Positions 1 through 64,000 of a DNA stretch of 64,000 nucleotides are shown here, piece by piece. A program made the translations under genes and the position numbers. How positions within the stretch are numbered: the first letter of the stretch is position 1; every line of letters begins with the position of its first letter. Where the stretch lies: the NCBI GenBank assembly GCA_963790205.1, contig CAWBNQ010000001.1, positions 192,001 through 256,000 on the forward strand, written 5' to 3'. This DNA is from Nitrospirota bacterium (GTDB lineage Bacteria > Nitrospirota > UBA9217). The notes beneath the pieces were generated by a model. That model ran no database searches, was not told the DNA's origin, and saw nothing but the letters and a program-made list of their open reading frames with translations.

Positions 1-824
1 CGGGCACGGAAAGCTCGAACCAGCCCAGGTCCTCGTCATGGTGGAGCACTCTGAAGCGCGACCCGAGGGGCTTGAGGGAAACCTCTTTCGCCTGGTAGTC
101 GGCCTGCGAGCTCAGACCGTAAGTCCGGTACCGTTTCTGCACCAGCGGAATGAGCGCCTGGATGTGGGGCTGGTCCAGGCACAGGACCGACACGCCGTAG
201 AAAGGCACCTTGTTGATGAAGGCCAGGAACGCTTCCTTGATCTCGTCGATGTCCTTGTAATAATCGAGGTGCTCCGCGTCGATCGTCGTGACCACGGCAA
301 TGGTCGGCGAAAGCTTGAGGAAGCTGCCGTCGCTTTCGTCCGCTTCGGCCACGAGGAATTCGCCCTGGCCGAGCTTGGCGTTCGTGCCGAGGCTGTTCAG
401 TTTTCCGCCGATGACGACCGTGGGATCGATGCCGCCGGCGGCGAGCACGGTGGCGACCATGGAGGTCGTCGTGGTCTTGCCGTGCGCGCCCGCGATGGCC
501 ACGCCGTATTTGAGGCGCATCAGCTCGGCGAGCATCTCGGCCCGCGGGATCACCGGGATCTGTTTCTCCCGCGCCGCCAGTGACCTCGACGTTGTCGTTC
601 TTCACCGCCGAGGAGATGACCACGACGTGCGGTGAGGTGACGTTCTCCGCGCGGTGGCCGATCGAGATCTCGCCGCCCAGTTTTCGGAGCCGCTCCGTGG
701 TGTCCGATTCCTTCATGTCCGAACCCGAGACCTTGTACCCGAGGTTCAACAGCACCTCGGCGATGCCGCTCATGCCGATGCCGCCGATGCCGACGAAATG
801 AATGTGTTTAATTTTTTTGAACAT
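1..824 (-). CDS. murC: UDP-N-acetylmuramate--L-alanine ligase; runs off the window start; apparent +1 frameshift near 580
   Basis: N-terminus [16 protein letters not shown]; after the shift the other frame reads ...[32 protein letters not shown]; position in the dcw cluster. Confidence 0.95.
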
Positions 825-1885
825 AGTCCTTGCAGATCCCTGCGATCTCCTCCGCCGCGGTATTCGCCATACGGGATGCGGAGGCCGTTCCCGTTACAGC
901 ATATTTTTTTATCCTGTCTCTCAGCAGCTCCGCGGTCAGGTCTTTCTGCACAATGACCTCCGCGTTGCCGCGGTCGGCCAGTGCCCTTGCATTGTACTCC
1001 TGATGGTTGTCCGCCGCAAAGGGAAAGGGAACCAGCACTGCCCGCTTGCCGCAGACGGCAAGTTCCGCCACCGTCGTGGCGCCCGACCGTGAAATAACGA
1101 GGTCCGCGGCCGCATACGCGCCGGCCATGTCGTGGATGTAAGGAAGCGCCACGGCCCTGATGCCTGATGCGCCATATCGTGCGCTGACCTCGGCGAAGTC
1201 CTTCTCTCCGGTCTGATGCAGGACCTGGATATTCTCCGCATCTTTCAAATATGCCGCTGCCTGCATCATGGCCATGTTGATGGCATGTGCGCCGCCGCTG
1301 CCTCCCAGGACGAAGACCGTAAACCTTTCCGGTTCAAGGCCGAAGTCCGCAAGCGCCCTGCCGCGGTCGCCCTGGTCTATCCCTTTTCTGACCAGCGGCC
1401 CGAGCGTCGTTGTTTTCTTCAGGAGGGAAAAATCCCCGGGCGGCCGTCCCCGGAAAGCAAAGGATCACCCTGCTTGCCAGCTTTCCCAGCCTGCGGTTCG
1501 CCAGCCCGGCATAGGAATTCGGCTCCACAACGATCAACGGGATGTGAAGACCATACGCGGCCACGCCGACCGGTCCCGAGGAATAGCCGCCGACCCCGAT
1601 CACCACATCCGGTCTGACCTCGCGAAGCAGGCTCCAGGACTGGAGCAGGCCCAACGGAAGCGTAAGCATTGTTCTTATGCGTGAGAGAAGCTTCATGCCT
1701 TTGAGTTTCCCGACGGTTATAAAGCGCACCGGCAGCCCTTCCTTCGGCAGCACCTTTGCCTCGATTCCCTGTTCTGTGCCCACAAAGAGCACTTCATTGC
1801 CGCGATCCCTGAGAAGCTCGCGCGCTATGGCGATCCCCGGATACAGGTGCCCTCCCGTTCCTCCGCCTGCAATAATGATCTTCAT
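808..1885 (-). CDS. murG: Undecaprenyl-PP-MurNAc-pentapeptide GlcNAc transferase; apparent frameshift near 1425
   Basis: [11 protein letters not shown] and GGY motifs in ORF 1334..1885; HQTG, SRSGATT and DNHQEYNA motifs in ORF 808..1275. Confidence 0.95.
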
Positions 1886-2011
1886 ACCGCCGTCCGGCGC
1901 TCCGCCTTGGTCCTGCTTTTATTCCGCATTCCGCCTGCGGCCAGCATTTACGAGCCTGCACCCGCGTTTGTGAGTGGAACCGCGAATGCAGGGTGCATCC
2001 CGAATTCCGCA

Positions 2012-3130
2012 CTAGTGTCTCACGCTCTCTCTCGACATGCTCAACAGCACCCCGAGCGCGCCCAACGTGACCACGAGTGACGAGCCTCCGTAGCTCACGA
2101 GCGGGAGAGCAATGCCTTTTGTCGGCAGCAATCCGGTAACGACCGCCATGTTGACCATGCCCTGGGCGCAGATAAGAACGGTGATGCCGAGCGCAAGCAT
2201 GCGGCTGAACATATCGTCCGCGGCGAGCGCGATACGGACCCCGCGCCACAGGATGACGAAGAACAGCGCAAGGACCGCGAGCGCCCCGATCAGGCCGAGT
2301 TCTTCGCCGATCACCGCGTAAATGAAATCCGAGTGCCGCTCGGGCAGGAACAGGAGTTTCTGTCTTCCCTCACCCAGTCCCCGGCCGAACACGCCGCCGC
2401 TGCCGAAGGCGAGGAACGACTGAATGATCTGGTGTCCGGCGCCCTGCGGGTCCGCCCAGGGATCGAGGAAGGCAAAAATCCTGCGCGCCCGATAGGCGCT
2501 GTGCGTTACGGCTATGTACAGAAAAGGCAGTATGGCCAGCGCTGTTCCGCCAAGGTGGAGAAGGTTCGCGCCGCCGGCAAAGAGCATGATGCTCACCACG
2601 CCCGCCAGCGTCATGGTCGCGCCGAAGTCCGGCTGGAGAATGACAATGACGAGAAAGATGCCGGTCACGACATAAGCGGGGACGAGGCCATTCATGAAAT
2701 CACGAAGGCGTCCTCCCTTTTTTGCGATAAAGTAGCTCATATAGACGACCAGAGCGAACTTCGCAAGCTCTGAAGGCTGGAACGAGAACATGCCGAAGCG
2801 CAGCCAACGCCGTGATCCGTTGATCATTTTCCCGATCCCCGGCATGAGGGTTGCGGCGAGCAGGATCAGGGAAACAGCAACGAGCCCGATTACGGCGCGC
2901 TGGTCCCCGAATATGCGATGGTCCATGCGCATCGTGACTGCCATCACCGCGAGCCCGACGAGCGCCCAGAGGATCTGGCGCTTCATGAAAAATGTCGGGT
3001 CGTTATAGGTCGTCAGCGCCACGACGCTGCTCGAACTGTATACCATCACGACGCTGATGACGAGCAGCATCAGGATGGCGAACAAAAGCGGTTTATCGTA
3101 ATGGGCCTTAAGGTTTGTACTGCTCCGCAT
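2012..3130 (-). CDS. ftsW: SEDS peptidoglycan polymerase FtsW
   Basis: GSRRWL, FQPSELAK, LPERHSDFI and SYGGSS motifs; multiple TM helices; dcw position. Confidence 0.95.
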   Translation of the reverse strand: MRSSTNLKAHYDKPLLFAILMLLVISVVMVYSSSSVVALTTYNDPTFFMKRQILWALVGLAVMAVTMRMDHRIFGDQRAVIGLVAVSLILLAATLMPGIGKMINGSRRWLRFGMFSFQPSELAKFALVVYMSYFIAKKGGRLRDFMNGLVPAYVVTGIFLVIVILQPDFGATMTLAGVVSIMLFAGGANLLHLGGTALAILPFLYIAVTHSAYRARRIFAFLDPWADPQGAGHQIIQSFLAFGSGGVFGRGLGEGRQKLLFLPERHSDFIYAVIGEELGLIGALAVLALFFVILWRGVRIALAADDMFSRMLALGITVLICAQGMVNMAVVTGLLPTKGIALPLVSYGGSSLVVTLGALGVLLSMSRESVRH

Positions 3131-3149
3131 TTCACACTCCGAACTCGCG

Positions 3150-4487
3150 TTACAGCGCGTTCACCGCTTCCTTAAATTTCCTGCCGCGGTCTTCAAAGTC
3201 CTTGAACATGTCGAAGCTCGCGCATGCGGGGGACAGGAGCACCACATCTCCCTGTGAGGCCCGCGCCGATGCAAGCCGCACCGCGTCCTGAAGCGTTTTG
3301 GCGAACACCGTCTCCGTTGCCGTGCCGACCGCACGCGCCATCTTTTCCGCGGCCTTGCCGATCAGGACCAGGAGCTTCACTTTCTGCTTGAACAGCTCAT
3401 AAAGCGGACGGAAATCGCTCCCCTTGTCCAGGCCGCCGGCAATGAGGAGCACGGGCTGCGTGAACCCCTCGACGGACTTGACCACCGCGCCGACGTTCGT
3501 GCCCTTGGAATCATTGATGTACGTAACGCCGTCCTTTTCACGCACAAATTCGAGCCGGTGCTCGAGGCCGGGAAACTCCCCGAGCGCCGCAGCCACCGAT
3601 TCGATATCCGCACCTGCGCAGAGCGACAACGCCGACGCGGCCAGCGCGTTCTCTATGTTATGCACGCCCTTGATTTTGATTTCGTCGACAGGGATGATCC
3701 GTCGTCCGTTGAACATCAAAGAGCCGTCGAGCACGCAAGCGCCGGGGTTGAACCTCTGCAACCGCGAAAAGGGGATTACCGTTGCCGCAGTCCGCTTCGC
3801 CATCGGCTTGACGAGGGGATCGTCGAAATTCAATATCAAAAAGTCTTCCTTGTCCTGGTTCATGAAGATCCGCGCCTTGGCCCCGGCGTATTCGGTCATG
3901 TCCCGGTAGCGGTCGAGATGATCCTGGGTGACGTTCAGGACCGCGGCTACGCGCGGCCTGAAGGTCTCGATGTCCTCAAGCTGGAAGCTCGAGAGCTCGG
4001 CCACGATCCAGTCCTGCCCTGAAAGCAGGCGCGGATTATCGGTGAGGGCGTTGCCGATATTCCCGGCCACGAGTACCTTCTTCTTCGCCCGCGCAAGCAT
4101 AAGCCCGGTGAGCGTTGTGACCGTGGACTTTCCGTTCGTGCCCGTGATACCGACGTAGGGGGAATCCGACAGCAACCACGCCAGTTCCAGTTCGCTGATC
4201 ACCGTTACCCCGCGCCCTCGGGCTGTCACGATCTGCGGGATCTTCGGCACGCCGGGAGAAAGCACCACGAGGTCCGCCTCGATGAAAGTGCGGTCCAGGT
4301 GTCCTCCCGCTTCCACCGTGATGGCGCCGCTTCCGAGCGCCTTTACCTGAGCGGCGAGCTCGCCCAGCGGCTTCTTGTCCGTGACCGTGACCCGGGCGCC
4401 GAGCGCATGGAGCGCCCGCGCGGCGGCAATGCCGCTCCGAGCCATCCCGACGACCGTCACTTTCTTGCCTTGAAAATCAACCTTCAC
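3150..4487 (-). CDS. murD: UDP-MurNAc-L-Ala--D-glutamate ligase
   Basis: GITGTNGKSTVT, ELSSFQLE, NDSKGTN and LSPACASFDMF motifs. Confidence 0.97.
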   Translation of the reverse strand: MKVDFQGKKVTVVGMARSGIAAARALHALGARVTVTDKKPLGELAAQVKALGSGAITVEAGGHLDRTFIEADLVVLSPGVPKIPQIVTARGRGVTVISELELAWLLSDSPYVGITGTNGKSTVTTLTGLMLARAKKKVLVAGNIGNALTDNPRLLSGQDWIVAELSSFQLEDIETFRPRVAAVLNVTQDHLDRYRDMTEYAGAKARIFMNQDKEDFLILNFDDPLVKPMAKRTAATVIPFSRLQRFNPGACVLDGSLMFNGRRIIPVDEIKIKGVHNIENALAASALSLCAGADIESVAAALGEFPGLEHRLEFVREKDGVTYINDSKGTNVGAVVKSVEGFTQPVLLIAGGLDKGSDFRPLYELFKQKVKLLVLIGKAAEKMARAVGTATETVFAKTLQDAVRLASARASQGDVVLLSPACASFDMFKDFEDRGRKFKEAVNAL

Positions 4488-4511
4488 CGTGCCTCCGACC
4501 CAAATCTTTTC

Positions 4512-4603
4512 ACCACAGAGATCGCAGAGGAAGGTATATCACGAATTTCTTGTCTTCCTCTTTTCGCCCTGCTTTTCTCGTTGTTCTCTGCGCCCTCTGT
4601 GGT
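4512..4603. repeat. Intergenic imperfect palindrome built on 9-nt periodic units
   Basis: accacagagatcgcagag (4512-4529) vs ctctgcgccctctgtggt (4586-4603), 16/18 complementary; related elements at 22383-22501 and 45349-45428. Confidence 0.7.
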
Positions 4604-4620
4604 AAAGAGTTTTTTTGTTC

Positions 4621-5703
4621 TCACCTCAGCTTCAGCGAGCCGATCGACATCAGCGCCAGGATGATCCCCACGATCCAGAACCGTACGATGACCTTGGATT
4701 CGGGCCAGCCGATCTGTTCGAAGTGATGATGAATGGGGGCCATTTTGAAAATGCGCTTGCCCGTAAGCTTGTACGACGCCACCTGGAGCGCCACGGAGAT
4801 CGTCTCGGCAACGAAAATGCCGCCGACCACCACGAGGATAAGCTCGTGCTTGGTCACCACGGCCACGGTGCCCAGCGCGCCGCCGAGCGACAGCGACCCG
4901 ACGTCGCCCATAAACACCTCAGCGGGATGGGCATTATACCATAGAAAACCGAGGCTCGCACCGAGCAGCGCGCCGCAGAAGATCACGAGCTCGCCGCTGC
5001 CCGGGATGTACAGGATCTTGAGGTACTCGGCGAGGATCCGGTTTCCTCCGATGTACACGATTACGGCATTTGCCGTAGCCGCGATCCCCACAAGCCCGAT
5101 AGCCAGGCCGTCCAGGCCATCCGTCAGGTTCACCGCGTTCGAAGAGCCCACGATGACCACGGCAACAAAGGGAATGTAGAACCACCCCAGGTTGATGAAA
5201 AATTGTTTCATGAAGGGCACGGAAAGGTAGGCTGCCTGGCGGTCGCCGGAAAAGTAATAAAGGAAAATCCCGATCGTAAGCGACGCGACGATCTGAAGCC
5301 CGAACTTGTGTTTGGCGCTCAAACCCTTGGACCGCTTTTTTACGACCTTGAGGTAGTCGTCCCAGAAACCGATTCCGCCGAAGGCGAGGGTGGCAAAGAG
5401 CACCACCCATACATACTTGTTCGTGAGATCGGACCAGAGCAGGGCAGAGCTTACGAGCGCAACGATAATCAGGAGGCCGCCCATCGTGGGCGTGCCCTGC
5501 TTCGACAGATGGGTCTGGGGTCCGTCGCCGCGCACGTGCTGGCCCACCTTGAGCCTCCGGAGCCAGGCGATCATGATTTTGCCCAGCAGGAAGCTCACGA
5601 TGAGCGCCGTAAGCACCGCGCCGGCGCTCCGGAAGGTGATATACTTGAAAACGTTAAAACCGCTGACACGGTTATGGAGCGGATATAATAAGTGGTACAA
5701 CAT
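4621..5703 (-). CDS. mraY: Phospho-N-acetylmuramoyl-pentapeptide transferase
   Basis: KQGTPTMGG, DDYLK, NAVNLTDGLDGLA, FMGDVGS and MAPIHHHFE motifs. Confidence 0.98.
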   Translation of the reverse strand: MLYHLLYPLHNRVSGFNVFKYITFRSAGAVLTALIVSFLLGKIMIAWLRRLKVGQHVRGDGPQTHLSKQGTPTMGGLLIIVALVSSALLWSDLTNKYVWVVLFATLAFGGIGFWDDYLKVVKKRSKGLSAKHKFGLQIVASLTIGIFLYYFSGDRQAAYLSVPFMKQFFINLGWFYIPFVAVVIVGSSNAVNLTDGLDGLAIGLVGIAATANAVIVYIGGNRILAEYLKILYIPGSGELVIFCGALLGASLGFLWYNAHPAEVFMGDVGSLSLGGALGTVAVVTKHELILVVVGGIFVAETISVALQVASYKLTGKRIFKMAPIHHHFEQIGWPESKVIVRFWIVGIILALMSIGSLKLR

Positions 5704-7070
5704 CAGAACTCCTCCAGAATCTTTTCCATTTTCATGCCGCGGGACCCCTTGATGAGCACCGCGTCGCCGTTCTTGGAATATTTTTTGAGCAGGTCCGCGG
5801 CCTCGGCGTGAGATCCGGCCGCGAACAGGCGGCTCTTCGGCATCCCTCCCTCGTGCGCGCCTTCAAGCATATAGTTCGACAGTACGCCCACGGTAATGAG
5901 CACATTCACCCCGAGCCGGGCCGCGGTCCTGCCGATCTCCCGGTGCGCCTCCTCGGTCGCGTCTCCCAGCTCGAGCATGTCGCCGAGCACGGCAATTGAC
6001 TGCATGCCCGTTCCGAGTGAGATCAGCGTTTCGAGCGCGGCGATTACCGAGCCGGGGTTCGCATTGTAATAATCGGCGAGCACGGTCCTGCCGTGGACAA
6101 GTTTGAGCTCGGAGCGCATGGCCACGGGCGCAAAGTCGTCGAGGCCGGATTTGACGGCATCCGGGGACATACCCGTAGCGATCGCCGCGGCGGCGGCCGC
6201 GAGCGCGTTGTAGATATTATGCCTGCCCACGGTCCGGAGCCTCACGTTGACCTTCGGGCCGCCGGCCGTGAGCGTAAAATCCGTGAAATCCCTGCCCTGC
6301 CTGGCCTCCGAGGCGCTCACCTCCGCCCGGGTATCGATCCCGAAGGAAATCACGCGTCCGTTCCATCTTTTCCTGAGCGTCTCGAAATACCGGTCGTCGG
6401 CGTTTAATACGGCGGTCCCGCCGGTCCTCAGGTTCCCGAGGATTTCCGCCTTGGCCTCGGCCACCATGTCCATGGTCCCCAGGAATTCGAGGTGCGCCGG
6501 GCCGATATTCGTGATGACACCCACATCGGGGCTCACGAGCCGCGCGAGAAGGTCGATCTCGCCGGCCGCGCTCATGCCCATCTCAATTACCGCTGCCCGG
6601 TGTCTCGCCTCGAGCTTCAGGAGCGTGAGCGGCACGCCGATGTGATTGTTCAAGTTGCCTTCGTTTTTGAGCACCGGCCCCTTTCGCATCATGATGCCCG
6701 CGAGCATCTCCTTGGTCGTGGTCTTGCCGTTGCTGCCGGTAATGCCGACCACGGGTATGGAATATTTTTTCCGGTTCATGTGGGACATCTCCTGGAGGCT
6801 GAAAAGCGTATCTTCCACCGGCAGGATGTTTTTGAGAACGCCAAAGCTCTCATACTTGTTCTCGAGTACCGACCGATCGACCAGGGCGCCCCATGCGCCT
6901 TTCCTGATCGCTTCGGGTACAAAATCATGCCCATCGAACCGCTCTCCCTTGATGGCAATGAAGAGTTCACCCTCTTTTATGCTCCTGGAGTCGATTGATA
7001 CTCCCTTAATAGCCATGCTCCCCAACTCCCCGACAATTTTTTCCAGCAGTTTTTTTTCAGAATCGATCAT
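5703..7070 (-). CDS. murF: UDP-MurNAc-tripeptide--D-Ala-D-Ala ligase
   Basis: GITGSNGKTTTKEM, NNHIGVPLTL, DYYNANP, LGDMLELG and KGSRGM motifs. Confidence 0.97.
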   Translation of the reverse strand: MIDSEKKLLEKIVGELGSMAIKGVSIDSRSIKEGELFIAIKGERFDGHDFVPEAIRKGAWGALVDRSVLENKYESFGVLKNILPVEDTLFSLQEMSHMNRKKYSIPVVGITGSNGKTTTKEMLAGIMMRKGPVLKNEGNLNNHIGVPLTLLKLEARHRAAVIEMGMSAAGEIDLLARLVSPDVGVITNIGPAHLEFLGTMDMVAEAKAEILGNLRTGGTAVLNADDRYFETLRKRWNGRVISFGIDTRAEVSASEARQGRDFTDFTLTAGGPKVNVRLRTVGRHNIYNALAAAAAAIATGMSPDAVKSGLDDFAPVAMRSELKLVHGRTVLADYYNANPGSVIAALETLISLGTGMQSIAVLGDMLELGDATEEAHREIGRTAARLGVNVLITVGVLSNYMLEGAHEGGMPKSRLFAAGSHAEAADLLKKYSKNGDAVLIKGSRGMKMEKILEEF

Positions 7071-7124
7071 GGTTCAATTTCGGATTGGCATTGCCGTACC
7101 TGCGGCGCAACCGCAACGTTTGCT

Positions 7125-8669
7125 CTAATCCGCATTCCGCAATCCGCAATGCAAAATGCTTTTCCTGATTTCTTCACGCGCGGCCTCGCGGTCGTCGTAA
7201 TGGATTTTCGTGTTCCCGATGATCTGATAATCTTCGTGCCCTTTTCCCGCGAGCACGACCACGTCGCCGGGTTTCGCCATGCCGATCGCCGCGGCCACCG
7301 CAGTCTGCCGGTCGGGAATGACAGCGTACGGCGTCCTTCCTCGAACAGGGTCCGGCGCCGCATCAGGTGACGGCATTCTCATGCCCTCTGTCATGCCCTG
7401 CTCGATTTCGCCAATAATGCTCAGGGGGTCCTCGGTCCTCGGGTTATCAGAGGTGACGATCACGACATCGCTTCCGCGGATCGCGGCAGCGCCCATCTTC
7501 GGCCGCTTGGTCCGATCGCGGTCGCCTCCGCAGCCGAGGACCGTGATGATCCGCGAGCTCGCGAGCTCGCGCACCGCTTCAAGGAGACGGATGAGGGCAT
7601 CTTCGGTGTGCGCGTAGTCTACGACAACACCATAGGGCTGGCCCTCATCCACCTTTTCCATGCGGCCAGGAACGGCCTTCATATTTTTTATTCCGCGGCT
7701 GATCGCCTCCGTGCTGAAGCCCAGCGCCGTCCCGATCCCGACCGCAGTCAGGATGTTATGAATATTATGCCTTCCCACGAGCGGCGATTCTACGGGTACC
7801 GCACCCGACGGCGTAGTAACCTCGAAACTAAGACCGCGGATGCCGTGTTGAACGGTCCCTGCGGGCTGAACGTCCGCCCGGGCCGCCATGCCCGTCGTGA
7901 TGATCTTCGCCTTCGTTGCTTTGATTATTTCCCCGGCGCGTGCATCATCGAGATTGACCACTGCGCTCCGGTCCGGCGCAAGTCCGGAAAACAAGAGGAG
8001 CTTGGCCCGGAAATAAGCGTCCATGGTCCCGTGAAAATCAAGGTGGTCCTGGGTCAGGTTCGTGAACGCGGCGGCCGCAAATGTGCATCCGAGGGTCCTC
8101 CCGAGTTCAAGCGCGTGCGATGAGACCTCCATGACGCAGTGGGTCGCGCCGAGGCCGACCATTTCCGCAAGGAGCCGCTGGAGATCGAGCGATTCCGGCG
8201 TGGTGTTCGGCGCCGGGTACACGTTGTCGCCCACGCGGTAGTCGATGGTGCCGATCAGTCCGGCAGCGCCCCCTGCCGCCTCGATGATGGCTTTTACGAG
8301 GTAGGCCGTGGTGGTCTTGCCGTTCGTGCCGGTAATGCCGATGAGCGCGAGCTTCTGAGACGGATGGTCATAGAATGCATTCGCCAGAAGCGCGAGGGCC
8401 CGGCGCGAGTCTTCGACAACGATCTGCGGCGTGTTTGTGGCAGCCGCCGTACTGCTGTAACGCTCGGTGACCACGGCGACCGCACCCAGCTTTACGGCCT
8501 GTAAAATAAACAGGTGGCCGTCCGAGTGAAATCCTCGCACGGCCACAAAAAGGGAACCCGGTCTTACTTTCCGGGAGTCATAGGCAATATCCAGCACCTC
8601 CCTGTCCAGCCAGTCCGGCGGCAGAGACGATGGCCTTTCAAGCGTACCTGCTAATTCACCAAGCTTCAT
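7125..8669 (-). CDS. murE: UDP-MurNAc-dipeptide--meso-DAP ligase
   Basis: GITGTNGKTT, MEVSSH, DYAHT, DNPR (DAP-specificity motif) and AGKGHEDYQ. Confidence 0.97.
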   Translation of the reverse strand: MKLGELAGTLERPSSLPPDWLDREVLDIAYDSRKVRPGSLFVAVRGFHSDGHLFILQAVKLGAVAVVTERYSSTAAATNTPQIVVEDSRRALALLANAFYDHPSQKLALIGITGTNGKTTTAYLVKAIIEAAGGAAGLIGTIDYRVGDNVYPAPNTTPESLDLQRLLAEMVGLGATHCVMEVSSHALELGRTLGCTFAAAAFTNLTQDHLDFHGTMDAYFRAKLLLFSGLAPDRSAVVNLDDARAGEIIKATKAKIITTGMAARADVQPAGTVQHGIRGLSFEVTTPSGAVPVESPLVGRHNIHNILTAVGIGTALGFSTEAISRGIKNMKAVPGRMEKVDEGQPYGVVVDYAHTEDALIRLLEAVRELASSRIITVLGCGGDRDRTKRPKMGAAAIRGSDVVIVTSDNPRTEDPLSIIGEIEQGMTEGMRMPSPDAAPDPVRGRTPYAVIPDRQTAVAAAIGMAKPGDVVVLAGKGHEDYQIIGNTKIHYDDREAAREEIRKSILHCGLRNAD

Positions 8670-10398
8670 CGTGTCACCAGAAGCATCCTGCCTCCGTTGT
8701 CATCGGGCGGGACCTGGAGATATGCCAGGCTCTGCTCCGCAATCGACTTAAACACCGGAGCCGCCACGCTGCCGCCGTAGATGTCCCCTTCGGGGCTGTC
8801 GACCATTACGAGGATCACGAGCTTCGGCAAACCGGCCGGCACGAAGCCCGCAAAGGAGCTGACGTAATACTTCTTTGAATAAGCGCCGGTCCTCTGGTCG
8901 ATCTTCTGCGCCGTGCCGGTCTTTCCCGCGGCGGTATAGCCGGACGGCCGCGCCTTTTCGCCGGTCCCCGCTTCGACGACCCGTTGCAGCATCTTATTGA
9001 CCTTGGCGCAGGTCTCCTCGCTCATGACGCGGCCAACGGCCTGGGGTTGGAATGTCTTCCCCTCGTTTCCGTCACGGTCCACGATCTTGGCCACGATATA
9101 GGGCTTCATGAGCGTCCCGCCGTTCGCGAGCGCACAGTACGCCGCGGCCATCTGCAGGGGGGTCACGCCGATCCCCTGCCCGATGGCGATCTCGCCGAGC
9201 GATACGCCGGACCACAGTCGAGGGTCCTTGAGCAGGCCCGCGATCTCTCCGGGGATGTCCACGCCGGTCTTGCTGCCGAAGCCGAAGGCGGTGATGTATT
9301 TGTAGAACCGCTCCCTGCCGAGCCTGAGCGCCACCTTGATGGTGCCCACGTTGCTCGACTCGGCGATCACGTCCGTGAAGGTCAGCACGCCGTTTTTGTG
9401 CGCGTCGCTGATGACCCGGTCCGCGACCTTGATCTTGCCGGCGCTGCAGTCGACCCGTTCGAGGGGGTGGACGACCTTCTCTTCGAGCGCCGCGGCGGCC
9501 AGGACCGGCTTGAAGATCGAGCCCGGCTCGAACGCGTCCGCCACGCAGCGGTTCCGCCATTCCTCGGGCCGGTAGTGCTGCGGCTCGTTCGGGTTGAAGG
9601 GCTGACCGGAGCGGGTATGCGTACGCACGGCGAGCGCGAGCACCTCAGCGGTCCAGGGATTCATCACGATGCAGACGCCGCCCCTGGCCCGGGCCCTGGC
9701 GAGCGGCGGCATCAAGTTCTTTCTCGACGATGTGCTGGATCACCTCGTCGATCGTGAGGATGATGTCATGGCCCGGCTTCGGAAGCTTGTACTGAAAGCC
9801 GGGGCCGCCGGGAAAAACCGTCCTGCCCACGGCGTCCTTCTCGGCGAGCACCCATCCGCTCACGCCGCGAAGCGTCTTGTCGTAGGCAAGTTCCAGTCCT
9901 TCAAGACCTTCGTTGTCCATGCCGGTGAAACCAAGCACGGGAACCGGCCAGCGTCTTATTTGGATAGAACCGTCTCGATTCGGCTTGCAGGCCCACCTCG
10001 CTCGAGTCGAGGTCTTTCACCTTTCTGGCTTCGGCAGGCTCCACCTTGCGGCTGAGCCAGACAAAATGTTTGTCCCCGGCGAGCTTCCGCTCGAGCATGC
10101 GGGGGTTCTCGTGCAAAATCCGGGACAGCTGCCGGGCGACCTCCCGCGGGTCCTCTATCTTCGAGGGGACGCCGTAGACCGAATCAACGTCCAGGCTCAC
10201 GGCCAGTTCGCGCCCCATGCGGTCGTAGATGGTCCCCCGCGTGGGTTCGAGTTCCACCAGGCGCTCCTGCTGCCGCTCGGCGCGCGCCGCGAGTTCAGCC
10301 CGGTCGTAGACCTGGAGATAGACGAGCCTCAAGGCCACGAGCGCGAAGCCCAGGCCCGCTATCAAGAACACTGCAAGTATGCGTCCCCGTCTCTCCAT
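8666..10398 (-). CDS. ftsI: Penicillin-binding protein 3 (class B transpeptidase); two apparent frameshifts near 9945 and 9705
   Basis: RGTIYDR, GLEGLE, EPGSIFK (SxxK), SSN (SxN) and KTGTAQ spread across three adjacent ORFs. Confidence 0.93.
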
Positions 10399-10502
10399 GG
10401 AGGTAACTTAATGAAAGGCTGTAAAACTCAACCGTCAAAATCCGGAGGTCAACTCAAACACCGATGATCGAACGTAAGCGCGCCATTAAACCTTTTTTGT
10501 TT

Positions 10503-10853
10503 TCATTTGGACGTTGAACTTTCTATTTCAGAATCCGTTTTCCTTTTCACAACCACGATATTATCTTTTGAAGGCATGACCATTCCCAGCTTCTTCTCCG
10601 CGATCTCTTCAATGCGCGCGGGAGACGCCAGGCTGGACGCTTCTATCCGGAGGGATCCGTTTGCGCGCTCCAGGTCCTTCTTCTCCCTCTCCAGTGCATC
10701 GATCTGGTACCCGAGCCGTACGATTTTCACCTTTCCGCCCACGTACAGCAACAACCCCGTGATGATGAGCAGGATGATCAGGGCCCTCCGCAGGCCCCCC
10801 CGCCTGCTGCGCTCGAATACGAAAAACCCGATGTCGTTTGTTCGTGTAGTCAT
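10503..10853 (-). CDS. ftsL: Cell division protein FtsL
   Basis: Single TM helix plus coiled coil ending LASPARIEEIAEKKLGM; lies between rsmH and ftsI. Confidence 0.85.
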   Translation of the reverse strand: MTTRTNDIGFFVFERSRRGGLRRALIILLIITGLLLYVGGKVKIVRLGYQIDALEREKKDLERANGSLRIEASSLASPARIEEIAEKKLGMVMPSKDNIVVVKRKTDSEIESSTSK

Positions 10854-11836
10854 ATCTTCTCAGCGGCCCTCAGCTTCGCGCTCCGTGCGGCCGGGTTTCG
10901 CTCCAGTTCTTCAGGCCCGGCAGTGATCGGCCGCGGCGTCAGCACCTTGAGCTCCGGCTTTTTGCCGCAGGAGCAAACCGGCATTTTCGGCGGACAGATA
11001 CAGCCTTTGGCAGACACTGCAAAGGTCTGCTTCACGATGCGGTCCTCGAGCGAGTGGAAAGAAATGACCGCGAGCCTGCCTCCGCGCTTGACGACCGGTA
11101 TGATGCGGTCAAGCCCTTCGCGGAGGGAACCCATTTCATCGTTCACCGCAATTCGCAGGGCCTGAAAGGTCAGCGTGGCAGGGTGGATGCGCCGGGGAGG
11201 GTAAGGAGGAAAAACGCTCGACACGATCCGCGCAAGTTGAGCCGTGCTCGTGATGGGCTCCCGGACCCTCGCCTTTTCTATGGCCCCTGCTATTGCCCAT
11301 GCCCTGCTTTCTTCCCCGTATTCGCGGATGATCCTCGCAAGCTCTTCGCGGGGAAGGGTGTTCACCAGGTCTGCCGCGCTCTGCGGCTTGCTTTGGTCCA
11401 TGCGCATGTCGAGCGGACCGTCGAGCATGAAGCTGAAGCCCCGCTCCGGGGACTTCAGGTGAAACCAGGACACGCCCAGGTCAAGCAGCACGCCGTCTAC
11501 CGATTCATATCCGAGCCCGGACAGAACATCGGGCAGGTCACGGTAGTTCGCCTGACGCGCCACCGCGCGACTGCCGAACGGCGCCAGAGCTGTCCTGCAT
11601 CGTTCAACGGCTTCGGCGTCCTGGTCCAGGCCGACCAGAATGCCGTCCGGCGCAGAACGTTTCAGGATTTCCGTTGCATGCCCGCCGGCGCCGAGCGTCC
11701 CGTCCACGTATACCCCGCCCGCCTTGGGGGCCAGAAGGTCGATGGACTCGCGGAGCAGAACGGGAACATGTTCCAATTGCGGACTGCGGAGTTCGGATTT
11801 CGGATTATTCCTTATCGGATGTTTTTTGTTTCTCAT
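10850..11836 (-). CDS. rsmH: 16S rRNA m4C1402 methyltransferase; true start may be nearer 11776
   Basis: HVPVLL, DGTLGAGGH, DLGVS, LDMRMD, FQALRIAVN, SFHSLEDR and RSAKLR motifs. Confidence 0.97.
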   Translation of the reverse strand: MRNKKHPIRNNPKSELRSPQLEHVPVLLRESIDLLAPKAGGVYVDGTLGAGGHATEILKRSAPDGILVGLDQDAEAVERCRTALAPFGSRAVARQANYRDLPDVLSGLGYESVDGVLLDLGVSWFHLKSPERGFSFMLDGPLDMRMDQSKPQSAADLVNTLPREELARIIREYGEESRAWAIAGAIEKARVREPITSTAQLARIVSSVFPPYPPRRIHPATLTFQALRIAVNDEMGSLREGLDRIIPVVKRGGRLAVISFHSLEDRIVKQTFAVSAKGCICPPKMPVCSCGKKPELKVLTPRPITAGPEELERNPAARSAKLRAAEKI

Positions 11837-11868
11837 TCTGCACTCCGCACTCTAAAATCCGCAATTCT

Positions 11869-12228
11869 TCAGAGTCCCAGCGGCAGGTTGGTCGCGGCCT
11901 TTGTTACGCCGAAGCTCTTGGCGGCCTGCTGCGCCGTGTCGAACACCTGGAACTCGTCAAGCACGCCGGTGGTGCGGAAAATATTCTTGATATAGTCCGA
12001 CAGGCCCGCGAGCCGGAGGTCGCCGCCGAAGGACTGGAGCCGCTTTTTCTCCTCCACGAGTGCCTGCAGCATCGTAAAATGGATGTGCTCCGCAGCCTCA
12101 AAGTTCAGGATCAGCCCGTACATCTCACCCTTGACCAGCTGACCGATCACGCGGCCGATCTCCGCCATCTTGGCCGCGTCGATCTCGCCTTCAAGGTTCA
12201 TCTGATATACTTTGAGTTTTGAGTCCAT
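11869..12228 (-). CDS. STAS-domain (anti-sigma-factor antagonist-like) protein
   Basis: LEGEIDA...LILNF...GGDLRLAGLSDYIKNIFRTTG pattern typical of STAS folds. Confidence 0.8.
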   Translation of the reverse strand: MDSKLKVYQMNLEGEIDAAKMAEIGRVIGQLVKGEMYGLILNFEAAEHIHFTMLQALVEEKKRLQSFGGDLRLAGLSDYIKNIFRTTGVLDEFQVFDTAQQAAKSFGVTKAATNLPLGL

Positions 12229-12229
12229 G

Positions 12230-12664
12230 TTATAGGCCCAGTGCGGCGAGCGCCTCGCCGATTTTGTTACCGTTTTGAGAATTTCTCGCCTCCCACGCCT
12301 TTGCGTCCCAGACTTCGATCTTATTCATGATCCCGACGAGCATCACGTTCTTATGAATGCTTGCGCGCTCGCGGTGCATGGTCGGGATCAGAATGCGACC
12401 CTGCTTGTCGAGTTCGCACTCGGTGGCGGAGGAGAAGAAGAAACGCATGAAGTCCTTCACCTCCTGCTTCATCATGGGGAGGGTCTTGATCTTTTCTTCG
12501 AGCTTTTCCCATTCCTCAAGCGGATAGATCGTGAGGCATTGGTCAAAGTCCATGGTCATCACCAGCCTGCCGTCGTAGCGGTCGGCGATGATGTCCCGGA
12601 ACTTGGACGGAACGCTCACCCTGCCCTTGGAATCCACGGTATGTTCAAAGCTGCCTCGAAACAT
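12230..12664 (-). CDS. mraZ: Transcriptional regulator MraZ
   Basis: MFRGSFEHTVDSKGRVSVP and ELDKQGRILIP (two DxKGR/DxxGR repeats); first gene of the dcw cluster. Confidence 0.97.
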   Translation of the reverse strand: MFRGSFEHTVDSKGRVSVPSKFRDIIADRYDGRLVMTMDFDQCLTIYPLEEWEKLEEKIKTLPMMKQEVKDFMRFFFSSATECELDKQGRILIPTMHRERASIHKNVMLVGIMNKIEVWDAKAWEARNSQNGNKIGEALAALGL

Positions 12665-12683
12665 CGCCCTCTCTCCAGACATA

Positions 12684-12709
12684 CCCACTGCTTCCCACTT
12701 TACACCACC
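12684..12709 (-). promoter_or_regulatory. Probable MraZ operator: three GTGG boxes at 10-bp spacing
   Basis: Minus strand reads ggtggtgtaa-agtgggaagc-agtgggtatg just upstream of mraZ (ccac at 12685, 12695, 12705 on +). Confidence 0.75.
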
Positions 12710-12855
12710 TGCTGGGCAAAGTATATCTTTCATGCCTATTGATGTCAAGAAAATTATTAATTTTTTGAGATGTTACGCAGTGGGGCGAGGTGTCGGCTTG
12801 AAGCAACTTTTGTGATGACAATGAAGGGTAAAATAAGTATTATAAGCACACCATT

Positions 12856-13147
12856 ATGAATGATTTTTTCATAACCGCCGAAGAGGAACACATTAAACGG
12901 GAGAAGGCTAAAGCCCGCGAACTGCGCGCTTCCCAGTGGTGGAAGAGAAAACGCTCCTCGGGCCTGTGTTATTACTGCGGACAGAAGTTCAAGCCGGTAG
13001 AGCTGACCATGGACCATCTGGTCCCGATCACGCGCGGCGGGAAATCCGTCGCAGGGAAACCTCGTGCCTGCCTGCAAGGAGTGCAACAACAAAAAAAAAT
13101 ATCTCCTCCCTACCGAATGGGAGGAGTATCTGGAGTCTCTCAAATAG
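12856..13147 (+). CDS. Small HNH endonuclease; apparent frameshift near 13056
   Basis: CYYC...TMDHLVPITRGG, then in the shifted frame NLVPACKECNNKKKYLLPTEWEEYLESLK*. Confidence 0.85.
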
Positions 13148-13221
13148 GGGGGGGAAAAGGCCTCACCGTACGTTTTGTTGCTTCACCCGGTCTCCCCTTG
13201 TCTTATTTACAACAGGTTTCC

Positions 13222-13746
13222 TCACGCCGCCCGCACCCAGTCCACACGGGCAAGCTTGTTGTCATGGGACCACTCGTACGTCACTTCTCCGTGGAAGGCC
13301 TTTTTGATCGCCCTGCCGAGTCGCTGCGCCAGCTTCTCGTTCGTCGTGGAGATGACGATGCTGCCGTAGCCGTTCTCTTTTACCGACATCACCCGCTCGA
13401 GGGGATTGAAGCCGCGCGCCCGCGCTTCCTCGTTCTTGATAAGGTTCATCAGCTCCTGCTTGTGCGGAAGCACATAGTCACCCTTCAGCGTCACAATGCC
13501 GCCGGGGAAATTATCGCGTATCTTGAGGCACGCCGGGCAGACAACTACCACGTTTTCAGGGTTCTTCAACGCAGCCTCGTAGACAGAGCCATTCGCATAC
13601 CACCGCTTGTTCTTGTATACTGAACGACACCCCTCGCACACCGAGATCTTGCGGCTCGCGCCTTTCGGGAGATAGGGATCCGGGGTAGATGTTTTCTTTT
13701 TATACGTCTGCTTGTATGATCTCTCTAATTTGCCGACCATCTTCAT
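13222..13746 (-). CDS. BCAM0308-family (NMD3-like, two CxxC) protein
   Basis: DPYL, CEGC...KRW, CPAC.KIRDNFPGG, NPLERVM and TTNEKLAQRLGRA motifs. Confidence 0.7.
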   Translation of the reverse strand: MKMVGKLERSYKQTYKKKTSTPDPYLPKGASRKISVCEGCRSVYKNKRWYANGSVYEAALKNPENVVVVCPACLKIRDNFPGGIVTLKGDYVLPHKQELMNLIKNEEARARGFNPLERVMSVKENGYGSIVISTTNEKLAQRLGRAIKKAFHGEVTYEWSHDNKLARVDWVRAA

Positions 13747-13791
13747 AGCGTCCGCCTCCTTAGTTTCAACAGAGCACTTGCCGGATCTTCG

Positions 13792-14010
13792 TTATTTCAC
13801 TTTTCGATGGATCTCGGGGAACTGCTTCTTGAACTCGGGGATGGTTCTTGTGAGGAACATTTTGAGCGCTTTCAGTTCCGTCTGGATGTCCCGGATCTCT
13901 TCGGCGTATTCGGCCTCCTGCCTCTTCAGCGTATCGGAGAGGTTCGAAAGGGCCTTCTCCTGGATCTTGAGTCGTTCCGCAGTCCCGTTTGTGCTCTTCT
14001 TGTTGTTCAT
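13792..14010 (-). CDS. Small coiled-coil hypothetical protein
   Basis: Good RBS (gaggtgg), heptad-like charged sequence, co-oriented with neighbours. Confidence 0.6.
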   Translation of the reverse strand: MNNKKSTNGTAERLKIQEKALSNLSDTLKRQEAEYAEEIRDIQTELKALKMFLTRTIPEFKKQFPEIHRKVK

Positions 14011-14027
14011 GGGCCACCTCGCTCTCG

Positions 14028-14339
14028 CTATTTTTTCAGCTTCATCCCAAGCTTCTTTTCCACTGACTCAAGCTTCTTCTCCAGCCGTTCTTCTTTGCCC
14101 TTACGGTCATCGATCGTGATAGAGGTGAGCACCCGTTCAGCATCCTTCATGACCTCTGCATGGCATTTCTTTACCACTTCCATCACGGCGTCCCACTCGC
14201 CCTCAAGCACGGTGCCCATGGGGTTGGCCTTATAGGGAAGACCGCTCTCTGCGACGATTTTGAGGACCCTGGCAATCTGCGGGCTGACGCTCACTCCGGC
14301 GCCGATCGGAACCACGCTGAACTCAACGAGCATGCTCAT
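14028..14339 (-). CDS. MTH1187/YkoF-like thiamine-binding family protein
   Basis: EFSVVPIG, NPMGTVLEGEWD and ITIDDR...KLESVE motifs. Confidence 0.85.
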   Translation of the reverse strand: MSMLVEFSVVPIGAGVSVSPQIARVLKIVAESGLPYKANPMGTVLEGEWDAVMEVVKKCHAEVMKDAERVLTSITIDDRKGKEERLEKKLESVEKKLGMKLKK

Positions 14340-14577
14340 AGCGTTACCTCCTCCTCTCCTGAGATGGGATACCAGAAATCCTCCCGCATGCCCTGCACTT
14401 CTGCAACTTCTAATTCAAGTATAGCCGCTGTTCTCCGGCCTGTAAAGGATGCCGGACAAACGCTTTACCGTTGAAAATCATGATAATGTGTGCAATAATT
14501 TACTCAAGAACCAGTCACCACCGCGAGCGTCGAACAATAGCGATGTAATCAGTAAACGCGAAGGGCCGGCAAACACG

Positions 14578-15382
14578 ATGAATATGTTGCTCAAAATAGC
14601 GGGGACTATTCTTTTTCTCATCGCCTATCTTTTAACGTCATGCTTTATTAGTATACTCCCAGTGTCCGGCAAGTCGCGGCGCGCGATGCGGATACGAAAT
14701 GCCTCTTTTTTTTCAAGACTTGCCCTGGCGCTGTTCGGCATCCGGGTCCAGGTAGACCACGGCGAACGACTGCACTCGAACAGCGGCGGGCGTCTCATTG
14801 TTTCGAACCATCTCTCGTATGTTGACGTGCTGATCATCTCGTCGCTCATGCCGTCGATCTTCATAACATCGGTGGAGTTGAAGCGCACCTTTTTGCTCGG
14901 CGCGCTCGCGCGGTTAAGCGGCTGTCTTTTTGTAGAACGGAGAAAATTTTCCGGACTGAAACAGGAGATTGGTGACATTACGCGCGCGCTTGGTCAGGGT
15001 TTTTCCGTGGTCCTCTTTCCCGAAGGCACCACCTCGAATGGGGACTGCGTGCGGACAATTTAAAAACTCTCTCTTCGATGCTGCCGTGTCAGCGGGGTCC
15101 GACATTCTTCCTTTTTGTCTGCGGTATACTAAAATAAACGGCGAGTCCGTGACCGCCGGAAACCGGGACGCCGTCTTCTATTACGGCGGCATGACATTCT
15201 TCAGTCATCTTCCGAGATTCGTGTCGCAGAAGTCCGTCGACGTTGAGGTCATACCGCTCAAAACCATTGCGGCGACCACCGGTGTTTCTCGCAAAGAGCT
15301 TGCCGCTCAGGCGCACGACGCCATCTGCGCGGCGTATCGCACCCGGCAGGACCCGGGAAACGTCATGCTTGCCAGGATATAA
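14578..15382 (+). CDS. Lysophospholipid acyltransferase (PlsC family); apparent frameshift near 15055
   Basis: SNHLSYVD (HxxxxD), FVER and FPEGT motifs; C-terminus FKNSLF...PFCLRY in the shifted frame. Confidence 0.85.
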
Positions 15383-15392
15383 AAGGAGGATA

Positions 15393-15791
15393 ATGATGAA
15401 AAACGTGTCGTTGACGATTGCCGTTCTGTTGTTGCTCGCTGCCGCACCCTGGAGAGCGTACGCAGCCGGAGAGGCGAAGGGCACTGCATCGCCGGAGGCC
15501 GCACAGCAGAAGGAGCAGTACGAGAAGGGTCTGGAAGAGCGCCTCAAAAAGCTCGGCAGGGATCTGGACGAGCTTACTGCCAAGGCCGCGGCCATGACCG
15601 AACAGGCGAAGACAGACATAAATCGCGGTATCGCGGAGGCAAGGACGAAGCAGAAGGCCGCTTCCGCAAAGCTGGAAGAGATGCGGAAGAAATCAGTAAA
15701 AAAGTGGAAAAAATTCGCATCCGAGACCGATGCGGCCGCGGATGAGTTTGAAAAGGCATACGAACGGGCAAAAGCTCATTTCAAAGAATAG
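15393..15791 (+). CDS. Secreted helical hypothetical protein
   Basis: Strong RBS aggagg; signal peptide ending AYA; Lys/Glu/Ala-rich amphipathic helices. Confidence 0.7.
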   Translation: MMKNVSLTIAVLLLLAAAPWRAYAAGEAKGTASPEAAQQKEQYEKGLEERLKKLGRDLDELTAKAAAMTEQAKTDINRGIAEARTKQKAASAKLEEMRKKSVKKWKKFASETDAAADEFEKAYERAKAHFKE

Positions 15792-15848
15792 CCGTACTGC
15801 AAAATTTGCGGACCTGCTCCCGGATAACAAATTGCTGCGTCCAGATGT

Positions 15849-15886
15849 CCCTCTCACTCCCCCTCTTCCCGCCGGGGAGAGGGGGT
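15849..15886. repeat. REP-like GC hairpin
   Basis: ccctctcactccccctcttcccgccggggagagggggt; intergenic. Confidence 0.5.
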
Positions 15887-16002
15887 GATCGTATTGGCCA
15901 ACGCTCAATGGGCCCGGCTTTGGTTTTCTTGCAGTAAAACCCTTGACATTTCAGCCCTTAGTTGTTATTTTACATGGCCCGCTGAAAACGGGCGTACAGG
16001 CC

Positions 16003-17608
16003 ATGGATTACGCAGACGAAATAAGCAAACGGCGCACCTTCGCCATCATCAGCCATCCCGATGCGGGCAAGACCACCCTCACCGAGAAATTTCTTCTTTT
16101 CGGCGGGGCGATCCAGGTGGCCGGCGCGGTGAAGTCGAACAAGATCAGGAAGAGCACGTCCTCGGACTTCATGGACATCGAGCGCCAGCGCGGCATTTCC
16201 GTTGCCACGTCGGTCATGGGCTTCGACTACAACGGGCTCAAGATCAACCTGCTCGACACGCCGGGCCATAAGGATTTTGCCGAGGACACCTACCGCACGC
16301 TGACGGCTGTGGACAGCGTCATCCTCGTCATTGACTGCGTCAAAGGCGTCGAGGAACAGACCCTGCGGCTCATGGAAGTCTGCCGCATGCGCAAAACGCC
16401 GGTCATTATCTTCGTGAACAAGCTCGACCGGGAGGGCAAAAATCCTTTTGAGCTTCTTGACGAACTTGAAGTGAAGCTCTCCATCAAGGTACAGCCGCTC
16501 TCGTGGCCCATCTGCATGGGCACCTCCTTCAAGGGCGTTTACAATCTTTACAACAACAGCCTCTACCTCTTCCGCCCCGGCGGCGTCACGATCGCGAGCG
16601 ATGTGCTCGAGATACAGGGCATCGGCGATCCGGTCCTGGACCAGCAGCTCGGCGACTATGCGGTAAAGCTCAGGGAAGATGTGGAACTGATCGAGGGCAC
16701 GCACAACTCCTTTGACGTCAACGCCTATCTCACCGGCGACCTCGCGCCGGTCTTCTTCGGGAGCGCCATCAACAACTTCGGCGTCAAAGAACTGCTCGAC
16801 ACCTTCACCGAGATCGCCCCCACGCCCGGAAGCCGCCCCACGGACCAGCGCATCATTAACGCTCGTGAGAAGGATTTTACCGGCTTCGTTTTCAAGATCC
16901 ACGCAAACCTGGACCCGCGCCACCGCGACCGCATCGCCTTCATCCGCGTCTGCTCCGGCAAATTCGAACGGAACAAGATGTTCCTTCACGTGCGCATGAA
17001 CAAGAACATCCGCTTTACCAGCCCGGCAAGCTTCCTGGGCGCGCGCAAGAGCATCGTGGACGAGGCCTTTCCCGGAGACGTGATCGGCTTGTACGATACG
17101 GGGAATTTCAAGATCGGCGACACGCTCACCGAGGGCGAGAAGCTCATGTTCCAGGGCATCCCGACCTTCTCACCGGAAGTGTTCAAGGAGCTCGTGAACC
17201 TCGATCCCGTCGAAGTCCAAGCAGCTTGCGAAAGGCATCGAGCAGCTCACCGACGAAGGCGTGGCCCAGCTCTTCACCCAGCAGCAGGGGAACCGCAGGA
17301 TCGTCGGCACCGTGGGCCAGCTCCAGTTCGACGTGCTCCAGTACCGGCTGGAGCACGAATACGGCGCAAAATGCAGGTTCGAGCCGATGAAAATTTTCAA
17401 GGCATGCTGGATCACCGCGGATGATAAAATCGAAATGGAAAAATTCTGCAGGTTCAAGTCGGACCGCATTGCCACGGACAAGGACGGCAATATCGTCTTT
17501 CTCGCCGAATCGGATTGGGTGCTCCGGAACATGATCGAAGCCAGCCCCGAGATCAAGTTCCACTTCACCTCGGAGTTCAAGCGGGAAATGCAGGACGTGA
17601 AAAGGTAG
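16003..17608 (+). CDS. prfC: Peptide chain release factor 3; apparent frameshift near 17207
   Basis: [30 protein letters not shown]-terminal [18 protein letters not shown]. Confidence 0.96.
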
Positions 17609-17667
17609 TTTGCCGTACCAACCTTACACCCCATACCTCACAAGCCATTCTTTCCCAAAGCCTCCAT

Positions 17668-18159
17668 CTATCTACTCTCGGTCTTCGTTTCCTTTTTCCT
17701 GATATAAACCGTCTTTTCAATGGAAGCATGCACAACGCCTTCCGCATCGACAAGCTCGACAGGATAGATACGTTCGACTGAGGGAGCGGAGCTGAGGGCG
17801 TCTTTGACGGCGCTTATCTCTTCTTCCGTCAGGATAAACTTCGCAAAGAGCGTGCTTATGCCCGGCTTTTTGAAACGGAGGGAAGCCGCCTTGTCCCAAA
17901 TGACATATTCAGGGCCGAGGACCTTGATGAGCATCAGCATGTAGATGGGGTCCACCGCGCCGTACATGCTGCCGCCGTAGATCGTGCCCACGTAGTTCCT
18001 CGTCCTCCAGTTTAACGGCAGCTTGATCCGCACTTCGCGCCAATCACCGGCAATATAGGCGATCCGGGCGCCGGTGCCGCGGTAGGCCGGGAAAAAGTTG
18101 AAGCCCCAACGGCTGATTTTTGTTCTGAGCGATTCGGGCATATAGTTATACAGCCGCAT
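17668..18159 (-). CDS. DUF4442/YiiD-like hot-dog-fold thioesterase family protein
   Basis: NFFPAYRGTG, RNYVGTIYGGS.Y..VDP and WDKAA.LRFKKPG motifs. Confidence 0.8.
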   Translation of the reverse strand: MRLYNYMPESLRTKISRWGFNFFPAYRGTGARIAYIAGDWREVRIKLPLNWRTRNYVGTIYGGSMYGAVDPIYMLMLIKVLGPEYVIWDKAASLRFKKPGISTLFAKFILTEEEISAVKDALSSAPSVERIYPVELVDAEGVVHASIEKTVYIRKKETKTESR

Positions 18160-18376
18160 TTACGCGTGCCGAAACCTGCTGCCGCAAAAAAAACGTTCTG
18201 GGCAACCTGCGGTATCTATTCTAAAGAAATTACCTGGGAAACCGACGGCCGTATCTTGACTGCGCATAATGCACTTGAGCGGTTGAAAAGCGATACCCGA
18301 ACAGAGCGCGGTTACTGCCTTCCTGTCCCTCCTGCTTTCCCCCGATTTATCGTCCACGCTTTCCATGAACGACCAT

Positions 18377-18426
18377 AAAAAAAACAGCCCGTGGTTGTTC
18401 ACGGTTCTCGCCCACGGGCCGTTTTT
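18377..18426. terminator. Intrinsic terminator downstream of trpB2, possibly bidirectional
   Basis: A-run, cagcccgtgg...ccacgggccg stem, T-run. Confidence 0.7.
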
Positions 18427-18438
18427 CTCTATGAGAAA

Positions 18439-19791
18439 CTATATCTTCGGCAGCTTTTCGAGCGACCTTTTGATGTCCTCTTCGGGATGCTCGTGGTCCA
18501 TCAGCCTGCCCTCGCGGTAGTCTGCGTAGGCCTGGAGGTCGAGATACCCGTGGCCGCTCAGGTTGAAGAGGATCGTTTTTTGCTTGCCCTCTTCCCTGGC
18601 AATGATCGCTTCGTCGATGGCGGCCCGGATCGCATGCGCGCTCTCGGGCGCCGGGATAATGGCCTCCGTGTTCGCGAACTGCACGGCGGCCTCGAATACC
18701 GCCGTCTGATGATATGCCCTGGCCTCGATAAGCTTGTCGTGGTAGAGCTGTGAGATGAGCGGCGAGTCGCCGTGGTAGCGGAGCCCGCCGGCGTGGATGC
18801 CCGACGGCATGAAGTCGTGGCCGAGGGTATACATGGTCATGAGCGGCGTAAGGCCCGCCTCGTCGCCGAAGTCGTAGCGGAACGCGCCCTTGGTGAGCGT
18901 GGGGCAGGACGTGGGTTCGACGGCGATGACCCGGAGCTTTTTGCCGTTGATCTTGTCATGGAGGAAGGGGAAGCTGACACCCGAGAGGTTGCTCCCGCCG
19001 CCGCAGCATCCGATCACGATATCGGGATAGTCTCCCGCGAGCTCCATCTGTTTCTTGGCCTCCAGGCCGATCACGGTCTGGTGCAGGCAAACGTGGTTCA
19101 GCACCGACCCGAGGGCATAGTTCGTGTCGTTATGCGTCGCGGCGTCCTCGACGGCCTCGGAGATGGCGATGCCGAGACTGCCCGGGCTGTTCGGGTCCGC
19201 CTCAAGGACCTTTCTGCCCGAGTTCGTCACCTTCGACGGGCTGGCGTGGACCGTGGCGCCCCAGGTCTCCATCATGATGCGGCGATAGGGCTTTTGGCCG
19301 AAGCTCACCTTCACCATGTAGACCGTTACGTCGAGTCCGAAGAGCTTGCCCGCAAGCGCCATGGACGAGCCCCATTGTCCGGCGCCCGTTTCCGTGGCGA
19401 TGCGTTTGATCCCCGCTTGCTTGTTATAGAAGGCCTGCGGTATGGAGGTGTTCGGCTTGTGACTGCCGGCCGGGCTCACGCCTTCGTACTTGTAATAGAT
19501 CTTCGCCGGCGTGCCGAGGGCCTTCTCGAGCCGGTGGGCCCGGAACAGCGGCGCTGGCCTCCAAAGCGTATAGATGTCGAGCACTTCTTCAGGGATATCG
19601 ATCCAGCGCTCCCTGCTCACCTCCTGCTCGATGAGCGCCATGGGGAAGATGGGCGTAAGGTCCTGGGGGCCGATGGGCTGCTTCGTTCCCGGATGGAGCG
19701 GCGGCTTGGGCAGGTTCGGCATGTCCGCCATGATGTTGTACCATTTGGTAGGAATTTCCTTGTCAGAGAGAACGATCTTGGTCTGTTTCAT
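18439..19791 (-). CDS. trpB2: TrpB2-type tryptophan synthase beta-like PLP enzyme
   Basis: SPAGSHKPN (PLP lysine), [14 protein letters not shown] and NLSGHG; long N-terminal extension; no adjacent trpA. Confidence 0.92.
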
Positions 19792-20029
19792 TACTTCCTC
19801 CTTCACAAAGTAAGGTCGTGCCGCCGGAGCAACAAAGTGCGGCTATTTTAAACTATCTCTGAGACATACACAATGATATTTTTCGCGGTGAATAAGCGAG
19901 CGTGGGGAGCTGAACCGGGGGGAGGAGGGCTCGATCGTCCATTGCAATACCGTATGAACTCTGGAGCGAGCGCATCTCCGCGGATGCCTGTACGAACCTT
20001 CATGTGCCGCAGGGAGCTTCGATCAGCGC

Positions 20030-20305
20030 TTACAGGCCGATAGAGAACATGCTCTCCAGATCGTGGCGGGAATGCACGCGGAAGGCGACGAGCGTCTCCG
20101 AGGTTATGATCCCGTCCACCTTGAGCATGTGACTGGTCACCAGTTCCGCCAACTGCTCATTGTCCCTGGCCCTGATGATCACGGCCAGATCGTATCTTCC
20201 CGCGACCGAATAGACCTCGGTTATGCCTTCCATTTCTGCAAGCGCCCCGGCAATGGTGTTTACTTTGTCCCTCGAAACAGTCAGCAGTACCACGGCAGTC
20301 ACCAT
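20030..20305 (-). CDS. Stand-alone Lrp/AsnC ligand-binding (RAM) domain protein
   Basis: EVYSVAGRYD...GIITSETL; no HTH domain. Confidence 0.85.
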   Translation of the reverse strand: MVTAVVLLTVSRDKVNTIAGALAEMEGITEVYSVAGRYDLAVIIRARDNEQLAELVTSHMLKVDGIITSETLVAFRVHSRHDLESMFSIGL

Positions 20306-20348
20306 TTTTCTCCTCCACGAAACAGCCTATGAAACAGTATACCAGATT

Positions 20349-21275
20349 TTACCCGGCCGCAGTCCTCCCGATACAGCGCGGATCGGGGGCCGAAAGGCCG
20401 CCGGACAGATGAAAGGCATGGGCCGGACAGCCGCCGTGGCATTGCGTATGATGCTCGCAGGAACGCTGCGGACAGTTATTTTCCGTATAGGTGCGGAAAA
20501 ACGCGAGCACGCGACGGTTCCATATGGTTTCGAAGGGATCGGTGAGGATGTTTCCGAGCAGAAATCCGGCCCTTCCGAAGAAGAGGTTGCAGGGATAGAC
20601 CGAACCGTCGGGCATGACCCCGAGCTTCGTCGTGCCTGCGGGGCACCGGACCTGGGAAAGCTCGGGATAATTCTTCGTATCGGGAATGAAGCCCGAACAG
20701 TACACCATGCCGATCCGCGGGGAATGCGGGTACCGTGCCACGGCCTTACGGTAGTGAGGAAAGGACAGGGAATCAGCCAGTTCCGCTCGTTCCATGGCGT
20801 CCCGGTAGATCAGATAAAATTTCCCCGGATTGAGCGCAAGGATGTCCCGCATGAGCGTGTTGTCCATGCGTCGGGTATAAACGGTTTTTACAACAGGCTG
20901 ATACTGCTGTATGAATCCTCCGAGTTGCTTAAGCGTTCCCCGGTCATTGATGGATATCCCCAGGGTAACGTCCCGGCCCATCCCGCAGAGCTCCTTAAGG
21001 ACCGCGGTGTCCGTTCCGTTCGAGCTCACATTCACGCCAAAACCCTGCCGGCCCGCCTCCCGAACGATCCGGATGAGCTCCGGGTGCATCGTGGGCTCGC
21101 CGCCGATGATATCGATGGTCTTGACAACAAGCCCTTTCAGCCGCTCGAGCATCGCGCGAAAAGTTTCATAGGTCATGTCCTGCATGTCCGGCAGAGACCG
21201 GTTAAAACAGAAATCGCACGACCGGTTGCACCGCAGCGTGGGATAGAACTGTATGTAGTCGGGAGCGGTTCTCAC
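20349..21275 (-). CDS. Radical SAM protein with SPASM domain
   Basis: CNRSCDFC, GGEP; C-terminal CPAG...DGSVYPC...C..C....CHGGC. Confidence 0.9.
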   Translation of the reverse strand: MRTAPDYIQFYPTLRCNRSCDFCFNRSLPDMQDMTYETFRAMLERLKGLVVKTIDIIGGEPTMHPELIRIVREAGRQGFGVNVSSNGTDTAVLKELCGMGRDVTLGISINDRGTLKQLGGFIQQYQPVVKTVYTRRMDNTLMRDILALNPGKFYLIYRDAMERAELADSLSFPHYRKAVARYPHSPRIGMVYCSGFIPDTKNYPELSQVRCPAGTTKLGVMPDGSVYPCNLFFGRAGFLLGNILTDPFETIWNRRVLAFFRTYTENNCPQRSCEHHTQCHGGCPAHAFHLSGGLSAPDPRCIGRTAAG

Positions 21276-21330
21276 TCCTTACTCCTTACTCCGCACTTCA
21301 CATCTCACACTTCACACTTCGCATCCGTGG

Positions 21331-22179
21331 CTATATGAGATATGTCTTTCCCTTCTTCCTGATAAATCCTTCCTGTTGCAGATCCGCGAGGTTCTTCTTC
21401 ACCCGCTCCGTATCCATGCCCGACCTCTTCACGATCTGCGCGGGTGTAAGCGGCGCCCCGGCAACGAGTATTTTGAGTACCCTCCCGCGCACCTGACGGT
21501 TGGAATTCTCGAACGGGCTTTGGCGCGCATAGTGGACGCTCCGTTGGTTGGGATTGATCTGCTCTTGCTTGAGCATGGTCCCGTAGTCCATGAGGGCATT
21601 ATACCATTTCCGCGGCTTCCCGGTGTCCAGCGTCTGCAGGACGAGCGGGACCAGTTCCTCGTCATGAATGCCGTCCCGGTCAGGAAAGAATTCATGGATA
21701 TAAACGCGCCTGATATTGGTATCCATAAAAACCACGGGCTTGTTAAAGGCAAAAGCCGCGATTGCGCCGGCAGTGTATTTGCCGATGCCCGGAAGGGCAA
21801 GAAGCTTTTCAGGTTCAGACGGCAGCTTGCCGCGATGATCATCAACGACCTTTTGCGCGAGCGCCCGGAGCGCGAGGGCCCGGCGGTTATAGCCCATGCC
21901 CTGCCAGATGAGAAGGAGTTTCGTGAGCGGCGCCCGCGCGAGCGAGGGAAAGTCGGGAAACGCGGCAAGGAACTCCCAATACTTTTCGAGCACGCGCCCA
22001 ACCTGCGTCTGCTGAAGCATCACTTCCGAGACCAGCACCCGGTAGGGATTGAGGTTCTTTCGCCAGGGCAGGTCCCGGCCTTCTTTGTCGTAGTAAGCGT
22101 AAACCTTTTTTCGAAATGCGCGGATTTGAGCCGGGGTCAGTTTCTTTTTGATGCTGATCCTCGTAGTCTTCTTATCCAT
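21331..22179 (-). CDS. mutY: MutY-like A/G adenine glycosylase (HhH-GPD) lacking the Fe-S cysteines
   Basis: RDLPWR, VSEVMLQQTQV, WQGMGYNRRA, LPGIGKYTA and DTNIRRV motifs. Confidence 0.85.
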   Translation of the reverse strand: MDKKTTRISIKKKLTPAQIRAFRKKVYAYYDKEGRDLPWRKNLNPYRVLVSEVMLQQTQVGRVLEKYWEFLAAFPDFPSLARAPLTKLLLIWQGMGYNRRALALRALAQKVVDDHRGKLPSEPEKLLALPGIGKYTAGAIAAFAFNKPVVFMDTNIRRVYIHEFFPDRDGIHDEELVPLVLQTLDTGKPRKWYNALMDYGTMLKQEQINPNQRSVHYARQSPFENSNRQVRGRVLKILVAGAPLTPAQIVKRSGMDTERVKKNLADLQQEGFIRKKGKTYLI

Positions 22180-22382
22180 AAAATGATGCCGGCAAAAGTC
22201 AACTTTCTGCAAAATGAGAAATAAGATTTACCGCGAAGTCGCGAAGTACGCGAAGAAAAGCTTTATAGAAACAGAACGTCTTTGCAAGCCGAAGGCGAAG
22301 CAATCTCGTTTTAAACATCAAACATGCTTAATCATTATTTTCCTGATGTGAAAGAAGATGATCTCGTAATAGGCCATAATCC

Positions 22383-22501
22383 ACCGCAGAGACGTACCCT
22401 GCACTCGCGCTGAGCACTCGTCAACGCTGGGCACAGGCAGAGGCGCAGAGAAAATCCTTATCATGAAAATGTCTTTCTCCGTGTCTCCGCGCCTCTGCGG
22501 T
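22383..22501. repeat. Intergenic 9-nt-periodic palindrome, same family as 4512-4603
   Basis: accgcagagacg...cagaggcgcagag and ctccgtgtctccgcgcctctgcggt arms. Confidence 0.6.
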
Positions 22502-22540
22502 TAAAAAATGACTTTTAAAAAGTCCATCAGAAAGGGACGC

Positions 22541-23194
22541 TTATTTTTTTCTCAAGAGCACATACAGAGCGCCCAGGCCGCCGTCGCACTGGCGCGCGGT
22601 CACGTAGGCGATGATGTCTTTGCGGAAATGGCCGGACAATCTTCTAACGACCGCGTGCTTCAGCCGGGCGCCCTTGACCGAGCGAAGGCCGCGGCCGTGG
22701 ATGATCTTGACGCAGCTAAAGCCTTTTTTCAGGGAACCAGTTATGAACTCGTCGAGTTCTTCCTCTGCTTCGGAAACAGTGCACCCGTGAAGATCGAGAC
22801 CTGCCTGGACCGAAAACCGCCCCTCGTGCAGGCTCCGGATGATGTCGTCGCGAAACTCGGGATGGATCCACTCGACATACTCCTGCGTGTCCGGCAGATG
22901 GATCGGCTGCAGCCCTTCCGTGATATTTTTCAGTTCCGCAAGCGCTTCCCGATCAGGGTCGCGGGGCGCTGCTGCCGTTTTGCTCGTCCGCGGACGGGGA
23001 GCGCAGGCAAGGGAACGGAATTCCTCGATCACCAGCACGTCGCCCATCTCGCGGCTGAAAAGCTCTTCGTCGGTGTAGTCCTCTTTCTTCTTCTGGCGCG
23101 GAGGCAAGGGCGCAGCAGCAGCCTCGCGCTGCTCCAGTGTCTTGCGGAGCTTGTCAAAAGGACGGACCGAGAATGTCGCCTTCTTATTGCTCAT
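22541..23194 (-). CDS. Smr/MutS2-domain protein
   Basis: LDLHG, IIHGRGLRS and DGGLGALYVLL motifs. Confidence 0.9.
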   Translation of the reverse strand: MSNKKATFSVRPFDKLRKTLEQREAAAAPLPPRQKKKEDYTDEELFSREMGDVLVIEEFRSLACAPRPRTSKTAAAPRDPDREALAELKNITEGLQPIHLPDTQEYVEWIHPEFRDDIIRSLHEGRFSVQAGLDLHGCTVSEAEEELDEFITGSLKKGFSCVKIIHGRGLRSVKGARLKHAVVRRLSGHFRKDIIAYVTARQCDGGLGALYVLLRKK

Positions 23195-23432
23195 GCGGAA
23201 TTATACCCCACTCATCGCCAGGAGGCTACAGGGTTTTGAGTGGAGCCCCCTCTGGCAGGAGCCGGAGGCTCCCTCGAATAACGCGACCTCCCGGAACTGC
23301 GCACTCGCGCCTGCGCGGCACATTCGAGCCACGCGCGAGTAAGCGCTTTCCACCCCGGCAGGAGCCGGGGGATGCCAAGGCGCGGGATAACTGACTGTTA
23401 AGTGACGGGAATCCCGGGCAAGGTATGGGAAC

Positions 23433-23460
23433 TTGCGATATTGAAAATCTGTGCTATACT
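23433..23460 (+). promoter_or_regulatory. Putative sigma70 promoter
   Basis: TTGCGA-16nt-TATACT with extended -10 TGn; precedes the candidate ncRNA. Confidence 0.5.
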
Positions 23461-23494
23461 TCCAAGCAGGTATACATGATCTATTGAAATGACC

Positions 23495-23668
23495 GGTTTG
23501 CCTTGAGTTTTGAGGGGTAGAGGTACCGTAGTAGACAGAGCGCTTCCATGCATCATGCGGTGTGCAAGCCCTCACCAGCCACAGAGAGGGAAGCCTAAAG
23601 CATCTGCTGAGGCAAATACTTTGGAATCAGCCTCGCAAACGCTCAAAACTCAAGGCAGAACTTTTTCC
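23495..23668 (+). ncRNA. Candidate structured ncRNA (long rod; 6S-like geometry, identity unconfirmed)
   Basis: Perfect 16-bp closing stem 23499-23514/23642-23657, nested inner helices, 3' T-run, upstream promoter, no credible ORF. Confidence 0.45.
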
Positions 23669-23915
23669 TTCCTTTGTCAGCCTCTCCTTATGATGTGACC
23701 ATCAAATCGATCTTTTCTCTTCACGCAATTTCAACAACAACGTCCCTCTCTCAGAACACTTTTTGCAACGACGTTCCGCCTGCAAACTCCCGGGTAATTT
23801 TCACATTTATTATTCGATGATATTTTCCCTGTACAACTCGGTAAATTCACCCAATCGTGCCCCTTTTTTCAAAACAAGACGCAATAAGTCCTTGAAAAGG
23901 CTCCTTTCCTTTTTT

Positions 23916-23931
23916 TGGCACATTCAATGCA
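23916..23931 (+). promoter_or_regulatory. Sigma54 (-24/-12) promoter
   Basis: TGGCAC-attca-ATGCA with canonical GG/GC spacing, just upstream of two small ORFs. Confidence 0.65.
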
Positions 23932-23964
23932 TTATATACAAGCAGAGAAAGGCGGTGATGCTCT

Positions 23965-24168
23965 ATGGATGCTAAAAAGAGTGCCGCTGTCGGGACCAAT
24001 GAGCAGAAGGAGGAGCTGAGAAACATATTGAGTGAAAGTCCTCTCTACCTTGATATGTCGTTTCTTGAGAGAGAGAACTTCGTGCGGTATCTTGCCGCTA
24101 TCTTTTTACATCAGAAACCGGGGGAAGATGCCGTCCTGCACATGGTACGAGAGAGGAGGCGCGTATGA
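23965..24168 (+). CDS. Small hypothetical protein
   Basis: RBS-like aaggcggtg; overlaps the next ORF by ATGA. Confidence 0.55.
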   Translation: MDAKKSAAVGTNEQKEELRNILSESPLYLDMSFLERENFVRYLAAIFLHQKPGEDAVLHMVRERRRV

Positions 24169-24350
24169 CACGGTACAGGATCATATGTCCCGATTGCGGG
24201 GCGATCGTTATTACGGAAACCCGTCTCTCTGCTTTATTGGAAAACTGTCCGAAGTGCAAGCACCATATATGGGACATGTATGACGCGCTCCTGGCGGACC
24301 TTTACTCGCCGGAATCAGATGAGGTGGTCGGCCTGAATATGAGGGCCTAG
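24165..24350 (+). CDS. Small zinc-ribbon protein
   Basis: CPDC...CPKC; RBS gaggagg; ATGA coupling. Confidence 0.65.
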   Translation: MTRYRIICPDCGAIVITETRLSALLENCPKCKHHIWDMYDALLADLYSPESDEVVGLNMRA

Positions 24351-24467
24351 AAATAAAAGGCGCGCAAGAAGGATGGGTTAAGAAGTGAGAAGTTAAATTT
24401 CATAATTCTTAACTCGTAATTCTTACTTGAGGTAACTCATCCTTCAAACTTCCCCTTCAGCCTTCTG

Positions 24468-24995
24468 CTATGCACCGGTAAGATTTTCCCGTTCATAGGC
24501 CATTACCCGCGCACGCTCCTCCGCCACCGACAGCGATTCAAGGAACTTCTGCATCGCAACCGCGTCAGGAAAAGAGGCCGGGATCAGGGCGTCCGGGACG
24601 CAGACCTTCAGGACCGTCCTCACGAGATCCATCACGCTGAATTCGAGGAGTTCGCGAATTTGATCGGGTTTAGCCCGTTCGAGCCGGAGAGGACGTTCAT
24701 GATACCATCCCTCGCCGTGGGGGGTGATGGGGGCCGAGTCGCCATTCTGCGCTTTTGTCACGCTCATGCCCTGTTTGGCCGCAAACCGGGACACATGCGT
24801 GCGGAGCAGCTGGATCCCCCTGACTGACGGATTGGAGCAGATGCCGCCCTTTCTCCAGGAGAGCCGGCAGAACCGGGAGAGATTGATCCCGCAGCAGAAC
24901 AGGAACCGGTCCCGGCCCGGTCCCGGTTCCTCACGGATCACGACATACAGGAAAGCGTTCTTATATTCGAACGAACGGATCGGCGCGGACTTCAT
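24468..24995 (-). CDS. Hypothetical protein
   Basis: RBS aagga; uninterrupted 175-codon ORF. Confidence 0.55.
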   Translation of the reverse strand: MKSAPIRSFEYKNAFLYVVIREEPGPGRDRFLFCCGINLSRFCRLSWRKGGICSNPSVRGIQLLRTHVSRFAAKQGMSVTKAQNGDSAPITPHGEGWYHERPLRLERAKPDQIRELLEFSVMDLVRTVLKVCVPDALIPASFPDAVAMQKFLESLSVAEERARVMAYERENLTGA

Positions 24996-25081
24996 GATCA
25001 GATTCCTTTCTTTATTAATTGTCACGGTGCGTACCGCAGTATAATAATAAATTCCGGGACGATTCGCAATCTATTTGAGAC

Positions 25082-25387
25082 CCTTGATTCCCATCTCCCG
25101 ATTCCAAGCGAGATGGTACGACAATGAGTCTACGCATTCCCCTTGATTCCCGTCTCCGCGGTCATTGATTCCCCTCGCCTGTTTCTCAGTGCGAGGGTAC
25201 TACAAAGCGTCTAAGCCTCTCCTTGATTCCCCTCGCATGTTCCTCAGTGCGAGGGTACTACAAGGAGTCTACGCCTTACCCAGCGAGATGGTACGACAAT
25301 GGGTCTAGGCATCAGATTGAGCAGATTGAGGGTCATGAGCAGATTGAGATTGAGGGTCCTGAGATTGAGGGTCGGGTCTTTACTGTT
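25082..25387. repeat. Array of degenerate ~57-bp hairpin units followed by gattgag(ggtc) short repeats
   Basis: Repeated ccttgattcc-[stem-loop]-gtacnacaa...gtctangc units; ends in the REP-like agggtcgggtctttactgtt. Confidence 0.7.
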
Positions 25388-25985
25388 ACTTCCCGAGCTT
25401 GTACCCCCTATAGCCGCTGACATCCCTGTGGCGCGTCGGATCTTCCTTGTTTTCCTTCTCAAAATCAGCCTTAGCTTCCCTGAGGTCTTTCTCTGACAAG
25501 TCCTTGCCCGGTTTCTGGGTGTCATAGACATAATACGTGGCTTCCCTGATCTCCCTCTTTGCTTCTTCAAGGGTCATGGGAGCATAATGCGTCGTCACAT
25601 TATGGTAGCCTGGGTGTATCGCTTGATCCAGGAAGTATATCCTGCCGGCCTCAAACCTCATGCGCGCCGTATCTTTATTGCCGGCATCGGCGACCAGGTA
25701 ATGCGTACCCGGAACGACAGCGGTCATAAAGTAGCTTTTCCCCTGCGTCTGACCGATCAGCTTCCCGTCGAGATAATTGCTGACTACGGCGCCCCATCCG
25801 AATGACGTTGTCCGTATGATAACCAGCACGGCTTTGTCCGGCTTCGCAGCGAGCGCCGGCTTGGCGCCTTTCGCGATCATGTTCGTCCCGGCAACGCAGG
25901 CGCTCAGAAGAAAGAGCATGGTTACCAATGCAGACCCGAAGGGCCGTTTCGACGGAAACTTCTTCGATGCGGATAGCATGTTCAT
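25386..25985 (-). CDS. Probable lipoprotein, DUF2846-like
   Basis: Lipobox LLSAC; YLDGKLIG...YF...V.PG.H...F.AG..YF pattern. Confidence 0.65.
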   Translation of the reverse strand: MNMLSASKKFPSKRPFGSALVTMLFLLSACVAGTNMIAKGAKPALAAKPDKAVLVIIRTTSFGWGAVVSNYLDGKLIGQTQGKSYFMTAVVPGTHYLVADAGNKDTARMRFEAGRIYFLDQAIHPGYHNVTTHYAPMTLEEAKREIREATYYVYDTQKPGKDLSEKDLREAKADFEKENKEDPTRHRDVSGYRGYKLGK

Positions 25986-26012
25986 GATATTTCCTCCCTT
26001 TCAGACCTGATC

Positions 26013-26138
26013 CTAAGATGTTCCTTTGGATCCGCTTTTTGGTTGTTTATTCTGCTGATCTCTTAGATCTTGCGCGTGTTTGATCTCCTTCTGTTTATGG
26101 TCCTTGTCCTTGTTCTTTTTGCCGCCTTTGTCTCCCAT
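26013..26138 (-). CDS. Small Lys-rich protein (41 aa)
   Basis: Strong RBS aggagg; MGDKGGKKNKDK... Confidence 0.5.
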   Translation of the reverse strand: MGDKGGKKNKDKDHKQKEIKHAQDLRDQQNKQPKSGSKGTS

Positions 26139-26278
26139 GAAGAGCCTCCTTTGGTGTTGATTGTCATATTTTTGCCTCGAGAACCTCTGTCCTTCATAGT
26201 AAATGCTAGCAGAAGTACGAGCCGAAGGCAAGGGCGAGATAGGCGAGAAGTAAGCTTATCAAGGCAAAAGGGACAAAG

Positions 26279-26473
26279 TCAAACATTAAATGACCCTAAG
26301 ATGTTCGGGCAGTAGGCGTGGCAGATCCAGTTGTAGCGTTTGTTGACATGCTGGAGAGTGTTTAAAAAGTTGATCCGGTCCTGGTCGCTCTTGAACACAG
26401 CCTTCTTTTCATTGCCGCGGGAAGTGATATGATAAACAGCACCGGCGTACTCTATGCGGAGAGGACGGGCCAT
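26279..26473 (-). pseudogene. REP-associated tyrosine transposase (RAYT, Y1 HUH family), N-terminal fragment
   Basis: MARPLRIEYAGAVYHITSRGN...HAYC, then breaks off before the HUH motif; TTGACA-17-TATTTT promoter just upstream. Confidence 0.85.
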
Positions 26474-26519
26474 AATGGCTGGAAAATAGCAGGGGAAAAG
26501 GCCAATGTCAACAGTAAAG

Positions 26520-26648
26520 GGGCTGTTGCCCAAACTATTTTTTGTCACCCTGAGCAAAGTGAAGGGTCTGCAATCATATTGTAAATGCGAGATTCTTCGC
26601 TGCGCTCAGAATGACATTTTGGGCGCAAAGTGATTTGGGCAACAGCCC
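26520..26648. mobile_element. 129-bp MITE with IS1182-type ends
   Basis: Terminal IRs gggctgttgcccaaa/tttgggcaacagccc identical to the IS at 27447-29045; 6-bp direct repeat GTAAAG at 26514-26519 and 26649-26654. Confidence 0.9.
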
Positions 26649-26654
26649 GTAAAG

Positions 26655-26959
26655 ACCTGACCCTGATATGGTTGCTCCCTCGTAAAACCGATCTTCGCGA
26701 AACGCCTGTGGTAATAAGCTCCGTCTCCGCTATAGTCCGGATGCCGGAAAGGATGATGAAACCCTCTTGCCTTCCAGTATCGCACGCCGTCCTCAAGGTA
26801 CGAGATGATTTCCGAGAAGCAGCGTTGCGTATCTATTTTTTGATCGTAGTTTGCATCGAGCCCAAAGAACAAGAATTTGGCAGACGCAGGATCTGCACCT
26901 TGATAGGGTTTATGCGAGAAAAGCTCGTGGAGCTCGATATTTTGATGCCGGGAATACAT
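26655..26959 (-). pseudogene. Truncated hypothetical protein
   Basis: ORF ...PYQGADP...GLDANY...HHPF...GDG..YH..F runs into the REP-like motif and MITE. Confidence 0.5.
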
Positions 26960-27093
26960 GCTGTATTTCTTTGAGGCCAATGTCAATATTAAGAACTTTG
27001 CCTTAAGAGGCCTTCTTATATTTCAAGACCTGACCCTAGTGACCTCTATCAGTTCTCACAGCCCAACTTGGCATTTTAATCTCCGCTCTTGAA

Positions 27094-27320
27094 TTAACTA
27101 TTTAATTCCCGTATTCCGGAAGGCGACAACACGGCTAGCTTCATTTTGCCATTGGCACGTAATCTATTGGCTGCCCATCTGACATCATATTGCCACGTAT
27201 AAAACAGATCGCCTGAGCTTCGCAATTCAGTCTCATGGGTTTCTCAAATCCCTTTACATATATCCGCGATTCTTCCTTTGCCTGATACAGCCAATCCTGT
27301 AAGCCAAGACGAGAAGCCAT
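27094..27320 (-). pseudogene. Degraded small protein, Mrr-N-like winged-helix type
   Basis: RBS ggagg; MASRLGLQDWL..., frameshift and stop, then ELRSSGDLFYTWQYDVRWAANRLR. Confidence 0.5.
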
Positions 27321-27446
27321 TTAAACCTCCTTTCTAAACACTACATATAAATAGCTAATAGAGGCAAGAATCAATGAAGTCAGGAGCATTACCCGCGCCT
27401 ATTGATGATCCTGTTTATCTAATAACCATGGGTGTCAAATCTTCAC

Positions 27447-29045
27447 GGGCTGTTGCCCAAAGGACTTCCCGCGAACGATCAAGCGCCTTGATGCGTAAAG
27501 AGGTCTAAGCTAATGACGGGCAATATCGGTTCTGTCTCAAGGGAATATGCAAAATGAGCGATCCGAAAGCCTTTGCCACTGTTCTTTGAACAACGAGCAG
27601 CCGTACCGCAGCTGCTTTCTTCGGCTTGGAAGCATGCGCTATTAGCACTTGCATGTTCTGGATGGCACAGGTCATATATTCCTGGACCCGCATTCGCCAA
27701 AGGCCTCGCCAGCGTGCTTGATCGAAGCCGTATCGGGTGCCCCTGGCAAAGGATCGCTCCATCAGGTGTTGTCTGGTTTTGATGTCGTACCGTGCATTGG
27801 CTGATCGACTGATTGCACGCATGCGCTCCAGAACATTCTGCCGGAGATGACGCTTGATCGTTCGGCCGGACTTGTTTTTCGTGCATTGCTCTCTAAGCTG
27901 GCACGCTGCGCAGACTTTCCTGGGCGCTGCGTAATCCCGGCTTTGTCTGGCTATATGCAGCGACTTCGGCTTGAGCTGAGTTCCTGCCGGGCACATATAG
28001 GAGTCGGTGGCAGGATCATAGGAAAATCTATCTTCCATAAAGATGTCGGTTTTCGCTATGCGATTGATCGCCACGTCTCGTAAATCCGGGATATGCGCCT
28101 TTATGCCCTTGTCATGGCAGGCAAGGAAGTTGTCGATCGTTCCGTACTTACTGTCCGCAACAACCGTTTCGGCCTCGACTTCCGTTGTTGCGTGGTGTTG
28201 CTCAAGCAGCGAAAGCATCAGATGGGCTTCGTTCACATCGCCGGGCGCTACGTCGGTTGCAGTGATGATTTCTTTTTTACCGTCAACGGCCCGATGCACT
28301 TGGTAGGAAAGTTTGGATTTCCCCCGGTTCACCAGGGCCGCGTCCGGGTCGGTGGTGGAGATATAGCGGTTGTTCTTTTTTTCGTAGGTCCTGGAAGGAT
28401 CAGTGCTTTCGGTGCGTTCTTCCAAGCGGGCTTCCAGCTTTTTATAATTTTTGTGCAACTGATGTTTCAGGTTCCGGGTATCGAGAACCGAACTGTTGGA
28501 GGCATTTGCATCCACCAGACTGGAGTCGACGAAGATCTTGCGGCCGTCAATAAGACCGGCTTCCGCGCACTGCAGAACAATACGTTCGAAGAACCTTTGA
28601 AAAACATCGAGGCCCCATTTTTTGCGGGCCTTGGATAGCACGCTATGGTTGGGAATTTCAGAATCAAGGTCATACCCGAGAAACCAGAGCCAATCCATAC
28701 GCTCTGGCAGGGTGTCCATCAGCTCCCGCTCCGAGCGGACATTATAAAAGATCAGGAGTAGCATCAGTTTCAGGATAATTGGTGGTGGCACTGAAACGTT
28801 GCCGTTGTTGCCGTACAAGTCCTTGACTTCGTCATAGGCGAAGTTGAAATCGATCAGCGTATTGACTTTTCTCAAAGGATGGTTCTCACGAACCCGTTTT
28901 TCTATATTGATGCCGATATAGAACAAGCTGCTTTGAGGCGGTTGCTGCAATCCCATCATGGCTATTGGCTCCTGATGTCGTGATTGACGTCGCAGCAATA
29001 TAGCATTACTGAGTGGCTTTCTCAATATCATTTGGGCAACAGCCC
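27447..29045 (-). mobile_element. IS1182-family insertion sequence
   Basis: 15-bp perfect terminal IRs flanking one transposase; no target duplication visible. Confidence 0.9.
27505..28959 (-). CDS. IS1182-family DDE transposase
   Basis: HPLR..., SERELM, PNHSVLS, VDSSLVDANAS, TDPDA, VADSKYG, CPAG...C..C..REQC and ERSFA motifs. Confidence 0.92.
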   Translation of the reverse strand: MMGLQQPPQSSLFYIGINIEKRVRENHPLRKVNTLIDFNFAYDEVKDLYGNNGNVSVPPPIILKLMLLLIFYNVRSERELMDTLPERMDWLWFLGYDLDSEIPNHSVLSKARKKWGLDVFQRFFERIVLQCAEAGLIDGRKIFVDSSLVDANASNSSVLDTRNLKHQLHKNYKKLEARLEERTESTDPSRTYEKKNNRYISTTDPDAALVNRGKSKLSYQVHRAVDGKKEIITATDVAPGDVNEAHLMLSLLEQHHATTEVEAETVVADSKYGTIDNFLACHDKGIKAHIPDLRDVAINRIAKTDIFMEDRFSYDPATDSYMCPAGTQLKPKSLHIARQSRDYAAPRKVCAACQLREQCTKNKSGRTIKRHLRQNVLERMRAISRSANARYDIKTRQHLMERSFARGTRYGFDQARWRGLWRMRVQEYMTCAIQNMQVLIAHASKPKKAAAVRLLVVQRTVAKAFGSLILHIPLRQNRYCPSLA

Positions 29046-29728
29046 GTAGATGGATGACCCTGAAGGCGTCGTTGTTCAAAAGCGAGAACGAACATTTCTG
29101 CTTCCTTGCCAAGCTCTCCCTGACGGGCCAATTGGCTTTTTAGTTCTGAAAGTGTGAGCTTTCTCTTCGAGCTCATACTGCTCTCTTTTAGAGAATCTAC
29201 GACCAAAATCTGGAAAAGTTCGGAGGAATTCTGGCTGACGAATAGATTGTTTGATCTTAGTAGGGTATCCCTTTCAAAAAACCCGACCGATATCAACAGG
29301 TTTCTTATGGCAAAGAATCGAAGTGGGATAAGACTTCCCTTAACATAGAAGCAGTTTCTTCCGATATCAAATCTTAAGGCGTCCGGATTGATAAAATCAG
29401 CTATAGCGCCATCGCGCCTCAACGATAGGAAAAGACCTTTAATGAAATCACCCTGTTCAAGGTAATTATGTTGATTATCGATTTTAGCTGGTTCGAAAAG
29501 ATCGGTGTTTATTGAAACGATGTCATCGGATATAGTGATGAATGTCATGAACTCCAGCAGCTTCAACATCCCGACGAAAGATCTACTTATCGAGAAGTGG
29601 TTCGAGGCGCAGTACTTCTTGAGGTCGGATACATTTTGATTCCTGGATAAAGGAAGAGCCTTGAAAATCAAGAACAGTAACTCTTCCTTGCTACCGAGGC
29701 TATCATATTTGAGAAGATCTTCTAACAT
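29046..29728 (-). pseudogene. Probable DUF3883/NO-VEIN-type nuclease gene, truncated by IS1182
   Basis: Ends GELGKEAEMFVLAFEQRRL, resembling the helix that opens DUF3883 domains, directly at the IS end; overlaps the SNF2 gene. Confidence 0.6.
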
Positions 29729-31697
29729 AATCGCGAATTATTGCCTTAATATCGCTCTCCAGGTCAATATCGTAATCCATATTCTCGCTGAACAGTGGAA
29801 TCTCTTGGCTCTCTATAAGTTCAAGCATGCGTTGTTCCTTTTCAGCCAGCCTAAGGTGTATGGTCTCATCTATCGTATTTCTTGCAATGACATAATGATA
29901 ATAGGTCGTAGTATGGGGATCTAGACCAACACGATGAATTCTGTCTTTAGATTGTATGAAATGTGTCGCATTGAAGGTGCGTTCCAAATAGATAGCATTG
30001 TGAGCAGCCTTATGTAAAGAAATCGATTCCGAGACTGCAAATGGATTCGCAATGATTACCTTGAATGGCGAATTAGGCTGGTGAAACTCATGGATGATCT
30101 TCTCGCGTGTTAAAATGCTCTCCATTGGTACATCGTCTCTCTCAACCGGCACTTCCCCAATCAATAGCCTGGATTCGATCCCATGCTGCGTCAAGTAATT
30201 TTGAAGTTCTTTGATATTCTGAATAAAAGTACCCCAAATTATGACCTTCTCGTTCCTAGCGAGCAGGTCAACCACAATATCTTTCACTACTGTAAATTTA
30301 TGGGGAACACTCTCAAGCTCTGAGTAGTGCATGATTTTCTTGATGACCTCTGTGTCGTCTATATACAGCTCATCGCGCAATCCTTGGTCTCGAAAGAAGG
30401 TCTCGAGGGGCTGTCTAAGAAGATTTGGATTTGTAGCGGCTTGCATCAGTCGGATGAACCGTGCTTTTGTGAGCTCGGAATTCAAAGACAGGGACGTGTC
30501 GGTGCTACTGAAGTATGCTAAGTATTTATTTTCAATGAACTCGTAGATTTCACGCTGAACGGGTCCCATTTCTACGTAGGCTGGGGCAAGGTTAACAGCA
30601 GGAGGCAGGTTCAGATGGCTTTTTCTGATTCTTACAAAATAAGGCGAGACATTTTCAATAAGCTGGCTAATACGTGGGTCATATCGGTTGCTTGACATGT
30701 CTTTCAACTGGTATACGGAAAAGTCTACAATCTCCTTCCCCGGCCAGATAAATTCAAAGAGATTATAGATGTCTTCATATCCATTAGGGAGCGGCGTTCC
30801 CGTTAACACAACCCGCGAGCAACAGTATTTCGAAATGCTCAAGGCCGCCTGTGCCCACATACCGCCTTCGACATTTTTTATCCGATGTGCTTCATCAAGA
30901 ACAACCATAACTTTATTTTCAGAACGCTTTAAATAATGGATAAGACCCGAGAGATTGTACGAGAGGCTCTGATAAGACATCAATGTCAATTCGGGTGTAT
31001 CTTCTACCTTTTCAAAGGACAAGAGGTGCCTATCTCTCTCTTCTTTGGGCATTCCACCTGAAAGTCTTATTGCGTTCGGCTCGCGGCCGAAACACAGAGT
31101 AAATTCATCCTCCCAAGGTCCAAATGAGCTTAATGGACCAATCACTAAGAGTTTGTTGACTCTTTTAGGATGTTCATAAGGCAGACTGTTTAGATAGGCG
31201 AAGGCTGCATAAACAATAGACGTCTTGCCCGCTCCTGGAACAGAAAAATTACATGCATTTTGAGAAAAGGCTAAATGGAAAGCTGAAAGAAGTTGTTTAT
31301 CATACAACGTTCGTTTTGGCAACTTACGATCAACCAACTCCTTAAATTCTCTAAACTCTTTTTCGTCTAATTCATTATTCCATATGCCTCTAGCTTTGCG
31401 GCTGAATTGCTTGAAATTCTCCCTCTCCCTATAATAGAAAGTAAGGACTTTCATTATCTGATCAGAATCGGTTTGCTGTATCCCATATTTTTTTAACGAG
31501 TCATGTATTTTTTTTAGTATTTGCTCCTTGTCTTCATTTAAGTAAGGCACAACAATAGTTCCGGCAGTGTTAAAAACCGCCTTGAGATAATCACGAAAGA
31601 AATACTTTGCGCGATAATTCTTTGAGATGATATCAGTGTCACCCGAAAGAATGAAGTTATTCTGCTGCTCATCGATTGAGAGTTCAACAGAGGCCAT
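29703..31697 (-). CDS. SNF2-family (SF2) helicase/ATPase
   Basis: SVPGAGKT (Walker A), LDEAH, LTGTP, RLMQAATNP and QSKDRIHRVG (motif VI). Confidence 0.92.
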   Translation of the reverse strand: MASVELSIDEQQNNFILSGDTDIISKNYRAKYFFRDYLKAVFNTAGTIVVPYLNEDKEQILKKIHDSLKKYGIQQTDSDQIMKVLTFYYRERENFKQFSRKARGIWNNELDEKEFREFKELVDRKLPKRTLYDKQLLSAFHLAFSQNACNFSVPGAGKTSIVYAAFAYLNSLPYEHPKRVNKLLVIGPLSSFGPWEDEFTLCFGREPNAIRLSGGMPKEERDRHLLSFEKVEDTPELTLMSYQSLSYNLSGLIHYLKRSENKVMVVLDEAHRIKNVEGGMWAQAALSISKYCCSRVVLTGTPLPNGYEDIYNLFEFIWPGKEIVDFSVYQLKDMSSNRYDPRISQLIENVSPYFVRIRKSHLNLPPAVNLAPAYVEMGPVQREIYEFIENKYLAYFSSTDTSLSLNSELTKARFIRLMQAATNPNLLRQPLETFFRDQGLRDELYIDDTEVIKKIMHYSELESVPHKFTVVKDIVVDLLARNEKVIIWGTFIQNIKELQNYLTQHGIESRLLIGEVPVERDDVPMESILTREKIIHEFHQPNSPFKVIIANPFAVSESISLHKAAHNAIYLERTFNATHFIQSKDRIHRVGLDPHTTTYYHYVIARNTIDETIHLRLAEKEQRMLELIESQEIPLFSENMDYDIDLESDIKAIIRDYVRRSSQI

Positions 31698-31699
31698 TG

Positions 31700-33049
31700 T
31701 TAATCATCCGATCCGCGCTTAATTGCTTGTTGAAAGTTCCAAACAATAGTATTTATTTCTTTTAAGAGAGAGAGAACATTAGGGTCATCGATGAAAGCTT
31801 TTGAATTGACGTCAATCGATTCTAATGTGCTCTTGGCCCGCTTTAACAAATCCATAGGTTCTTCCTGTTGGTTCTTAAGATCAAGTCTATATCTCGTTTG
31901 TCCAAGATTTTTCTTTAGGTGCACGGAAGTTTCTTTTGCCCAGGCTTCGTCTCTATATTTTAATAATTGGTCTAGCTTTTCATCGGGATTTTGTCGTCGC
32001 AATTTGTCTACTGCCAGCTCTCCATCTTCGAACTTTGCCCGAATAGAATCGATGTTATTGAAATGATTGGTTCTGAATTCTTCCCAAATCTCTTTCGAGC
32101 TAAAAAAACTCCCTCTTTTACTTGTTTGACCTATATACCTATAATCCTTTGAGTCGCCGCTACCCATTATCCCTTCGTCGTCATCATTTTTTTTGGCCTT
32201 GTTGTAGATTGCTCGTATGTAATCGAAATAGATGAGTTTTAGGTCGTTAAGATCGCTGTCGTCATAGTTCCACTGGATCATCTTTGATCGCCGGCCTTTG
32301 TATCTATCCAGATAGCCATCCAGATCAACAAAGGTACCTTCTGTTTTGTTGAGCCTTGTGTAAATTCCAGAGTTCCCTGTTTTCTCTAAATACTCATTCA
32401 TTAATTCCATGATTGATAAATATTCTTTGATAGCTGGCGATTTTTCACCCATCATCTGAGCAATTTCTGCGATTCCTTTTTCGCCAGGATAATATTCGAT
32501 TAGATCTTTGCACTTCAAATACTTCTCTATTGGATCATAATCTACTTTTGCGTCTTCACCCATTTGAAACGTGGTCTCAAGCCTCATTATTTCTGGAGGG
32601 TTCTCATTCAATTCTTCTTCTAATACAACGCCAAGGAAATATACCGGTTGCTCTTTCTTTTTTTCTGCTACCCTTGATAGCAGCAGCGCTCGCCTATTAC
32701 CATCAATTATCACACCATCCTTCGTAACTATGCCATACTTAAGCTGGCCCTGATTCAGCAAACTTTCGAAAGTGTTTTTATTACTTTCTTTGCTTGCCTC
32801 CTCAAGGAACTGCTCAATAATTAATTTATCGTCGTTATTCGTTGGGTCAAGTGTCTTGCCCTCTTGCTTCTCATACGATTTGACACGACTTGCAATTCGT
32901 CCGTTTAAGGAGTTGTAAATCAGATAGTCAAGATTTATCTCGTAAACCGGCATTTTTTGTCGCTTGCCTTTGTAATAGACTTCCATTGAACCATAGGGTT
33001 CTTTCTTTAGTAACTGGACAAAATAATCTATCCGCTGTGCTTTGTTCAT
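31700..33049 (-). CDS. ParB/Srx-like N-terminal domain protein with long helical C-terminus
   Basis: YN..NGRI, GQLKYGIV and GVIIDGNRR (GxxR-type ParB motif); HTH-like EIAQMMG segment. Confidence 0.7.
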   Translation of the reverse strand: MNKAQRIDYFVQLLKKEPYGSMEVYYKGKRQKMPVYEINLDYLIYNSLNGRIASRVKSYEKQEGKTLDPTNNDDKLIIEQFLEEASKESNKNTFESLLNQGQLKYGIVTKDGVIIDGNRRALLLSRVAEKKKEQPVYFLGVVLEEELNENPPEIMRLETTFQMGEDAKVDYDPIEKYLKCKDLIEYYPGEKGIAEIAQMMGEKSPAIKEYLSIMELMNEYLEKTGNSGIYTRLNKTEGTFVDLDGYLDRYKGRRSKMIQWNYDDSDLNDLKLIYFDYIRAIYNKAKKNDDDEGIMGSGDSKDYRYIGQTSKRGSFFSSKEIWEEFRTNHFNNIDSIRAKFEDGELAVDKLRRQNPDEKLDQLLKYRDEAWAKETSVHLKKNLGQTRYRLDLKNQQEEPMDLLKRAKSTLESIDVNSKAFIDDPNVLSLLKEINTIVWNFQQAIKRGSDD

Positions 33050-34761
33050 TTTTTCTCTCCATTCGCTATTGAACTTATTTTGTTAATTGCGTATAGAGCC
33101 ATAACTTGCTTTTTAGGCATTGATTTCTTCTTGAACAATCTCAGCTCGTTTTGGTCAAAGTTCGACTCTTCCGTTACGAGCGCATCAATGATCTGTGCGA
33201 TCCAATGGACCAGCTCAACAGGTTCAATATACTTCCCACTGTTACGCTGAACCTCAAACATCTCCTGAAGTAATTCGGATTTCGCAACCTTTTCAGAAAA
33301 GCCATTATTTATTACATTTATGAATCTTGGGCCTTCTTCGAACTTCAAGATGAGTGGTTTCAGCTTCTTGTAATATCCGTCCAAAAAAGCCCTAATAAAG
33401 AACCCTTCACCTGTTCCGTGCTGCACTGAGGTCTTCCACTTCCCTCTATTTTTGCTATTTCGTCTAATGTCGTAGTTAGATAATGTTACAGTAAAATTTC
33501 CATGCTTGAATGGATGCCTTCTAAACCTCGACCCCTTCTTTCTTCTTGGTGGGTTATCAAAGCGCTTTTGCTCGAACGTGTTCAGGTTGGGTACCTCATC
33601 TAGTGGGCCAACTGTGTTCTTAACTAGAGGATCGGTGATCTTTTCAAATCCATACACCTCTCTAACCGCTCTAGCAAATGCCCTGCTAACAGGAGGACAA
33701 ACAGCATTACCGACTATCATCCATTTATTCCCCTCTGAACCGATGAACTGAAACGTAATAGGAAATCCCATCAAAGTAGCTGCCTCTCTAATCGTTGGAG
33801 TGCGGTACTCGCCATCGCCTTTTCTCTCATACTCTGAGGGGAAAATAATTGCTTCACGGGAGTTTCCAATCTTTGTCGCGGTAATAGTCCTGCTTGGTCG
33901 ATCTTCCCTTTCAGGGAATGACATTAGCCCCATGTATGGATGATTAGTCTTTAAAAATTTTGATCCTTTCCAGTCACAAGCATATAACCCCGTGTCGTAA
34001 AATTGGTCGATTAATTCAGTTTGTTTGATCCTGATGCTTGGATACAATGGATCGCTGACGTATTCTTCTGATTTCTTTGCGTTTGGCCTCGGTAATTGTT
34101 GCCGCACATGTCCTAGCGTTATATGGGTCGGCAAAGCAGCGTCATCCTGTGGCGTGCGGTGTGTTCTTTCAGGGCACACATGCTTTTTCTTTTTAATTAT
34201 CTCGCCTGTAAAAACCCTCTTTCTCGACTGAGGTACTCCAAAATCTGCTGAGTTAATTATTGACCGATTTTCTTCAAGGGAAATCGCAATATCTTTAGGT
34301 TCGAAACCATGTTCCAACGCCCACTTCTTCAACCCTAGTTGATCAAATCTATACTGTTTGGGAAGATGGACCATCGAGTTACTTACATTTTCCATGAACC
34401 AAGCCTTAAGCTTGGAATGCGATTTATGCTTTTTTAAGGCAACGACTTTGAGAAATATCTTTGTAAGTTTGAGACCTTTCGATTTATCAGCCTTTCCCGA
34501 CTTGTTGGAACTCGAAAAGCTCACGCAAGGTGGACTTCCGATTATCACGTCCGTATCAGGCAGCTCTTCAATTCGCTTAATAGAGGTTTCAAACTCAAGG
34601 ACATTACGGGGCTTGCATTCAAGCCCAAAATTGAAATTGAAGCTGTCGATTGCAGGCTTCCAACTGTCAATTCCGCAAACTATCTCGAATCCTTGTTGTC
34701 TGAATCCCTCCGAGAATCCGCCTGCGCCACAAAAGAGATCCATTACAGTGAGCTTGCTCAT
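33046..34761 (-). CDS. DNA (cytosine-5)-methyltransferase with C-terminal extension
   Basis: Motifs I DLFCGAGG, IV GSPPC, VI ENV, VIII QSRKR, IX REAATLMGFP, X GNAVCP. Confidence 0.95.
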   Translation of the reverse strand: MSKLTVMDLFCGAGGFSEGFRQQGFEIVCGIDSWKPAIDSFNFNFGLECKPRNVLEFETSIKRIEELPDTDVIIGSPPCVSFSSSNKSGKADKSKGLKLTKIFLKVVALKKHKSHSKLKAWFMENVSNSMVHLPKQYRFDQLGLKKWALEHGFEPKDIAISLEENRSIINSADFGVPQSRKRVFTGEIIKKKKHVCPERTHRTPQDDAALPTHITLGHVRQQLPRPNAKKSEEYVSDPLYPSIRIKQTELIDQFYDTGLYACDWKGSKFLKTNHPYMGLMSFPEREDRPSRTITATKIGNSREAIIFPSEYERKGDGEYRTPTIREAATLMGFPITFQFIGSEGNKWMIVGNAVCPPVSRAFARAVREVYGFEKITDPLVKNTVGPLDEVPNLNTFEQKRFDNPPRRKKGSRFRRHPFKHGNFTVTLSNYDIRRNSKNRGKWKTSVQHGTGEGFFIRAFLDGYYKKLKPLILKFEEGPRFINVINNGFSEKVAKSELLQEMFEVQRNSGKYIEPVELVHWIAQIIDALVTEESNFDQNELRLFKKKSMPKKQVMALYAINKISSIANGEKK

Positions 34762-35249
34762 TTACTCCTCTTTTGATTGACCGAAAGTAATTCTTCAACC
34801 CGCGTGACCGACCGCTGCATGTTCTTTTTCAGTTGGCACTCCCATATTGTCAGCACTTTCCAACCTGCTCGCCTCAACTGCAAAACCTTTATCTTATCAC
34901 GACTGACATTCTTTCTGAACTTCTGTTTCCAGAAGGCACTATGCGACTTTGGAAGATTAGGTCGACAATAAGGGCAGCTGTGCCAGAAGCATCCGTTCAT
35001 GAAAACTGCGATCTTTCTGGATGGGAAAGCAATATCTGGCCTACCAGGTGCCTTTTTCCAATTCACCCTATAGCCCCTAATGCCGTCCTTCCAAAGAGCT
35101 CTCCTTAGTGTTAGTTCCGGTTGTGTATCTCTCCCCTTGTTTGCACTCATGACCCTAGACGTACTTTCCCTGAGAGGCAGGGGGGCACGTCCATCTCTTA
35201 TAAAAAAATCTCGCGAGGGAGAATTCATATCTTTAAACATCGCTTGCAT
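34758..35249 (-). CDS. vsr: Very-short-patch repair endonuclease
   Basis: MSANKGRDTQPE, GRPDI, GCFWH.C, FWKQK...N..RD and GWKVLTIWECQ motifs. Confidence 0.95.
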   Translation of the reverse strand: MQAMFKDMNSPSRDFFIRDGRAPLPLRESTSRVMSANKGRDTQPELTLRRALWKDGIRGYRVNWKKAPGRPDIAFPSRKIAVFMNGCFWHSCPYCRPNLPKSHSAFWKQKFRKNVSRDKIKVLQLRRAGWKVLTIWECQLKKNMQRSVTRVEELLSVNQKRSK

Positions 35250-35474
35250 TCAACTCTTTGAGAGCCTCGCCCCCATGGTGACCTGAAACATGGGGGGGGC
35301 GGGCCTGAAAATTGTCATTTTAATATGCCGAGAACTTCTTTGCCAATCCCTTCGCCTTCTCCACCGGATACTTCGCTTCATTCACTGCGATTTTCTTTTC
35401 TACTTCGCTCAACTAATCAATCTTAAACTCGTGACAAAGATATGTGAGGAAAATAAAAATAAAATGAGATAAGC

Positions 35475-35807
35475 TCAAACTCTCCTGAGCCTATAAACTT
35501 GACCCTTTTCGACATGAAGTTGGGTATGATCTCCTTTTTTGATCCCAACTTCTTCCAGCGCATCAACCAGCCTAGCCTTTGTCCTGCCGTTTGCGGCCTT
35601 CCACAGCACTGATGATATCCAGACCTGACCGTGCTTGTTCTCATGGACACCTGATTCGTAACGAGTACTTCCTATTATGATATAGATAGTCTTCTTTTCC
35701 CTATATCTATGCGGCAGCTCACCGGCACTAGCCTTGGCGATAGAAATCTCGCATATATCTTTATTATCGGCATAAAAGCCTTGCCTTGTTATGCTGCCGC
35801 TTATCAC
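35475..35807 (-). CDS. Hypothetical protein
   Basis: GTG start with RBS gagg; co-oriented with island genes. Confidence 0.5.
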   Translation of the reverse strand: MISGSITRQGFYADNKDICEISIAKASAGELPHRYREKKTIYIIIGSTRYESGVHENKHGQVWISSVLWKAANGRTKARLVDALEEVGIKKGDHTQLHVEKGQVYRLRRV

Positions 35808-35837
35808 AGTTAGTTTGTTCCTCTCGATTTTTTAGAA

Positions 35838-36293
35838 CTATCCATAGAGTTTTCTCATATAATTTCGGATTCGCGCTGCATCGCTAGCCAATATCAAATC
35901 GTCAGCCTTTTTAATTTTAATCTGCATCGTATTCGCCAATTTTATAATATATTTATGAAAAAAAGGACTTAGTTCTTGCGTTAACTTTGATAATGTCACA
36001 GTTTGCGGCGTGCTAATTTTATTACCAGCTAAGGGTTGTTTATGAGATCGTCTAGTGATAACTACCTTAATCGCAGTAAAACCGCCTTTATGTAATTTTG
36101 CATGGTTGCTCAAACGGTTTTCAGTAAAGATGTTACCACATATTCTGCATTTATATTTTTTCGCTATCGCCTTTTTGGTATTTTTATTCGTTACCTTCTT
36201 TTCAATCTTCTCGCTCATGTCATTAATATATTCACTTCCATGGCGAGCCATCAGCTGTCTTTTGCTTTCCTTTTCCCAGTTGAGTCGTGTCAT
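35838..36293 (-). CDS. Hypothetical protein with a C2H2-like zinc finger
   Basis: CRIC-x11-HAKLH; RBS ggagg. Confidence 0.55.
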   Translation of the reverse strand: MTRLNWEKESKRQLMARHGSEYINDMSEKIEKKVTNKNTKKAIAKKYKCRICGNIFTENRLSNHAKLHKGGFTAIKVVITRRSHKQPLAGNKISTPQTVTLSKLTQELSPFFHKYIIKLANTMQIKIKKADDLILASDAARIRNYMRKLYG

Positions 36294-36371
36294 AGAGCCT
36301 CCGATTATATAAATCGAATCTCTTTCTTATCCTGCTGACTTAATCGAGCTGTGAAATCGACAGCTCAAGCA

Positions 36372-36650
36372 TTAATCCCGCCCGATGTCCCGGTATCTCG
36401 TAGATCGAATAACGGGTTCAGTGTCAGTCTTTTGAAACCGCCCGATTAAGAAGTACAAGAGAGCGCCGAGAGGCGGGATTATCATAACGAACAAGAACCA
36501 AACGATCTTATCGGCATCTCTTTTAAAGTCGCTTTTTACAATATCGATGATCGTGACCAGCCAGAAGAGAAATAAACTGATGGCCAGCAATATGATCAAA
36601 GCAATGTAACGGCTGCAGCTCTCAATTACGCTTGGATCGATCGTAGGCAT
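36372..36650 (-). CDS. PLDc N-terminal-domain membrane protein
   Basis: W...IDI.KSDF....KIVW......PPLGALLYFLIGR motif. Confidence 0.8.
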   Translation of the reverse strand: MPTIDPSVIESCSRYIALIILLAISLFLFWLVTIIDIVKSDFKRDADKIVWFLFVMIIPPLGALLYFLIGRFQKTDTEPVIRSTRYRDIGRD

Positions 36651-36783
36651 TATCTATGATTCCTTTTTCGACAAAAGTAAGAAGTATGAATTATGATTAC
36701 TGCAATTAAGAAGTAAGAATTAAAAATTATGAAATAAACCTTTTAACTTCATAATTCCTACTTCTTAATTCATCCTTGCCTTC

Positions 36784-37110
36784 CTACGCCGCCGCCTTGT
36801 GCGCTTCCACGCGGAGCTTTACGCGCTCGTTCGTCTGCAGGATCTTGATGATCTCCAGGATATTGTCCGCCCGGGGATTCCCGCGCGGCCCCAGCATGCG
36901 ATGCACGCTCTTGTCCGTCTTCTTGAGCTTCTTCGCGAGCTGCTGGAACGTGATGGTCGCGTTGATGTAGTCGCGCAGCATGGCCTTGCCTGCGTCAAGA
37001 TCGCCGGCGAGCAGTTCGTTCACGGCTTCGGTCAGCATTTGCCTTCTGAATGCCGGATCATTTAATGCTCGGTCCATAATGGTTGTTCTGAATTTACGCG
37101 TTACGGGCAT
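36784..37110 (-). CDS. Addiction-module antidote (HTH) protein, no adjacent toxin
   Basis: DPAFR..ML.EA...LLAGD...GKAMLRDYINATI.F..LA...KSVHRMLGPRGNP motif. Confidence 0.75.
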   Translation of the reverse strand: MPVTRKFRTTIMDRALNDPAFRRQMLTEAVNELLAGDLDAGKAMLRDYINATITFQQLAKKLKKTDKSVHRMLGPRGNPRADNILEIIKILQTNERVKLRVEAHKAAA

Positions 37111-37319
37111 GTTCTTTCCTCACTTGTTTCTTGTTTCACAGACCTCTTGGGGGTCAGACTTGAAAGTTGCCATTTCTTTATAGCGATCACACATTGTGAC
37201 CGACTGCCTTCTTCTTACTTCGCCCCTACTCCTCCCACCTGATCGCCTGCACCGGGCAGGTTAAAAGCCATTGGGGTCACGAAGCCATTGGGGTCACCCA
37301 TTTAAAGGACACTGTCAAT

Positions 37320-37685
37320 GGGAAAAACTATCTTGTGCCGAGAAACGGAACGTTTCTCGGCGAGCCTTTTCGTCATCGTCACCCTTACCTTTGCCGCAGT
37401 TTCTTTAGGTTTCGGCGTCAGTTCTTGACTGCACCAGTCACCCATCAGGATTAAGGTCATCGGGAACGCTTGATCCGTGACCCTTTCCCGCATCGCGGGA
37501 CCAGAAAATCTTCGGCTCCTTGCCGCGTCCAATTGATTTTTCACGTCTCGTGGCTCTAAGCCAACCCGGTTAAGGCTCGCGGCACGGGCAGTAAAGACGC
37601 TGATAACGATATAAAAGGGTGGGACGGATTACCAATCACTTCTCATGGTTTTGCCAACCCTAATTCTGGTTCACCGTCCCAGCCA
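37320..37685 (-). ncRNA. Putative bridge/seek RNA of the IS1111-type element
   Basis: Non-coding region after the transposase stop; contains 8-nt segments identical to the target flank (AGAAGTGA) and the element end (ATGGGTGA) in parallel contexts. Confidence 0.75.
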
Positions 37686-37689
37686 GCCT

Positions 37690-38709
37690 TCATCCAAAGC
37701 ACTTCTCAGGCATGAATGATACCCCGTCCCGCATGATGTAATAGGCCGCTCTCGCCAGCTTGTGCGCGAGGGCGTTATGCGCCACCATCCTATTTGTTTT
37801 CTGCGACTTGCGGTTGAAATATGCCCGTGCGGCCTCATCTTCGCGACGTGCAATCTCAGCAGCCTCGGAGAAGGCCCATGCTAGATACTTATTGCCGCAC
37901 TTCTTGTTTCCTTTGCCCTTCTTTTTCTCGTTGCTGATCCACTTTGTCGATACCTTCCGGCAATAGGATGCGAAGTTGCCGACCTGAGCAAAGCGGCTGA
38001 CCGGGCCGGTCTCCAGCATGATAGTAAGACCCAGGATCTTGCCGATTCCTGGAATGGTACGAAGTCCTCCGTATCCTTCCCGGAGATCCATTTTCTTTGC
38101 GAGAACACGCTCGACGGTTTTGATCTGGCGCGTCAGAAAGTCTATGGAATCCTTGCTCACCTGGCCGGCCAACGCCAGGTCTTCGTTGTGTTCGAGAAAA
38201 GGGGCAACGCGATTCGTTCGTAACGCTTTCACATCGTTCACCTTGAGCTTGATCCCGTTATTGCGCGTGACGATGTTCTGGAGTCCTAATATCAGTGAGG
38301 TCCGTACTCTCACCAGATGCGCCCTCTTCCGAAGGAGATCACGGACAGGTCGGTCCTCCTTCGGATAGATATATCCTTCCAGCAGAATTCCCAGGCGAAG
38401 CATCTCGGCCAGCCAGAAAGCGTCGTCCTGATCATCGGAGTACTTGAGCCCGGTGTACTTTTGAATCTCCGCAGGATTGGCTAAATGAACAGGATAGCCT
38501 TCCTCCATGAGTAAGTCCACGAGCCAGTACCAGTTGAATGTGGACTCGACGACAATACCGACGATCTGCTTCTTGTACAGTTTCAGGGTAGCGAGAATGA
38601 CCTCGGGATCATTCGCCAACTTCTTTTTGAATACTCGTTTGCCGTTCTCTTCCTTGATGCCTACATACGTGTTGCTTGAATGCAGATCTAAACCAACGTA
38701 TAATCTCAT
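37690..38709 (-). CDS. IS110-family DEDD recombinase/transposase
   Basis: VGLDLH, VEST, KYSDDQDDA, TIPGIG..LGLTI..E, WISN (catalytic Ser region) and ALAHKLAR motifs. Confidence 0.95.
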   Translation of the reverse strand: MRLYVGLDLHSSNTYVGIKEENGKRVFKKKLANDPEVILATLKLYKKQIVGIVVESTFNWYWLVDLLMEEGYPVHLANPAEIQKYTGLKYSDDQDDAFWLAEMLRLGILLEGYIYPKEDRPVRDLLRKRAHLVRVRTSLILGLQNIVTRNNGIKLKVNDVKALRTNRVAPFLEHNEDLALAGQVSKDSIDFLTRQIKTVERVLAKKMDLREGYGGLRTIPGIGKILGLTIMLETGPVSRFAQVGNFASYCRKVSTKWISNEKKKGKGNKKCGNKYLAWAFSEAAEIARREDEAARAYFNRKSQKTNRMVAHNALAHKLARAAYYIMRDGVSFMPEKCFG

Positions 38710-38918
38710 TAAGCACCTCCTGGGTTAAGATTGGCGTCTTTCCCATGAGCATATCAGAGTCAAACTGATTCTGGTATGCTCGGAGGTGCCCTTTATATGA
38801 TTATCACTTCTTTAAACAGGCTATGAAAAAAATTCGGCAGCCCCGGGAGCGAGAGATTTCTGCCAGGCGGTCTCTCGCTCGTTGTTTTGTCTTAGTACTC
38901 TCTCGCTGATCAGTCGTC

Positions 38919-41120
38919 TCAGATCAATAATAATCCCTTTTCCCGCAGTGTTTTCCATTCATGGGATTTCAGAAAAGATTCAAACGAAGATGAAAAGTGC
39001 TTCTCATAATCCTGTTTCAATTCTTCAAGCAGCATTAATTCCTGATTCTGAACGAAAAATCTTTCAAATATGCCGTTCAACCAGTCGCCGATTTCAGCGT
39101 TGGTGATCAAGGTAAACCTCTCACTTTTAGTATAAAAAACAAACCTGCTCTTTCCCGCCTGTTTTCCGGTCTTCGCCGAATTCTCATGAGTGTTTTGAGG
39201 CCGGTTCTCTATCCAGAGGATCCTGGATCTCAACCGTTCTTTGTCGGAAACAGGCTTCTCATTGATCGCTTGTTCCACGTAATTTCTTTTTATGGAAATT
39301 GCCGAAACCTGAAAGTCGAACCATTCGTGAACTGAAAGATCCGTACCGATACCGTGCATGAAGTTGTAAACCGCCTTATTCAAACCCTGGGCAAAACGCT
39401 GATACTCGCAGCCGGCAAGATCTTCGTGCACGAGGTCATTTTTGGCAAAACCGCCCGCAGGACGATCAAGTATCCTGCAGTTATATTTTTCCGGATTTCT
39501 TCCTACATCGCTGTGAACGGTAGCGGTGAACACATGCCAAAAAGCTGATTGTATGAGTCCCTGTTGAAAGAACTGACGCACGACCTCCAGGGCATCGACG
39601 GTTTCTTGTTCGGTTTGCGTCGGAAACCCATACATCAGATACGCATGCACCAGGATGCCTGCACTGCTGAAGTTGCGGCATGCTTGGGCGGCCTGACGAA
39701 CGGTCACCCCTTTATTCATCAGCTTTAAAAGCCTGTCCGAGGCCGCCTCCAGGCCACCGGTCGCGGCAATGCAGCCTGATGAAGCCAACAGCCTGCACAG
39801 GTCTTCGGTAAAAGCCTGTTCAAAGCGGATATTCGCCCACCAGGAAATGCTGATCTTTCTTCTCAGTAATTCCAGCGCCAATTCTCTCAGGGCCGCGGGC
39901 GGCGCGGCCTCATCAACAAAATGAAAACCGGTCTGTCCTGTCTGGGCGATCACCTGCTCGATCCTGTCAGCCAGCACAGCGGCGGGCGCACCATCGAAGC
40001 GGTTTATATAATCGAGGCTGGTATCGCAGAAGGAACATTGGTGCCAGTAACAGCCATGAGCGATGGTGAGCTTGTTCCAGCGTCCATCGGACCACAGGCG
40101 GTGCATGGGATTGGCAATTTCAACGAGAGAAAGATAGTTATCCAAGGGGAGGTCCGAATAATCCGGGCAGCCGACCTCCGCATGGGAAAAATCTTTTTCC
40201 GTGTCGTCATTCCAATATTTCACGCTATTTGCCACCCTGATAAAGGTCCTTTTAAGCCTGCCCGGATTTTTTTCTTCCCGGAGGAATTTTAAAATATTCA
40301 AAAAAGGACGTTCTCCGTCGTCCAGGGTAATAAAATCAACGTAGTTAAAGACGGCAGGGTCCGAAAGCTCTCGAAGTTCGGTATTAATAAATCCGCCGCC
40401 TGCAATAATTTTAACGTTCTGATGGTTCTTCTTGATATAGTGAGCGCATTTTAACGCCGCATAGACATTGCCGGGAAAGGGAACGGTAACCCCCACAACA
40501 TCCGGGCGATAGTGTTCGACATGTTTTTTCAGTAAAGCCAGTAACGAGGTTTCAATGATATTTTCGGGTTGATGCAAGGCCTGGTCGAGCAAAGAGAAAG
40601 AACGAGCGGACATTCCGAGCTTTTCAGCATAACGGCTGAAACCGAAATAGGGGGTCACCGCATCTTTTATCAGATCGCCGATATCTTCAATATATCGCGT
40701 TGCCAGGAACCGGGCTTTATCGTTCACCCCGATGTTCCCGAACGACCAATCCAGGTCGGGCAATTGATCGAACCGGGAAGCCCTCGGTAAAAAATGATCG
40801 GAGCAGAGGAGTTGGGCAAGGGTATTGTCCCGGTACTGCAAAAAATTCATTACCTGGTCCACGGTTTGCAAATAGTATTGTTCATTGTTCAGGATGTGAA
40901 TTGAATTTTGGGAAATTTGCCCGGCATTCTTTTTCACAGCATCGAACAGCATTTCAAAGCCTTCGCGAGAAAAAATCCTATTGATCAATTCAATGCCTAA
41001 ATCGACCTGAAATACATCATACCCGCGCATTTTCAGAAAGCCTTTCAAATAAGGCGATGCCGGATAGGGGGTATTAAGCTGGGTAAAAGGCGGAGTGATG
41101 AGAAGTATTTTATCAGGCAT
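38919..41120 (-). CDS. B12-binding-domain radical SAM protein
   Basis: PPFTQLNTPYP, GGG..NTELR, HGCYWHQCSFCD (CxxxCxxC) and FVDEAAPP motifs. Confidence 0.9.
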   Translation of the reverse strand: MPDKILLITPPFTQLNTPYPASPYLKGFLKMRGYDVFQVDLGIELINRIFSREGFEMLFDAVKKNAGQISQNSIHILNNEQYYLQTVDQVMNFLQYRDNTLAQLLCSDHFLPRASRFDQLPDLDWSFGNIGVNDKARFLATRYIEDIGDLIKDAVTPYFGFSRYAEKLGMSARSFSLLDQALHQPENIIETSLLALLKKHVEHYRPDVVGVTVPFPGNVYAALKCAHYIKKNHQNVKIIAGGGFINTELRELSDPAVFNYVDFITLDDGERPFLNILKFLREEKNPGRLKRTFIRVANSVKYWNDDTEKDFSHAEVGCPDYSDLPLDNYLSLVEIANPMHRLWSDGRWNKLTIAHGCYWHQCSFCDTSLDYINRFDGAPAAVLADRIEQVIAQTGQTGFHFVDEAAPPAALRELALELLRRKISISWWANIRFEQAFTEDLCRLLASSGCIAATGGLEAASDRLLKLMNKGVTVRQAAQACRNFSSAGILVHAYLMYGFPTQTEQETVDALEVVRQFFQQGLIQSAFWHVFTATVHSDVGRNPEKYNCRILDRPAGGFAKNDLVHEDLAGCEYQRFAQGLNKAVYNFMHGIGTDLSVHEWFDFQVSAISIKRNYVEQAINEKPVSDKERLRSRILWIENRPQNTHENSAKTGKQAGKSRFVFYTKSERFTLITNAEIGDWLNGIFERFFVQNQELMLLEELKQDYEKHFSSSFESFLKSHEWKTLREKGLLLI

Positions 41121-41415
41121 AGAGAGCGTTATTCGCGTCGATTATACGGGACCGGCTCGCTGAATGGCCAAGAAGAGGTCCGTACTGAGCCATAAAAAGA
41201 CGCAAAAAAATCGAACAGACTTGCTCAATCTTACCGGAGTCCGCGTCCTTTGGCAAGCAGAACCTGAGCAGGAAGGGAACCTTACCACGACATCTCTTCG
41301 AAGCAGCCGACCCGTGTTTCCGCGTTGACCGGCCCTCCTTTTCGTGATAAGGTAAAAACGATCCTGTTCATGATAACGAACAGCGTTCACCTCTCGTCTC
41401 CGGCTTTTTAGCACT

Positions 41416-42057
41416 ATGGAAAATCATCTTAAACAGTATCTTGAAAAATGCCTGGGCAGGCCCGTCTCTCTCGTGCTCACGGAAAATTCGACGAGCATGC
41501 TTTCGGCGAGGGCGCATAACGGCGTTCTGCGCATCCGTCTTCACCGGATGTTCCTGAACGCGGACAGCCGGGTAATGAGCGAGATCGCCTCGTACCTGAA
41601 AAACAGAAGAGGCGCAATGCCTCAATTCCGGAGCTTCATCCGGGACAACAGGGAGCAGCTCAGCCTGAAGCCGCCGAAGAAGGTCCTTATTCGGACCGTG
41701 GGCAAATTTCACGATCTTTGCGGATTATACGACGAGATCAACAAGGAATATTTCGGAGGCCTGATCAACGCCGCGATCACCTGGGGAACGAGAAGTCCGC
41801 GCTCCGCGGTAAGAAAAAGGACCGTCGGGAGCTACAGCGAACGGTCGAACACGATCAGGATAAATCCGGTGCTCGACAGGATAGCAGTCCCCCGCTATTA
41901 TGTCGCACTCATCGTCTATCATGAAATGCTGCACGCAGCCATGGGCACGCCCCTTCGGGGAAAAAGAAGGAGCGTCCATTCCCGGGAATTCAAAAAAAGA
42001 GAAAAACTGTTTAAGGATTATGAAAAGGCGATGGCGTGGGAAGGCGGAAAAGCATGA
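41416..42057 (+). CDS. SprT-like zinc metalloprotease domain protein
   Basis: GSY, IRINPVLD, YHEMLH (HExxH) and H..EF motifs. Confidence 0.8.
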   Translation: MENHLKQYLEKCLGRPVSLVLTENSTSMLSARAHNGVLRIRLHRMFLNADSRVMSEIASYLKNRRGAMPQFRSFIRDNREQLSLKPPKKVLIRTVGKFHDLCGLYDEINKEYFGGLINAAITWGTRSPRSAVRKRTVGSYSERSNTIRINPVLDRIAVPRYYVALIVYHEMLHAAMGTPLRGKRRSVHSREFKKREKLFKDYEKAMAWEGGKA

Positions 42058-42155
42058 GCACAGGGTATTTCCAGAAATTGAAATAAAAACGTATGATCGG
42101 AGGAACAGATTCTATTAACGCCGATCAGCTTCACATAGAAATGCTAACCCTGCTT

Positions 42156-45100
42156 TCAGGATAACCTTCTTTTTCCGCGACTTGCTTCTGTCTTCTGCCC
42201 GGTTCCCGGCATATGACTTCTCAGCGGTCTCCGTTGTCTACGCACACCCTCAAACCAGATCCTGAACCGGTCCAGGTATAGATACACCACCGGTGTCGTG
42301 AAAAGCGTCATCATCTGGCTGAAGATCAGTCCGCCCACGATGGCGATGCCGAGGGGACGGCGGAGTTCGGACCCGACTCCGCGGCCGATTGCCAGCGGCA
42401 GAGCGCCCAAAAGAGCCGCCATGGTCGTCATCATGATCGGCCGGAACCGAAGGAGACAGGCCTGGTAGATCGCTTCTTCCGGGCTCTTCCCTTCCCTGCG
42501 CTCTGTCTCGATCGCGAAATCGACCATCAGGATGCCGTTCTTCTTCACAATGCCGATCAACAGGAGGATGCCGATGATGGCGATCACACTAAGGTCAATG
42601 CCGAAGATCATCATGGCAAGCACCGCTCCCACACCGGCAGAAGGCAGTGTCGAAAGGATCGTGACCGGGTGGACATAGCTTTCGTACAGTACGCCAAGCA
42701 CGATGTAGACCGTTATGAGCGCGGCAAGGATCAAAAGCGGCACATTGGCCAAAGAGTCCTTGTACGCCTGGGCAGTGCCCGAGAAGGTCCTCCTGATGCT
42801 CGGCGGCATGCCCATCTGGCGAGTGGCCTCTTCGATCGCCTTGACTGCGTCCCCAAGCGCCACGCCGGGCGCGAGGTTGAATGACGCCGTAATCGACGGG
42901 AATTGTCCTTGGTGGTTCACCGCGAGTGATGTTGCGGTGGGTTCATAATGCGTGAAGGCGTTCAAGGGAATAAGCTGGCCGCTGGATGACGGAACATAGA
43001 TACTTTTAAGCGTATCAGGCTGCTGCCAAAACCGGGGCTGGACCTCCATGACCACGTGGTACTGGTTCAAAAGCGTATAGGTGATCGAGACCTGCCGCTG
43101 GCCGAAGGCATCGTACAGGGTGTCGTCGATGAGCTGTGGAGTGATGCCCAACCGCGAGGCCGTGGCGCGGTCGATCATGAGCGTGGCCTGCAGCCCCTTG
43201 TTCTGCTGGTCGCTGCTCACGTCGACCAGCTGGGGTATTGTTCTCATTTTCTGCAGCACGCGCTGGCCCCATTCGTTCAGCTCCTTCAGGTTTTCTCCCT
43301 GGAGCGTGAACTGATAGAGCGCATTGCTGATCTTGCCTCCGATGCGCAAATCCTGCACCGGCTGCAGACCGGTGAACACCCCAGGCACGCCAGCCAGCTT
43401 CTTGCGCAAGCGGCCGATGATTTGTGGAATTCCGGCGGTGCGTTTTTCAAAGGGCTTGAGCGCGACGAACATTCTCCCTGTGTTCGTCGTGGACCCGCCG
43501 CCTCCTCCTCCGCCGGTGAAGCCGATCACATAATCCACCTCAGGGTCGGATTTGACGATGTTCACGATTTGCAGCAGTTTATCCTCCATGGCCTGAAACG
43601 ATATGTCTTGCGTCGCCTGGACGCCTCCGGCGATCCGGCCCGTGTCCTGTTCCGGGAAGAACCCTTTGGGCACGCGAATGAACAGGAGCACGTTGGTCAT
43701 GATCGTCAGCGCGATGACGACCAACATGAACCGGGAGTGTCTGAGCGCCCAACGAAGGCTTTTTTCATAGTGACCGTGCAGCCAATTGAACGATTGTTCG
43801 CTTGCGCGGAACAGGATGTTGTGAGCGCCTTGTTTCTCGGGCCTCAGGACCGTGGCGCACATCATGGGCGTCGTGGTGAGCGAAACGACAAGCGAGACCA
43901 TGATCGCTGCCGAAAGCGTGACCGCGAATTCCCGAAAGAGCCTGCCGACCATGCCGCCCATGAGCAGAATAGGAATAAAAACGGCAACGAGCGAAACGCT
44001 CATGGACAGGACCGTGAAGGCGATCTCCTTGGTCCCGGACAGCGCTGCCTGAAGGGGAGCTTCTCCTTTTTCCCGGTACCGGGTGACGTTCTCAAGAACG
44101 ACGATCGCGTCGTCCACCACGAACCCGGTCGAGATCGTGAGCGCCATGAGAGAGAGGTTATCGAGCGAATAGCCGAAGAGGTACATTAGGCCGAAGGTGC
44201 CGATGATCGAAACGGTGACCGCGACAGCGGGAATGACCGTAGCGCGTACGTTCCGCAGGAACCAGAACACCACGAGGATCACGAGCACGCCCGAGGCCAG
44301 AAGGGTCCTTTCGACGTCCCGCAGCGACCCGCGGATCGACGGACTTCGGTCGAGCACAACCGACAGGGAAACGTCTCCGGGCAAGGCGGCTTCGAGCTGC
44401 GGCAGAAGCGCCCGTACGCTGTCCACGGTCTCGATAATGTTGGCGCCGGGCTCGCGGAACACGATGACCATCACCGCCGGCCTGCCGTTCACGAAACCCG
44501 CGGCGCGCAGGTCCTCCACGGAATCCTGCACGTCAGCCACGTCCGCAAGCCGCACTGCGGCCCCGGACCGGTACGCAACGACTAGGGGCAAATATTCTTT
44601 GGCCTTGTTCAGCTGGTCGTTCGTGTGGACCTCCCACGTTTTGTCGCCGAACGCCAACTGTCCCTTCGGCGTGTTGACATTCGTGTTGGCCAGCACGGTG
44701 CGTACGTCTTCCAGTCCGATGCCGTACTTCGAGAGCGCCAGCGGGTTCAGATCGATGCGGACCGCGGGAAGGGAACTCCCTCCCACGAACACCTGTCCCA
44801 CGCCCTCCACCTGGGACAGTTTTTGCGCGAGAATAGAGGAAGCGGCGTCGTACATCTGTGCCGTGGTCTTAGTGTCGGAGGTGAGTCCGAGGATAAGTAT
44901 GGGCGCGTCCGAGGGATTGACTTTGCGGTAGGTCGGATTGGCCGGAAGGTTCGCGGGCAGGAACCCCCGCGCCGCATTGATCGCGGCCTGGACGTCGCGC
45001 GCAGCGCCGTCGATATCGCGGTTCAGGTCGAACTGCAGCGTGATGCTCGTCGAGCCGCGGTAGCTCGTGGACGTCATTTCCGCGACGCCTGCGATGCGGC

Positions 45101-45314
45101 CGAACTGGCGTTCCAGGGGCGCGGCTACCGAGGTAGCCATGGTTTCAGGGTCCGCGCCCGGAAGCGCCGCCTGCACCGAGATCGTCGGAAAATCCACCTG
45201 CGGCAGCGGTGACACGGGCAGCACACGGAAGGCAAGCACGCCGGAGAGCACGAGTCCGGCCGTAAGGAGCGTGGTCGCGACCGGTCTCTTGATGAAGATC
45301 GAAGAAATGTTCAT
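42156..45314 (-). CDS. mdtC: RND efflux permease, MdtC-like
   Basis: [32 protein letters not shown] and RFRPIMMTT; second of a tandem RND pair. Confidence 0.88.
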   Translation of the reverse strand: MNISSIFIKRPVATTLLTAGLVLSGVLAFRVLPVSPLPQVDFPTISVQAALPGADPETMATSVAAPLERQFGRIAGVAEMTSTSYRGSTSITLQFDLNRDIDGAARDVQAAINAARGFLPANLPANPTYRKVNPSDAPILILGLTSDTKTTAQMYDAASSILAQKLSQVEGVGQVFVGGSSLPAVRIDLNPLALSKYGIGLEDVRTVLANTNVNTPKGQLAFGDKTWEVHTNDQLNKAKEYLPLVVAYRSGAAVRLADVADVQDSVEDLRAAGFVNGRPAVMVIVFREPGANIIETVDSVRALLPQLEAALPGDVSLSVVLDRSPSIRGSLRDVERTLLASGVLVILVVFWFLRNVRATVIPAVAVTVSIIGTFGLMYLFGYSLDNLSLMALTISTGFVVDDAIVVLENVTRYREKGEAPLQAALSGTKEIAFTVLSMSVSLVAVFIPILLMGGMVGRLFREFAVTLSAAIMVSLVVSLTTTPMMCATVLRPEKQGAHNILFRASEQSFNWLHGHYEKSLRWALRHSRFMLVVIALTIMTNVLLFIRVPKGFFPEQDTGRIAGGVQATQDISFQAMEDKLLQIVNIVKSDPEVDYVIGFTGGGGGGGSTTNTGRMFVALKPFEKRTAGIPQIIGRLRKKLAGVPGVFTGLQPVQDLRIGGKISNALYQFTLQGENLKELNEWGQRVLQKMRTIPQLVDVSSDQQNKGLQATLMIDRATASRLGITPQLIDDTLYDAFGQRQVSITYTLLNQYHVVMEVQPRFWQQPDTLKSIYVPSSSGQLIPLNAFTHYEPTATSLAVNHQGQFPSITASFNLAPGVALGDAVKAIEEATRQMGMPPSIRRTFSGTAQAYKDSLANVPLLILAALITVYIVLGVLYESYVHPVTILSTLPSAGVGAVLAMMIFGIDLSVIAIIGILLLIGIVKKNGILMVDFAIETERREGKSPEEAIYQACLLRFRPIMMTTMAALLGALPLAIGRGVGSELRRPLGIAIVGGLIFSQMMTLFTTPVVYLYLDRFRIWFEGVRRQRRPLRSHMPGTGQKTEASRGKRRLS

Positions 45315-45348
45315 GATGATTCCGTTAAAATCAAAACAAAACCGATTT

Positions 45349-45428
45349 TCACACGAAGACACGAAGCCACGAAGGAATGATGCGACTCATTTTTTATTCC
45401 TCTCTGTGATCTTCGTGGCTTCGTGTGA
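45349..45428. repeat. Intergenic 9-nt-periodic palindrome
   Basis: tcacacgaagacacgaagccacgaag ... cttcgtggcttcgtgtga. Confidence 0.7.
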
Positions 45429-45444
45429 GACGTGCATTGCCTCG

Positions 45445-48400
45445 CTAACTTTTGGAGCGGCCTGCCTTCACCCTTCGCGCGAGCCTATCGAACCAGAGAT
45501 AAACGACCGGTGTCGTGTAGAGGGTAAGGACCTGGCTGATCACGAGTCCGCCTACGATGGAGATGCCGAGGGGACGCCGGAGCTCCGACCCAACCCCATG
45601 CCCGAGCGCCAGGGGCAAAGCTCCTAACAGCGCTGCCATGGTCGTCATCATGATCGGCCTAAATCGCAACAGGCAGGCCTGGTAGATCGCCTCCTCAGGG
45701 CTCTTCCCTTCCTTACGCTCGGCTTCAAGCGCGAAGTCGATCATCATGATGCCGTTCTTCTTCACGATGCCGATCAAAAGAATGATGCCGATGATCGCGA
45801 TCACGGAAAGCTCGCTGCGGAAAAGCATCAATGAAAGCACGGCGCCGACCCCTGCCGAGGGAAGCGTGGACAGGATCGTGACCGGGTGAATGTAGCTTTC
45901 GTACAATACGCCGAGAACGATGTAGACCGTTATGAGCGCAGCCAGGATCAGAAGCGGCTCGTTGGTGAGCGAGGACTTGAAGGCCTGGGCCGTTCCCTGG
46001 AAGCTCCCCTGGATGTTGGCCGGAAGATTCAGCTGTTTCGCCGTATTCTCGATCGCCTCGACTGCCTCGCCGAGGGAAGTATGGGGCGCGAGGTTGAACG
46101 AAGCTGTCACTGCGGGGAATTGGCCCTGCCGGTTTATGACCAGGGGGCCCGTTGTTTCCGATGCCTGGGTGATCGCAGCGAGCGGCACTTGTCCGCCGCT
46201 CGTCCCGCGCAAATAAATTGACTGAAGACCGCCGGGTCCCCGCTGGAAGTCGGGTTTGACCGCGAGTACAACGCGGTACTGGTTCAACTCAGTAAAGATC
46301 GTGGACACCTGGCGCTGACCGAATGCGTCGTATAGCGCGTCATCGATGTTCTGCGGCGTGATGCCGAGCCGCGCAGCGGTATTCCGGTCGATAGAGAGCG
46401 TCATCCTGAGCCCCTGGTCCTGCTGGTCGGTGCTCACGTCGCGGAGTTCCGGGCGGGTGCGCAGCACGTCGATCACCTTCGGCGCCAGCGTGTTCAACTC
46501 ATCGGTATTGGGGTCATCGAGCGTGTATTGGTACTGGGTGCGGCTCACCCGCGCGTCCACGGTGAGGTCCTGCACGGGCTGCATGTAGAGCGTGATGCCC
46601 TGGACCTCGGCCAGCTCCGGCTGGAGGCGCCTGACGACTTCGATCGCGCTCGCGTCCCGGTCGTGCAATGGTTTCAGATTGATCAGGATTCGCCCGCTGT
46701 TCAAGGTCGTGTTGGTCCCATCCACGCCGATGAAGGAAGAGAGGCTTTCGACTGCCGGGTCTTTGAGGATCACCCTGGCAAGGGCCCGCTGGCGCTCGGC
46801 CATGGCGGTGAAGGAGATCGTCTGCGGCGCTTCCGACATCCCCTGTATCGCTCCCGTGTCCTGGACCGGGAAAAACCCCTTCGGAACGACGATATAGAGC
46901 AGCACGGTAAGGACCAGCGTGCTCACGGCAACGATGAGCGTTGCCGTCTGGCGTTTGAGCACCCATTGTAATGTCCTTCCATAGGCCGCGATGATCCGGT
47001 CGAAGTAGAGCTGGGACGCATGATAGAACCTGCCCTGTTTTTCCTCGGGTACGTGCTTCAGGATCCGCGCGCACATCATGGGCGTAAGCGTTAACGAAAC
47101 AACCGCCGAAATCAGGATCGTGACGCCGAGCGTGATGGCGAACTCCCGGAAGAGGCGGCCGACCACGTCCCCCATGAACAAAAGCGGGATAAGGACCGCG
47201 ATGAGCGATACCGTAAGCGAGAGGATCGTGAACCCGATCTGCTTTGCCCCCTTGAGCGCGGCCTGCATCGGCGTCTCCCCTTCTTCAACGTAGCGGGAGA
47301 TATTTTCGATCATGACGATGGCGTCATCAACGACAAAGCCGGTCGAGATCGTGAGCGCCATAAGCGAAAGGTTGTTCAGGCTGAAGCCCATCAGATACAT
47401 CACGCCGAAGGTCCCCACGAGGGAGAGCGGAACGGCTACGGCAGGAATGGTCGTTGCCGGGAGGTTGCGCAGGAACAGGTAAATGACGAGAATGACGAGC
47501 GCGACGGCAAGCAAGAGCTCGTACTCCACGTCCCTGACCGAGGCGCGAATGGTCGTGGTGCGGTCGGTCAGGACCGTGACCCTGATGGCCGACGGCAAGG
47601 CGTTCTGGAGCTGCGGCAGAAGCTTCTTGATCCGGTCGACGACCTCGATGACGTTGGCGCCCGGCTGGCGCTGGATGTTCACGATAACGGCAGGGGAAGT
47701 ATTTATCCAGGCAGCCTGGTTCACGTTCTCGGCATCATCGATCACGTCCGCGACGTCGGACAGGCGCACGGGCGCGTTGTTGCGATAAGCGACGATCAGC
47801 CCCGCGTAATCCTTGCTCGAAAAGAGCTGGTCGTTCGCGTCGATGATGTAGGCCTGACGCGGGCCGTCGAAGCCGCCCTTCGCCTGGTTGACATTCGCGG
47901 CGGTAACGGCGGCTCGCACGTCTTCCAGCGTCAGGCCATAGGCTGCCAGGGCCGTTGGGTTGGCGTGAATTCGCACTGCCGGACGTTGTCCGCCGCTGAT
48001 GCTTACGAGCCCAACCCCCGGCAGCTGGGAAATTTTCTGCGCGAACCGCGTGTCCGCCATGTCTTCAACCTGCGGCAGGGCCAGCGTGTCTGAGGTGAGC
48101 GCCAGGGTCAGGATCGGCGCGTCCGCGGGGTTTACCTTGCTGTAGACCGGAGGGGCCGGGAGGTCCCTCGGCAGGAACGTGAAGGACGCGTTGATGGCAG
48201 CCTGGACTTCCTGCTCGGCAACGTCAAGCGAGAGGTCCAGACTGAACTGCAGGGTGATGATCGAACTGCCGCCGGAGCTCGCCGAGGTCATCTGGGTGAG
48301 GCCCGGCATCTGGCCGAACTGCCGCTCGAGCGGCGCCGTGACCGAGGAGGCCATGACATCGGGGCTTGCGCCGGGATAAAAGGTGCGCACCTGGATGGTC

Positions 48401-48528
48401 GGGTAATCAACCTGCGGAAGCGCGGAGACCGGCAGCTGCTTGTACGCCACCGCGCCGGCGAGGAGAATAGCGACCATCAAGAGCGTGGTCGCTACCGGCC
48501 TCTCGATGAAAATGCGGGAGAAGTTCAT
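45445..48528 (-). CDS. mdtB: RND efflux permease, MdtB-like
   Basis: [28 protein letters not shown] and [14 protein letters not shown] motifs. Confidence 0.9.
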
Positions 48529-49757
48529 TTGTCCGACCTTGGATGAGGAGCTGGGGAATCGTTGTTCCGGCCTTTCACTTCGACCTTGCTGCCGTCGCGA
48601 AGCCTGTCTGCGCCATCCACGACCACCAGCTCACCGGCAGACAGCCCTGAGGCAATGGATGTATTCCCCTCCTGGGTGATCCCGACCGTCACGGGACGCA
48701 GCGCTGCCGTCTGGTCTTCTTTCACCACATAGACGAAGGTCCCCTGGGGCCCCTGCTGTATGGCAGGCGCCGGCACGATGAGGGCGCCGTGCTTGATTTC
48801 GATGATGAGGCGGGCATTGACGAACTGGTTTGGGAAGAGCTCATGGTTCCTGTTCGCAAATTCGGCCTTGAGCTTGACCGTGCCCGTGTTCGGGTCGATC
48901 TGGTTATCAACTGTAAGCAGAGCGCCGGTGGCGAGTTTCCGCTGCTGATCCCGGTCGTACGCCTCGACCGTCAACCGGGACCCGCTCCTGAGCTTGCCCA
49001 ATATCTGCGAGAGATTGTCTTCAGGCAGGGAAAAAATCACGGTGATCGGCTGCAGCCGGGTGATCACGACCAGACCGCCGGCATCGGTGGCGTGAACGAT
49101 ATTCCCCTGGTCCACTTGACGCAATCCTATACGGCCGCTGGTCGGCGCAGTAATGCGGGAGTAGACCAGCTGCAGCTTGGCACTGTCGATCTGGCCCTGA
49201 TCGGCCTTGACCGCTCCTTCGTATTGGTGCACGAGGGACTCCTGGGTGTCGAGCTGCTGTTTGGCGATCAGATCTTTCTTGACCAGGTCCTTATACCGTT
49301 CCAGGTCGAGCCGGGCGTTTTGCAAAAGCGCCTGATCGCGGGCCAAGGCCCCCTCGGCCTGGGTCAGCTGCACCTGAAACGGCCTTGGATCAATTTCAGC
49401 CAGCAGGTCTCCCTTGTTTACGACCTGGCCTTCCCGGAACAGGATTTTTGTCAGCTCTCCATCAACGCGGCTTTTCACGGAGACGGTTTCAAGCGGCGTG
49501 ACCGCGCCGAGCCCGGAAAGATAAACGCCGAAATCGCCCTTCTTTACGGGAACAGCAACAACCGATACGCTCGGCCCGGCAGGCGCTCCGTGCGGGACTG
49601 CGCGCGATGCCTGCTGACCCCCCTTGGCAAAGAAGACGAACGCACCGATGGCAAGAAGGCAAACAACTACCAGCCCGATCCACCAGCGTCTAAGGAACGC
49701 CGAGAAACGGGTCCGCGCCAGCGTGCTGTTGTTATTGGTTTCCTGTGTAAATGTCAT
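48525..49757 (-). CDS. mdtA: RND periplasmic adaptor, MdtA-like
   Basis: [29 protein letters not shown] and LFPNQFVN motifs. Confidence 0.9.
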
Positions 49758-50019
49758 CGTTATGGCCTCTTGAATAAAGGTTTCCGGCCCCTACCCGGCG
49801 CTTTAGAAGCTGGATTGGAGGTCGTTTTTTCCTGGTTTTCCCGGCGGAACTGCTGAGGAGTGAATTGCGAACGGGATGATAGCACCAATCTCGCACCATT
49901 GTCAATGTTGTATTCAATTCCCTTAGTAAGTGGAAGCAGATATCCTTTTGTCAAAGGTATGCAGTGACTCAGTGGCCTATGGCCCCGGTTTTGCCGGTTT
50001 GGGATGAGGCCGCTCTCAC

Positions 50020-51810
50020 TCAATATGCAAAGTAGGGCCCGAGTCCCAGGCCTGATGATGTCCCATCGATCCCAACATATACGCTTCGTCCAAAGTAGAA
50101 CGGAAGCCCCCAGTCGAACAAACCTGGTACAGGCGCACCGATATCAGAGAACACCATGTTGGGGTTGGGCGGACTCGTAAGAGTGTCAAGGTTTCCTATC
50201 TGGAAGAAAACATCTTTGGGTACCAAATTGATACCCTCATTCGTCGCGGAAAGAGTCGTTACGGACGAGGGACAGAACCAGCCCTGACCCTGTGAAGTAC
50301 AGTCTGGAAGCAAGCCTCTTGAGGGGGCGGTGAAAAACAGGCCGTTTGAGCCGCTGTCTATAACACTGTAATAAGGTATGCCATTAAGAACCGTGGTGAT
50401 TTCCCCGTAGTTGATGTCATATATGCTGTTATCGGCGCTGTGCTCTGTAGCCCCGGAAGAAGAGTTGTTCGGCTTTGTGTCGATCCCGAGCACGAGGACG
50501 CCGGAGACCGACGTCGTCCCGGCCGAAGAAACGCTCGGAAGCTCCACGATCACGCCGTTGTTATAGTCCGGGGAGAGCAGCGCCACTGGATTCGAAACCT
50601 GGTCGGGGTCGAAAACCACGGTCCCCACGCAAGAAGATTTGCTGCAGAAGTAATACATCCCGTTGTTTGGATACATTTGGCAGCCTTCTCCGCAGTCCTG
50701 AGCAAAAAGGCCGACCCCGAGTATGCCGTTAAATCCAGCATCTACCGGTTCCGAGCCCGCGTTTTCACATCCTGCGGGTCGGGTCCCGAACGCAGAAGAG
50801 TCGATGACCTGGATCGGGACATTTGGAGCAGTCTCATTCCCGAGGACAACATCCGCATATTCAACAGGTCCCCATAATGAAGAGCCGTCTCCGAACTGGG
50901 CGCACTCGGCAAGCGGGTAAGAGTGAGTACCATAACTGACAAGTTCCTGTGAAGGAGAAGCGTTTTTCAGGACCGACTTGAATATCCGCAGACCGTAGCT
51001 TCCGGTATCCAGGAGGATATCATTGATCGTATCGCAGGTTGAGGTGCCGTGGGTACAGACCGTAACGCTTACGCATGGCTTGTTCAGGTAGTTACTAGAA
51101 GTAACTGCCGAGCAAAGAGCTCCATTTACGGTAATGGGAAGCACGTTGTTCGCAGTAGCAGTGCCGGTCCCCACCGTCAGCAGAGCAGCACCTGGGGCAT
51201 TCCCTGACCTGGCCGCGATCAGTGTCGTGCCTGAGGTGACTATAGAAGAAGTGGCCAAACCGCTACTACTATCGATCGTTGCGACGTCCGGGGCTGTTGA
51301 AGTCCAGGTAACTAATAGGGGGTGCTGTAAGCCGTCCGAGAAGGTCCCCGTGACGGCGGTATACTGTTCGGACGCACCCAAGGAAATACTCGAGAACGCC
51401 GGCTCCACATCAATAGATACGAGCGCCGCCGGGTTCACCGTCAGGATAACAGGAGCTGAGACGATTTTCCCTGACGCAGCCGCGATCGTTGTTGTGCCAG
51501 TGCCTTTTGATGTGGCTAATCCATGCAAGCCTGCTGAATTGCTGATCGTGGCGACTGTCAGGTCCGATGAAGTCCACGTCACCGACGTCGTCAGGTCCTG
51601 TATAGTGCCGTCCGAGTAAGTCCCTGCGGCCCTAAACTGTTCGGCGATCCCGAGTGCGATGCTGGGGCTGGGACCGGGGCTGGAACTCGACGGGGTCACC
51701 GCAATGGATACAAGCGTCGGAGGGATAATCACTCCTCCTCCACCCGAACCGCCACAACCTGCAAGAAGCGAAAGGACCAGGATAAGAAGCGCTATTTTAT
51801 TTGATTTCAT
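50020..51810 (-). CDS. Lipoprotein with two Ig-like (Big_2) repeats and a DUF3443 domain
   Basis: Lipobox LLAGC; two LVSI.V.P...VTWTS repeats; LLDTGSYGLRI, IDSGSNG and FDWGLPFYFGR motifs. Confidence 0.8.
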   Translation of the reverse strand: MKSNKIALLILVLSLLAGCGGSGGGGVIIPPTLVSIAVTPSSSSPGPSPSIALGIAEQFRAAGTYSDGTIQDLTTSVTWTSSDLTVATISNSAGLHGLATSKGTGTTTIAAASGKIVSAPVILTVNPAALVSIDVEPAFSSISLGASEQYTAVTGTFSDGLQHPLLVTWTSTAPDVATIDSSSGLATSSIVTSGTTLIAARSGNAPGAALLTVGTGTATANNVLPITVNGALCSAVTSSNYLNKPCVSVTVCTHGTSTCDTINDILLDTGSYGLRIFKSVLKNASPSQELVSYGTHSYPLAECAQFGDGSSLWGPVEYADVVLGNETAPNVPIQVIDSSAFGTRPAGCENAGSEPVDAGFNGILGVGLFAQDCGEGCQMYPNNGMYYFCSKSSCVGTVVFDPDQVSNPVALLSPDYNNGVIVELPSVSSAGTTSVSGVLVLGIDTKPNNSSSGATEHSADNSIYDINYGEITTVLNGIPYYSVIDSGSNGLFFTAPSRGLLPDCTSQGQGWFCPSSVTTLSATNEGINLVPKDVFFQIGNLDTLTSPPNPNMVFSDIGAPVPGLFDWGLPFYFGRSVYVGIDGTSSGLGLGPYFAY

Positions 51811-52267
51811 CGATGTTCACTCCCGACGGCACCAGGGCGGGCGCGTAGGCCCGGCCCTGCAGGTTCCGCATATGCCCCCATTTTTCCACAACAACACTGT
51901 TCGTCTTCACCTGAAGACTCCTGCGGCCCGGCTGGCGCGGCGTTTGCCGCAGGGCCTCCCGGTATTCCGCGGCATAGGAGCCCAGAAGCGGCGTAAGATC
52001 AGGGTGGACCAGGCCGTTCCAGGCAATGCCGAATACGACGCCGTTCGGCGATATGTATTCCCGGACCGTTGCAGCACCAGACCCGATTGTTTGGATCGTG
52101 TAGCCAGGAAGGACCGTTGTGGCGCCCCGCACTGCCGAGAGTGCCTTTTGGTCCGACATGACCGAATCGGCGGACTCACCGAGCGCGGCATGGGCCGCGT
52201 GTGCAGCCGCAAGAACGGCCGCCGAAATGCCAAGACCGATAAACAGGGCATAGAATCTTCTTTTCAT
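51797..52267 (-). CDS. DUF2844-family secreted protein
   Basis: Signal peptide ending AHA; VREY...G.VFGIAW.G...PDL..LLG.Y and GHMR...GRAY.P motifs; overlaps the DUF3443 gene. Confidence 0.8.
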   Translation of the reverse strand: MKRRFYALFIGLGISAAVLAAAHAAHAALGESADSVMSDQKALSAVRGATTVLPGYTIQTIGSGAATVREYISPNGVVFGIAWNGLVHPDLTPLLGSYAAEYREALRQTPRQPGRRSLQVKTNSVVVEKWGHMRNLQGRAYAPALVPSGVNIDEIK

Positions 52268-52532
52268 GGTCGCCGGAACCTCCTCTGCTGTTTGTAACTG
52301 CTCAGGCAGCATAGTAACTCAAAACCGGCTTAACTTCTACGGTTATGGATTGAAATATTTTCCACGGCGATTGTTTGCATCCCGGTCGCCAGATGTTAAG
52401 TCGGAGGATAAATTACGACGGCGCTCCCCAAACCAGCCAGCAGTATAATGGCGGTGATGAATTTAAGGCGCGCTTGCATATTGGTGATTTTCCCTGTCAT
52501 GATTATTGTACGCCCATTTTTTTCTCTCTGTG

Positions 52533-52800
52533 CTATTGAGCCGAAGGAGCGCTTTTTCTTAATAAAATTCCACACAGTTTCTCGGCGCACTCCGGGCATA
52601 TCCCTTGTGAACGCAGTAAATCCGATCCGCTATTAATAATATGTTCTATGTTAACCCAGACATCCTCTACTTTAACTTGCTTACACGAGGCGCAGATCAG
52701 GAGAAATCACTCCAAATATTTAATCCTTCTGGTCAATTTCCATGTCAAATAATAGTGATGCCGCCAAATAATAGTATGAATACCGTCGTATTCTTCATGC
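52533..52800 (-). pseudogene. Degraded gene for a membrane protein with a C-terminal ICxxC...GICPEC zinc-binding domain
   Basis: Manual translation RIKYLE*FLLICASCKQVK...W..IE.....SQGICPECAEK with an in-frame TGA at 52707-52709. Confidence 0.6.
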
Positions 52801-52896
52801 GTATGACCATACATTATACGGCCTTTTGGAGACTTCCACGAATAGTCATACTGTATTCAGTCTACCATTTTTTGTTCGTTCAATGCTCTCTGTACA

Positions 52897-53370
52897 CTAC
52901 CTGCTTCCATGTTGTTTATTGCCGGCCCAAAGAGGCGCGCCGTTGTCATCCCGAAGCTGAAGCACTTCGTCGCCCTTTCTCACCTCGCCGGCGAGAAATA
53001 TAATTTGTCCGTCGAGCGCGGTCTTGACGCCCTTAATCTCCACCTTGTCGCCCGCCACGATCCTGACATTCTGCAGATCTACATAAATATGAGGACCGAG
53101 ATACACGAGAAGGTTCTGGCCGTTTGCATTCAGATCCAAGCCGACGCCAGACGTCTTTCCGCTTCTCGTTTCAATGTTTTTAACTGCGGCAACTTCACCG
53201 TTCACGATCTCCACCTGAGAGAGATCATACTTCGGCTGCCCATCGCTCTTCATCCCTCCCCTTCCTCCCATGCGTCCGAACCCCTGCTGTCCATACACGG
53301 TAAACGTTACCAGAGCGAAGAGAGCCAAAAAAGAAAGCACCATGAGCGCATATACTTTGAATTGTTTCAT
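52897..53370 (-). CDS. Secreted OB-fold-like hypothetical protein
   Basis: Signal peptide; VYLGP...GDKVEIKG...LRDDNGAPLW motif. Confidence 0.6.
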   Translation of the reverse strand: MKQFKVYALMVLSFLALFALVTFTVYGQQGFGRMGGRGGMKSDGQPKYDLSQVEIVNGEVAAVKNIETRSGKTSGVGLDLNANGQNLLVYLGPHIYVDLQNVRIVAGDKVEIKGVKTALDGQIIFLAGEVRKGDEVLQLRDDNGAPLWAGNKQHGSR

Positions 53371-53488
53371 GCCCGTTCCTCCCTATCTATTGAAGACGAG
53401 CGAGCCTTGAGGCAAGCTTTTGTTTTATTCGCCCGTCCGTTATTTCCCTGCAAATTTTTCGATAGAATAATACCACCGTTAAAAAAAA

Positions 53489-54733
53489 TTACTCAAACCG
53501 CAGGGCATCGATCGGATTCAAAAGCGACGCTTTATATGCCGGATAGAAACCGAAGAATATCCCTATGAATCCGGAAAAGCCGAACGCCAGCAGGATGGAA
53601 AGGATCGACACGACCGTGGGCCAGCCCGAGATGGATGAGAGAACCACGGCTGTGGACACGCCTATGATGATCCCGATGACGCCCCCGATCAGGGACAGCG
53701 TGAGCGCCTCGACGATGAACTGGATGCGAATATCCATCGTCTTTGCCCCGACCGCCATCCTGATGCCGATCTCGCGGGTTCGCTCGGTCACCGACACGAG
53801 CATGATGTTCATGATGCCGATGCCGCCGACGAGGAGCGAAACCGACGCGATGGCCCCCAACAGCAAGGTCATAACCTGCGTTGACTGTTCCCGGGCCTGC
53901 ATGATCTGGGTAAGGTTCCGCACAGTGAAATCACTGTCTTGCTTCTGGCCGATATGGTGTCGCTGCCTGAGCAGCTCGGTCATCTGTGTTTCGGCCGTGG
54001 ACAGGTCTTCAGCGCTCCTCGCCTTGACCATGATGGTCCTCACCATGCCGGGGAACTGGGTGCCGAAAAGCTTCTTCTGAGACGTGGTCACCGGGACATA
54101 GATAACGTCATCCTGGTCCTGGCCTTGCGTCGATTGGCCCTTGACGGACAGCACGCCCATCACGGTAAAAGGAACATTCTTGATCCTGATCGCCTGGCCT
54201 ATGGGGTTTTGGTCCCCGAAAAGGCTGTCCACCACGGTCTGGCCGAGCAGACACACCTTTGTTGCGCTCTTCACGTCCTGTTGGGTAAAAGGGCGGCCGG
54301 ACGCCAAAGGCCAGTCCCGTACTATCAGCATGCCCGGCGTTGTCCCGGTCACGGTGGTCGACCAGTTTAAATGTCCGAACACAACCTGTGCAACGCCTCC
54401 CAGGACGGGAGCGACCTCTTCTACCGCGGAGCATTCCTTCAGAATGGCCTCGGAGTCCCCCAAGGAGAGCGTGGGCTGCGAGCCCGCGCCCATCCGCACC
54501 CCGCCGGAAGACGTGGATCCGGGCATGACAATGAGGAGGTTGCTTCCCATGCTTGCTATTTGCTCGGCGATCTGCCGGCTTGCGCCGCTGCCAACGGCGA
54601 CCATGGCGATCACGGCGCCCACGCCGATGATGATGCCGAGCATGGTGAGGGAGGAACGCATCTTATTCACCCAGAGCGCCCGGAACGATATTTTTATGGT
54701 GGAAGGTATGTTGATCATGCCGGCAAATTTCAA
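53489..54733 (-). CDS. MacB-type ABC transporter permease
   Basis: RSSLTMLGIIIGV, GGIGIMNIMLVSVTERTREIGIRMAVGA and PIDALRFE motifs. Confidence 0.92.
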   Translation of the reverse strand: MKFAGMINIPSTIKISFRALWVNKMRSSLTMLGIIIGVGAVIAMVAVGSGASRQIAEQIASMGSNLLIVMPGSTSSGGVRMGAGSQPTLSLGDSEAILKECSAVEEVAPVLGGVAQVVFGHLNWSTTVTGTTPGMLIVRDWPLASGRPFTQQDVKSATKVCLLGQTVVDSLFGDQNPIGQAIRIKNVPFTVMGVLSVKGQSTQGQDQDDVIYVPVTTSQKKLFGTQFPGMVRTIMVKARSAEDLSTAETQMTELLRQRHHIGQKQDSDFTVRNLTQIMQAREQSTQVMTLLLGAIASVSLLVGGIGIMNIMLVSVTERTREIGIRMAVGAKTMDIRIQFIVEALTLSLIGGVIGIIIGVSTAVVLSSISGWPTVVSILSILLAFGFSGFIGIFFGFYPAYKASLLNPIDALRFE

Positions 54734-55446
54734 CTTTTTATGAATTGATCGATATTTTTGTCTTCTCTGGCCGCATCGCTCACGATGCGGCCGTCGAGGA
54801 ATTTTATGATCCGCTTGCTGTACGTCGCGATATCCGGCTCATGGGTCACGAGGATGACCGTAATGCCCGATTCACGGTTCAGTTTCACAAAGAGCTCCAT
54901 GATCTCGACACTCGTTTTCGTGTCGAGGTTGCCCGTGGGCTCGTCCGCCAGGATGATGGGGGCCTCGTTCACGAGCGCCCTGGCGATGGCGACCCGCTGC
55001 TGCTGCCCTCCCGAAAGCTGGTTCGGATGATGGTCTTCCCTGCCCTCGAGCCCGACGCTCTTGAGCGCCGCCAGCGCCCGTTCGCGACGTTCCCGCGCCG
55101 CATGGCCGTCATACAGCATGGGAAGTTCCACGTTCTCAATGGCGGAAGTCCTTGAAAGAAGATTGAACCCCTGGAACACGAAGCCGATCTTTTTATTCCG
55201 TATCTCGGCAAGTTCGTCGCGGGAAAGCCTGCCCACATCAACTCCTTCAAGAAGATGCACGCCTCCCGTCGGCTGGTCGAGACAGCCCAGAATATTCATG
55301 AACGTGGACTTGCCCGAGCCCGACGGCCCCATGATGGCAACGAATTCACCTTTCTCGATGGTCGTGGATACGGATTTCAACACTTCCAGGTCGATATCGC
55401 CGAGATGATAGACTTTGGCGATGTCCCGTGCCTCGATAAGCGCCAT
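54730..55446 (-). CDS. MacB/LolD-type ABC ATP-binding protein
   Basis: GPSGSGKST, LSGGQQQRVAIARAL and ADEPTGNLD motifs. Confidence 0.95.
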   Translation of the reverse strand: MALIEARDIAKVYHLGDIDLEVLKSVSTTIEKGEFVAIMGPSGSGKSTFMNILGCLDQPTGGVHLLEGVDVGRLSRDELAEIRNKKIGFVFQGFNLLSRTSAIENVELPMLYDGHAARERRERALAALKSVGLEGREDHHPNQLSGGQQQRVAIARALVNEAPIILADEPTGNLDTKTSVEIMELFVKLNRESGITVILVTHEPDIATYSKRIIKFLDGRIVSDAAREDKNIDQFIKS

Positions 55447-55447
55447 G

Positions 55448-56611
55448 TTAGAACATCCTCGGAGAGGTCGCGGGCCCTTTGCCTTTTCGCAGAGCTTCTA
55501 CGATCACCGGCTGTCCTTCTTTCAGATCACCTGATACGACCTCAGTATAGTTTCCGTCGCTGATTCCCGGCGTGATGCCGACGCGTTTCGGCTTGTTGGT
55601 TTCGAGGACCCAGACGGACGGCCCCTTTTTCTCGCCCGCAGAACCCGCGCCGGCTGGCTTGTCGGAGAAGCGGAACCGGAGCGCCGCATTCGTGATCCTG
55701 AGCACGTCATGCCTCGTCTGTATGACGATGGATGCATTGGCGGTCATGCCCGGCATGAGTTTTAAATCCCGATTGTTTACCTGGATCACGACGTCGTAGG
55801 TGACAACGTTCTGCACGATTATGGGGGCCTGCCTGATCTGCCAGACTTTTCCCTTGAACGTGGTATCGGGATAGGCGTCAACGGTGAAATCCACCTCCTG
55901 CCCGAGCTTCACCACGCCGATGTCCGACTCGGCCACGTTCGTGTCGATCTGCATCTTGGTAAGGTCCTGGGCGATCGTAAAGAGCGTCGGGGTCTGGAAG
56001 CTCGCGGCCACGGTCTGGCCCACGTCAACATTCCGGGAGATCACGACACCATCGACCGGAGAGACGATCCTCGTGTAGGCAAGGTTCTGCCTGGCGTAAT
56101 CGAGCGAAGCCTTTGCCTGCTCGATCAGCGCCTTGGCCGAGGCCACCTGGGCCTTGTCGGACTGGTAGTTCGTCTCCGCCGTGTCCAGGTCGCTCTGGGC
56201 AATGAGATTTTTTGACAACAGTTCCTTGTTCCGGTCAAAGGTCTTTTTATCGTTCGCGAGCGCAGTCTGCGCCTTTTCAAGGTTTGCCTGGGCCGAGAGC
56301 AGATTCGCCTGCGCCTGCTGCACCTGGGACTCGAAGGTCGAGGGGTCGATCTGGGCGATGAGCTTCCCCTTTTTCACGCGGGAATTAAAATCCACATAGA
56401 GAGTTTTGATCGTCCCCGAGACCTGCGTGCCGACCTGGACCGTCGTCACCGCGTTGACCGTGCCCGTCGCCGTCACCGCCTGCTGGATATCGCCGCGCGT
56501 GACCGGGTCGGTCCTGAATTGAGGACTATTTCCCTTTCGCCCGAATGCGATGACGGCGACAGCAACAATAACCAGAACGATTGTTGAGCCGATTAATATT
56601 TTTTTCCTCAT
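55448..56611 (-). CDS. MacA-like periplasmic adaptor
   Basis: VGTQVSGTI, SPVDGVV, GQTVAASFQTPTLF and PGMTAN motifs. Confidence 0.9.
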   Translation of the reverse strand: MRKKILIGSTIVLVIVAVAVIAFGRKGNSPQFRTDPVTRGDIQQAVTATGTVNAVTTVQVGTQVSGTIKTLYVDFNSRVKKGKLIAQIDPSTFESQVQQAQANLLSAQANLEKAQTALANDKKTFDRNKELLSKNLIAQSDLDTAETNYQSDKAQVASAKALIEQAKASLDYARQNLAYTRIVSPVDGVVISRNVDVGQTVAASFQTPTLFTIAQDLTKMQIDTNVAESDIGVVKLGQEVDFTVDAYPDTTFKGKVWQIRQAPIIVQNVVTYDVVIQVNNRDLKLMPGMTANASIVIQTRHDVLRITNAALRFRFSDKPAGAGSAGEKKGPSVWVLETNKPKRVGITPGISDGNYTEVVSGDLKEGQPVIVEALRKGKGPATSPRMF

Positions 56612-56624
56612 TTGCTCCCCTTCA

Positions 56625-58007
56625 TCAGCGTACCCCCATGGCTTTCTCTATACTGGCCTGGGCGGTCTTGTAATTAGCCAAAGCGTTCGTATAGTTCGCC
56701 TGTGTAGTAACGTACGTGGCGAACGCATCGGAAACCTCGATGGGGCTTCCCACTCCGGCCGCATATCTGCCGTTCGCGAGGTCCAGGTTCTCCTTGGACT
56801 GCCTGGACGCGAGCTCGGCGGTCGTTATGCTGGCTTCCGCCGCCTGCAGGTTCAGGTACGCCTGGCGCACATCGAGCAGTATCTGCTGCCGCAACGCCTC
56901 TTCATTCGCCTTCAGCGCATAAAGGTTGGACTTGGCTTCCGCCACCTGATGACTGGTCAAAAATCCATTGAATAGAGGAAAGGTAATCGCCAGACCCACG
57001 TCCCAGCTGTTATCATTGTACGTAGTGGGCTGGATATCCACTCCCGACTTGGTGTAACTGGCGCTTCCCGTTAAGACCGGATAATAGCCTGTTCTTTGCA
57101 AACTGACATTCGCCTCGGCAGCCTGTCTTTTGGCGACGGCCGACTTGAGATCAGGCCTGTTCTCAAAGGCCTTCGTTGTCGCTTCTTCCAGGGTTATCGG
57201 ATATTTCTGGAAGGAAAGATTGTCCTCTATCGTGTACTCAGGCGCGTCCGGGACCCCCATGGCATTACTCAGGGTCACCCACGCTATTTTGAGCGCATTC
57301 TCGGCGTTAATGAGGCTGAGTTGCGCGTTGCTCAGATTAACTTCCGCATTGATAACATCGATCTTCGCATTCGTGCCGACCGCATAAAAACCTTCTGCCT
57401 GGTCCAGGTGGAGTTGCATCTGTTTTATGACGTCCAAATCCACGTCACGGTTCCGCTTGGCCTGCAGCACCCCGTAATACGCCTGTTTGACGCTCAAAAT
57501 GATCGCATCCTGGGAGGTATTAAGGTCTGAACGAGAAGACTCAAGATTGTATTTTGCGACATCAACCGATGACGAGGTCTTGCCGAAATCCAGGATGGTC
57601 TGGTTGAGCGCTGCGGTGCCGGAATACTCATTGACCGGCGCAGTTCCGGCGAGAGAGCTGCTCGACGTTAACGCCGAGGATTTGGTCCTGTCATAAGCAC
57701 CCGTAGCGCTTATCTGCGGGTAATAGTTCGACCGGGCTTCACCGACCCTGCTCCTATTGACGTCAACACCGTACATCGCGGCAACGATGGTCGGGTTTTT
57801 CCTGAGCGCGATCTCGATACAGCGGCTCAACGTCAGCGCCTCATCCTTGGTGATCATGCCTTCGCCCGAACGATCGCTCTTTTCCGGCTGCTTGGGCGCA
57901 GATTTGTATTGATCCGCAGGCACCGGCTCTTCCGCCAGCAGATGTAACGGTGCGACCGTAAAAGTCAGGAGGCATACCAAAACTGACGCTCTTCTCCATT
58001 TTTTCAA
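56625..58007 (-). CDS. TolC-family outer-membrane channel
   Basis: Signal peptide; two OEP repeats (YYPQIS/YYPVLT); RY.AGVG...EV.DA motif. Confidence 0.9.
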   Translation of the reverse strand: MKKWRRASVLVCLLTFTVAPLHLLAEEPVPADQYKSAPKQPEKSDRSGEGMITKDEALTLSRCIEIALRKNPTIVAAMYGVDVNRSRVGEARSNYYPQISATGAYDRTKSSALTSSSSLAGTAPVNEYSGTAALNQTILDFGKTSSSVDVAKYNLESSRSDLNTSQDAIILSVKQAYYGVLQAKRNRDVDLDVIKQMQLHLDQAEGFYAVGTNAKIDVINAEVNLSNAQLSLINAENALKIAWVTLSNAMGVPDAPEYTIEDNLSFQKYPITLEEATTKAFENRPDLKSAVAKRQAAEANVSLQRTGYYPVLTGSASYTKSGVDIQPTTYNDNSWDVGLAITFPLFNGFLTSHQVAEAKSNLYALKANEEALRQQILLDVRQAYLNLQAAEASITTAELASRQSKENLDLANGRYAAGVGSPIEVSDAFATYVTTQANYTNALANYKTAQASIEKAMGVR

Positions 58008-58101
58008 TCTATCACTCTCCTGAAGGAAACCGTTCCTGAGGCCGCAAAATGCGGTGTTTGACTTTCACACGTAAAACCGAACGCGATATTTTATAACGCA
58101 G

Positions 58102-58458
58102 TCAAATTTGCACTCGATTCTTTAGAAGCGGAATCATTTTTTGAACCAATTGGCGTCTGCTGAGAAAGGCGTCTGCGCCTGCCCTCAAAAATGCCTGCTC
58201 TTTCGGCCCGATGCTGAAGCCGAGAATAAATGCATCAGGACACAGAGGACGAAGCCGCCTGGTTAACTCTTCACCACTCATCGCCTGTATTCGAGAACCT
58301 ATCAGGAGTATTTCGAAGTGCTTTTTGCCTATCAGATCGAGAGCAGCTCCACCACTCTCGCACGCACTGACGATGAATCCTTCAAATTCTAAAAACATTT
58401 GGAGGCTGCTTCTTGTTGTTTTGTCATCGTCTATAACAAGCACTGCCTCGTTGCCCAC
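58102..58458 (-). CDS. Single-domain response-regulator receiver, atypical
   Basis: VLVIDDD and GADAFL present; phospho-acceptor position reads G (ILLIGSR). Confidence 0.7.
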   Translation of the reverse strand: MGNEAVLVIDDDKTTRSSLQMFLEFEGFIVSACESGGAALDLIGKKHFEILLIGSRIQAMSGEELTRRLRPLCPDAFILGFSIGPKEQAFLRAGADAFLSRRQLVQKMIPLLKNRVQI

Positions 58459-58509
58459 CCGTGCCCCCTCTGGTTTGCTGGAACACCTCTTTATTTTATC
58501 GCCTCTTCC

Positions 58510-59037
58510 TTACTTATCCATTAGAGCGACGATTCTGTCAGTTATGTCAAGATCTTCGTCAGCGTACGCTACCGATTGGATTTCAACGTTCGAGATGTTG
58601 ATCGTTTTGTTGAGAATGAGGGACAGCTTCTCTTGCTTCGCAATGTCCTTGAGCACGGCAAGAACACGCAGGTTGAAATCGTTCGACAGTTCTTCATTCT
58701 TTTTGCTGACTTCATCGCCGAACTCAGAGCGTATCTTTTCAAATTCGGCGATTTTGTGGCTCAGCGCCTCCTTTGTTTCCGCCTGTGCCGGGTCGCTCAG
58801 CTTTGCCAGTTTCTGTGTCTTATAATCTTCCTGGAGCTTCTGAATCTCGTCAGCGTCCGCATCCAGTATCTTTTTGCGGCTTTCGTAATATCCGCGCTCG
58901 ATTCCCTGATATTTCTTGCCGAGGATGGTTTTATTAAAGACCGTTTGAATATCAAAATAGGCGATCTTGCCGCCCGACGCGTGTGCGCTTACCGCGATCA
59001 GAAATACTGCCGCAACAATCAACAACGTTTTCTTCAT
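58510..59037 (-). CDS. skp: OmpH/Skp periplasmic chaperone
   Basis: Signal peptide; KIAYFD, coiled coil, and YAD..LDITD C-terminus. Confidence 0.8.
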   Translation of the reverse strand: MKKTLLIVAAVFLIAVSAHASGGKIAYFDIQTVFNKTILGKKYQGIERGYYESRKKILDADADEIQKLQEDYKTQKLAKLSDPAQAETKEALSHKIAEFEKIRSEFGDEVSKKNEELSNDFNLRVLAVLKDIAKQEKLSLILNKTINISNVEIQSVAYADEDLDITDRIVALMDK

Positions 59038-59236
59038 TAAAGTCTCCTCATTTATCTGGCTCGTTCGCCTTTTAATATTTATTTTTTCCGGTCCGGTTGT
59101 CGCCATTCCGGGCCTTGAGCATGTTATACGCCACTATAAGAAAAGCAACCAGAAGAACAGCGTATTCAAGGGAAAAGATATTCATCGCGATCACCTTCCT
59201 TTTACTCGTATCACAAACCCTTCTCTAGCCATTTTT

Positions 59237-59270
59237 AAAAAAGGGGGTGCCGACGCAATGTCGACACCCC
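59237..59270 (-). terminator. Intrinsic terminator after the spy/cpxP-like gene
   Basis: Minus strand ggggtgtcgac-attgc-gtcggcacccc followed by a T-run. Confidence 0.7.
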
Positions 59271-59307
59271 AAATGTGCACAGAGCACGATTCAATCCCTT
59301 GGGGGTG

Positions 59308-59871
59308 CTATTGTTCCTTCTCTTGCGGCGCTCTTTCTTGTTTCTCGGTCAACGGAGTCATGCGCGTGCCGCCATGCATCATTCTTTTCATCCCGGGACC
59401 CATTTCAAGCATCTCCTTGAATTGTTTTCTCTGTTCCGGCGTCAGTTTTGTCTTGACCTCCTGCATTGCTTTTATGTGGGAGAGGCGTATGTCCGTTTGG
59501 AGGGATGCCAGTTTTTTCAGCGTTGCCTCTGCCGCGTTCATATCCACCTGGTCCTTATCAAGAATCTCCCTTAAATCGATCCTGGCAATTGCGATATCGG
59601 CCCTTTTCATAATGGTATTCTTCATCACCCTGCTATGAATCTCCTTGATAGCCTCTTTCTGCTTTTCATCAAGACCGAGACTCATGAGACATCTCCAGAG
59701 AGAATGTTCTCGCCTCATCATCCTCATGCCGTCATGCCGCATCGGCGACATCATGGGCATGCCCTCTGCCGGGTAACCTTTTCCCGAACCGCATGTCTGC
59801 GCAGAAGAATAATGCGGTGCAAAAAACAGAACCAGAAAACCCAACAAGAGACCAGCTAAAATCCTTTTCAT
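59308..59871 (-). CDS. Spy/CpxP-family periplasmic chaperone
   Basis: Signal peptide, Met-rich region, LGLDEKQ and LTPEQ (LTxxQ) motifs. Confidence 0.85.
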   Translation of the reverse strand: MKRILAGLLLGFLVLFFAPHYSSAQTCGSGKGYPAEGMPMMSPMRHDGMRMMRREHSLWRCLMSLGLDEKQKEAIKEIHSRVMKNTIMKRADIAIARIDLREILDKDQVDMNAAEATLKKLASLQTDIRLSHIKAMQEVKTKLTPEQRKQFKEMLEMGPGMKRMMHGGTRMTPLTEKQERAPQEKEQ

Positions 59872-60047
59872 AGAAACCTCCTTAAATAAAATAAATTTGG
59901 CATTCAGCGCTGCCGTTTTCTTGACCACAACATAACAGTCAAATATGGCTCAAATGTGAAGGAATTGAGAAAATCCATCGGGATGTATTTTTTCACTTGC
60001 CATGGGTTACAATACGAATTAAGGTAAGAGGGGAGGTTTGACATTCC

Positions 60048-61481
60048 ATGAAGATCGGCATTACCTATCGGCTGTTTCTCTCTATCCTGGGGGCCACGGG
60101 CCTGGCCATTCTTTCCCTGTTTTTTATCATGCGGTGGAACATTGACCGGGGGTTTTATCAGTACCTCAAGACTCTGGATCAGAGCAGACTGGAGCAGATA
60201 GCCGCCAACCTGGAAGAGGCCTACACGAAACATGGGAATTGGGATTTTCTGAGAGACAACCCGAGACTCGAGATGGGAAGAAGCCTCCTGAATGCGCGGC
60301 CTGACGATGCCGCAGAGGGTACCTCGAATAAAATTGAAGACGGCCGGGAGACGCGGCCCCTGCCACGGGACCCACGGGGCGGTCGCCGCTCACGATGGCC
60401 CTTTATCGTTCTTGACGCAGAGCGAAAGCCGGTCTTCGGAAAAACCGGGGAAACGGAGGGGATGGACTTCAGACCTGTTTTCCACAACGGAACGACCGTG
60501 GGCTATATAGGCCTCCTGCCGCCAAAACAATTTCTGAACCCCCATCAGCTGCAGTTTCTCAGACAGCAGAAATCGGCTCTCTTCCTGGCCGCAGGCGGGA
60601 TGGTGCTGGCAGTCATGATATTTTCGTTCCCCTTGGCAAAACGCTTGGTGCGTCCGATAAAGGCTATGACTGCGGCAACCGATGCTCTTGCCTCCGGAAA
60701 GTATACGGTCCGCGTTCCGGCCGGCTCTTCGGATGAGTTGGGGCAGCTTGCCCGTAACTTTAACACGATGGCGTTGACCCTTGAGAAGAATGAACAGGCG
60801 CGGCGGCAATGGCTTGCCGACATTTCCCATGAACTGCGGACGCCCATTGCAGTGCTGCGGGGCGAACTTGAGGCGCTTTTGGATGGAATCCGCACCATTG
60901 CTCCGGAAACGGTGCAATCGCTTCACGCAGAGGCGATGCGCCTGAACCGTCTTGTGGATGACCTCTACCAGCTTTCCCTGTCCGATATCGGCGCCTTGAC
61001 CTACCGGAAGGAGAATCTAGATCTGGCCGAGGCGCTCGCGGATTCCCTGGAGTCCTACCGAACGGAGTTCGGCCGGAAGGGCATCGGAATCACCGAAGAT
61101 TTTTCCCGGGAACGAGAGGTCCCGGTGTTCGGCGACCGGGAACGGCTGAACCAGCTTTTCGCGAACGTGCTCGAGAATTCGCTGAGATACACTGACAGGG
61201 GAGGGGAGCTCGTCATCGGTCTTACGCTTACGGAAGGGCACGTCACCGTTGAATTTAAAGACTCTCCGCCGGGGGTGCCGAAGGAAGAACTGGACAGACT
61301 GTTCGAGCGTCTCTACCGCGTGGAAGGGTCTCGCAGCCGGACATCAGGCGGGGCGGGTCTCGGCCTGGCAATCTGCAAAAACATCGTCGAAGCCCACGAG
61401 GGAACGATCTCCGCCCATTCATCTCCGCTGGGCGGACTGCTGATCAGGATCACCTTCCCGGTCGCTGTGAGGAGCGTATGA
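60048..61481 (+). CDS. baeS: Sensor histidine kinase, BaeS-like
   Basis: Two TM helices, HAMP domain, ADISHELRTP, ENSLRYT and GAGLGLAI motifs. Confidence 0.85.
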   Translation: MKIGITYRLFLSILGATGLAILSLFFIMRWNIDRGFYQYLKTLDQSRLEQIAANLEEAYTKHGNWDFLRDNPRLEMGRSLLNARPDDAAEGTSNKIEDGRETRPLPRDPRGGRRSRWPFIVLDAERKPVFGKTGETEGMDFRPVFHNGTTVGYIGLLPPKQFLNPHQLQFLRQQKSALFLAAGGMVLAVMIFSFPLAKRLVRPIKAMTAATDALASGKYTVRVPAGSSDELGQLARNFNTMALTLEKNEQARRQWLADISHELRTPIAVLRGELEALLDGIRTIAPETVQSLHAEAMRLNRLVDDLYQLSLSDIGALTYRKENLDLAEALADSLESYRTEFGRKGIGITEDFSREREVPVFGDRERLNQLFANVLENSLRYTDRGGELVIGLTLTEGHVTVEFKDSPPGVPKEELDRLFERLYRVEGSRSRTSGGAGLGLAICKNIVEAHEGTISAHSSPLGGLLIRITFPVAVRSV

Positions 61482-62149
61482 ACGGAAAAATCCTCATTGT
61501 TGAGGACGAGGCGAAATTGGCGAACCTGCTGGTCGATTACTTAAGGGCATCCGGGTTCGAGCCTTTTTCGCTGGCAAATGGAAACGAGGCGGTGCCCTGG
61601 ATCAGGGAACACAAGCCGGACCTGGTGCTCCTCGATCTGATGCTGCCGGGACGCGAGGGGACGGATATCTGCAGGGAAGTCCGGACCTTTTCCCAGGTCC
61701 CCGTTATCATGGTGACGGCGAAGATTGAGGAGATCGACCGTTTACTCGGGCTCGAGCTCGGGGCCGACGACTATATCTGCAAGCCCTTCAGCCCCCGCGA
61801 AGTCGTTGCGCGGGTCAAGGCGGTCCTTCGGCGGGCTCGCGATGGAAAGACCGTTCAGGCGCACGGTCTCGTTCTGGATGAACACCGCTATCGGGCCACG
61901 TTCCGTGGACATGACCTGGGTCTCACGGCCGTGGAATTCAAGCTGCTGCAAGCCCTTGCCGTCAACCCGGGACGTTTATACGGCCGCCAGCAACTCATGG
62001 AAAAAATTTACCCGGATGACCGTTTCGTCAGCGACCGCACGATCGACGGCCATATAAAAAAATTGCGCAGGAAACTGGAGACGATCGACCCGGAAGCGAA
62101 GCTTATCCAGTCAGTATACGGCGTCGGCTACAAGCTTGAGCCCGAGTAG
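61478..62149 (+). CDS. baeR: OmpR-family response regulator, BaeR-like
   Basis: LLDLMLPG, EEIDRLLGLELGADDYICKPFSPREV and SVYGVGY motifs. Confidence 0.88.
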   Translation: MNGKILIVEDEAKLANLLVDYLRASGFEPFSLANGNEAVPWIREHKPDLVLLDLMLPGREGTDICREVRTFSQVPVIMVTAKIEEIDRLLGLELGADDYICKPFSPREVVARVKAVLRRARDGKTVQAHGLVLDEHRYRATFRGHDLGLTAVEFKLLQALAVNPGRLYGRQQLMEKIYPDDRFVSDRTIDGHIKKLRRKLETIDPEAKLIQSVYGVGYKLEPE

Positions 62150-62253
62150 TCATCAGTGCCGACTCCTTCGGGTATCTTCCCTGGTTGTCCCTTTCATCCT
62201 GACACCTTGTCTCTGTCTTTTACCTCACGCCGGTACTCCATTACCATCCTCCA

Positions 62254-63489
62254 TCACTTTCCCGAATCTAAAGTGTCGGTCCGCGCCAGCTGCGGGAAAA
62301 ACCGCATCCAGAGCGCGACGACGATGATCGTGCCGATGCCGCCGATCAGGACGGCGTAAACCGCGCCGAACCAGGCCGCAGTGATCCCCGACTCGAACTC
62401 TCCCAGTTGGTTCGATGTTCCGATGAACAAGGAGTTAACGGCGCTTACCCGGCCCCGCATCTCGTCAGGCGTCTCCATCTGGACCAGCGAGTGCCTGATG
62501 ACTACGCTGATCACGTCGGCGGCCCCGAGCACGGTAAGGGCGGCCAGGGACAGGATGAAGGACGTCGAAAGAGCGAACACGATGGTTGCGGCGCCGAAGA
62601 CCGCGACGGCGTTGAACATGGTCCTGCCCACGCGGCGCTTGAGCGGCCGGCGGGCCAGGAAAAGGGACATGGCGAGGGCGCCCACTGCAGGCGCCGACCG
62701 GAGGAGGCCCAGCCCCCACGGTCCGGTCATGAGAATGTCGCGCGCATAGATCGGCAAGAGAGCTGTAGCGCCGCCCAGAAGCACGGCAAAGAGGTCGAGG
62801 GATATGGCGCCCAGGACCTCGGGACGGCTGCGGATGAAGGTGATGCCGGCGAACACGGATTTTATGGTTGCGGGTTCGCGCGTGACGGAAGTGTGGGTAG
62901 AACGGATGAAACCGAGAAGTACGCTTGCAGCCAGGAACAGGACCCCCGCTGCCGCATAAACCTCGGTCGGGCCCGCCGTATACAGGAGGCCGCCGAGCGC
63001 CGGCCCGACAATGGTTGCCGTCTGCATGGCCGACGCGGACCAGGCAAGTGCTCGCGGAAGGAGCGGGCCGGGAACCAGGCCGGGCAGGAGCGACTGTATG
63101 GTCGGCCCTTCAAAGGCGTGTACGGCGCCGACGACGAACATGATGATGAGGATGGTTTCCTTGCTCTGCCAGCCGGCGGCGCTCCCCCAAGCCAGCGCGA
63201 AAGCGGCCAGGCCTTCAATGATCTGGCAGAGCCGCGCAATGGTGCGGCGATCGTACCGGTCTGCAACATGGCCCACAACGAGCGTCAGCAGGAACATGGG
63301 CAGGAACTGCGCAAGCCCGACGAGGCCGAGATACAATGCACTGCCGGTGAGGGCATAGATCTGCCAACCCACGGCAACGGCCTGCATCTGGAAGGCGACC
63401 ATGGTCGCCACCCGGGCGAACCAGAACAGGGCGAACGAACGGTGCCGCAGGATCGCTTGCGGTTCATCTGGATCGAGAGAGGAAATCAT
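62254..63489 (-). CDS. MFS transporter (EntS/DHA3-like)
   Basis: GHVADRYDRR, LDLFAVLLGGATALLP and RGRVSAVN...SNQLGEFESG motifs. Confidence 0.9.
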   Translation of the reverse strand: MISSLDPDEPQAILRHRSFALFWFARVATMVAFQMQAVAVGWQIYALTGSALYLGLVGLAQFLPMFLLTLVVGHVADRYDRRTIARLCQIIEGLAAFALAWGSAAGWQSKETILIIMFVVGAVHAFEGPTIQSLLPGLVPGPLLPRALAWSASAMQTATIVGPALGGLLYTAGPTEVYAAAGVLFLAASVLLGFIRSTHTSVTREPATIKSVFAGITFIRSRPEVLGAISLDLFAVLLGGATALLPIYARDILMTGPWGLGLLRSAPAVGALAMSLFLARRPLKRRVGRTMFNAVAVFGAATIVFALSTSFILSLAALTVLGAADVISVVIRHSLVQMETPDEMRGRVSAVNSLFIGTSNQLGEFESGITAAWFGAVYAVLIGGIGTIIVVALWMRFFPQLARTDTLDSGK

Positions 63490-63878
63490 GTCGTTATTTA
63501 TGATAGACCGTGCGGGATTCTACTCGAGGACGTATTCATACCTTTCTTCAATCCTGGGAGGATAAAAACCGATTGCGTGGACTTCAGCGGGGTTCAAGAA
63601 TCTGGGGAAAAAGCTCTCCCGCCTTTCTATGGCATCTTTATATACCATAATTACGCGGAGAAGTAAGGATTTTTTTAGACGAGGAAGCAAGATTCGCGTC
63701 AACGCTGTTGGGATTTATCAAGTCCGTCACATAGGCAGCCGAGCCTATATTCTAAGTCACTCGACTGATTCAAGCGCACCGCCCCGCTCATTTTCCATCA
63801 CCTATTTTCCGGCTACGATAAACATCGTAATCCGGCACAAGACGATCATAGTCGCCATCCATCAAGGGGGAGGATATC

Positions 63879-64000
63879 ATGAAATCGGCGGAGGCGCGAT
63901 TGCAGGCAATTGGAATATTCCAAACTACCGCCATGCGCAAGAGCGCCTTAACATCCGGATCGTGGGGCTGCGGTTCGAGCGGGTCCCAGAAAAAGATGAG
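63879..64000 (+). CDS. Partial ORF running off the window end
   Basis: Strong RBS ggagg before ATG; open to the end of the window. Confidence 0.35.

Follow-up and report, generated by a model that had tools for sequence, protein, structure and literature searches.

A methylase, ParB-like, SNF2 and effector cassette related to AbiR: a likely methylation-linked defence with a probably inactive copy in a Nitrospirota bacterium

AbiR of Lactococcus lactis has a reported anti-phage phenotype and is classed as abortive; according to the accessible part of its description, it needs the LlaKR2I methylase, is toxic without this methylase, and acts by an unknown mechanism (PMC13064643). In the same text, AbiRa is sigma70-like, AbiRb is ParB-like and was superposed on the structure 5K5D, and AbiRc consists of an endonuclease domain and SNF2. 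AbiR was not found in 11 supplements of DefenseFinder 2022 (PMC9090908), and AbiRc, given as SNF2, is included in DefenseFinder according to the available portion of a preprint (bioRxiv 2024.02.29.582594). A pair resembling AbiRb and AbiRc, without AbiRa, is left unassigned in SAR11 in the accessible part of PMC13712998. The Hma or Gao restriction-like system comprises a DUF499 ATPase, a DUF1156 methylase and an SNF2-DUF3883 fusion in the accessible sections of PMC11232893.

The window analysed here is a stretch of 64,000 nucleotides from a Nitrospirota bacterium (assembly GCA_963790205.1, contig CAWBNQ010000001.1, positions 192,001 to 256,000). It contains a five-gene cassette that ends at an insertion sequence, with the following features.

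34758..35249, minus strand: vsr, encoding the very-short-patch repair endonuclease Vsr (PF03852, E=2e-22; TIGR00632 over its cut-off).
33046..34761, minus strand: C5 cytosine methyltransferase of 571 aa (PF00145, E=1e-41).
33046..33639, minus strand: C-terminal extension of this methylase, about 190 aa, of no known family.
31700..33049, minus strand: ParB-like protein of 449 aa with a predicted ParB fold, a helix-turn-helix (HTH) and a helical C-terminus; AbiRb-like.
29703..31697, minus strand: SNF2-family ATPase of 664 aa (PF00176 and PF00271).
29047..29728, minus strand: truncated effector gene (gene 5), of which the winged-helix N-terminus and a linker helix are left, the DUF3883/NOV_C nuclease domain being mostly missing.
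27446..29046, minus strand: IS1182-family element of 1601 bp (NF033551 over its cut-off), adjoining codon 227 of the effector gene.

An earlier note on this DNA had described five co-oriented and coupled genes in an AT-rich, IS-rich island, and this description held. All five minus-strand reading frames are present: vsr/dcm and dcm/parB each overlap by 4 bp, parB and SNF2 are 2 bp apart, and SNF2 and gene 5 overlap by 26 bp. GC content averages 0.552 +/- 0.034 over the genome but 0.417 in the cassette, a value reached by 4 of 1379 genome segments of 6.2 kb, and the island around it contains the IS1182, a 131-bp MITE and an IS110. The start coordinate given in that note is the end of the IS1182, and the breakage of gene 5 is not mentioned there. 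Vsr, the C5 methylase and SNF2 pass their Pfam cut-offs; the ParB-like gene has a sub-threshold ddrB-ParB match in Pfam and nothing else, and the truncated copy of gene 5 has no meaningful Pfam match. The assignment of gene 5 to the DUF3883 type therefore stands through its full-length relatives, which carry NOV_C, and not through the broken copy itself.

Gene 5 ends after codon 227, at the IS1182, and these 227 aa are 64% identical to aa 3-229 of the effector of locus L007; full-length relatives have 310-350 aa. The residues E213, D246, E263 and K265 are invariant in 57/57 nuclease-type relatives, and the window copy keeps E213 alone. Because the cut-off at the IS1182 precedes three of these four catalytic residues, the nuclease active site is lost and the cassette copy in the window is probably inactive. 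The genome has 15 copies of IS1182, 12 of them with a 4-bp target duplication; three lack it, namely the copy at gene 5, a second copy, and a third that lies at a contig end. Since the copy at gene 5 lacks the duplication, adjacent DNA was likely deleted there, and since the remainder of gene 5 is neither beyond the IS1182 nor elsewhere in the assembly, the simplest reading is a deletion, probably via recombination between IS copies. The public contigs of four runs do not bridge the junction between the IS1182 and gene 5, where an assembly artefact is possible.

The ParB-like protein of the window was modelled by AlphaFold at pLDDT 93, and the best Foldseek matches of the model are Noc, ParB and KorB. 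VIA-align placed 5K5D first (Z 10.1, rmsd 3.9, 211 aligned), with PadC (Z 9.1) and KorB (Z 9.0) as further matches, and located the HTH near residues 172-225. In 112 diverse homologues, N46, N49, R51, Q102, N118, R119, R120, E158 and Q162 are invariant, and among them N118-R119-R120 and E158/Q162 are what we take to be ParB boxes II and III. The model combines the ParB N-domain fold and the box II arginines with an HTH, so that the ParB identity claimed for this protein in the earlier note appears genuine; a sequence search of the PDB with the ParB alignment gave nothing significant. Fold, HTH and invariant box residues are common to this protein and the CTP-dependent sliding clamps ParB, Noc and KorB, whereas the window protein has no ParA partner and a longer helical C-terminus. 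A ParB-type fold can also bind ATP or GTP, according to the available part of bioRxiv 2025.10.10.680097, and the window protein is called here a predicted ParB-fold, putative NTP-binding protein, CTP not being assumed as its nucleotide. The likeness to Noc, ParB and KorB, together with the presence of Vsr, a repair enzyme, would suit a DNA transaction module outside defence, acting at methylated sites in partitioning, repair or regulation. Such a role is very improbable, however, given that no ParA was found among the clustered neighbours of the loci and that the effectors are nucleases, TIR proteins or hydrolases in a defence-rich context.

Homologues of the ParB-like protein number at least 1813 at 90% clustering and 1104 at 50%; viral contigs, searched with the single protein as query, gave no relative. 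Two sets of loci were compared, the best 80 of 277 loci from GTDB and the best 79 of 184 from metagenomes, and all counts include duplicates and close kin and are not independent. The best 80 GTDB loci carry 15 bacterial phylum labels, with one archaeon and one unlabelled record. Among these relatives the order methylase, ParB, SNF2, effector is kept, in agreement with the conserved synteny that the earlier note had proposed as a check. Directly after 82 ParB genes in the GTDB set stand SNF2 (75), a hydrolase (6) or a contig end (1), and in metagenomes SNF2 follows 72/80 ParB genes directly; gene 5 comes after SNF2 in 68/71 cases with a downstream gene. The Walker A and DEAH-type motifs of SNF2 are conserved in 72 aligned sequences, and the catalytic PC and ENV motifs of the methylase are invariant in 51. 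A C5 methylase is present in 79/80 GTDB and 65/79 metagenome loci, and the 14 metagenome loci without one are mostly on short contigs. The loci L084, L187 and L090 have no methylase within 15-18 kb, which counts against a universal methylase link. Vsr, which the earlier note had taken as a member of the system, is present in the window and in 30/80 GTDB and 27/79 metagenome loci, and is an optional accessory to the C5 methylase.

The cassette is patchily distributed (2/61 relatives; 4/301 genomes of the host phylum; 10/301 in the family of genome G061) and is carried on one prophage and also on plasmids. This distribution, the low GC, and the fact that here the effector is lost but the methylase intact would fit a selfish addiction element, in which the methylase is the antidote and the ParB, SNF2 and nuclease proteins the poison, the island being kept by post-segregational killing and any defence being incidental. 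That account is unlikely in view of neighbourhoods rich in other defence genes and of the anti-phage phenotype of AbiR, as far as the available text of PMC13064643 reports it. By a lenient classing of our own, domains linked to defence, toxin-antitoxin pairs or mobile elements occur in 32 of 64 Pfam-annotated neighbours and, as a small control, in 0 of 30 annotated backbone genes of the window; the survey covered 108 of 127 immediate GTDB neighbours in the main scan and the other 19, or their cluster members, in separate scans. Addiction and defence roles are not mutually exclusive.

The effectors are of more than one kind. In an alignment of 64, 57 carry NOV_C (DUF3883), 6 carry TIR, and the truncated window copy carries neither. 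In the model of the L007 effector, a winged helix at the N-terminus is followed by a long helix and then a PD-(D/E)xK domain (best structural match Z 9.0; winged-helix matches Z 6-7.5). The TIR loci form one clade on the ParB tree, and their effectors keep a glutamate at what is presumably the catalytic position. A search for longer fusions of gene 5 yielded one TIR protein among 7996 candidates, which is weak evidence. A second ParB clade has an alpha/beta hydrolase as partner in place of SNF2 (6 loci in GTDB and 3 in metagenomes, of which one is common to both sets), and this hydrolase matches LmuA of Lamassu. The effector slot is swappable, with a nuclease or a TIR domain behind the winged helix, so that the DUF3883-type nuclease put forward by the earlier note is the effector of most relatives and not a fixed part of the system.

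Because DNA is not cut by TIR or hydrolase effectors, a part in cell suicide or in guarding would suit them equally well. On such an account, the ParB and SNF2 proteins would watch the methylase or the methylation of the host and kill the cell when a phage inhibits it or when unmethylated sites flood in. It could explain why TIR effectors occur in six loci, with no ThsA in five that were checked, and why ParB is paired with an LmuA-like hydrolase, and it agrees with the abortive class of AbiR and its toxicity without the methylase in the accessible part of PMC13064643. It would also suit a module that joins many methylase types, C5, N4/N6 and type III Mod; distant loci have ParB and SNF2 with type III Mod-Res (L085, L182) or with an N4/N6 methylase and a NOV_C gene (L189, L190). 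On the other hand, 57 of the 64 effectors are DNases by their domain, and the cassette is the sole nuclease beside the methylase in most loci, which leaves no separate restriction-modification system to guard. This account is the main rival to methylation-gated restriction, and it is rather doubtful.

Methylation-gated restriction would require a means of reading sites, and the gene before parB offers a candidate. Of the 82 ParB genes in the GTDB set, 59 are preceded by a tailed methylase. The tail of about 190 aa is found on 62 methylases of the best 80 GTDB loci and on no other protein there, and the window methylase belongs to a dedicated group, one clade in the methylase tree, with a conserved target-recognition (variable) region. 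In 17/17 GTDB and 15/21 metagenome loci with an untailed methylase there is a restriction enzyme (REase)-like gene of the DpnII/BanI, Sau3AI/MutH or BglII kind, and in the remaining six metagenome loci no REase was recognised beside the short methylase. Tail only, both, and REase-like gene only were counted 61, 1 and 17 times in GTDB and 44, 0 and 15 times in metagenomes, that is, the two occur together once in 106 tailed loci, and the switch between them requires 4 changes on the ParB tree. Because tail and REase-like gene almost exclude each other, an exchangeable DNA-reader slot is suggested, and the tail is a candidate docking or reader module.

In the DpnII-like partners, the acidic catalytic residues of two DpnII-family references are replaced in 23/23, on a weak alignment (hhalign probability 7.5%, E 0.005), and the PDB searched with the DpnII-like alignment gave nothing significant. 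The DpnII, Sau3AI, MutH and BglII types of restriction enzyme recognise GATC-containing sites, BanI being an exception. After removal of the near-duplicates L028, L048, L050, L053 and L079, GATC occurs in the system genes of REase-type loci at 0.52 and 0.47 of expectation versus 0.77 and 0.78 in the flanks, the DpnII-like group being essentially one clade. Site-avoidance scans gave no target motif for the tailed methylase, and the tail has no Atlas match above 0.80. That the tail is a degenerate REase was considered and is unsupported, its profile matching none of those of the DpnII-like proteins, the Sau3AI C-half, the gene 5 N-terminus, the BglII-like proteins and the AbiRa C-terminus. A proposed kinship of the AbiRa-like C-terminus with the Sau3AI C-half was likewise rejected, as it matches the 512-aa protein of L088 alone, which looks chimeric. 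Over 48 complete loci, Spearman correlations of distances are 0.74 for ParB and SNF2 and 0.66 for SNF2 and effector, compared with 0.27 and 0.34 for the methylase and its tail against ParB. From these values, the trio of ParB, SNF2 and effector moves as a unit while the methylase is exchanged, and the weak correlation of ParB with methylase and tail makes a tight lock-and-key fit of the tail to ParB less likely.

The likely role of the cassette is methylation-linked anti-phage defence, an activity predicted from sequence, and it agrees with the methylation-based defence proposed in the earlier note. More precisely, we regard it as fairly probable, somewhat better than even, that this AbiR-related cassette is a methylation-gated, restriction-like defence against phages or plasmids, and that the window copy is inactive through the IS1182. 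From the observed gene content, linkage, conserved residues and swaps, the following binding and activation steps may be proposed, in which a clamp would license the nuclease on unmethylated DNA. First, the methylase would mark host sites with 5mC, and Vsr would repair the resulting T:G mismatches. Second, a reader from the slot before parB would bind unmethylated sites on incoming DNA; this would be the tailed methylase here, and elsewhere a catalytically degenerate DpnII-like or an AbiRa-like protein. Third, the ParB-fold protein would close on DNA in an NTP-dependent manner and slide or accumulate as a clamp. Fourth, the SNF2 ATPase would be recruited and then translocate. Finally, the winged-helix domain would bring in the effector, whose PD-(D/E)xK domain would cut the DNA; in TIR variants, clustered TIR domains would instead destroy NAD+ and the cell would be arrested. 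A broader form of this idea, offered tentatively, is that ParB clamps are loaded at unmethylated sites by a reader that can be exchanged, whether a tailed methylase, a dead restriction enzyme, AbiRa or type III RM, and that the crowd of clamps on foreign DNA triggers a plug-in effector (DNase, PLD nuclease, TIR NADase or lipase-like hydrolase). If so, AbiR would be one branch of the family, and the family would give the 25-year-old AbiR mechanism a direct test.

The window itself provides only a broken example of the family, yet the single lactococcal example of AbiR is hereby extended to a broad modular family, and compact intact operons in cultured strains make its mechanism testable. If the ParB-like protein works as a clamp, immunity would join segregation and gene regulation among the processes that use NTP-gated sliding clamps. 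Where TIR takes the place of the nuclease, the sensing of methylation would be tied to NAD+ depletion. Neither the ParB nor the effector subunits have a model in PADLOC 2.0, and such loci are probably under-counted.

Run on the five genes as the earlier note had suggested, PADLOC together with NCBIfam gave domain-level matches only and no full named system. DISARM is defined by DrmA, DrmB (DUF1998) and DrmC, BREX by PglZ and BrxC, type I Zorya by ZorA/ZorB with ZorD, and Thoeris by a ThsA effector beside the TIR gene. For DISARM, there is a DrmMII match to the methylase domain and a DrmD match far under the cut-off, and none of the best 80 GTDB loci has a DISARM cluster. Neither the five genes nor the clustered neighbours gave a match to PglZ or BrxC, and for Zorya the ZorD match reaches 52 bits against a cut-off of 1500, with no ZorA/B match; the earlier statement that no DISARM, BREX or type I component is matched was upheld. 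The TIR variants differ from Thoeris: in five of the six TIR loci, 39 flanking proteins were compared with ThsA, and none matched at E 1e-15. With Hma, as far as the accessible text of PMC11232893 describes it, the cassette shares SNF2 and a DUF3883 nuclease beside a methylase, but here SNF2 and nuclease are encoded apart, a PF00145 C5 enzyme serves as the methylase and a ParB-fold protein is present; the DUF499 ATPase, DUF1156 methylase and SNF2-DUF3883 fusion were not found (25 of 55 PADLOC methylase matches were listed). With type II 5mC restriction-modification accompanied by Vsr it has in common the C5 methylase, Vsr and a PD-(D/E)xK nuclease, but its nuclease is accompanied by ParB and an SNF2 motor, and TIR can stand in for the nuclease. 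No description of the four-gene layout methylase-ParB-SNF2-effector was found in the literature covered, which takes in few subscription papers, and the layout is absent from the accessible parts of PMC13064643, PMC13712998, PMC3632139, PMC11232893, PMC10853773, PMC12839542, PMC3710099, PMC6458302, PMC8765062 and bioRxiv 2024.02.29.582594, 2024.10.26.620412 and 2025.10.10.680097. The label of an undescribed system given by the earlier note therefore holds for this architecture and not for its kind, the core being apparently homologous to that of the named AbiR.

The comparison with AbiR was made by architecture and published description rather than by the AbiRa/b/c sequences. AbiR itself is characterised by reduced replication of phage DNA. 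Locus L181 has the AbiR architecture, with a 965-aa sigma70-r4 protein, ParB, PLD-SNF2, a C5 methylase and a MutH-type REase. PADLOC 2.0 gives no match for the ParB and AbiRa-like proteins of L181 and L084, and its silence on the cassette is uninformative for this reason. The window ParB is 28% identical to that of L181 over 207 aa (E 8e-21) and is AbiRb-like by proxy, through this homology and through 5K5D as the top structure common to both; the window SNF2 and the PLD-SNF2 of L181 share 32% identity over 566 aa (E 2e-72). Five streptococcal loci (L183-L186 and L188) combine a tailed methylase, ParB and PLD-SNF2 without gene 5, and two of their methylases that were compared are 40-41% identical to the window methylase over the whole length; at the level of sequence, these hybrids are a direct bridge between the cassette and AbiR layouts. 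Like AbiR of pKR223, in the accessible part of PMC13064643, the cassette has a ParB-like gene followed by an SNF2 gene and tied to a C5 methylase, which is adjacent here. Unlike AbiR, it has no sigma70-like AbiRa (about 820 aa) among the five window genes, such proteins being present in L084 and L181, and its SNF2, homologous to that part of AbiRc, is without the N-terminal PLD domain. It has instead a separate winged-helix effector (DUF3883 or TIR), an optional Vsr, and as its first core gene a methylase with a 190-aa tail. The cassette is real and widespread, a variant of the AbiR kind, apparently unnamed, in which both the reader slot and the effector slot can be exchanged; because AbiRa and the PLD domain are lacking, it is an AbiR-related variant rather than AbiR, and the lactococcal AbiR is its closest known system.

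The sequence flanking the cassette in the window contains several further ORFs and mobile elements, as follows.

26279-26460, short ORF resembling the N-terminal end of a REP-associated tyrosine transposase
26519-26649, MITE of 131 bp
36784-37110, HTH protein with weak HTH matches
37690-38709, IS110, present in two copies in the genome

A Pfam search of the short ORF gave no match, and the HTH protein is similar to an orphan addiction-module antitoxin. The MITE, which shares its terminal repeats with the IS1182 of the window, occurs in five copies in the genome, and its internal portion recurs many times in peat metagenomes. When the IS1182 copy in the window (27446-29046) was compared with the 14 others in the genome, the target preference of the element was seen to be a spaced palindrome; most flanks of these 15 copies read GTC, five bases, a 4-bp duplication, five bases and GAC. 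Among the backbone genes of the window, murG is split over two ORFs (808-1885), and what is seen of the penicillin-binding protein gene is a short ORF encoding only the transpeptidase (8666-10398); both probably reflect indel errors of assembly.

Related loci carry variants in the effector slot and a candidate for a different reader.

L146:6554-8035, long effector variant, with similar ones in L154, L158, L159 and L161
L085:13103-13708 and L182:11585-12199, 200-aa protein without annotation, at the effector position
L088:11921-13459, 512-aa protein annotated as MutH/Sau3AI

The long effectors, of 492-494 aa, have about 180 additional C-terminal residues, for which Pfam gave no match at 1e-9. 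In L085 and L182, a type III RM system is followed by ParB, SNF2 and the 200-aa protein. The L088 protein is a candidate chimeric reader by sequence similarity, its N-terminal part being similar to the C-terminal half of Sau3AI and its C-terminal part to the C-terminal end of AbiRa-like proteins. In five genomes (L183-L186, L188), an 883-aa valyl-tRNA synthetase gene directly precedes a methylase-ParB-PLD-SNF2 hybrid, and the site after this gene is likely an insertion hotspot for the hybrid.

In eight loci (L024, L044, L050, L051, L062, L074, L090, L106), the gene after a ParB of a distinct clade encodes a PGAP1-like alpha/beta hydrolase, and this pair has no SNF2. The pair adjoins a full cassette, adjoins a tailed methylase alone or is solitary (L090), and may constitute a two-gene defence system; its hydrolase gives a weak match to LmuA, a component of Lamassu.
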